The notes under the pieces were generated by a model. That model made no database searches, was not told where the DNA came from, and saw nothing but the letters and a program-made list of their open reading frames with translations. A stretch of 63,458 nucleotides of DNA, counting the filler, from Octopus bimaculoides (lineage: Eukaryota), in assembly GCF_001194135.2 (NCBI RefSeq). It is 5 parts of 5 records of this genome, joined end to end, with 100 filler letters (N's around TTAATTAATTAA, not from the genome) between each part and the next. Parts side by side here need not be neighbours in the genome. Positions count along the whole stretch, not along the records: positions 57,161 to 61,900 come from NW_026364014.1; 4 more parts are not named here. The stretch is one strand, 5' to 3'. Position numbers and translations under genes: made by a program. Of the stretch, positions 1-63,458 are shown piece after piece. Position 1 is the first letter of the stretch; every line of letters begins with the position of its first letter.

Positions 1-789
1 TATATATATATATATATATATATATTTTTATATATATATATATATATACGTTGATTGATGTAATTATTGCGGGACGCTGATGAGGTTAGGTGCCTGTTTG
101 CATTACATTTCCACCACTGTTATATAATTCAGCATTTTACTGTCCCACAAACCAGTGAATATCACGCCTATTTTGGCTTTATTATTTTTATGTCTACTAC
201 GTAGGACGTATTCCGCACATTAGTCTATTCAGATGTTGATGCCCCGTGCCGCATTTCACTTGATACTGGAGTAGAGCGTGAAACCCGCTACTCAAGCCTA
301 TTTTTGTTTGCGCGACGCAATTTACTTTGCGTCTCTTCCGAGATGTGTGTGTGTGTGCTGTGTGAAGGGCGTGTGTGCTGTGTGTCTATGTGTGTGTGTG
401 TGTTATATTATATATGGATATATGAAGAGAGAAAGAGGGGTAGAGAGACTGAGAAAATGTGATAGTGTGAGAAATACAGAGAGAGAAGAAAGTTTCCTAC
501 TGTTCTGTTTTGTCGTACATGTTAGTGGTGGTGGAGGTGGATGAGGAGGAGGAGAAGGAGTGCAGGTGGAGGTGGAGGAGGAAGGTGAGGAGGAGGGGGA
601 GGAGGGGTGGTGGTNNNNNNNNNNNNNNNNNNNNNNNNNNNNNNNNNNNNNNNNNNNNNNNNNNNNNNNNNNNNNNNNNNNNNNNNNNNNNNNNNNNNNN
701 NNNNNNNNNNNNNNNNNNNNNNNNNNNNNNNNNNNNNNNAGGAGGAGGAGGAGGAGGAGATCAAATGCCTTAAACATTTTCTGAAAAAT

Positions 790-1120
790 ATTTGCCTTCT
801 GTGACTTGTTTTTGTCATGAGATTACGGCCATCCTGGGGCACCTACTTGAAGAATCTTTAGTCGAACAGATCAACCACAGTATTTCTCTTTTTCAAAGCC
901 TGTTCTTTATTCTATCAGTCTCTTTTGAAGTACCGCAAAGTTACGGGGACATAAACACATCAACACCAGTTGACAAGTGGTGGTAGAGGACACAGAAAGA
1001 TACGTACATATTATACATATACAACGGGCTTATTTCACTTTACGTCTACCAAATACACTCACAAGGCTCTGGTGGGCCCGAGGCTGTATTAGAAGACACT
1101 TGCCCAATGGGGGCCACGTA
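790..1120 (-). mobile_element. SINE family D copy (tRNA-like head, internal TA/TG microsatellite, conserved 3' half)
   Basis: Reverse complement matches the copies at 28997-29392, 62350-62575 and 63320-63458 (e.g. tgtttatgtccccgtaact, ggtagacg). Confidence 0.75.
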
Positions 1121-1299
1121 ATAATATTTAAACCAGACACAAACTTCTTATCACACAGTCACGCATGCGCCTATGCTAAATTTGGAAACTATAACTGACT
1201 CTGGACTTTTGTGTGGTTGGATACCATCAAGAAGCAACACTTTGTTTAAACAAACTGTAAGCCAAAATCTTTTCTACTCGAGACAAACGGTCCGAAATT

Positions 1300-1485
1300 T
1301 TGGGGAAGAGTGGCAATCGATTACATCGATCCCAGTACCGTACCGGTACTTAATTTATCGACCCCGAAAGGAAGAAAGGCAAAGTCGACCCCGAAAGGAA
1401 TTTGAACTCAGAACATAAAGACAGACGAAATACTGCTAAGCATTTCTCACGGCATGCTAACGTTTCCGCCAGCTGACCACCTTCC
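1300..1485 (-). mobile_element. SINE family A copy
   Basis: Shares the core gagttcaaattcc...gtcgactttgcctttc...ggggtcgataaattaagtacc with the copies at 9119, 29911, 40038, 50280 and 63061. Confidence 0.85.
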
Positions 1486-1780
1486 ACGTATTGGTATTGA
1501 AGCCAGACGCAAAGATACGCATGCGCGTATGTTAAATTTGGAAACTATAACTAACTCCGTACTTTTGTGCGGTCCGTTAACCTCAAGAAGCAGCACTAGG
1601 TTTAAACAAATTGTAAGTCAGAATAAAGCCATAAGAACATAAAATTATACATCCATACATGCATAAATTCACACATGCGCACGCTCACAAATGGATATAC
1701 TAATATATGTATATAAATAAATAAATATATATATAGACATACATAGACATACATACACATATATATACATATATATAGAC

Positions 1781-1838
<58 letters not shown>

Positions 1839-2994
1839 CATACACACATACCGACATACATTCATACATACATACATACATACATTCTTACGTACGTATG
1901 TATGTACGTAGGTATATACGAACATGCGTATGTACAAATGTATGTATGGCTATATATGAACATTAAGATATACAGTGTATCAAAGTCGTAAAGACAATAA
2001 TTTAAGAGAACAGTATTTCTATCATGCGATATTAACGTCAGTTATAAAGGGAAATAACCACCTTTAGTGAATTTAATTTCCGGCCGTCTACTCGTGTCGC
2101 CAGGGAAACATTTGATTAAATGGTTTAGCAATGAGCAATAAGTAAAATTACGATGTCAAAATAAGTGTCGAAAGTGATAACATATTAAAGTAGTTTAACT
2201 GAGTATTAAACATTATGAAATATTCTGGAACATGGAATGACTAAACATAGCAAACATAATGTATGTCCGTATATATTCATTTATTATTTTATTTGTGTTA
2301 GTCATTGGATGCGGGCATACTGAGCGATCCGTCTTCAAAAGTCTTAACCGATTAAATGACCTACTGGTCTGGTATCAATTCTATAGCTTTCACGTTTTAC
2401 GAACCGTTAAGATACGAGAACATAAACAAACATACACCGGTGGCCAAATGATGACACATGAACACAAACATACACACACACACGCCCATGAGTACACTCA
2501 CCCCATTACTGTTTCTTCTTAGTGGCCTGACTTGGTACCGGTCATTTAACTTCTTTGTCAGCGTCTATTATAAAAAAATCCATTGCCATGATGAATAGAT
2601 TGGAAGAAACTGTGTAACCAGTTACGATTCCCTCCTCGCAGCTTTTGCTATTGAATTGTAATGTGGATTTGTTTTCAAGCGTAGCGAATGCCTCTGAAGT
2701 AATCGGTGATCACTCCATTGGTGTGCGGAGTGATGTGATATTAATCTAGAGGTACATGCATAAAGCCATAACAAATTGACCAAATGTAATCAGACCGCTA
2801 TTCTTGTTTCTCTTTTTACTTTTTGTTTTTATCTCTTGGATCATGTGGCTGAGACCTCGTTGCATTCCAGATATCTAGAGAAGCGTTTGACTCGATCTTT
2901 CAAAACAGATGTGTTTATGTATCCGTTCTCGGTCTGTCCGAGTTATTTTACCTTCACCGATCAGATGTAAGTTGTTTCTCAATTGGTTACCCGT

Positions 2995-3133
2995 CGAGTT
3001 ACTTGTCGAGGGAATCGTACTCCATAGACATACGTACCCTTAACGTAGGGATTCAGCGTGACGCAGAATGTGAGAAGCCTAGCCTTTTGAATTGCACGTA
3101 CAACTCATTTTTACTAACTGAATGGACTTGAAC
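2995..3133 (-). mobile_element. Partial SINE, family C / B-type 3' tail
   Basis: Contains cccttaacgtag..attcagcgtgac..agaatgtgagaag..gcc, as in the tails at 18218-18499 and 30174-30552. Confidence 0.55.
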
Positions 3134-3858
3134 AAGCTAAAACACTACCCATTTGGGAGTGATGGACATCGATGCTTCCCAAATGGGATTGATGGTGAAT
3201 TGTCTCGCCTGTCTATGACTAAAGTGTTTTAACACCAGCAACAATGAAGAGTTTATATACTCCGCTACGCCATTGCAGTCACCAGTAAATACAGAAAGCA
3301 TATACGTATAAGTATTTAATACTTATTACACTAGAGCTGCATTTACTTCACATGTAAAATCTCTCTTAGGTGTGCAATTTCCCGGTATAAAAGCTCATCA
3401 TTTTATAAGCCATGAGTATATGACTCGTGTACTGGGTAGGTAATTCGCCTTCAACCCAAGAGGGTGCGTGAGGTTGATAAGTCAGAAAAATGGAGAAACA
3501 TCGATGTCCATCACTCCCAAATGGGATTGAGGGCGTTTTACCTCTCCTGTACAATACTAATGTCTTTTGACACCGACAACAATGAGAGTTTCTATAATCC
3601 GCTAGCCATTGCAGCCACTGGAAAATACACAAAATATAAACATTTTGGATAATCATTTATCAACGCTTTCATTCGTGTAATCGAACTTTTCAAGAAATGT
3701 TAAAACCATCTGGGTATTAATTATTCTTGAAGAGTTCCGTTAAACGAAAAAAGCGATAATAAGGAATTACTTATAACTCTGACTCCCTCCTTTATCTAAA
3801 CATGCAATATCTGTACACTCTATACATACGTACATGCATACATACATACATACATACA

Positions 3859-3890
<32 letters not shown>

Positions 3891-5174
3891 CATGTGTGTG
3901 TGTGTGTGTGTGCGTATATGTCTGTGTGTGTATGTATATATATACATATATTCATATATACGTACATACATTGGAATTTTTCACAAAAATTTCCGCTGCC
4001 TTTCATGAAACGGATCTTCAGACTGAAGTTTGAATGTCGGTTGCGTGAAACCCACGCTAAAAGTCTGGGAAGTTTCTCAGCTTCAATAAGACTCTCAACG
4101 CTTTACTATTCCAGTCTTATTTTCTCCATCATGTTCTGTACTTATGTGCTCTCAAGAATGTATACTTGTGTATGTTTGCATATGCGTAAGTGTATACATT
4201 ATCTATGTGAATGCACACATCATAAGCAATATTAAATATATTTGCATATATTCAATCTACTTTTTATGTAAAATGAAAGGACATAAATTGTAACAATATA
4301 AGTAATGTAATATTATTGAACGCACAAAAACTTGGGACACCGAAACAATCCTTTGATGTTTTCCTATAACAAAAGGAAACATGATTAAAGAAAATTACAA
4401 TGGAGTATATACTGTGCATGTGTGTGTATACATACACACTTCAAAATAGTCATCCATCTACAGATGCGGACGGATACACACACAAACACGCATGTATGTA
4501 TGTATGTATGTATGTATGTATGTATGTATGTACGTATTTATGCATACATGTAGGTATGTCTATGTGTGTATGCATATATGCGTGCGTGCGTGCATACATG
4601 CATGTATGTATTTATGTATGTATTTATGTATGTATGTATGCATGCATGTATGTATGTGTGTATGTGTGTAAGTATGTATGCATTTATGTATGTATGTGTG
4701 TATGTATGTGTGTATTTGTGTATGTATGTATGTATGTATGAAGATGCGTATGTATTCTTAAATATTTGCTGTATGAAATCATCTATATGTATGAATATGT
4801 ACACATATGAATACGAACGTTGTTATGAATGTGTATATGTGTGTGTATGCGTGTATCTGAATATATACGTTTATGTCTAATTATACATATGAATATATGC
4901 TTATATATATATATTCATATATATTCTCTTTGTATTGTTAAATACGTTTATGTATGCACAGGCTTACATTTATATAAATGTTTTGAGTTATACTATTACA
5001 AACCTACCTCAGGAACTATTTCCATTAACCTTACTTTTTGAAAAAATATTTTTGTCGGTTTTACATTACAGATTCCTTCGTTCACATTTTAATGTACCAT
5101 TATAATAGTTTTTTAATAATTCTAATACGCCAGAACACATAAATACATAAATACACACATATGAGTGGCACGTT

Positions 5175-5176
5175 TG

Positions 5177-5267
<91 letters not shown>

Positions 5268-5287
5268 CTATCTATATATATATATAT
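5175..5287. repeat. (TCTA)n/(TA)n microsatellite running into an N gap; representative of dozens of TA, CA, GA, CATA, TCTA, TTTC and CCTA arrays in the window
   Basis: Direct inspection. Confidence 0.95.
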
Positions 5288-7883
5288 NNNNNNNNNNNNN
5301 NNNNNNNNNNNNNNNNNNNNNNNNNNNNNNNNNNNNNNNNNNNNNNNNNNNNNNNNNNNNNNNNNNNNNNNNNNNNNNNNNNNNNNNNNNNNNNNNNNNN
5401 NNNNNNNNNNNNNNNNNNNNNNNNNNNNNNNNNNNNNNNNNNNNNNNNNNNNNNNNNNNNNNNNNNNNNNNNNNNNNNNNNNNNNNNNNNNNNNNNNNNN
5501 NNNNNNNNNNNNNATATATTCGTGTGTATGTATGTGTGTGTATATGTATATGTGTATATATTTATGTATGTATATATTTGTATCTATATCTATATTTGTA
5601 TAAATATGAGTTTGCGTGTGTGTACGTGAGCTTTTTGCATGTGTATGCATGCGTGTGCATGTGTTTGTGTATACATATATATATTCATATTCACATACAT
5701 GCATATTTCGACGATAAAGAAAGTAAAGGAAATCTTTGGTAATAGTATTAATAGTATTGTATGTACGTTGTATTTGCGTCTACTTTTATATATCGATTGT
5801 GAGAACGTGAACATCTGCCAGTAAGTATATGTATGTAATAACTATATTCAACTGAAAACTATATACGAAATTGTGGCTATTTATAAGCGGTGTAGTAAGC
5901 GTGGTTCTGGGGTCGATGGCTACCAAAATGTGTTGCTGTATCCAATTGTCAATTCTGGTGTGAGCAGTTCGAGTTTTGTTATGGACTTTGCTATTTTCTA
6001 CATAATATCATTATTCTGCAGGGTTTTTTTTTTTGGTTTTGTTTCTCTCTTAAAATGTGAGTGTACTTACACTTTATTTCCTTGGCCAATACATTTTAAC
6101 TAAAGTCACATGATACGATGGTGGTTTCAGCAGTGGATGAAAATATTTTGCGCCAACTCCAATTTTTTGTCTCCGAAGTTCAGATCCGGTAGTGGCTCTC
6201 TGTTGGTAGATCTCATTCGTCGCTTGGTTTAATACTACTACGTAACTCTCGGATACATTTATCATATTCTACTCTGTCATAAGGATTTAAGTTAGACATT
6301 TTCTTCCACTAGGCTTGGATGCTCAGATAACAAGTTCATTATCACGGCCTTACCTCCGAATGAAGCGATAAAAACCACTCATTGTGACGACAAAAATCAT
6401 TTGCTTATGGATTAATTCAGGTGATGAACTTCAAAGGAAACATTATTTGAAATAAAATAAAATGTAATTAAAAATAAAATACTGCAGGGAGTAAGTTTGA
6501 CTTTCGGTACTATTGTTGATAACTATGCGTATGTGGACATGTTCTGGTCTTATGTTTCCTCTTTATGGATGTGTGGTCTTATTTGTAATCTACATAACTG
6601 TAGCTTGTTTAACTGTCCAGAATTAGTGAATAGATCTAGACAGCTGAATCACCCCAGTCTACTTAGATATTTAACTCTGAATAAAAAGAAAACGTTAATG
6701 AAACTGACACGATGCGTGGTGTAATTCAATGATGAAAGACATATTCCTTGTTCCGGAAAAGTTTAAAGTTTGTTTCAACAGTTCTTTATTATGAGAGACA
6801 CGTGTCTTGTGTACGATTTAATTGGTTTGAATCAAGACAGAGATTCACAGATAATGTCCAATAAGCTGTGACATATAAGTTTTGTAGACATCAAATCGAA
6901 TTACTATTCGGGATTAAAGAAACGGTTTCAAATCCCAATGAATATATCAGTTGATAGCTTCCCTTCGGACTTGTTGTTTCAAGATCTGTTAAAATGCTCT
7001 GAATAGTAATCTAAATGTTATTTATGATTAGGTTTACTTTGAAAGAGTTAACTTATGTTCGAAGGTAGTTTAACCCTGACACAACAGATTTATTTGGGGG
7101 GTTTTGGGGATATTTTTTTTGGTGCGTTCTAGAAGTTTTCAGATATTTTCAGGTGAGACGTTTATATCAAAGAAATACAAAACTCTAATTTCCTTCCAAG
7201 TAATATCTGACTTCAATGCACTTGTTGCGCTCCAGCCAATTCGTGAAGAAGCACCCAAGCACTGAGGGTCCTGGGAACAAACTTTTCACAAATTATGCGC
7301 ATATTCAGATCTATACGAATAATTCTGCGTACAAACGCTACACTAATTCAAAACCTCATTCTTAATTTGAATATAAACACACGTCGGTCTTAATCTTGAA
7401 AATTGGAAATCTTCTCATCCAGGTCTGATTTTCTGATGTTCCTATCTCCTCTACACACCTCGTCGTCTATCGCCTTCGCTCTGCTCTACTTTTGTGATAA
7501 GTTTCGTAGTGTTTTTGCCCTGTTTAACATAAAACGTTATTGCAAGTTGAGCTGCCAAACGTTCTCACTGCATTCAGCAAACTAGTGAGATGTGATTGGC
7601 AGGATTTTTAGTAAGGTGTATTCGAAATGCTGTTACAGCCGTCTCCTTCAATCTAGAATAACAAATGTTAGCAGATTAGCTTATTAGACGTATTGTTGTG
7701 TTACGTTAAACTTACTATAATCTACGACAGTTATAGCTATCTCTCTTGAAAACAAGTTGTGAAACTTCTAGACTGCACCTCATAAAATCAGTCTGCATTA
7801 TCCAATAAACTAAGTCTGATGAACGAACCCTGCAAACTCTTTTCAATTCTCAGTTGAAAATATTTCCTTGTTTTTCTTTATAG

Positions 7884-7966
7884 AAATCGTATTTAACCTG
7901 CAAGAAATGTTCCATAAATCTTTTAGTTCACAGGACTTCTTAAATTGCCAGATGCCTCATATTAAG
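7884..7966 (+). CDS. Candidate internal coding exon of an unknown gene (xIVFNLQEMFHKSFSSQDFLNCQMPHIK)
   Basis: Acceptor tttccttgtttttctttatag, donor AAG|gtaagt, 83 nt with exactly one open frame. No recognisable homology. Confidence 0.3.
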
Positions 7967-9118
7967 GTAAGTTATGTAAATATCTCAGATTATCGATTTT
8001 ATTGGTACTATTCAAGGATAACTCTATCATAGAATTTTCAGATTTTAAGAACTACTTTCTTTGGAACCAAACTTCAGGTTAAATTTAGCATCGTACTTTT
8101 CTATAACATGATTAATGTTTAATGCTGCAATGAATTTGTCTCATCGAATTTCTATAACTGTCTTTATTACGGAAACTGCGGCGAAAACATCCTTGAAACA
8201 GGATATTGCTAAGGAAGAAAAATGTGTTTCCTTATATGTATAATTGCTAATTGTACATTACTAGTTTATCAGAAGACACGTAATTAGTCCTTTAGTTAAA
8301 TCAACAATTCATAATATCTTGTCATCTGTTTAAATGTAATTATAGTAGTAGAGAAACTGAAACGGATATTTAGAGATAATCTTGTTTGTGGTTTCCACGC
8401 AAATCGAATCGAGAAAATAATTACACCAAATTACAGATAATCTTTCATGAAGACAGAATAAATTGTATGGAATATGTTTATTTTTTCATTAGGATGCGTT
8501 TTCAGTAAATGCTGCTTATCTATACGTTAAGAAATTGCAACAGGCTTCAGTTTGCTATTATCCGTTCACATGAGTACTATTTCACAAAGGTTTTAGTCTA
8601 AATGAGGTTTTAGTGAATCTTTGCGAACAAAATTTGTCATGGATAGAACCATATGGAACAGATCTGAAAATGTCAATTGCTCAAGGTTTTCTTCTTGTTC
8701 ACTTATAATGTTGTTGGACATGTTGTTGGACAATTTTATGAAAGCAGCAAATAAGCACGCCAATGAGAATCTAGGTTTGAATATTTCCACTGTCTTAGAT
8801 CCTATTGTAGCGTTGAGCTGTGTGTTTAGGGTTATTAGAGAAAAGCAATAGAGGTGAAATAACATCATGCACTGATGAAGAAAGGAGACAACTATGGACA
8901 TTGTCATGAATAAGACTACTTCAGCAAACTATAAGTATTGTATTTTACTTGCTAACACTGTAGGAAAATAACCTACTTCATAAAATAATTATCAAGACAT
9001 CGAGTAACGTCGGAAAATGCGATGAACTGCAAATGTAATGAAAATAAGACAAAGAAATTCCTTTATCCCATTCTGTTTTAAATCTGTCTCGAGTAGGACT
9101 ATATTCTTTTCTGCTATA

Positions 9119-9318
9119 GGCACAAGGCCTAAAATTGGGGAGAGGGGGATAGTCAATTTCATCTACCCCAGTGCGTAAATGGTACTTATTTCATCGACTC
9201 CAAAAGGATGAAAGGCAAAGTCAACCTTGGCGGAATTTGAACTCGGAACATATCGACGGGCGAGATACCGCTAAGCATTTCGTCCGGCGTGCTAACGATT
9301 CTGCCAGCTCGCCGGCTT
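9119..9318 (-). mobile_element. SINE family A copy, near full length
   Basis: Minus strand reads ggcgagctggcagaatcgttagcacgccggacgaaatgcttagcggtat...gagttcaaattccgcc. Confidence 0.9.
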
Positions 9319-9930
9319 AGAGTGGGAATATATTATCGCACGCATTAAGCGATGAAAAAGAGACATTCTAAGCAGCTTCACAGATCTCTCTCCCNNNNNN
9401 NNNNNNNNNNNNNNNNNNNNNNNNNNNNNNNNNNNNNNNNNNNNNNNNNNNNNNNNNNNNNNNNNNNNNNNNNNNNNNNNNNNNNNNNNNNNNNNNNNNN
9501 NNNNNNNNNNNNNNNNNNNNNNNNNNNNNNNNNNNNNNNNNNNNNNNNNNNNNNNNNNNNNNNNNNNNNNNNNNNNNNNNNNNNNNNNNNNNNNNNNNNN
9601 NNNNNNNNNNNNNNNNNNNNNNNNNNNNNNNNNNNNNNNNNNNNNNNNNNNNNNNNNNNNNNNNNNNNNNNNNNNNNNNNNNNNNNNNNNNNNNNNNNNN
9701 NNNNNNNNNNNNNNNNNNNNNNNNNNNNNNNNNNNNNNNNNNNNNNNNNNNNNNNNNNNNNNNNNNNNNNNNNNNNNNNNNNNNNNNNNNNNNNNNNNNN
9801 NNNNNNNNNNNNNNNNNNNNNNNNNNNNNNNNNNNNNNNNNNNNNNNNNNNNNNNNNNNNNNNNNNNNNNNNNNNNNNNNNNNNNNNNNNNNNNNNNNNN
9901 NNNNNNNNNNNNNNNNNNNNNNNNNNNNNN

Positions 9931-9965
<35 letters not shown>

Positions 9966-10028
9966 GTGTGGTGCGTTTGAGTCTGTGTGCATCGATATAT
10001 ATATGTAGATACACACACAGAAGTATAT

Positions 10029-10079
<51 letters not shown>

Positions 10080-10689
10080 GGAGGGAGAGAGGAGAAAGTG
10101 ATCGAGGTACATTTTTCATTTGATTTGCAATATTTAATATAAGTACCTTCAAAAGCATATATGCAATTGTGAGAAATTGTGAAATGTTAATTACTAAGGA
10201 AGAATGACAGGATGTAAAAGAAATAGTTCTATTTAAATCTATTCATTTTAAGAGAAATTCAATGAACGTAATATTCTCAGACTAAACTAAGTGCCAGTTA
10301 ACTTTTTGGAAAGCAAGAAATAAAATGCACTGTGGTAAAGTTAATTCAAATTTTGTAAAATATAATAATGTGTCTTTAATCAAATTAAAACTTTTAAATT
10401 TCGAAACTTATCTTTACATGTGACAACAAGGAATACTATGGCGAACGTTCTGGCCATAGGTGGTTAAACCGACAACCTCGGGAGTCCTGAATGGTACGGA
10501 GGGCAGTTTTTCGTTGAGTGCCCTGCAAGACGAAAAGGAAAACCTACCAAGGAGCAGATGAAATGAATAGAGCCAACAGTCAAACAGCAACCGGGCGGGA
10601 GTAATCTCTAATCTTTGGGTTGACAACTCTAGATGTACGAAACCTCTGATGTAAAAGCTGTGACTTCATTTACATACTGTTATGTAGAC

Positions 10690-11240
10690 TAGCTCTTCTG
10701 GACAACTACATATGTTGTTTAGAGATTGGGAGTGAACATGCGCAGGACCTTTTTTTACATTAGAAAGTGTGAGGCACAGATTACCATTGATTTTAACAGT
10801 AGAACTCTTGATTGGCGGCTTGGCCCTGGTGAACGAATTCTCAATGCACATTACTACATTTCCAGGAGTGACGCTCGTGGCAGGTCTTCCAGATCATTCA
10901 TCGTCTTCCAGAGACATACTTCCGCCTGTGAAGCGCCTATGCCTCTCGAATCATTGCATACGATCCATTGCCTCATCGCCGTAAGCTTTCCAAAGCATGC
11001 TCAACGTCTCTGTAGCAGACGCCCCAAGTTTAACGCAATATTTCACGACAAAATCGCAGACTATAGTATACACGTGATCGCAAAAACACAAATTTCGCAA
11101 CTTGCGAGGCAAACACAACGATGTCACTTGGCACGTTGCCTCATGAAGGTTACTGTAAACTCTCATTATGCGTGCAACCGCGTGCTGCTATCTGTAGGCT
11201 CGCTACAGAGCTAGTCCGGGTACTTTCTGATACTATTGCA
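10690..11240 (-). mobile_element. Decayed mariner transposon, 5' part
   Basis: VKYCVKLGASATETLSMLWKAYGDEAMDRMQ..FEWHRRF..SLEDDE*SGRPATSVT matches the mariner N-terminal HTH region. A TIR-like tatcagaaagtacccggact lies near 11215-11235. Confidence 0.85.
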
Positions 11241-12319
11241 GGCCGCAGTTGTAACAGATACAATGGAAAATTTTATAATGGAAAATTTTATGATGGAAAA
11301 AAGAGCATGTGTCAGTGTGGGTTGTAGCAGTCTAAATAGCTGCTGCAAGGGTAACTTTGCAATGCCACATCCATGCAAAAGTGTATAGGTCTATAGGTCT
11401 CTGGTGGCACCGAAAAATCTTCATCCATGTTGCTTTAACAGACAATGCCGTAATAGCATTGCTTGAAATCGAATTGCAGCCATGATGTATGCATGTATTG
11501 TGTATTGTGTATACACATACATAGTTACACAATCATATACGCGTATCTCAATGTGTGTGTGTGTGTGTGTGTGTTTGTATACGTGTGCATGCGTACGTGT
11601 TAGTGTGTGCGTGTGTGTGCGTGCGTGCGTGGGGGTGTGTGTGTACAAAATCAAAACTTAAAAGATAATGAAAACCCATTGAAACGTGAATTTACTTTAC
11701 TTACCTTCCAGCATCCAACAATAATTAGATCAACTTACTTTCGTTTTCATTTCATATCTTTCACCTACATTATTACATTTTGCAATTATTACGTCTAATA
11801 TAACACGGAAAGTTAATTTGTAAAGTATCACTTAGTGTTTTAAATTAATTATATACTATTTATGAGTTATTCCGCCTGGCAGATTTTAGATTTTCTGCTG
11901 TTTCGAAACTTATCTCAAGTTATTATCAAATAGATAGATGAACGCCTAATATATTTTAATTCTGCATTTCTATAAGATGGTTTAAAATTACTTCTGATGG
12001 TAGGCCTAATATGTAAATATACCGAATAAGTAAACATCTGTTTTAACATCATCAGCACTTTGGTGCCTATAGGAAACATTCAGACCACATCCTCGTGTCC
12101 GCTTGTATTGCCTTAATAGGTATTGGCTTTTATCAATTTAGGGTCACTGTTGTGAATCCTGGAAATGTGAAACCAGTTTCGGAAGGTTACATTTTTATTA
12201 ACTGTAAATTCTTCATTATTTCTCCACTAAGATTTTCGAACGCATGTGGTATGCCTAAATAGCATGCTATTGCTCTAGTTTGTATTCCACATCATCAAAG
12301 TCACCGGAAATTTAAGATA

Positions 12320-12670
12320 TAGTGATCCATCGTAGTATCGTCAATAAGGAATGGTCCAGCTATTCTTTGGACGATAAGCCGTAACTCCTAGCAATTCCTA
12401 GTAAATTAACAAGACGTTCTCCATAATATGAGGATTCTCAGTTTCACAATATCTATGTTTGTGATAGTTAATTTTAAGTCATTAATTTAATTGTTGCTTC
12501 AAGACTCCAAACAATCTTTGTTAGAAAATATCATCTTCTCCACGTTTTGCTGCTTTGGATATGATACCAGGAATTTGCGATTTTAAGTAGGTTTCTGTAG
12601 GGGATCGCAGTCGTCAGCTGACACTCGGAGAAAATCAATAAAATGATAGATAGGTGAGTGATCCTTCCTG
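12320..12670 (-). mobile_element. Highly decayed Tc1/mariner-superfamily transposase, catalytic-domain fragment
   Basis: Colinear motifs across frameshifts: FLTKIVWS[L/D]EA, HRYCETENPH, RIAGPFLID, corresponding to the usual WSDEA / RxWxxENPH / IIGPFF. Confidence 0.6.
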
Positions 12671-14802
12671 AAGCAATTACAATCAAGCAGATAGAACATC
12701 GCTCTGCTTTCACACTAAATAATTCAGTTGTTAGAGCAACTGAACAACTTTCTAATTGTATAAACGTGTAAATAGTTGAATTTTCTGCACAACACGTATT
12801 TTTCAAGTACTCTTCAGACAGAATAACATAATACAATGATGGAAAAGTTTGTCCATTTTGAATTACTGTCACATTCTATCAACCCAGTACCAATCGTAAG
12901 GTTTGGAGCCATACGAAATCATGATAAAGAGAAACTTTATCAAGTGTATACGCAGGATTTCAAAACTGCAAAACTATGCCTGCCTCCTAACGCACGAAGC
13001 AATACTAGAGATATTTTAGGAATCATGCTGAGATAAGACTAATTCTACCTTCCAAGCCAATATAGCTTCCAAACTGCCATTAAAAAATGTGGAGCATGGT
13101 AATATGCTATGAAAATATAGTAATAAAATAAGAAATGATTTGCACATTAGAAGAGATAAATATTGTACGTTTCAATGCTGTTCTAAGATCACTTTTACGT
13201 AGTAAATCTCTGGAAATTGTTAGAAACGCGCGGTTTTAGGAAATCGAGGCCCAGTTTGGTTAGAAATAAGAACACTACATATTACTATATGGTTATTTTA
13301 TGATATTCACTAATAGAAACATCTTAATTTTCCGAGGTTATCGACATCATGACGAAACTATTTGCACAATTCTATTTGCGTATTTCATAAATTATTTAGA
13401 AAGTTGTGAATCATTCTAACCAATAGTATTCCCCTATGTTTCCATTTCGGTGAAGCTGAAGTTGGTTTATAATAGATACTTGCTTAAATATTCCCATATG
13501 TATCCATTTATCGAGTTTATATTCTATTAAATAATTCGTATACAATGTTCAAATTTTACTTTATATTTTCTTGATATCTACGCAGATTTTAGTATGATAT
13601 ATTTGTCTGGATATTTTGTCCGCATTATTGAATAAATATAACATTTGAAACTATTGCATGACATGAAGGCGTTATTATTACTCATAAGCTGAGATGTATT
13701 TATAGAAGACAAAATCTAAAGCCTTTCACAAACCACATACTATGTTACTGTTAATTTAAATGTCAGGGCTACTTATAGCCACATGCTATACTATTGTTAA
13801 TTAAAAGCGCATCAGGTGTTATGGAAAGTGTCAAGGAATTGTGTCATTCTTATCTATTCCATTAACGTTTAGCTGTGGTGTAAGAAAGCAGCTTAATTGC
13901 CTTTAAACATTCGGTGGAATGTTTGATGTATTTACTCAATGCATGCAGATGTTGCAATAGCAGCAGTATTCTCCAACATAAAATTTTAAGATGATTAAGC
14001 ATAAGCCCATGTTCGTATATTCACAATACATGAAACAATTTACAGGGGAGAAAATCTGAAGAATTATGCGCATTAATTTCATTGGTTATTAAACTACAGC
14101 GTACGTACGTTGATTCATTTTATTCAAGCTAAGTGAAGGTTCCGCAATGTGATCAGTGGACCTGATACAGATCGCAACATAGCAGAGCGAATAAAATTTA
14201 TTGGATAATGTTTTCCTTTACATATATAGACAAAAGCGTGATGGTCATAATTAGAATGGCTTTAATCATAGTTTTTAATCAAATTTCACTTTCATTTAAA
14301 CACCAGCAACGAGAGCAAGAGCACTTAGATTTATTTATTGATTTTATGTAAATATGAAATATATCTTCTATATACGCGGCTTATTCAACACACACAGGTC
14401 ATAAATTACTTCACTAACAAACTTGATCAGTTATCAATTTGAAGCTTAATGAATTGAATTAATTACAAAGAGAGCATGTCTTATTCCATATTTGTAATGC
14501 TTCTTGACATAAAGCATTGCATCTACTTCATAGAATCAAATTAAGTTCGTGGTACGGAGCTTTTAATACGTGTCAAATGTATATGCTTACAGAGAATTTG
14601 AGTGAAACAGAATATTTTACGCATGACTGTGAGTTGAATTATGTGATGCATAATTGTGCGCATGAGTCTATGTAGGTGTACATAAATATATACATTTAGA
14701 TATTCAGTTTATATTCATGTCAATATATAAACTATTCCATGAAAAACTTAATACTTATATCTATACACTTGCATGGATTGAAACAGATAGGTTAGATAGA
14801 TG

Positions 14803-14849
<47 letters not shown>

Positions 14850-14854
<5 letters not shown>

Positions 14855-15323
14855 TTAGCCACACAGGGCTCAACATAGAGGGGACAAAATACAAATGTAG
14901 AGTTTTTCTTTTCGATGGGGACGAAAATAAGTAAAAAAATTAAAATGGGAATAACGATGAAAACGCATCGAGAAAACATTTGGCGTATGTACAAAAAATG
15001 AAAATATTACAAAAATTTCCCAATAAATGGGGAGATTATCCGTGGAAAGAAAAACCTATGGAAAAGACCACGGTAACCTCGGTCCTTAGTGTCACAATTT
15101 GTTAAATAAAATTTCTTTTATTTATAAAAGAAACGTAAGTAACTCTCTGATTACAAAATTTTAAACGTTTTATAGAATCATGGTCAAGGTGGCTTCGTCA
15201 TTTATACGTGCCATTCTTGCTACATGTATCCATCTTTTTTCGAAACATTTGCTAGACAACACTTGCCTCTCTACTCCCACCTTCCTTTTCAAGTGATACT
15301 TGAAAAAGTTGATGAGAGATTGA
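14850..15323 (-). mobile_element. 3' end of a Tx1/L1-like LINE (ORF2 C-terminus plus 3' UTR), cut by the scaffold join
   Basis: Minus-strand QSLINFFKYHLKRKVGVERQVLSSKCFEKRWIHVARMARINDEATLTMIL* resembles the Tx1-clade ORF2 end. The element terminates in a (TCTA)n array. Confidence 0.5.
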
Positions 15324-15423
15324 NNNNNNNNNNNNNNNNNNNNNNNNNNNNNNNNNNNNNNNNNNNNTTAATTAATTAANNNNNNNNNNNNNNNNNNNNN
15401 NNNNNNNNNNNNNNNNNNNNNNN
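15324..15423. other. Artificial scaffold spacer
   Basis: 44 N + TTAATTAATTAA (15368-15379; stops in all six frames) + 44 N. Confidence 0.97.
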
Positions 15424-15495
<72 letters not shown>

Positions 15496-16165
15496 GATGC
15501 ATGGTTTCGACTATGCCAAAAACGAAGTTTACCATAACAATAAACAACAACAACGAACCCTTCAACGTTCTTTACAACCTCCATCTTTTGTGTAACCTGT
15601 CCCCTGCAAACCTCATTGTTCCTGCCCCCACAGCACTCACCATTGTTGTTAGCGTGCGTCTCTATAAAACCCTTTATGAATCCAAAAGAACTAAAACTAA
15701 ACGAGTGTCACACTTTTAATGGCTACAGTTCACTTGGCCACTGTATGTTACAATCAGTAACATTATAGTCTGTCTGAAAGCTGAATTAAAACTCCACTTC
15801 ATATAGCAGTTAAATTTTACTTGTTACTTCAATCTATTTAATACCGGGGACAAATTAGTGTAATTTAAAGTGGTCGCATTTGCTCAGGTAACATTTTCTC
15901 TTATCTTTTGATGAGATGAAACGGACGACAAGAGCTGCTGCAGCAGACATGCGCAGAAAGGGGGGGGGGAGAAAACGTCATTATCTTTATGGCTGTGTAA
16001 ACTCACGTAACGTTAGACTTCCACCCTAAAAGCTTTCTTATCTCCGACTATTCTTGTCATCATCGTAAAACATTTATTTCAATTCAATTACTGACTTTTC
16101 AGCCTCTTCTTCCCCTTCAGGCTAATTTTAAATAAGCTTTGACGTGATTATTCCATGTAAAAACG

Positions 16166-16234
<69 letters not shown>

Positions 16235-18217
16235 ATAGAGATAGAAATGAAATAAAACAAAATATAATATAAAGAAGGAATGAAAAAGAAAATGAAGAGA
16301 AACGACCATAAAACGAAAGGAACAACAACAACAATAACGGTAGAAACAAAAATAACAATGTGGAGGAAAACAAATAAATGAAGAAGAATAGAATAAAATA
16401 AAATAAAATCAAACAAGAAATGAACGCCTGACTTTCACATTCACATGACTAAAGCTTTGATTCCTCTCACCTTACTAGTGTAATCGAAATGGTGTCATAA
16501 AGAACGCAAATACCTGTAGGCTACTGTACGTAACATTAAGAAGGAGAAGAAAAAGCATTAGGAGAAGAAAGAGAAAAATAAACTGGGGAGGAAGAAGGTG
16601 AAGGAGGTGTAAGAAGGACGGGAGGAGCAGGAGGAGGAGAAGAAGAGCAAAGGTAACAACTACAGCAACGGCGAAACAACAACAACAACATTTTGTGGCA
16701 GTTATAGTTGTAAATACGACAGCAGCAACAATAACCTCCATTGTAATGTCAACGAAGAACTGAGAACTGTTTCAGGAAAAAAATAAAATGAGGCTGCAGC
16801 AGCACGATCGGCGATGACGACAATACCACTGTCGCCACCACCAACACAATGACGGCGCCGAAGACAACGATGACGGCCACCAACACCACCAGCACCAGCA
16901 TCAGCAGTACCACAGGTACCACCAGACCACCAGTACCAGCAGCAGCAGTACCACCACCATCAGAAGCACCAACAGCACCAGCATCATCAGAAGTAGCACC
17001 CNNNNNNNNNNNNNNNNNNNNNNNNNNNNNNNNNNNNNNNNNNNNNNNNNNNNNNNNNNNNNNNNNNNNNNNNNNNNNNNNNNNNNNNNNNNNNNNNNNN
17101 NNNNNNNNNNNNNNNNNNNNNNNNNNNNNNNNNNNNNNNNNNNNNNNNNNNNNNNNNNNNNNNNNNNNNNNNNNNNNNNNNNNNNNNNNNNNNNNNNNNN
17201 NNNNNNNNNNNNNNNNNNNNNNNNNNNNNNNNNNNNNNNNNNNNNNNNNNNNNNNNNNNNNNNNNNNNNNNNNNNNNNNNNNNNNNNNNNNNNNNNNNNN
17301 NNNNNNNNNNNNNNNNNNNNNNNNNNNNNNNNNNNNNNNNNNNNNNNNNNNNNNNNNNNNNNNNNNNNNNNNNNNNNNNNNNNNNNNNNNNNNNNNNNNN
17401 NNNNNNNNNNNNNNNNNNNNNNNNNNNNNNNNNNNNNNNNNNNNNNNNNNNNNNNNNNNNNNNNNNNNNNNNNNNNNNNNNNNNNNNNNNNNNNNNNNNN
17501 NNNNNNNNNNNNNNNNNNNNNNNNNNNNNNNNNNNNNNNNNNNNNNNNNNNNNNNNNNNNNNNNNNNNNNNNNNNNNNNNNNNNNNNNNNNNNNNNNNNN
17601 NNNNNNNNNNNNNNNNNNNNNNNNNNNNNNNNNNNNNNNNNNNNNNNNNNNNNNNNNNNNNNNNNNNNNNNNNNNNNNNNNNNNNNNNNNNNNNNNNNNN
17701 NNNNNNNNNNNNNNNNNNNNNNNNNNNNNNNNNNNNNNNNNNNNNNNNNNNNNNNNNNNNNNNNNNNNNNNNNNNNNNNNNNNNNNNNNNNNNNNNNNNN
17801 NNNNNNNNNNNNNNNNACACCAACTCCAACAACAACAACAACAACAACAGCATAACAATAACCGAATCATCATGAGCGACAGCAATGCTAGAAATAACCG
17901 CAAGAAGCAGAGCAACAATGATTGTGGTCACAGTTAGATAGGCAATATCTACTCATTGAAGATCGATAATGAGATATCTCTAAAGCTAAAGCAGATAAGT
18001 AATTTGATCGATTAGTTCGATCGGTGACACGTGATTTAAGACACTTCAAGAATGTTTATCGGGAAAGAACGCTACAACACAACGAAGGTTAAACGAGCAT
18101 CTTAATGAGAAAAAGCGCTCATTAGAACGCAGGTTAAAGTGATTGGGGAGAAGTAGATCTCGGTCGAGAGTAGAAAGCTGGAGAGGAATAGGACTCCGTA
18201 TGATTGGCTTGGATCTA

Positions 18218-18499
18218 CGTCGGTGTCGACGACGCGCGTTGCAGTTGTCACAATCAACAGAACAACCTGTTCGTGAAATTAACTTGCAAGGCTATTGACG
18301 TAGTTTTCGGGCAGATTCAGCGTGATACGGAATGTGTGAAGGCTGGCCCTTTCGAATTAGTGGCACAGCTAATTTTTGCCTGCTGAGTGAACGACAACAG
18401 CGTGAAACACTGTCTTGTTTAAGGATACAATGCACCGCCTGGATTCGAACTCGTGACCTTCCGATCGTGAGAGGAACAACCTAAGCACTAAGCCAAGCG
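18218..18499 (-). mobile_element. SINE family C (tRNA-like head plus 3' tail shared with family B)
   Basis: A-box-like ttggcttagtgc, B-box gagttcgaatcc. Tail aaagggccagccttcacac...cacgctgaatct...gttaatttcacgaacagg matches family B. Confidence 0.7.
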
Positions 18500-18752
18500 G
18501 TGAGGAGTAGATTTTGGCAGGGAGTGGAAACTTGCAAAGAGCTTGGGTTCAGGGTTTATCAGTAAAGAATATGAACCGTTTCGGGGACTTCTTTCGACGG
18601 CTTTTAACAGTGTACCTATCTCCTCATTGATGTGAAGCCCCGCCTACTGCATCAACTGACTAAGTTAACTTACAAGAGAATATAATATTTCGAGTCAAAT
18701 TGCCGGGACTTATAACTTGTCTAGACACAGGTTAATATGGAGCTTCTGTTGT

Positions 18753-18780
18753 GTACTTGCTTCGGCAGTTCATCTACTAA
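18753..18780 (+). pseudogene. U6 snRNA 5' fragment (5' stem-loop only)
   Basis: GTACTTGCTTCGGCAGTTCATCTACTAA is 23/28 identical to human U6 nt 1-28 and 26/28 to the GTACTTGCTTCGGCAGTACATATACTAA variant. The rest of U6 is absent. Confidence 0.7.
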
Positions 18781-18996
18781 GAGGTGGAGCTGTTCTTTAG
18801 CACCAGGTCTGTTAGCTCTCACCAAGTAGACCGACGATCAAAGGTGTTGCGGCAAATGAGAATACTCAAGGTCTTAAGACGATTGGGTGTGTGATTTGAC
18901 GGATTTCGATGCTATTTCTAGTAGATCAAGCTACCGCTAAGAGATTATTTCGAGGGTTTTTATAGAGTATCCGATACAGCTCACTCACTCACACAC

Positions 18997-19060
<64 letters not shown>

Positions 19061-19397
19061 CCTGTCTGTCTGCCTAAACATGTATTAACATATGTATATA
19101 TATATAAACAAGGCCATGTTTATCTGTAGAAAGAATCCATCCCCGCTCCCAATTAGCTGAGATTACTTCCATAAATGGATTAAACTGAAAACATTGCTAA
19201 CGCGTGACAATCCGATAAAATTCGACACCTTCCGTCATTTTCTGTTTTATTGCATTTATTTGATAGCTTATTTCTCTTTTAGTGTCTTATTTTTTTCCAT
19301 TCAAATATTCCTTTTAATTTTCTGCTTTCCTTCATATGTATGTTTATATATATACACACAAATACACAGACACACACAGACACACACACAGACACAG

Positions 19398-19438
<41 letters not shown>

Positions 19439-19815
19439 NNNNNNNNNNNNNNNNNNNNNNNNNNNNNNNNNNNNNNNNNNNNNNNNNNNNNNNNNNNNNN
19501 NNNNNNNNNNNNNNNNNNNNNNNNNNNNNNNNNNNNNNNNNNNNNNNNNNNNNNNNNNNNNNNNNNNNNNNNNNNNNNNNNNNNNNNNNNNNNNNNNNNN
19601 NNNNNNNNNNNNNNNNNNNNNNNNNNNNNNNNNNNNNNNNNNNNNNNNNNNNNNNNNNNNNNNNNNNNNNNNNNNNNNNNNNNNNNNNNNNNNNNNNNNN
19701 NNNNNNNNNNNNNNNNNNNNNNNNNNNNNNNNNNNNNNNNNNNNNNNNNNNNNNNNNNNNNNNNNNNNNNNNNNNNNNNNNNNNNNNNNNNNNNNNNNNN
19801 NNNNNNNNNNNNNNN

Positions 19816-19869
<54 letters not shown>

Positions 19870-20924
19870 TACATACATACGTACGCACATATATCTTAAC
19901 CATTTGTCTCCTACTAAGATATATAACATCTAATCAGATGAACGTGTTTTTCACCCAAAACAGTTTACATATAATAAAAATTTACTTGTTTGATGTAGAA
20001 TTTTCTGATTTCCTTCGATTTTACTCATACACTTCAACTTTAATACCAAGTTTTTTATTTTTCAAAAGAATATTATCCTTTCCGTATACAGTGACACTCT
20101 AAAACCATTTTAATAGACACTTAACGTAGATATCTCACAAAATGTTCTCTACATCCAATTCCACCGTTATTTTTCGACTGATTGACTAACTAACTTATTG
20201 GTAATTCAATTTACTTAACCTTCTCTGTTTTCTCATTTTCATACACTTTCGCAGAAAGTAAAGTTAATCGTCAAATCAAAGTGGTTGTTCCCTGTTACTA
20301 CTAGTTTAACCCCAGGCAGATCTTCCGCTAGCTGGTTATCGGTACAGCGTTGCACCATGTATATACATATATACTGCTAGCAGGGCAAGTAAACGCCTAC
20401 CATCTTCTAGCAGACAACAGTACCGCGATTCTGAGTCAGTTTCGCGCTAGTTGGCTCATTTTCAGTCGCAAGTACCTGGTCGCCAGAGCGATACCCAGTG
20501 GTCCGCTCTAGCCAGCAATATATTGTAAACAAAACGGTCATGGTGACTCATTTGCAACAGGTAAAATGAGAGTTTACAATTAGCTATATATATATATATA
20601 TATATGTTAGTAATGAAGAGAAGAACCACCAAAATGCAATTCAAACAATGAAGGAGATCAGGCACCATCAAGAAAGACGTGCTCTACAAAATACTAATTT
20701 ATAATATATAAAATGTAAAAGAAAAGTTTATAATCCATAAAATCTATAAAACATTAGATTAGAAATTTAATTCAGTTTAGTAAGTTTATAAAAAAGAAAG
20801 TGAATTATAGACTACGCGCGTTTCGTGGCCACATAATAGTAGAAATAATTTGTGCAATTTACAAAAAATCGATCAAGGTAAATTCCACTCAGATATATAC
20901 TCACACACATACAAATACATATAC

Positions 20925-21105
20925 ATATATACGGCTCTTCAATACCCTCCCGAAAGACTTGAGAGCCTACAAGGGTGGATGGAGATATCTTCAAAATAAA
21001 ACTTGATCTCCTACTGTCAAGAGTCACAGATGAATCAACTTCACAGCAGGAAGTGCAAATGAGGGCAGCGGCGTCAAACTCCCTCATGCACCAAATGTCA
21101 AGTTC
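20925..21105 (+). mobile_element. CR1-like LINE, extreme 3' ORF2 fragment
   Basis: RLFNTLPKDLR...FKIKLDLLLSRVTDESTSQQEVQMRAAASNSLMHQM matches the LFN.LP / FK.KLD / RAA.SNSL C-terminal pattern. Confidence 0.7.
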
Positions 21106-21214
21106 TACAAAGAATTAGTGAAGTAAAAATTATGTAGTAACACCAAATGGTCGTGTCCCAGCATGATCACAGCTCATGAGTTGAAACTAGTCCAATTCAA
21201 TTCAGTTTATATAC

Positions 21215-21271
<57 letters not shown>

Positions 21272-21837
21272 CTTGGATTTTGGCTTTGTTTCTGCACGTT
21301 GCAGTGTAACATGAAGATTTGATTCTTTTTGGAGATGGATGGGTACAATTTGAGGAAGATTTGGCTTCTATTTCTAGATGGATGTGACTTGAGGAAAATC
21401 TAGATATCATTTTCATATAAGATTGTGTGATTCAAGGCAGTTTTAGCTGTCATTTCTAGACGTTAAGTTCTCAGTTGCGTGTGATGTGACTGATATGTAT
21501 GAAAAATGACGCGCCGCAATGAGATTCTAGTTGATTCCTACAGTGGTATAAATAAATAGATAGACTGGCTCACATCGTTATTTATTTAATCTCTCAGAAT
21601 TTTTGACATTTTCAATAGCTTCATGGTGAACATGGAACCTACATGTTTTATAGTTATTTAAAAATTCCTCAAAATTCACTCTCCTTTCTTTACTAAATTA
21701 TCAACATTAGGAACTAAAAGCTACTTATTAAAATGCAGACATTCCCAATTATAAAGTCATTTGCCTAGTATATAACGTCAATGGCTTGATAATTATCAGA
21801 GTATCATTAATTAGTAATAATACTAGGTGTGGAGATA

Positions 21838-22120
21838 GGAGCGTGGCTTAGTGGTAAGGGTGTTGTACTTACGTTCATAAGGCTGTGGTTTCGATTCGTG
21901 GATGCGATGTGTTCTTGAGCAAAACACTTAATTTCACGTTGTTCCAGTTCACTTAACCTAACAAAAACGAATAATCCTGCGACGAGTCAGCATCGCCCAG
22001 GTCAAGTTTGCCTTTCATTCTTTCGAGATTGACCAAAAACTAGTCAAGTAATAGGATTAATGGTATCGACAGATTTCCTTCTCTAAAAAAAATTGCTGTT
22101 TTTGAGCCTAAATTATAAGC
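21838..22120 (+). mobile_element. Chimeric SINE: family C-type tRNA head and central block joined to a family A-type 3' half
   Basis: A box tggcttagtgg, B box ggtttcgattc, central tgtgttcttgagcaaaacactt, then gtcaagtttgcctttcattctttcgag as in family A. Confidence 0.55.
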
Positions 22121-22764
22121 CATTGGCTATACACTGTGTGTTATGGATGAATAAATATACGGTTAGTTTACGGTTAGGACATGTTAAACCGTGTTCAAGA
22201 TTCTCCAAAGATGTGAATTCGGGTGTAGAACTGATGACCTTGTTCGGACACCGGGTTGCGATCGCTCTTAGTTTCCCATTACCATTACTTCTGCCGGTTC
22301 AACACAATTAGATACGATTAGGTTTTAGCTATCTTCATCTTCAGAATCATTGTTTCACTTTAGCCATGTTTAATCAAAAAGCAGTGGATAGATCCAATCC
22401 GGCTAAGGTCAGACTTCGACAGAGTAGCGGCTAATTTTAACTTACGTCAATGTAGATGCCGTGAATCCTCTACATACTCAGAATGTGATGTATCTCCTAA
22501 CAAGACTGAAGATCACTTCATTTTGCATCGACCGTCTACTTTGTTACCGTGATGCAGGATGAGGCTGGGGACGGTGTAGTTATGAAAACAAGCCATGAAA
22601 TTGACGAGAAATACGTCAACTGGATTTCGAACGTAAATGTGGAGATGCGAGAGACAACATATGAAACACCAGCAAAAAAAAAAGTGCATTGAAATTTTCT
22701 ATATATTTCTCTATTAATATAGCTTTCACTACAAATGCTATGCAATTGGAGCAGAGGCGGACGG

Positions 22765-22810
<46 letters not shown>

Positions 22811-23722
22811 AGGAGAGAGGGAGAAAAAGTTATATATAGTGCTCTGTTATCAATTATTGCAGTTTTTTTCCCTTTCTGTTCTAGTTTTTGTTTTATGGTG
22901 AATGATAAAATGTTTCTGCTGTTTCTACTTATTGAAGCTGAATAGTGAGATGACGTGAGGCTGTGTTACATGTTTGTCCAATGTAACTGTTTCAGAAGAG
23001 GAAGTTAACAAACGTTTATGCTTGTATATGCATTTGTAAATGACATTAGTCATCTGACATTTTATTCAATGGTTTTTGTAGTCTTCGTTGTTTGTTGTTG
23101 ATAAGGAGATTTGTTGTCTTTTTTTTTTCTTGGAGTATTTGCCGTTTTTGTAATATATTATTAATGCTAGGTTATGATTGACTGTAATCTATGTTATGTT
23201 TCTGTGTTCTGTTTGATGACGTGTTTGATAGTGTTTTCATTTATTTTATAGCAATTTTGATAGTCAAATATTTTAGTAGATCAATTTATACGTATACATA
23301 CAGAAAAATATATTCAATACAATAAATACTACAGACAAAAACAACCAATAATAACAACAAAAAAAGCAACAAAATTATCAAACAATAACGATACATAGCT
23401 GTGTGGTTAAAACCACGAATTCGTCTCGTAACTCTGGTTTTGCGTTTGAGCTTAATTCTCAGACAATAGAGCAAATATTTAATTATGCTATATAAGACAA
23501 TTTTAGTCTTTGGGTTTGCAACTGTTGTTTCCTATTTGCTTACTCCTAAAAAGTATGCAAAGTAGCAACTATTTCCTCCAAACTTCGCTTTTGCTACATT
23601 TATTCAAACCCCAAAGAATCCCTCTCAACACGTGGCTATGATGCTCTCCCACTACATCTGCTCATGATCAGAGACGCACGTTTTGTCAGCTAGTAAGGGA
23701 CATGTTCAAATAGTTAAGGTCA

Positions 23723-24135
23723 AATATTTGCTATAACAATATTTCTGCTTCAGCAACTCAGAACTGAATCTGTCTGAAATGTAATGGAAACAGGTAAGTT
23801 TTAAAACATTGATGGTCAGTTCACAAAAGCAAAATTTGAAGAGCATAGTAGTCATTTCCTTTGATATCTAGATTGAAGCAAATACGAAATAATACTTAAT
23901 AACTGAAGACAACAAAGAAATCTGTGGTATTACGGAGAATATTTGCTATAATGATATTTCTGCTTCAGCAACTCAGAGCTGAATCTGTCTGAAATGTAAT
24001 GGAAAATCGGTCAGTTTCAAAAACATTGATGTCCAGGTCACAAAAGCAAACATTGAAGGAAATAATAGTTATTTCCTTTGATTGCTTGATGAAAGCAAAT
24101 AGGAAATAACACTTACAGACCAAAGACAAAATAAA
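23723..24135. repeat. Two-copy tandem duplication, period 215 bp
   Basis: aatatttgctata..atttctgcttcagcaactcag..ctgaatctgtctgaaatgtaatggaaa begins at both 23723 and 23938. Confidence 0.9.
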
Positions 24136-24327
24136 AAAAAATTGTTACATTGTGTTGTCATAGCCAATGGGTTGATTTAAAGTTTAGAAAAACATTTCGA
24201 ATGGGGAAACCCTAGATGCCAAAGAAATTATTCCTGTTTTGACTATTTTCCTCTCCGGTTTATTACGAACAATATATATATATATAATTTCTCTAAGAGA
24301 TCAACGCAGTAGTTGTACTGACAAGTA

Positions 24328-24810
24328 ATATTCGTAGCTACTTCAACATGGCTGTCCGTTCGAACGGACTCTACTACGAATTTTTATCCTCAAGAGGACA
24401 TCTCTAGCTGGTTAACGGTGCAGAGCTGTATTCGATAAACTGCGAGCAGTGGAGCGAACCCGTACCACCCTCTAACGACGGGACCAGTAGACCAGTCCTA
24501 ATTTCGGGCTATTTCTGTCACTCTTCAGCGACTGTATGTTCGCTTGGAGTATATATATTGCGAGCAGAAGCGAGCTACTGCCATCTGTAGAAGACGTGGT
24601 GTCCAGTACTGAAGAGTGAGGAAATAGCCCGAACCAGGACTGGTCTGCTGGTCCCGCTGCTAGAAGGTGGTAGGTGTTCACTCCTCTGTTCGGAATTTAT
24701 CGGATGTAGCTCAGCATCGTTAGCCAGCTAGAAGTGATGTCCTCTTGGGGTTAAAAAATCGCAGTAGAGTCCGTTCGAACTGACAGCCATGTTGAAGTGG
24801 CCACGAATAT
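24328..24810. mobile_element. Foldback MITE, 483 bp, with ~205-bp imperfect terminal inverted arms and TA on both flanks
   Basis: Left atattcgtagctacttcaacatggctgtccgttcgaacggactctact versus right reverse complement atattcgtggccacttcaacatggctgtcagttcgaacggactctact. TA at 24326-27 and 24811-12. Confidence 0.9.
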
Positions 24811-25069
24811 TATATATATATATATATNNNNNNNNNNNNNNNNNNNNNNNNNNNNNNNNNNNNNNNNNNNNNNNNNNNNNNNNNNNNNNNNNNNNNNNNN
24901 NNNNNNNNNNNNNNNNNNNNNNNNNNNNNNNNNNNNNNNNNNNNNNNNNNNNNNNNNNNNNNNNNNNNNNNNNNNNNNNNNNNNNNNNNNNNNNNNNNNN
25001 NNNNNNNNNNNNNNNNNNNNNNNNNATATATATATATATATATATATACATGCACACCTACATATATAT

Positions 25070-25240
25070 ACACAACAGGCTTCTTTAAAATTCCGTCTAC
25101 CAAATCTACTCACAAGAGATTTGTAGCCCCGAGATTATATTAGAAATGACTTGCTGAAGGTGTTACGCAGTGGAACTGAACCCGGAACCACTTGGATGGG
25201 AAGCAAGCTTCTTACCACACAACTAACACGTACACCTATA
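25070..25240 (-). mobile_element. SINE family D, 5' half
   Basis: Reverse complement: gtgtggtaagaagcttgcttcccatccaagtggttccgggttcagttccactgcg...gtagatttggtagacggaa. Confidence 0.8.
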
Positions 25241-39800: not shown

Positions 39801-40037
39801 AGAGTTTAGAATACAATTTACCATAAACGTACACATATCAACCACGATGACTACATCCTAAGATATGTCAAGCAACTAGTGGCTGTTTTTCTTAATCTAA
39901 ATCAAATTGTTAAAATATAATACAATGAATTTTTTTACGTGCAGAGAATATTAATGCAGAAATCAGTTACAAATGTTAAAGCTTTTAGAACTGTGTAAAT
40001 CTACACCTTTGTGTGTTACTAATATTATTGTTTTCAT

Positions 40038-40450
40038 TAAGGCAGCGAGCTGGCAGAATCGTTAGCACGCCGGGCAAAATGCTTGGCGGCATTTCGTCCG
40101 TTTTCACGTTCTGAGGTCAAATTCCACCGAGGTTGACTTTACTTTTCGTTCCTTTCGAGGTCGATAAAATAAGTACCAGTTGAGCATTGGGATCGTTGTA
40201 ATCAACTTACTCATTTCCCCGTAAATTGCTGGCCTTGTGTCAAAATTTGAAATCAGTTTTACAATTTCCATTAAGGCAGCGAGTTGGCAGAATAGTCTGC
40301 ACGCCGGGCAAAATTTTTAGTGCCAGGGTAGACTTTGCCATTCATCCATTTGGGATCGCTTAGATAAGTACCCAATGAGCACTGGAGTCGACTTAATCAA
40401 CTCCCACTCTCCCGAATTAACTGGTACCGTGCCAAAATATAAAAGCAATA
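40038..40450 (+). mobile_element. Two SINE family A copies in direct tandem; the second has an internal deletion
   Basis: cattaaggcagcgag[c/t]tggcagaat starts near 40037 and 40270. Confidence 0.85.
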
Positions 40451-42844
40451 TTACTATTTTCTTTAATTTTATATTGTACACGCTTATTTATTCATGAAAC
40501 CCGGTGTTACTATAATAGTTTCTATTCTTCATTATCTTTTATTTTTTTTGCATTTTATTCTTTTATTTATTTTCCTATTCTCCATTTTCTTAAACTTCAA
40601 GTCCTTTAATTTTCCTTTTTTAAGTGATTATTTTCCTTCCAAACCTCGCCTCCTTCAACTCATCGTCCGCTGTTCTATTCAACTTACTATTCAATTACTT
40701 CCCTTATCCTATTCCTCTCATTTTTCCTTTATCTTCCATTAATTGTCCTCTTCTGACAATTTATTTATTCCTTTGTTCTTATTTTCTGCATGTTTACATT
40801 TTCCTAAAGCAGTTTTAATTAGGGTTGCTTTATATATCATTTCCATACGTCTTTCGCTTTTTTTTTTTTTATTCGAAAGATTATTGGAGCAGAGAAACTC
40901 AGAATATGGTTTTGTGAACTTTCTAGCCACCAATGAAATCTAACAAAACTCTGTTTTTAGTATTGAGTACATGTACACTACTTCTTCTCACGTATACGTT
41001 GCCTACATATGTATGCGTGTAAGGGTGTATGTGTGGAAAGCAAGAGAACTATAGAGAGGTAGACAAAGAAAGAAAGATACATAAATACACACAGTTACAC
41101 ACACACGCACCAATAAATGGACAGATAGAAATAGTGTATACCTTAGGTGTGTGCGTATGTATGTGTGTGTGTATGTACGAGTGTATATGTGTGTATTTGC
41201 GTATATAGGTGTATATTTGACGTTTGTATGGATGGTTGTGCTTGTGTGAGTTTACGTATGTGTGTAACTGGGTGGCTGAGTAAGAATGTGAATAAATCAC
41301 TATTCGTTTGTGAATGGTCTCTCTTTCTCTTTCTCTGTGTTCGCTTGGGATATTTCCAAACTTAACGAAATTGCATTTTACCCGAGTTGTGTTGCTTTGT
41401 TGGGTCAGTGAAGCGGGTAGAAGCAATTAGTTGGAACACAAAGCAACTGGTAGATCATGGCTGCTGAGAGACTGGAAAGTTTTATGGTCCATCACTCCGA
41501 GTCAACTTGGATGATCAAGCTAGTGCACCTTTACCTACCAACATAAACAATTTGTGCTGTCTCTGTCATTGTTGCTTTCACTCTGTGTGTGTGTGTGTCC
41601 ATATATATCTGTGTGTGTGTATTTATATCTATTTATCTATCATACACATACACACACATATATATGTGTGTGAGTATATATATATATATATATNNNNNNN
41701 NNNNNNNNNNNNNNNNNNNNNNNNNNNNNNNNNNNNNNNNNNNNNNNNNNNNNNNNNNNNNNNNNNNNNNNNNNNNNNNNNNNNNNNNNNNNNNNNNNNN
41801 NNNNNNNNNNNNNNNNNNNNNNNNNNNNNNNNNNNNNNNNNNNNNNNNNNNNNNNNNNNNNNNNNNNNNNNNNNNNNNNNNNNNNNNNNNNNNNNNNNNN
41901 NNNNNNNNNNNNNNNNNNNNNNNNNNNNNNNNNNNNNNNNNNNNNNNNNNNNNNNNNNNNNNNNNNNNNNNNNNNNNNNNNNNNNNNNNNNNNNNNNNNN
42001 NNNNNNNNNNNNNNNNNNNNNNNNNNNNNNNNNNNNNNNNNNNNNNNNNNNNNNNNNNNNNNNNNNNNNNNNNNNNNNNNNNNNNNNNNNNNNNNNNNNN
42101 NNNNNNNNNNNNNNNNNNNNNNNNNNNNNNNNNNNNNNNNNNNNNNNNNNNNNNNNNNNNNNNNNNNNNNNNNNNNNNNNNNNNNNNNNNNNNNNNNNNN
42201 NNNNNNNNNNNNNNNNNNNNNNNNNNNNNNNNNNNNNNNNNNNNNNNNNNNNNNNNNNNNNNNNNNNNNNNNNNNNNNNNNNNNNNNNNNNNNNNNNNNN
42301 NNNNNNNNNNNNNNNNNNNNNNNNNNNNNNNNNNNNNNNNNNNNNNNNNNNNNNNNNNNNNNNNNNNNNNNNNNNNNNNNNNNNNNNNNNNNNNNNNNNN
42401 NNNNNNNNNNNNNNNNNNNNNNNAGATGTGTCTCTATCTGTCTGTGCTTATGTTTGAATGTGTGCGTGCTTTTATGAGTGTAAGAGGATGACGAGCAGTT
42501 AGTAACAGAGAATGACTGGGAGATAGAAGGAAAAAAAATGTGCGTAAGTAAATGTGTTTATGCTTTTCAGTTATGAGATTGTGTGTATGCATTTATTGAT
42601 GGCACAATACATAAGCAAATATAGGTGTACTTGTGTGTGGAGGCGTGGTTTTGTGTGTACATGTGCGCGCGCGCCCATGTGTGTGCATATGTGTACGCAT
42701 GAGTACTCATCCTAGATGCCACATAATGTGTGGGAGAACGACAGAGACAAAGAGTTTCTAATACATACTTATGTAGCTATCTTGAAAGACGAAATGTATA
42801 TGCATATACACACACACATGTATATGTATATATATATGCATATA

Positions 42845-42877
<33 letters not shown>

Positions 42878-43363
42878 GCACACACATACACATGTTTATA
42901 TACATATACACACACATTACATATATATGTATATGTATGTATATATATATANNNNNNNNNNNNNNNNNNNNNNNNNNNNNNNNNNNNNNNNNNNNNNNNN
43001 NNNNNNNNNNNNNNNNNNNNNNNNNNNNNNNNNNNNNNNNNNNNNNNNNNNNNNNNNNNNNNNNNNNNNNNNNNNNNNNNNNNNNNNNNNNNNNNNNNNN
43101 NNNNNNNNNNNNNNNNATATATGGTTCTATGTATATAAACGCTTATATACTTTTATATTTGTGGAAGTGTATGTGTGAACGTATGTATGTATATGTGTGT
43201 AAAATGTCGCAAAGTTTGTGAAGATATAAGACTGTTTTGGTCAATTGAGCAGAAAAGAACTACTCACATCGTTTTTAAAAGTCGAAGACGAATTAATTAT
43301 ATACCCACATAGACGTACTGTTGCGTTTTAAAACACCACACACAGACACACACACACACACGC

Positions 43364-43399
<36 letters not shown>

Positions 43400-44409
43400 A
43401 CACATGCACACATATACACTAATACTGGTCAATTGTAAGTCATCTTATAAGATTTTGTTTTTAGAATTTCGTCTCCATGATATAACGAGCGTTGGATTTT
43501 TCTATAATGTTTGTTCAAAATCGCTAGCAAATACTAAAACTTTTATGCAGCTGAAAATAATGTTGTTTATTTTCTTGTTTTTACTTTTCATCGTTTGTCT
43601 GTCGGTTTGGTGGAGAGGAAAGATTTTGGTTATGTTCCCTTTTTTTCTCCCGTGGGTAGCTAGATGTAAAAACATGAGAATATGAGAATATGAGAATATG
43701 AGGGAGTGAGAGTAGTTGTAAACTTTATCGAAAGTTGTAAATGCATTAATAAAAATTGGCCATTTAATGTTCGACGAACCAAATATATAAAGAATTTGTA
43801 AATAACAATAACAACAGCTTTGCTTACACAGTGAACTATAAAGTACAACAGAACAAGTTCGACTCTGGGAAAAATAAAAGTTATTGTAGGGCTACTTTGA
43901 GAGAACTGTGCCTTCGCCTCCGAAGAATTCATATATAAACGGGAAAGGAAGAGGTTAACATACGCTTGTGTTGCAACATAGACCTATCTGTCAGAGAGAC
44001 CTGAATAAGCCTAGATAAAATATGAACGGTTGTACGGGATGAAAATATTCCTTGGCACAACCAGCTATAATGGCTTCGAATTTTACTTTTAGACCATTTG
44101 GTACATCCGTATTTTGACAGCAATACAATAGGGTCTCAACCATCAGTCATAGACTGAAGTGGAGATGCAATGTGGTAAGAAAATTAAGAATCTCGGTTGT
44201 GTTAGTGGCAGATTCATTAAAGTCAGTTATAGAGCAAATTGACTTTTGCCATTTAGACTGGACCGCTACTTGTTAAATGGTTGTGGTATCAATATCACGA
44301 ACTAAATAATTTTTTTTTTTTTTTTTTTTTCGCTAAGATATCCTGCTCAGAATGTCATTCATAGTCTTCACACGCCCATGAGAGTTTTAAATAAAATTTC
44401 AGTAGCATT

Positions 44410-44930
44410 TCTTGATAAATGTTGAAGAGTTTTCCCGTTGTATTTCTATTTTGACATCTCCATTCTCAAGGAGTGCCCGACCATCGGCCCCAGTTTGCAA
44501 ACTGGGCTGCGTGAAAACTTCATTAAGTGTAACTCTCATATTGATGATAGATGAAGCTTTACCTCTCATTTCCGAACCTATGATTCTCTCAACTCCCCAT
44601 TAAGAGTGGTTGAGAGCCTCAAGCGTAAATCTGGGAGCTATTTTGCACTTGTCTCATATTTGCAGCTTAACCTGCTTCACAACCTCTATCTGTTGAAATA
44701 TTTTTCAATATTACACACAGAACTGTCATTGCATGCAATGTTGAATGGCAGCTTAAAAGCAGAATGAGAAGACCTACTATCGTCGTTGTATTCCAAATGA
44801 AGCTATTTCTACAACGATTTGCTCCAACAAACGATTTTTTTTTACCAAAATTAGATTGGTGAAAAATGTGTGCCTGTTCCACCAGAAGCACAATGAAAAC
44901 TATCTCTTCGAAGGTAGATGTCGCCATTTA
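44410..44930 (-). mobile_element. Very decayed RTE-like LINE C-terminal remnant
   Basis: LEALNHS*WGVERIIG...RVTLNEVFTQPSL...RWxGHSLRME resembles RRILG..SNEEV..RWLGHVLRM, but frameshifts must be assumed. Confidence 0.4.
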
Positions 44931-47037
44931 TATGACTCGTGTATCGTATCATATCATAACTGAAACCAAGAAATATTAATTTTGATTAAGCAAATTATTT
45001 CATTTCCGAAGCTCTCCAGAACAGTTGTTTCTTTGAAGATGCTGGGGTGTGTCACAATACATTAGAAGACTCCGCAGTTACGCATTCTCCAAGTGAGATT
45101 AGGACCTTCTTCTCTTATTTTCAGTGCCTGCTCGCCGTCCATTCTTCGGCGACTTTGAAAATATCATTAGATCATCACAACAGACATACGATATCAAGCA
45201 CAACTGGAGAAAACAAAAAATCACACGCAGCATTTATCCCTGTCGTGTAGAACTAAGCACTAGTCTTCGTTCAAAATTCAGTATAGTTCATGACTGTCAA
45301 GGATCTTTATTAATGTAGACTGCAAACTCTAATGCAATTTCAATTTTTAGTTAACCATCTATATTAAACAAGTAGAACATTATGTCCAATCCAATTAAGT
45401 TATTCCGTGTTGAATGCAATAGCTTCAATATCAGCTTCCACTTTCCTATATTGCGCTTTCTTTGTGGCTTCTGGAAACGTTTGTAATGTGTAAGGTAATA
45501 TCGAAAGAAGCCGGTATATCAGGCCTATCATAAATATATGATAACCAGTTATGCACATACAGACAAAATATGAAATTATAAGATCAAACCACATCGCTAC
45601 AAGAAGAACATGCAAAAGAACTCAGCACTTCTTTCGTTTTTTGTGCTTAATCCAGATGATCCTAGCACAAAAATGTCATCGGCGGAAGGATAATCTATAA
45701 GCATAAATACAATTTTGTACGCTGTTAATGACAACAAGCAATTCTAAACATTATTACATACAACACCCGGAATCAGTTCAGGAACTGTCCTGACAAATAG
45801 TCTAGAAAAGCACACCAAAGCAACCTCGAAAAGAAACGAATTAATATAAACAACCACGAATATCGTGTTATACAAAGAAACGGAGATAAAAGAATTCAAC
45901 CAGACACAGACTGATATATACTTCAAAATTGATGAACCTGACAGAGAACATCGTACTCAGGAGAAAGAAAAGGATAGGAAAAAATATTACATTCTCATCT
46001 TAAAGCTAAAAGAAGAAAAATGAGTGCATTTAGAATATTTCAATCAAAATCGGATTGATACAGACAATATTTATCACGAATACACAGAGGTTGAATTCTT
46101 CAAATTATCAAATAGCTATTATGGGGTCGCAAAAATTTACACGCTCTTTTTTACTCGCTTATTAATTTCAGTCTATAGACTATGGTCATGCTGGAGCATC
46201 GCCTTTATATTTTAGTCAATGAAGTCGGCTCCAGTATCTTATGTTAAATTTGATCCTTATTCTATCGGAATTTTATTTCGAACAGCTAGGCATACATACA
46301 GAGATAATGCATGTGGGTTTAGATACCCGCTTACAGTTATTTGTATCCTATTATTTCTTAAAGCATACATTTTTAATCATCTGTACGATATTTTACAATA
46401 GTTTTATAGTTGCAAAAAGAAAATAATAACCAGTTTATGTTAGATTATGGGGGAACACTCTAAATACAACATAATTTTTCTTGTTTTCTTGTATAGTCTT
46501 GCTAATTCATTTAGCATCCAACTAAATTATTTACTACCTATAACCTCATAATTTTCTTTATAGCTCTGTTTTAAGCATTAACGCTTATATGCAAGTCCTA
46601 TGATTTACTTTTGAATCTGCACGTTTACCTATTGAACACTGTCATGCATAAGTATTTGTAAGTCTGTGATTGGGCTAATTCTCTAAGCTTTGCTGCCCTG
46701 TCCAACATAACATTAGCGTTCTTCTCTTAAAATTCGCGTCAGTGCATTTTTTAAAGCTCATTTTCATTGTTATTTCAATAAAAACAATTCGTGTATTATG
46801 TGTGTTAGCATTTCCATTTCTTTGCAATCTACACCATTCAGCTTGAGATTGGTCTTATATAAGCATTAGATGATTATTCTCCCATAGCATTCCTCATTAT
46901 TATCTTGTCATGCGCAGCCATTGAGGAAAATACACAATAATTATTGCGTGAGAGCAGAATCTTTAAAGCGCCTAAGGAATCAACTATGCCCTCCAAATTG
47001 CTGGTCTCAGAAACCATGTCTTTGGCAAATAAAAGAA

Positions 47038-50000
47038 ATTATTATTATTCAGTGTTCTTATTTTTATCGCGTGCTTTCACTGCACTACCAAGTGAAGCTC
47101 GGTGTGCCTTGGGTATGTGTTGCAGTTTGTTGTAGTCCTCCTATTTTCATCTATGGAAAGTGTTTTACGTAGGATGCATAGTAATGCTATTATCTGCATG
47201 TTATATACATTTGTGAGACCTGGCATTTTGGTTACGTATTTGAATGTTTTTTTTAATGATACCTAATGCACCTATTATCATAGGGACAGTTTCTGTTTTT
47301 AGGCTACACATTCGGATTACATCTTTTTCCAGTACTTTGTATTTTGAGAGCTTCTTCGTTTCTTTTAGAGATACATTGTCATCTGTTTGTACTGATACAT
47401 TGATTTACGAGTTTTTTTTTCTTTCTTGTTGATCTACTAGCCTCGATATCTCTATCTGTATGCATTGGCATATCTCAGAGTAGGGTTGCTTTTTCATGTT
47501 TTCAGACCTTTTCTGGGGTGTGTCTATACAATCTTTTTTCTGTTGTTATTCTATAGTGTTGGCATAGCTTCCAGTGTTTTTTAATCCCAACTCTATCGCG
47601 TCTGTGGATATAATGCTTCTTAGCCAGAGACAACCAGAGACAATATGGGCAACCAGAGACAATACGATCTATTCTTTCTTCCCCATCACCACATACTCTG
47701 CTGTTACTTGTATGTTTCTTCATTATATGTCTTTGGTGATTTCTGGTGGGGGAGGCTTTGATTGTGTGGTACAATTAAAAATCCTTCAGTCCCTGCTTTG
47801 AGTTCTGAGCTTCTCAGCCATTGTTGAGATTTTGCTTTATTTATTTCTTTTCTGTTTAGCTTATCCCAATATGTATCATGGAAGGGATTTTCTTGCCATC
47901 GTTTTATCATGATACTTAGTTGTTCCAGTTTTAGTTTGGATGTCAGTTGTTTTACTGCTTTTGTTGTTTCTTGCTTTTGTTTTGGGTTTTTTTTTTTTTG
48001 GTTTTTCTTTTCATAGTTTTCAGGCACTATTACTACTTTCTTGTAGTTTTAAGCTTCCTTAAACACAGAAAACAGTTTCTTTTTTGTTTTGCTTGTGCTT
48101 TGTGGATGTTTGCATCAATTTTCCTTGCTTCTGAACTAGGTATTTTTGTAGTCCCACGGTAGTTATTTTATCATAGTTTTCTAGTCGTATAAGCCCTCTA
48201 CCACCTTCAATCCGTTGTATATATAACCTTTCTATGTCAGATTTTAGGTGGTGCAGCCTAAATCCTGTCATTATTTTTTCTTGTTTTCATGTCTAGTTTG
48301 GTTAGTTCATTTAGAGTCCAATTAAGAATATTGTAGCTGTAACTCATCTTGTTTTTTGCACTGAGCTCTGTTTCAATTATTAATCTAACTCGTCTATAAT
48401 ATTCCTTTCTTATTTACTCTTTCATTTGTGTGTGTTGTACAGTATTTAAATCATTGATTCCTAAGTATTCAAATGTCTGGCTTTAGTCTAATATGTTATT
48501 TCATTTGCTTTATCTAGTGTGATATTGTTACCCTTAACTAGATTTCCTCTTTTCTAGGTTGCTGTGTTATATTTTTCTAAGCCACATTTCATGTTATTTC
48601 TTTGGTAAGTCCATGCTTTGTTGTTAGTAAAGTTTCCAGCTGTTTGTCATTTGCAGCATGCCATTTTAGATCATTCATATACAAGAGACGATTGGTTGTT
48701 ATACCGTAGCAGTTGTATCCACATCTAGTCCGGTTTAGCATATCACTTAAAGGTTTCAGTACCAAGCTGAAAAGGAGTGGACAGAGCGTGTTCCCCTGGA
48801 ATATTCCTCTTCTAATGGGAATGGCTTTAGTTTTTAGGAGTCTCTTTATTGTCTGGAGCTGCATATAATTTGTGATTATTGGTGTTACTTTGTTCATGGC
48901 TAGTGTTTCTAGGATCCATGTGTGGGGAATACTGTCCAAAACCTTTCGATAATCGATCCAAGAGCCTTCCCTTTCTTCTGGCAGTCTTCACTTATGAATT
49001 TACTGGTCAAAAACTCATCTTTATAGCCATATGAACCTTTGCATCATCCCGTCTTCTCTGGAAACAAGGTGTTTTCTTCCTGCAATATTATTGCAGTTAA
49101 GATTGTGTAATTTGTAAGGAGATATTACTCATATGTAACTGTAGTTTTACGGATATTCTGCTTCAATGGATTTGGGAATTATATTAGTTTTCCTTTTTAT
49201 GAGTCATTCCGTTTTTGTCTATGACTCTATCAGCATCTCATCGAACTTATCTGCCAGCGATTCATGTGCCCCTGTTAAATATTTTAACTAGAAATCGGGT
49301 GTCTTGTCTTGTCTTATCTTAGCGCATTTATAATGCCTGGGTTACCTCTTCCGTTGTTACAGGTGTCCACAGCTGTTCAGGCGCTGTGCTTGTTATTTTA
49401 ATACATCTTTTGGTGGGTAGTTCCTTCGCTGCTCACACTTCTTTCCAAATTTCTCCCACTTCTTCTGCTGCTGGTGCTGCATTGATCTCTATAATACTTT
49501 TACCAGGTTTTTGGTAGAATCGTTTTGAATTGAAGTTAAACTGCGAGATCTTGCTTTAGCTTTTCTTTTATCTCAGACATATCTGGTTTTCTTATTTTAT
49601 ATTTCTGTAATATTTTTCTTTCTTTTTGCTTTGTAGTGTTGCTTGATTACTAACTTCATTGAGGATTCACAGATCTTTCCTTTTCCGTTTTTCTTTCCAT
49701 ACCCTTTGCTTATGTTGAGATACTCCTATTGGAATGGAATGGAATGGATTTGAAGGTATACCCATTCTCCTTTGGGACCAAAGAAGCTGCTGTATATATT
49801 ATTTTATTTCGTCTGGCCATATTGATATTTGCTTCTGTTGCGATTAATTCTGTGACGACCAAATTGTTCTTTTATTGTTATTCTAGTCTTATTAACAAGT
49901 TTTAGTTTTGGGAAGTACATTTGGTGGTTTATATTGAGTTCTTTTGTCACTTTTATTTCATTAATGGTACTCATTTTTAAAGCAATCATTTACAATTGTT

Positions 50001-50200
50001 TCCGATTTCATTGTCTCCAGTTCTTCGGTTTGCTCCACATTCTTTCTCGTTTATATTTTTCTTTTGTTGTTCACGTTTCGTGTATTTTGATCATCATTGT
50101 TCATTCCTAGGATTTGGAGTTTGTTTTTTTTCGTTACTTCCTTCGTTGTTGTTGTTGTATATGCTATGTCTATCTTCATGTTTTATATCCCTGTACTTAT
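47038..50200 (-). mobile_element. Long (~3.2 kb) decayed R4/Dong-clade non-LTR retrotransposon with 3' UTR and (AAT)4 end
   Basis: GCKGSYGYKD; IDYRKVLDSIPHTW; RRGIFQGNTLCPLLF; LLYM(N/D)DLK; SDIERLYIQRIEGGRGL; CRVCGDGEERIDRIVSGC; RHDRV..IHWKLC; VPMIIGALG. Many stops and frameshifts. Confidence 0.9.
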
Positions 50201-50279
50201 GCTACTAATAATTATTGTTCTACAAGTACTATTTGCGTACTATTATTATTGCTGTTGTTCTTATAGTTATTATTGAAAG

Positions 50280-50485
50280 TGACAAGCTGGTACAATCATT
50301 TGCACGCCGGGTAAAATGCATAGCGGCATTTCGCTTAACTTTTGAGTTAAAATTCCGCCGAGTTCGACTTTGCCTTTCATCATTTCGAGTCGATAAATTA
50401 AATACCAGTCGAGCAACTGACGTCGATGTAATCGACGTAATTCGTCCTTCGAAATTGCTGGCCTTGTACCAAAATTTGAAACCAT
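50280..50485 (+). mobile_element. SINE family A copy with (CAT)n then (TAG)n tail
   Basis: Family A core; arrays at about 50483-50585. Confidence 0.85.
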
Positions 50486-50510
50486 CATCATCATCATTAT
50501 CATCATCATC

Positions 50511-50554
<44 letters not shown>

Positions 50555-52619
50555 CCAACAACTTTACCATCATAGTCATCATCATCATGTGCTTGTTGTT
50601 CTACAAACATTCAAACTTTGCTATGTAACCAATTCACACATGCGATATTTCACCACCAACACGCAATATACTCACTCATGTTTAGTGTATGATAACTTAA
50701 ATCTTGATAACTATCCTCATTTCATTGGGTTAGTGTCCAGCAGTCTTTTTCAAGTCTATTCTTCTGATACAATTCGGATTCTATACATTTATGTTGTGTT
50801 ATTATGTGTTCACCTATGAAGTTTTGTGAATATCTCTCATCGGAATTTTATAATGTTTCTTTGTTTCTTTCTCTCAGTTCTGTTGTAACGTTATGTTTAT
50901 TGGTTGCATTTTTTATATATATATTTTGAAATACGGTGATTCTTCAGAAATACACAGTAATTTCTCAGATATACAAAATGGATATAAAAAACCTGCAGTG
51001 TCTTTACATTTTATTTTTTCTGTATCAGCAAAGAAGCATTCTATGTCTAAAAAAAAAAAGGAAAATATATTTTCACCATTCAATTTCAATGAAAAATAAC
51101 CATCAATTTCTAACATAGGCAAGTGACTAAATATCTTTGAAGAAGGAAGAGACAACTATATCGACTCCAGTGCTTGACTGGGTCTCATTTTATCGAATTC
51201 AGAAACAAAAAGTCATCCATAGCGGAATATGAGCACACGACGTAAATGAATGTAATATAATATGTTAGGGTATTTTTTCCTCGGAGCTCTTGTCATTCTG
51301 TCATCTCACCACCTTCGTCGAATAGAAATATTGAATTCAGTTATTGCAACATTTTTCATCATTAATTGGATACATACATGTTGCTTCTAAAATCTATGTT
51401 TCTAGCTGTGTTTATTGGAAAATTATAATAGTTCCTTCATTGTCTAACAGGAATATTTAACGATAAATGTTATTTCATTTCAAGAAAATAAATATTTTCT
51501 GCGGCTGTAACTGGACTGAGTCGATTCAGCATTTTATAACATCTCATTCTATGTCTACTGCTAGATTATGGTGAGAAGCTATTGATCTGATATACCGATC
51601 ACGAACAATTCCCCATAGATTTTATCCCATCATCAGTCTACACATTTTACTTAACTCATTTTCTTTTCCTTTTTTTTTTCTTTTTATTTATTCGTCTATT
51701 TCTATTGAACTATTTCTGTTACACACTACATCTGAATCAATTACTTATCCATTCATGTAACTGCTATATGCTATGGAAAGCTGTTGCAAAAATTTCAAAG
51801 TCTCTGACAACTGTTTATAACACCACACTTTGTGTTATAAGTAAATCATGTCATAGTTTCATTTTAAGTTTTAGTTTAGCGTCGCCAAAGCACAGGTACT
51901 GCACATAAGAAGCAAAACACAAAACCTCAGTTTCTCACGAGTAATATACAACTAAAAACCTTTTCGCTGAATATTGATACTAGCTTCTCACATTCACTTT
52001 GGGGTCAAAAGGTTCATAGTGAATGGACTACTTAAATATATAAAATATATTTAATGTATACAATATATATTCATGGATAGTTAAAATACGGAGGTAGTTT
52101 GTACACATTGTGCTAAACATATAACTACTCTAAATGGTATTCAATAAAATGTTGTCCAGCTAATTCGATGAATACTGTTCCATTACCAGAAATGCATGGT
52201 TATTAGAACATTGCAAGGTTGTTATAAATGGTAAGACTACATTTTCAAACAGTAGCAAATTATGCTAAAAAACGACAAACCAAAATTGATGTAATTGGGT
52301 ATCAGCCTATGCTTCTAGATTGGTTCAATTTTACTCTGAATCTCATATGATATATTATGAATCTTGGAATTTTAAAGTTTTAATCTAGTAAGTAGAAGTA
52401 TGTTAGAGAATATATATATTTGCAAGCGGTCATCCAAAGTGGTATAATACTCTACATGCTGCCTCACTTATCAAGCCTGCTCAACTTACCACCGACCAAG
52501 AATTAAATTTGAGAAAATATAATAAAAATATATATTTACATATTGAATTCTCGAAACTGCTTGGCACAGATTCACCATGAACTCTACTGTGCATGCACAC
52601 TAAGTTTTAACGTTTTAAT

Positions 52620-53290
52620 TTCCTTCCGTTGTTTACAGCAATGCTTGCAATGAAGAAGTGTATCGTGTGATCGTTGCATTGACCATGACAGAGAAGGTTG
52701 AGAAGAAAATCTGCATCGAATTTTACCAAAAGCTTAGCGATACCTGCTCAGAGGTCTACACAAAGTTTTCAAAACGTTTTCATCATTCTCCACACAATCA
52801 AGGATATCTTGTGCAACTGAAACCCGAATGTCGTTTTGGTCAGTGGAAAGCGGTTTTGGCACAAACTTGGCAAACACGGGTCTCATACCCGAACATTCAG
52901 TGATAATGGACTGAACTAAACCGTAACTAATCTTCACATCCTTTGATAACTCACGGATGGTGATTCGATGATTTTCCCTCGCAGCTGCACGCGCATCTGC
53001 GATTGTTTTCTCAGTTCTCTCGGTTGCGGGTATCCGTTGCGGGTATCCGTTGCGGGTATCCGTTGCGGGTATCCGTGGACGTTCGTCAATATCGACATTT
53101 CTTCTGCCATCTTGGAAACATCTGAACCACTTGTACACTTGTAGATGACTCATACACACCTCTCCATAAACGTTTCGCAGCTTTGCGTAGGCCTCCGAGC
53201 AGGTATTGCACTGACAACTTTCTCTGTCATGGTGAATGCGACGATCCACACGTTAGACACCTTCCTTGCAGCCATAGCTGACCTGACTTC
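52620..53290. mobile_element. Rearranged mariner: short plus-strand 5' end fused to a longer minus-strand 5' half
   Basis: Plus strand MTEKVEKKICIEFYQKLSDTCSEVYTK. Minus strand MTEKV[del]..TCSEAYAKLRNVYGEVCMSHLQVYKWFRCFQDGR..ITIRELSKDVKISYGLVQSII..FAKFVPKPL..ENDENVLKT. Confidence 0.85.
53023..53074. repeat. Four perfect copies of the 13-mer GTTGCGGGTATCC inside the mariner ORF
   Basis: Units start at 53023, 53036, 53049 and 53062. Confidence 0.97.
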
Positions 53291-53449
53291 TTGAAAGTAA
53301 AGAGAATGTGTGACTGTATTATCACTGATAGAATACAATGTCGCAAAGATATATCCCAAGGCAACAACCTCTTTGTGATGCTGTTTACGCTTTCTCTAAA
53401 CCCCTTGTCATTCAAGTTCGCATACATGAGGTTGATAACATCAAACGAC

Positions 53450-54400
53450 TTGGAAGGCAATTCTTTGAGCGGCGTTCCTTGTCTGATAAACTTAAATACA
53501 TGCTCAGAGTAGTCGCACGACTCTACCGCAACGTATCATCAGATGAAAGGATGAGGATATACGAGCAGAAGACCATGCATGGATATGATAGTAGAAAACT
53601 CCGACATGATAGTAACATTGATCCTCGAAGCAGTCTATCATGGATCAATGCCCTTCCATTTTGAAGTTATGCGTTTGCAATCCAGAAACATGAAATATCA
53701 ACCAAATATTTGATGAATTAAAGGGATAGAGATGCAGGAAAAGCAGTAAAATATGACAACCGATGCAGACTTTGTGGAGTTAACACTGAAGATATCACCC
53801 ACATCATAAGCAGTTGTCCGAAAATGTCATCACAGTATCATCTGCCAATGAGACATGTTGTAGCGGGAACATTATATAATGTAATCAGTTGCAAGGATAA
53901 CCCCGAGGACAAAGAAATAAGAACCTACAGTATGGTAGAAGCCATGGCCACACATAATAAAAAAGGAGTACTGGTGGAATGTACCCGTGAAAACCTCAAT
54001 AACATGTAAACACAACAGACCTGATATAACGATTTTGAATAGACAAAAGAAACTATGCACACCTGTGGAAATTACCTGCCCAGCGGATGTTAACATAAAG
54101 CTGAAGATCAGTGAAAAAGAGAATACCTACGTTAAACTATTGAGAAATATGCAGTCACTCTATCCAAATTACAAGTTCAGGTTTATACCTGTAATTAATG
54201 GAGCACTGGATTATGTAACACATTACCTAAATACCAATCTTGAGAAATTAGTCTTCTCAAAACCAGAAAAGAGAAAGCTGATTCGAAGACTACAGATCCA
54301 ATCCTTCACTTGAGCTGTAAAGATCTGTAAAACGTTCCAGGCGTTTATCATTTAAGTATATATGAGTTTGTCTAGGTATTTAAGTATATGCACGAGAAGA
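53450..54400 (+). mobile_element. 3' end of an R4/NeSL-type RLE LINE (CCHC knuckle plus PD-(D/E)xK endonuclease), followed by a (CATA)n array
   Basis: CRLCGVNTEDITHIISSCPK..RH; EYWWNVPVKTSITCKHNRPDITILNRQKKLCTPVEITCPADVNIKLKISEKENTY; FIPVINGALD. Confidence 0.9.
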
Positions 54401-55019
54401 CATACATAAAACAAGACATACAAATCTGTACATATACAAACACACACACATACGTACATAATACATATATGCATACATACATGCATAAATACATACATAC
54501 GTACATACGTACATACATACATACATGTATGCATACATACGTACTTACATACATATATACATACATACATGCATACTATCTAACTTAACATGAATGTTGT
54601 ATTACATCACAGAATGATGCGTTACTTACCGTCAGAGGACCACTCCATATGGACTTGTAGTGCTTAAAAGTACTCATATTTATATCGTTAACAAACAAGA
54701 ACCGTCTGCTACGGTTGCCAGAACTGCCAGATCACATGACTTCGCCTTAACTGGGCTTTTCAGTGGCAGATGTCCTACAGAGAGATATCAGTCGAATCTC
54801 CTTGTCAAAGATATTTAAAAGTAAGCAATAAATATATAAGCAGTGTTAATGCCAAAAGGTAATCTTTATCTCCACCTTAACATGGATGCTGTTAACACAA
54901 AATACTGCGTTATTTACCTTGAGAGAACCTCTCATATAAACTCCTGCTGCATAAAAGCACTCGTGTTTATATCACTGGCAGACGAGAACCGTCTACTACG
55001 GCCTCTGCCAGACCACGTA

Positions 55020-56650
55020 CCGTATGGAAATATAACTTTACGAGAGGAACACCGAGCAGTAGAGGATATAAAATCTAATCCCAAGTTCTTTTATCATTTT
55101 GCTAAAAAGAAATCATCTACACCAAGCCATATTGGCCCTCTCGTGGACCAAAATGAATCAGATGCTAATCTTTTAATATAATAGTGCATTTTCTCGACCT
55201 ATAATAAACAATATTGTACATAATTAAAACGAATCCTTTTATCTCCTAAACTCGACTGCGGAGACACGTCTACAAATTAATAATATTATGGAAGATGATA
55301 TACTTGGAATTATCAATGACCTAGATTCAAACTCAGCAGATGGTCACTCTGCCATATTATTAAAAATGTGTAAAAACAAACTCTCTAAACTATTTAAGAC
55401 ATCATTTCGATAGACGCTAAATATCCGAATATTCTCAGAACGATTGAAAGACGCAATAGTAACAACTAAAGAATAGCAGAGTAGAAGCGAAAATTACAGG
55501 CTTGTTTCTCTCGTGTCTAAAATTGTCGAACGCGTTGTCCGAAAAAGAATAATAACGTATTTTGAGGAAGACACAAGGTTATTGGACTAGACGAGGTTGG
55601 CTGTCACAACTATTACAGCGCCATAACACCATCCTCAATAATCTCTTGCGAGGAATGAATACTGACTTGATTTTGCTAAAACGTTTGACAAGATTGATCA
55701 TGATATCATCTATCACAGAACAAAGGATATTGGTATCACTGGAAAACTCAGAGAATGGCTCTTTGTCTTCTTACGTATCATCTGCCAATGAGACATGTTG
55801 TAGCGGGAACATTATATAATGTAATCAGTTGCAAGGATAACCCCGAGGACAAAGAAATAAGAACCTACAGTATGGTAGAAGCCATGGCCACACATAATAA
55901 AAAAGGAGTACTGGTGGAATGTACCCGTGAAAACCTCAATAACATGTAAACACAACAGACCTGATATAACGATTTTGAATAGACAAAAGAAACTATGCAC
56001 ACCTGTGGAATTAATCTCTTGTTGCGAACGTCTTTCTCTCTACAAAGTCACTTACAATAAATGGTACAATTCAGTGCACGATTCTAAGACCATTATTAAT
56101 TATTATCACGCAACCCGGTATAAGCCAACTTAACGAATTACGTTTATGATACAAAAATATCGATGGCTATCCAAAATATAGAAGATGTCGTCACACTCCA
56201 AAACCAGCTAAACCTCATTTCTTATCAATGGAACGATACAAACCAACGGGAAATTTAATACATTAAAATTTTAGGTTCTTCAATGCAGAGGGAATACACA
56301 CCAATCACAATATTTGACACAAGACAATGGTTCAGCGCGATAATGGCATACGGGACTTAAGTTTAATCATGCCAGTTAATGTGTCTTTCTTCAGCAACAT
56401 CAGTAAACAGACCTCTAAATGCAGACATTTCATAGGATCGATCCTACAAACCTTCGTGACAAGAGAAACGGTAGGTTTGCCTCTTCTATGAAAAACTTTA
56501 GTTCTGTGCAGATTAGATTACTGCTCACACCTTTGGTCGTCCGACTCATCCGGTTTCATAGAAGAAATTGAAAGGTTACAAAGAACGTTTACCAGTAAAA
56601 TAAGTTCGGTTAAAAGATTTAAATACTGGGAACAAAATGTACAATCATAT
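55020..56650 (+). mobile_element. Decayed CR1-like LINE ORF2 (RT), interrupted by a 236-bp foreign insert at 55775-56010
   Basis: IKSNPKFFYHFAKKK; ENYRLVSLVSKIVERVVRK; DFAKTFDKIDHDI..IGITGKLREWL; ILRPLLII; RDLSL; LVLCRLDYCSHLWS..IERLQRTFT. Confidence 0.85.
55775..56010 (+). repeat. Exact 236-bp duplicate of 53835-54070
   Basis: Base-by-base identical from gtatcatctgcc to acctgtggaa; offset 1940. Confidence 0.95.
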
Positions 56651-56731
56651 AAGTATGGACAATCTTGGAGGGGCATGTTCTAATTTTGTTCTAATTTTGC
56701 TGATCAGTGAATAAACTTCACTATGATTATA

Positions 56732-56869
56732 TAAGTTTGCGAGGGCTAAACAGGCTTCTTTAACCAGCTGGCAAGCTACTTCAGGCTGATGACGAGCAAA
56801 GACTCAGAAACATGTCCCTGAATGCTGGCTAGGCTGGGTGGAGGAGCTTGTTTCCCCCTCGCAAACTTA
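56732..56869 (+). repeat. 138-bp imperfect inverted repeat (54/53-nt arms) enclosing the hammerhead core
   Basis: TAAGTTTGCGAGGG / CCCTCGCAAACTTA is a perfect 14-bp end; about 43 matches in about 55 aligned positions. Confidence 0.9.
56780..56822 (+). ncRNA. Candidate minimal type I hammerhead ribozyme
   Basis: UUCAGG-CUGAUGA-CGAG-CAAAGA-CUCA-GAAAC-AU-GUC-CCUGAA: complete catalytic core, perfect 6-bp helix I, helix II GAG/CUC with a C.A base pair position, 2-bp helix III in the palindrome ACAUGU, GUC cleavage triplet. Confidence 0.7.
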
Positions 56870-57060
56870 AGGACACAGTAATTGTGTCAAGGCCGACAGG
56901 AAGCGGTCCAGCTTCCTAGGGCTAAACGGCAGTAGCGTGTTCCCGTAATGGGATTGTCACATTAAGTTGACAATACACTACAACTTTATCGCTCCACTAC
57001 TGCTTAAATCACTCTGAGAGATTTAGAAATATAAAATTTCTAATTTATATATATATATAT

Positions 57061-57160
57061 NNNNNNNNNNNNNNNNNNNNNNNNNNNNNNNNNNNNNNNN
57101 NNNNTTAATTAATTAANNNNNNNNNNNNNNNNNNNNNNNNNNNNNNNNNNNNNNNNNNNN
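57061..57160. other. Artificial scaffold spacer
   Basis: 44 N + TTAATTAATTAA (57105-57116) + 44 N. Confidence 0.97.
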
Positions 57161-57210
<50 letters not shown>

Positions 57211-57604
57211 TATTTGACTGAAATTGTCATTAATGATGATTCCAATGAATCTTAAATATGTATATATATATATATTTGTATATATATATATATTTGTATA
57301 TACATATATATATACATATGTGTGTGTGCGTGTGTATGCAAACATACACTATAGTATGTATATAAAGTCACCCATATCTGTCTATCTATCTATCTATCTA
57401 TCTATACATACATACATATATATATATATATTATAGGGGAGGCTAATTTGTAATTTTACAATCTAAAGGCCGAAATACATGCGTCACTAAAGTGATTAAT
57501 GAACCTGATGAGTTCTTTTAGTCCCTTTTATATATATATATATATATATGTATACATTTATATATATACACATATATGAATGCACATATACATATATATA
57601 TACA

Positions 57605-57669
<65 letters not shown>

Positions 57670-57786
57670 GAGAATATACAAAAAATAACAACAGACGAGG
57701 ACAGGTGGTGTAAATAGTGCAAATCCATACAGATATATGTATGTATGTGTAGGTATATACAAACATGATATATTATAGTGATATAG

Positions 57787-57821
<35 letters not shown>

Positions 57822-58360
57822 TGTGCGTGTGTGTGTGTGTGTGTGTCTGTGTGTGTACATAGAAAAGGAATAGCATTTCTTCTTAAAATCACAGGCATAT
57901 AAAGAGAGTAGAAAAATAATTATTTGCTGTAGAGAAAACGTCCTATAGATAAATATGAGGTGTTGCCTTTTGCAAACTTCCACCTCACAGACAGCGAAAA
58001 TATTTTCCAGATTTATTTGTTGTACTGTGCTTTTCCATTTTATACGTGTGTGTAAATTCATATGTATTTATATATGTATTGGTGCGAGTGCTTTCGATCA
58101 CTGCAATGATGTGAATCACTATAAACTACTTTTCTTTCTGTAACACCCTTATACAGCTGTAGTCACAAGAAGTATACGTCTTGGTAGCAACCCAGTTTAA
58201 ACACTAACGGATCAACAAACAACTCTTGTAATGAAATTGTTCGATATTTCTTGGAGTCTTTTGTCTAAACAAGTGTAAAAGAGAAAATTATAATTAAACA
58301 ATTATAATGAGAACATCATAATCGGAATCAATATACACGAAATCTAATTTTTAAAAATTT

Positions 58361-58401
<41 letters not shown>

Positions 58402-59043
58402 CTATAAACAAGGAGAATCGATCAAAATCGATCAGATAATACGTGTGTTTTTTTAAATTTTATTTTAAATATTCACTGTAAATCTACTCTACTACAATCA
58501 ATCAAACTACTACTATCAAAATTACTACTAATAGTACTACTACATGTTGCAATTGTTGTTTTTACTCGTTATTGTTGCTGTTGAAGAAGACGATGATGGT
58601 GATGATTTAGGCAGTGATGGTGATGCTAACTTCACTACTCGTCTCATCCTTATTCCGAAAAATGTGTAAAGCCAACACAAACCAGAAAAACAAATAATTA
58701 AAGATGATGCATAGATTCATGACAGTGTATGTACACACACACACACAAATACACACATACAAACAGAATGATTTACTTGATATATAATATACTCGTGCAT
58801 ATTCGTGGTTGTATTTGAGTATCAGACACCATATACATACGTATATGTAAATATTGTTGGCCCTAAAAGTTTATACATATGCAATACATGAAAAGTGTTG
58901 TGTATATGCACAAGGTAAAGCAAATATCTATGTACATGTGTATGTGTGTGTATGCATGAAATATATAAATGTCTATATAATAGACATTTATGTATATAAT
59001 ATATGATATGTATATATAATATATCATATATATGTATTATATC

Positions 59044-59075
<32 letters not shown>

Positions 59076-59507
59076 ATACATACATATATACGAACACGTG
59101 CCCCTCGTGTAAAAAAAAGGAAACACTTAGAGAGGGCTGAACTGGAAGGAGAGAGAAAAATAGAGAGACTTTTCGAAGGAGAGAGAGACAGAAAAAACGA
59201 AGGAGTAGGTGAAAAAGTTAGAAAGTAAGAGAAAAAGTGAACGACGAGAAAGAGGAAAAGAGAGAGGGGGAGGAGAGTGAGGAGGAGGGGAGGAGCAGCA
59301 GGATGAGGAGAAGGAGGAGCAAGAAGAATAGAGAAGAAAAAAATGCAAAATAAACAAATAAAATGAAAATGTAAAAATGGCACAAAAAATAAACAACAAA
59401 AAAACAATGAACATTAAAGAGTTCATTTTCGTAAACAGAAACGAGCGAAAGAAAGGCAAATAGATTTTCTAAATATATATAGATGTATAGAATAAAAGAT
59501 GGCTTAC

Positions 59508-59577
59508 CGTTATTATCAAGGAAAACATGATGTTCGTTTTCTATATGTTTCGGATGCGACTGCTTTCGACGTGACAT
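59508..59577 (-). CDS. First coding exon of a probable C2H2 zinc-finger repressor with an N-terminal NuRD-binding motif (SALL/spalt, BCL11, FOG/ZFPM or ZNF423/521 class; family unresolved)
   Basis: ATG TCA CGT CGA AAG CAG TCG CAT CCG AAA CAT ATA = MSRRKQSHPKHI, then ENEHHVFLDNN + G|gtaagc (phase-1 donor at 59507). A at -3 of the ATG. Confidence 0.85.
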
Positions 59578-59598
59578 ACTGAATATTTGTAGACTCCC

Positions 59599-59748
59599 AA
59601 ATGACAAAAGTTGGCGTTTTGCTATTTCTGATTTATATATGCGGCACCCTTGTGCGCATGTCAGAATTATGATTATGAATAACGTTCGTATATTATCATA
59701 ATCAATTTGCAACAAGAAATTTGATTGGCTTTGATCCCGTTTGCCAAT
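59599..59748 (-). promoter_or_regulatory. Putative core promoter of the MSRRKQ gene
   Basis: TATATAAA at 59639-59632; Inr-like TCATTT with A at 59602 (TATAAA at about -35, slightly long); agCCAATca at 59728-59724; opposite-strand CCAAT at 59744-59748. Motif evidence only. Confidence 0.45.
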
Positions 59749-59929
59749 TAGCTGAGCAAATATTACGGGCAAGTGATGAGGGGGTACTATAACTGTTTGG
59801 TATTTCGGACAGGAGAACGATAAAAAGTTCCATGAAGGCGAAACATGATTGCGATTGTTTGCATTCGGCATATTGTAGAAAAATGCTTTTCTCTTCTCGT
59901 TTTGCTTTCGGGTTAACTTTTACAGCTTG

Positions 59930-60062
59930 CTGGTGGTGTCGGTGGTGGTGGTCGCCGTCGTTGTGGTTGTAATGTTGGTGTTGTTGTTTGTGTTGCTGGT
60001 GTTGTCTGGGCTGTTGTTTTTGTGGAAAGTGATGGTTGAACTGATGCTGTTGTTGTAGTTGA

Positions 60063-60106
<44 letters not shown>

Positions 60107-60170
60107 CTGGTGTTGATGTTGATGATGGTAATGGTGTTGATGGTGGTGGCGGTGGTGGTTTTGGTGATGC
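59930..60170. repeat. Mixed CAA/CAT/CAC/CAG trinucleotide low-complexity tract upstream of the MSRRKQ exon
   Basis: Reads as polyQ/H in a 168-codon minus-strand ORF (60208-59702). Confidence 0.85.
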
Positions 60171-60344
60171 GTTGAGGCGAGGATTTTCTCGCTTACGTAA
60201 CAGAACATGGTTTAACAGCGGACAGAAGAGTTTGTAAGGGGGCAATATGTGAATACAAAAAGCGAAAAAAGTCAGACAAAACGAGGAAAATATATGTATA
60301 TACCTACATACACCTATGCATAACATGCACGTGCGTCTTATCTA

Positions 60345-60386
<42 letters not shown>

Positions 60387-61071
60387 CGACTGTTATGGAA
60401 GCTAGTACTTTAACGAGACGGGCTTTTCTCTTACTTTCTAAAAGTAGACTTTACATGGAAAAAAAAAAGGAGGTTATTTGTTGTTGATTTTTTTCTCATT
60501 TTCATTTTTTTTTTTTTTTGCGATCACACGAGCACACCAACATTGCTACCACGAACACAGTTTTTCTTAGATTTTCTTATTGACCATTTACATGTTTTTC
60601 AGGCTTTTTTTTCTTTTCTTTTCTTTTTTCTTTTTTTTTCAATCTATTTTTTTACATTTCTTAATATTTTCCTGACTGACCACTGAAGAAAATAGATACG
60701 TTTTCTTAATTTCATAAACATATATATATATATATATATACAATTTTTTTTCTTTTTTGCTTTGAAAATTTTTTGCCACTTTATATATATACATTTTTTT
60801 TTTTCTTATGAAACTAAATTCCACTTAGTTTTTCTCTTTTTCATTTGTTTAAATGATTTTTTTTTTCAACACCGATTTTTATGTGTCTGTCCATTTTTCA
60901 ATTTTTTTCTACTTTTTTCTCGATTTTTGTGTGCGATATTTCAGAAATGTAGTGTTATACGAATGTAGATTTGCGAATCATTATCGCCGTAACTTCTAAA
61001 TTATTGTAAGATATACGTACACACATATTTTTCAAGCATACTTACGTATAATTATAGATCTTTACACGCAC

Positions 61072-61121
<50 letters not shown>

Positions 61122-61900
61122 GTATACATATATATATGTATATATATATATTGTATATTATATTCATATATATATATATATAAGCACTTTTCCATATACA
61201 CGCAGATACGCATGCACACATACAGAGAATAATATCAACTTTCACGCACTCATTATATAAAAATAATTCTACACACCTTTGTTTATACACGTAATAAACG
61301 TCTAGATATTGACTTCAATGCAAATGAGAAATGAATGAATCATTTCCCATGTAGTATCGGTCACACTCAAAATAGTTTCAACGTCTCTTTCGCCATTCTA
61401 GCATGGGTTAGACCCATACGCACAGATGCACACACGCATATACGATATACATATATACGTACATACATATATATGTGTGCGTGTAGAGAGAGAGAGCGAG
61501 AGAGAGAGAGAGAGGGGGACAGAGAAACTGATAGATCAACGGACAGCGAGATAGGGTATTTACATTTAAAAGAAGTTTGTTAGCGAACTCAATACTTGCG
61601 TGATTTTATTGCTTATTTAACAGAATAACAATTCATTTTAAATAAACAAAATCTACCGGAATATATATATATATATATATGTGTGTGTGTATGTATATAA
61701 TGTGTATGTGTGTTTGTGTCTATTAATGTATTTCTAGAATTTATGGATAGAACGATAAAAAGTATCTCGTACTTTAAACGTTCTTACATCTCACACACGT
61801 ACTCTCAAGCATACAGGGACTCATTACAACTACTATGAGAAGTGCTAATTTTGTATATACATGTGTGTATATATATATATGTGTGTATGTGCATATATAT

Positions 61901-62000
61901 NNNNNNNNNNNNNNNNNNNNNNNNNNNNNNNNNNNNNNNNNNNNTTAATTAATTAANNNNNNNNNNNNNNNNNNNNNNNNNNNNNNNNNNNNNNNNNNNN
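61901..62000. other. Artificial scaffold spacer
   Basis: 44 N + TTAATTAATTAA (61945-61956) + 44 N. Confidence 0.97.
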
Positions 62001-62349
62001 ATATATATATAATTATGTATATCTCTTCTATCTTAATGAATCAAAATTCTTCTGATAGAATAAATGGGTTAATAGAAAGCAATGTAGCAAAGAACACAAA
62101 ATAACTGTGGTTAGCTCCTGTTTTTAAGGCAGGAACTGCTTGGAATTTTGGGTATTTGAGTATCTTCCGTTTAAGATGATTCCCATGCTTTCCCTGATGA
62201 GAAGGTTACAATTTTAATATCAAAGATCCCTATGGATCACACAGGTTGTAATCCTTTGAAACATATGTAGGAATAAAGTATGCAATTATAACATGCGTTT
62301 TCTCCAATCCTTAAATTCTTATATATATATATACATTTATATATTTATG

Positions 62350-62575
62350 TGTGTATATGTTAGTGTGTCTGTGCTTGTCCTCCCAACATCGTTTGACAAC
62401 CGATGCTGGTGTGTTTACGTCCCCGTAACTTAGTGGTTCGGCAAAAGGCACCGATAGAATAAGTACTAGACTTACAAAGGATAAGTCCTGGGGTCTATTT
62501 GCTCGATTAAAGGCGGTGCTCTAGCATGGCCAAAGTCAAATAACTGAAACAAGTAAAAGAGAGAAAGAAAGAGAG
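62350..62575 (+). mobile_element. SINE family D, 3' half
   Basis: tggtgtgtttacgtccccgtaacttagtggttcggcaaaagg..gatagaataagt matches 29230-29290. Confidence 0.85.
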
Positions 62576-63060
62576 AATATAGATATATATATTTCGCTCT
62601 TTTTAAAAATTTTATTTATTGTGTTCTAATTCAATTTTTTGCATTTAAATGAATCATATTTCATTTTAGAAACTGAAAAAATACTAAAATATAACCATAA
62701 AAACTGATAACATAATTGTTTTTATAAATATAGACATAAATTTTTTTTCATATGAAAATAAAAATTTAGTTTCGACAAACCAATTCTACTCTAGATGTAA
62801 ATAATACTTAATGTTTTTATTATATTGGTGTATTGGGTTTTTTATTTGTCACTTAGTAATATTACTATAATTAGTAGATTTGTGTTTACGTATACCAACA
62901 CACACNNNNNNNNNNGTTGTTTTGCATTTATAATAAAATAAATATATAAAAATTATAAAAATAATTTTAAAAATTAAACAGTACAGTACTATTTCTATTT
63001 CGCGGATTTTCAACTTACGCGGAGGATTTAGTATATGCATTTAATATAATTTATATGCAC

Positions 63061-63278
63061 AAGGCGACGTGGTAGCAGAAATGTTAGCACGCCGGGCGAA
63101 ATGCATATCAGCACTGCGTCTGTCTTTCCGTTGTGAGTTCAAATTCCGCCGAGGTCGACTTTGACTTTCATCCTTTCGGGTTCGATAAATTAAGTACCAG
63201 TTGCGTACTGGTGTTGATCTTATCGACTGGGTCCCTCCCCTAAAATTCCTGGCCTAGTAACTTGAGTAGAAAAGAATA
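63061..63278 (+). mobile_element. SINE family A copy
   Basis: gttagcacgccgggcgaaatgc...gagttcaaattccgccgaggtcgactttg. Confidence 0.88.
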
Positions 63279-63319
63279 TAATTTATATACACAAATCAAG
63301 TCTTTTCAATTTCTTCTGG

Positions 63320-63458
63320 GTGTTTGGTAAGTAGCTTGCTTACCAACCATATGGTTCCGGGTTCAGTCCCGCTGCGTGGAACCTTGGGCAGATGTTTTCT
63401 ACTCTAGCCTCGGGCCGACCAAAGCATTGTGAGTGGATTTGGTAGACGGAAATTGAAA
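63320..63458 (+). mobile_element. SINE family D, 5' half, truncated by the window end
   Basis: ggtaagtagcttgcttaccaaccatatggttccgggttcagtcccgctgcgtgg...ggatttggtagacggaaa. Confidence 0.85.

What the first reader, a model, noticed from the sequence alone, without database searches (positions are those of the whole stretch)
59508..59577. Orphan first exon with the NuRD-recruiting MSRRKQxxP motif
Seen: MSRRKQSHPKHI followed by a phase-1 GT donor, hidden inside a junk-looking 217-aa ORF. Known: FOG1 (MSRRKQSNPRQI), BCL11A (MSRRKQGKPQHL), SALL (MSRRKQAKPQH) and ZNF521 use this N-terminal peptide to bind RBBP4/7 of NuRD, typically on a short first exon. No zinc-finger exons are visible in the window and the exon sits on a 4.7-kb scaffold, so gene models probably miss it and the protein would look as if it lacked the motif. 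The SHPKHI variant does not identify the family.
Basis: partly seen in the sequence, partly recalled or inferred. Interest (0 to 1): 0.7.

Follow-up and report, generated by a model that had tools for sequence, protein, structure and literature searches.

The report
Octopus NuRD-motif first exon, orphaned
This is a real short coding exon from the octopus genome that carries the well-known peptide used by zinc-finger regulators to recruit the NuRD repressor complex. Because it sits on a tiny unplaced scaffold, it is annotated as a meaningless 138-residue "uncharacterized protein", which is an annotation problem and not new biology.

Summary
On the minus strand an ATG at 59577 opens a 70-nt coding stretch, MSRRKQSHPKHIENEHHVFLDNN plus one base, ending at a G|GTAAGC donor (59508|59507), inside a 217-aa ORF. 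Chance expectation for MSRRKQxxP in this piece is about 1e-6.

An exhaustive protein search identified the source. Splicing 59871-59508 to 58264-58212 reproduces RefSeq XP_014789931.1, "uncharacterized protein LOC106883434" of Octopus bimaculoides, exactly. So a gene model does use this donor. It starts at an upstream in-frame ATG, which buries the motif at residue 99, and it stops 17 codons into a second exon. It has no zinc fingers.

A metagenome scan found 23 invertebrate-host-like contigs with MSRRKQSHPKP(I/V)K, also followed by a phase-1 donor. There the Met is usually the first in-frame ATG. Their first intron holds a conserved cluster of GATA sites.

Every FOG-1 residue whose side chain contacts RbAp48, except Gln-11, is retained.

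Best reading: this is the first coding exon of a zinc-finger cofactor, cut off by assembly fragmentation. FOG/U-shaped is the leading candidate (about 0.5) and SALL the main rival. It is a new member of a known kind and of low interest.

The parts
59508..59577 (-). Coding part of the motif exon: ATG plus 23 codons plus 1 nt, MSRRKQSHPKHIENEHHVFLDNN(G/D). Residues 1-12 form the NuRD-interaction (FOG repression) motif.
   Evidence: sequence, translation, chance 1.1e-6. (P0001 matches it). (contact residues of FOG-1 in the RbAp48 complex).
59502..59507 (-). 5' splice donor GTAAGC, phase 1.
   Evidence: It is used by the RefSeq model XP_014789931.1, as reconstructed.
59578..59871 (-). Upstream in-frame open stretch of 98 codons that RefSeq annotates as CDS from the ATG at 59871. 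It is probably 5' leader or promoter and not coding.
   Evidence: 0 stops against 7 and 4 in the other frames; P about 0.0015. (no codon-position bias). (no family, no homologue). (comparator contigs mostly have an in-frame stop before the motif ATG).
59632..59639 (-). TATATAAA, the only TATA-box match outside the (TA)n microsatellite in the 800 nt upstream of the ATG. It is a candidate core promoter (inferred only).
59599..59604 (-). TCATTT, an initiator-like element. Its A lies 37 nt after the start of the TATA-like box and 25 nt before the ATG. A start here would make the motif ATG the first AUG (inferred only).
   Evidence: list of upstream ATGs.
58265..59507 (-). Intron of the RefSeq model (1,243 nt). 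It contains CT-rich and TA/CA microsatellite tracts.
58212..58264 (-). Second CDS segment of the RefSeq model, after the acceptor ...ttttacacttgtttag|AC. It encodes (D)KRLQEISNNFITRVVC followed by a stop. It may be a real short terminal exon or a gene-predictor completion.
   Evidence: splicing 59871-59508 to 58264-58212 reproduces P0001 exactly.
58012..58017 (-). AATAAA, a possible poly(A) signal about 195 nt after the model's stop codon.

Best explanation
The piece is a 4.7-kb unplaced scaffold of Octopus bimaculoides. Positions 59577-59508 (minus strand) are the first coding exon of a transcriptional cofactor gene whose remaining exons, presumably multiple zinc fingers, lie on another scaffold.

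The exon supplies the N-terminal 12-residue NuRD-interaction motif, MSRRKQSHPKHI. By analogy with FOG-1, Arg3, Arg4 and Lys5 would insert into the acidic top face of the RBBP4/7 (p55) beta-propeller, bringing the NuRD deacetylase/remodeller to sites where the zinc-finger part is tethered. This mechanism is inferred from identical contact residues and was not tested.

The most likely parent gene is the octopus FOG/U-shaped (ZFPM) orthologue (about 0.5). SALL is second (about 0.2). ZNF423/OAZ, BCL11 or a lineage-specific zinc-finger gene share the rest.

The RefSeq model XP_014789931.1 is a mis-modelled fragment in two ways. Its start at 59871 follows the longest-ORF rule and buries the motif. 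Its 17-codon second exon is either a predictor's completion or a minor intronic-polyadenylation isoform.
For: The motif and donor are present and far beyond chance.

The organism and the use of the donor are shown. Exhaustive phmmer finds P0001, which is XP_014789931.1 of O. bimaculoides, and the window reproduces it exactly when 59508 is spliced to 58264.

[quoted passage not shown] Positions 7-8 point to solvent (PMC3020727).

The mechanism is conserved from mammals to a protostome. Drosophila Ush-B binds dNuRD through this motif, which is carried on a short isoform-specific N-terminus of 14 unique residues (PMC7891773).

Twenty-three host-like metagenome contigs (12 distinct exon sequences) carry MSRRKQSHPKP(I/V)K followed by G|GTAA or C|GTAAG, also phase 1. 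His8 and residues 11-13 are conserved at positions the search pattern left free. Only GTAA is invariant in the 40 nt after the exon, and the flanks are otherwise unconserved.

In 17 of the 22 comparator contigs that reach an in-frame stop, no in-frame ATG lies between that stop (9-43 codons upstream) and the motif ATG.

The comparators' first intron holds a conserved non-coding block with 6-9 GATA cores against about 1-1.5 expected, and the conserved columns are the GATA sites. This fits a GATA-regulated gene such as FOG/ush.

[quoted passage not shown] SALL2 has Arg7.

The upstream ORF shows no codon-position bias, no family hit and no homologue.
Against: No transcript data could be consulted, so use of the donor rests on a predicted RefSeq model whose evidence I cannot see.

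The only annotated continuation ends after 17 codons inside the same scaffold.

The frame upstream of the ATG is open for 98 codons (P about 0.0015), which is unexpected for a leader.

The exon is 30 nt longer than the comparator exon and lacks Lys13. Its length of 23 residues is closer to the 25-residue SALL2 E1 first exon, and His11-Ile12 followed by acidic residues is SALL-like (SALL sequences from my memory).

The host taxon of the comparator contigs was not established.

The first 30 nt of the comparators were constrained by my own search pattern, so only His8, residues 11-13 and the donor count as independent conservation.

No other cephalopod sequence was available.
Confidence: 0.7

Rival explanations
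1. The mechanism is the same, but the parent gene is a SALL (spalt-like) orthologue and not FOG/Ush. It would be a roughly 25-residue first coding exon carrying the motif, spliced to a very large zinc-finger exon elsewhere.
For: Exon length is 23 residues plus 1 nt, against 25 N-terminal residues specific to human SALL2 E1, which also has alternative first exons. His11 and Ile12 followed by acidic residues resemble SALL4/SALL1 (from my memory, not tested).
Against: Position 7 is Ser as in FOG-1 and Ush-B, whereas SALL has Ala or Arg (memory). Position 10 is Lys, not Gln. The first 12 residues match 11 of 12 (11 of 13 over the full peptide) with the invertebrate exon, whose 13-codon length matches the 14 unique residues of Ush-B. 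Only Ush and OAZ were reported to carry the motif in the Drosophila proteome, so an invertebrate SALL need not have it.
Confidence: 0.2
2. The RefSeq two-exon structure is essentially right. The locus makes a short stand-alone protein with the NuRD motif and no DNA-binding domain, either 138 aa from ATG 59871 or 40 aa from ATG 59577.
For: The model exists in RefSeq. The acceptor has a reasonable pyrimidine tract, the frame closes after 17 codons, and an AATAAA lies about 195 nt further on. The upstream frame is unusually open. Internal motifs can bind RBBP4 (ZNF512B, PHF6).
Against: No homologue of the 138-aa product exists in 1.8 billion representatives or in the 5.8-billion-cluster search. 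There is no Pfam family. The upstream part has no coding-like composition. Exon 2 shows no similarity to anything. Internal motifs follow a different consensus, RK(x)xxPxK/R, which this peptide does not fit (P-K-H). All characterised RRKQxxP motifs are N-terminal, as are the comparators.
Confidence: 0.1
3. The exon is a dead copy or a chance match: either a duplicated or relic first exon no longer joined to a gene, or a fortuitous ORF.
For: The scaffold is unplaced and repeat-rich. A large genome gives close to one chance MSRRKQxxP somewhere (extrapolated).
Against: Beyond the 7 fixed residues, S7, H8, K10 and I12 also match the invertebrate exon. The reading frame, the ATG and a good donor in the same phase as the comparators are all intact. 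CpG codons are retained. A RefSeq model uses the donor.
Confidence: 0.08

Closest known systems
Drosophila U-shaped isoform B (Ush-B) and vertebrate FOG-1/FOG-2 (ZFPM1/2)
   Same: The N-terminus is MSRRKQS-x-P with Ser7 and Ile12. The motif sits on a short, separate first coding exon, so it can be isoform-specific. The RbAp48/p55 contact residues are identical.
   Different: Positions 8, 10 and 11 are H, K, H, against N/K, R, Q. The exon encodes 23 residues, against about 13-14. No CCHC or C2H2 fingers can be seen, so membership is unproven.
SALL1-4 (spalt-like) N-terminal repression motif
   Same: MSRRKQ-x-x-P is followed by H-I (SALL4-like, from memory). The first coding exon is about 25 residues, and alternative first exons include or omit the motif.
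   Different: Position 7 is Ser where SALL has Ala or Arg, and position 10 is Lys where SALL has Gln. The Drosophila proteome was reported to hold the motif only in Ush and OAZ.
ZNF423/ZNF521 (Drosophila OAZ) and BCL11A/B
   Same: They use the same N-terminal MSRRKQ start, which is reported to be widespread in invertebrate ZNF423 homologues and is often lost from gene models because the first coding exons are short. This is the same annotation problem seen here.
   Different: Residues 7-12 differ (A-K-P-R-S-L and G-K-P-Q-H-L, from memory). No family-specific sequence is available here.
Invertebrate host-like exon MSRRKQSHPKP(I/V)K in JGI metagenome contigs (L001-L024 except L006)
   Same: It matches 11 of the first 12 residues, including the S-H-P-K variant. 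The Met is the first in-frame ATG in most contigs, and a phase-1 GT donor follows.
   Different: The exon is 40 nt, against 70 nt, and has Pro11 and Lys13, against His11 and Glu13. The host taxon is unknown and the parent gene is not identified. A GATA-site cluster lies in intron 1, and no counterpart is seen in the octopus piece.

Membership tests
N-terminal NuRD-interaction motif (FOG repression motif, RRKQxxP) | The sequence Met-Ser-Arg-Arg-Lys-Gln-x-x-Pro. | tested here: met
   MSRRKQSHP at 59577-59551.
N-terminal NuRD-interaction motif (FOG repression motif, RRKQxxP) | The residues that contact RbAp48 in the FOG-1 complex (S2, R3, R4, K5, Q6; I12 backbone) are retained. | tested here: met
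   All are identical. Positions 7-8 face solvent in the crystal structure (PMC3020727). Q11 of FOG-1 is His here.
N-terminal NuRD-interaction motif (FOG repression motif, RRKQxxP) | The motif lies at the extreme N-terminus of the translated protein. | tested here: inconclusive
   An ATG directly precedes SRRKQ, and in most comparator contigs it is the first in-frame ATG. Here, however, an in-frame ATG lies 98 codons upstream with no stop, and RefSeq starts there. The transcription start is unknown.
N-terminal NuRD-interaction motif (FOG repression motif, RRKQxxP) | The peptide binds RBBP4/7 (p55) and recruits NuRD. | not testable with these tools
   This needs a peptide pull-down or ITC with octopus or heterologous RBBP4.
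N-terminal NuRD-interaction motif (FOG repression motif, RRKQxxP) | The motif is attached to a multi-zinc-finger or other chromatin-targeting protein. | tested here: inconclusive
   No zinc-finger ORF lies in the 2.3 kb downstream, and the only annotated continuation stops after 17 codons. The scaffold ends at microsatellites.
FOG / U-shaped (ZFPM) | Ser at motif position 7, shared by FOG-1, FOG-2 and Ush-B. | tested here: met
   S7 is present. The FOG-1 sequence is given, and the first 9 residues of Ush-B are reported identical to the FOG motif.
FOG / U-shaped (ZFPM) | A very short first coding exon: about 13 codons plus a split codon, or 14 unique residues in Ush-B. | tested here: not met
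   The octopus exon is 23 codons plus 1 nt. The invertebrate comparator exon is 13 codons plus 1 nt. The phase is the same (1).
FOG / U-shaped (ZFPM) | CCHC zinc fingers that bind the N-finger of GATA factors. | not testable with these tools
   The rest of the gene is not on the scaffold, and no searchable cephalopod genome or transcriptome was available.
SALL (spalt-like) | A first coding exon of about 25 residues that starts with the motif. | tested here: met
   There are 23 residues plus 1 nt here, against 25 N-terminal residues specific to SALL2 E1.
SALL (spalt-like) | Motif variant A/R-K-P-Q at positions 7-10. | tested here: not met
   The octopus has S-H-P-K. SALL2 has MSRRKQRKPQ.
ZNF423/ZNF521/OAZ | An MSRRKQ start on short first coding exons, followed by 20-30 C2H2 fingers. 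| tested here: inconclusive
   The MSRRKQ start is present, and such exons are often missing from gene models. Residues 7-12 of invertebrate members were not available, and the fingers cannot be tested.

The most novel reading that the evidence does not exclude
The annotated two-exon transcript is real and translated from the motif ATG. It would give a 40-residue peptide (MSRRKQSHPKHIENEHHVFLDNNDKRLQEISNNFITRVVC) consisting of little more than a NuRD-interaction motif. Such a natural motif-only micro-protein, produced by polyadenylation within the first intron of a zinc-finger gene, could compete with full-length factors for the RBBP4 pocket and so tune NuRD recruitment.
Probability: 0.06. Interest if true: 0.6.

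Novelty: new member of a known kind. Interest (0 to 1): 0.22.

Why it matters
The finding extends the FOG-type NuRD-recruiting peptide, documented here in mammals and Drosophila, to a cephalopod. Together with the metagenome-derived exons, it shows a conserved S-H-P-K variant in other invertebrates.

In practice it flags a mis-modelled RefSeq gene, LOC106883434. It also illustrates a general annotation hazard: very short first coding exons that carry a functional peptide get separated from their gene in fragmented assemblies. The parent factor then appears to lack its co-repressor motif. The ZNF423 survey reports the same loss of short first coding exons from vertebrate gene models.

It does not reveal a new mechanism.

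Tried and rejected
- With a 57-aa read-through query it found no candidate, although P0001 shares 19 words with it, so that tool cannot be relied on for short regions.
- With P0001 as query it returned only P0001 itself.
- Exact look-ups of ten window ORFs were not in the collection.
- The encoding-contig look-up of P0001 was not on record.
- Pfam on P0001, the 40-aa product and the His/Gln-rich upstream ORF gave nothing meaningful.
- A PDB sequence search with the 23-aa peptide gave no hit.
- Rfam and tRNA scans of the piece found nothing.
- I searched for exon 2 in the comparator contigs to name the gene. The only conserved downstream block is non-coding on both strands.
- The supplements of the Ush and ZNF423 papers hold no motif sequences or octopus entries.
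- The literature on cephalopod C2H2 expansions and on FOG in spiralians says nothing about this motif.
- I considered that the upstream 98-codon frame is coding and rejected it: composition is flat across codon positions and there is no homologue.
- I looked for a GATA-site cluster in the octopus piece like the one in the comparators. Only a (GATA)n microsatellite and scattered sites are present.

Full report
**1. Observation.** Read on the minus strand, the piece shows ATG at 59577, then TCA CGT CGA AAG CAG TCG CAT CCG AAA CAT ATA GAA AAC GAA CAT CAT GTT TTC CTT GAT AAT AAC G, followed by GTAAGC. That gives 70 coding nucleotides: MSRRKQSHPKHIENEHHVFLDNN plus one base, with a phase-1 donor at 59508|59507. 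It lies inside the 217-aa ORF 59218..59871. At the base composition of the piece, MSRRKQxxP is expected 1.1e-6 times in six frames of 4,740 nt. The exon is also locally CpG-rich, with 6 CpG and observed/expected 2.3.

**2. Source and existing annotation.** An exhaustive phmmer search used the first 30 residues (exon plus read-through) against 1.84 billion representative proteins. It returned one relevant hit, P0001, at E = 1.4e-7 with 96% identity over residues 1-25. The two other hits are unrelated repeat proteins that share only HVFLDNNG-like strings.

P0001 is XP_014789931.1, [quoted passage not shown] (taxonomy). Joining window 59871-59508 to 58264-58212 on the minus strand and translating reproduces P0001 exactly, 138 of 138 residues.

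That model begins at an in-frame ATG 98 codons upstream, which places MSRRKQ at residue 99. It crosses a 1,243-nt intron to the acceptor ...ttttacacttgtttag|AC and ends after DKRLQEISNNFITRVVC. An AATAAA lies about 195 nt beyond the stop. The model has no zinc finger, no Pfam family and no homologue other than itself.

As far as I know, NCBI keeps Gnomon models only when they have some transcript or protein support, which would imply RNA-seq evidence for at least part of this one. I could not see that evidence.

**3. Which Met is the start?** The frame upstream of the motif ATG has no stop in 98 codons, while the other two frames have 7 and 4 (P about 0.0015 by shuffling). This is unexplained, and it is the reason the longest-ORF rule picks 59871. 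Several results argue against real coding there:
- Base composition is flat across codon positions, with G at position 1 only 0.15.
- There is no family hit or homologue.
- All characterised RRKQxxP motifs are N-terminal, and internal RBBP4-binding motifs follow a different consensus, RK(x)xxPxK/R, which P-K-H does not fit (PMC11602157).
- In 17 of the 22 comparator contigs that reach an in-frame stop, that stop lies 9-43 codons upstream with no in-frame ATG between it and the motif ATG.

A TATATAAA at 59639-59632 and an initiator-like TCATTT at 59604-59599 lie just upstream. A start there would give a leader of about 25 nt with the motif ATG as the first AUG. The spacing of 37 nt is somewhat long, and this remains an inference.

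**4. Comparative evidence.** No cephalopod sequence could be searched. A degenerate DNA pattern for MSRRKQSxPK was run against JGI metagenome contigs and returned 24 loci. One of them (L006, MSRRKQSAPK followed by a stop) looks like a chance match. The other 23 read MSRRKQSHPKP(I/V)K and are followed after exactly 40 nt by G|GTAA, or C|GTAAG in L019. That is also a phase-1 donor.

They fall into 12 distinct exon sequences and 15 exon-plus-flank types. The first 30 nt were constrained by my own pattern, so synonymous-only variation there is an ascertainment effect. The independent evidence is fourfold:
- His8 is invariant at a codon the pattern left free.
- P11, I/V12, K13 and the base before the donor are conserved beyond the pattern.
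- Only GTAA is invariant in the 40 nt after the exon.
- 38 of the 40 upstream positions vary.

These are intron-containing eukaryotic host sequences. From memory the contig identifiers resemble those of marine gutless-worm symbiosis metagenomes, but I could not verify the host. The octopus peptide matches this exon at 11 of the first 12 residues (11 of 13 overall), including S7, H8, K10 and I12.

**5. Which gene?** I looked for the second exon in the comparators. The only conserved block, 1.4-2.9 kb into the intron, has stops in all six frames. It consists of conserved GATA sites: GCTATCT, CTTATCT, TTTATCTC, CGATAG, TGATAACG, AGATAACG, AGATACG and CGATAAG. There are 6-9 GATA cores per roughly 310-375 nt, against 1-1.5 in shuffles. 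A GATA-site cluster in intron 1 fits a gene regulated by GATA factors, as FOG/ush genes are known to be (background knowledge), but this is circumstantial.

Other pointers to FOG/Ush:
- Ser7 is shared by FOG-1 (MSRRKQSNPRQIKRS) and Ush-B, whose first nine residues are reported identical to the FOG motif.
- The comparator exon of 13 codons plus a split codon matches the 14 isoform-unique residues of Ush-B.

Pointers away from FOG/Ush:
- The octopus exon is 30 nt longer and lacks Lys13.
- Its 23 residues are closer to the 25 specific to SALL2 E1.
- His11-Ile12 followed by acidic residues is SALL-like (from memory).

I therefore put FOG/Ush at about 0.5 and SALL at about 0.2, with ZNF423/OAZ, BCL11 or a lineage-specific zinc-finger gene sharing most of the rest. 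The survey of ZNF423 orthologues notes that MSRRKQ-bearing short first coding exons are frequently missing from gene models, which is the situation suspected here.

**6. Likely mechanism.** In the 1.9-Å RbAp48-FOG-1(1-15) structure, Arg3, Arg4 and Lys5 occupy acidic pockets on the top of the propeller. Ser2 and Gln6 add hydrogen bonds, residues 7-8 face solvent, and Ile12 contributes a contact to Glu-41. Mutating Arg3, Arg4 or Lys5 abolishes NuRD binding. The octopus peptide keeps all of these residues. Only Gln11 is changed, to His.

Drosophila Ush-B binds dNuRD through the same peptide, and the mouse FOG-1 peptide pulls down fly NuRD, so the interaction is conserved across bilaterians. Phosphorylation of Ser2 regulates the BCL11B-MTA interaction, and Ser2 is present here too.

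What is shown: the sequence, the donor, and a predicted model that uses it. What is inferred: translation from this Met, RBBP4 binding, and linkage to zinc-finger exons elsewhere.

**7. Rivals.** There are three:
- The parent gene is SALL or another family.
- The RefSeq product is real. A 138-aa protein with an internal motif seems unlikely. A 40-aa motif-only peptide from an intronic-polyadenylation isoform is possible and would be the most interesting outcome.
- The exon is a relic copy or a chance match, which is unlikely given the extended match, the intact ATG, frame and donor, and its use in a RefSeq model.

**8. Verdict.** The one correction is that a gene model does include the exon, but as an orphan with a probably wrong start and an uncertain end. 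This is a new member of a known kind, an annotation fix more than a discovery. Interest is low (0.22). The decisive checks are placing the scaffold in a chromosome-level assembly and finding spliced reads from the 59508 donor. Both are simple but were not possible with these tools.

Noticed in passing
L003:2745-3054 (+), L011:1-352 (-), L018:1-366 (-), L012:1878-2252 (+), L016:3001-3307 (+); that is, 1.4-2.9 kb downstream of the motif exon in each contig: A conserved non-coding block in the first intron of the invertebrate comparator gene consists almost entirely of GATA sites. It has 6-9 GATA cores per roughly 310-375 nt against 1-1.5 expected, and the invariant alignment columns are the GATA motifs. 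It looks like a GATA-factor-driven intronic enhancer.
   Followed up: partly
window 57161-57202 and 61854-61898: Both ends of the scaffold are TA or TA/CA microsatellites, and about 31 tandem-repeat arrays fill the 4.7 kb. This probably explains why assembly broke here and left the exon on an unplaced fragment.
   Followed up: no
window 59702-60208 (-), repeat core 60042-60166: An imperfect CAA/CAT (TGT/TGATGT on the plus strand) repeat lies upstream of the exon and gives 168-aa His/Gln-rich and 137-aa Thr/Pro-rich ORFs in two frames. There is no significant family match. It is probably non-coding leader or promoter sequence and not an exon.
   Followed up: partly
window 59127-59330 (-): A strongly CT-rich tract on the transcribed strand (a GAG/GGA repeat on the plus strand, with GC skew +0.65 and AT skew +0.71) lies just inside the intron. 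It keeps the read-through frame open and accounts for the junk tail of the 217-aa ORF.
   Followed up: no
L006:781-810 (+): The one metagenome hit that does not belong to the set reads MSRRKQSAPK followed directly by a stop, on a 50%-GC contig. This is consistent with the roughly 0.5 chance matches expected for the pattern (my own rough estimate).
   Followed up: no
window 59488-59577 (-) used as query: HVFLDNNG in the exon tail matches a repeated INGHVFLDNNGDG unit of a 2,250-aa bacterial-type repeat protein (P0002, E = 5.6e-6 summed over 6 repeats). This is a fortuitous short-string match and not homology.
   Followed up: yes
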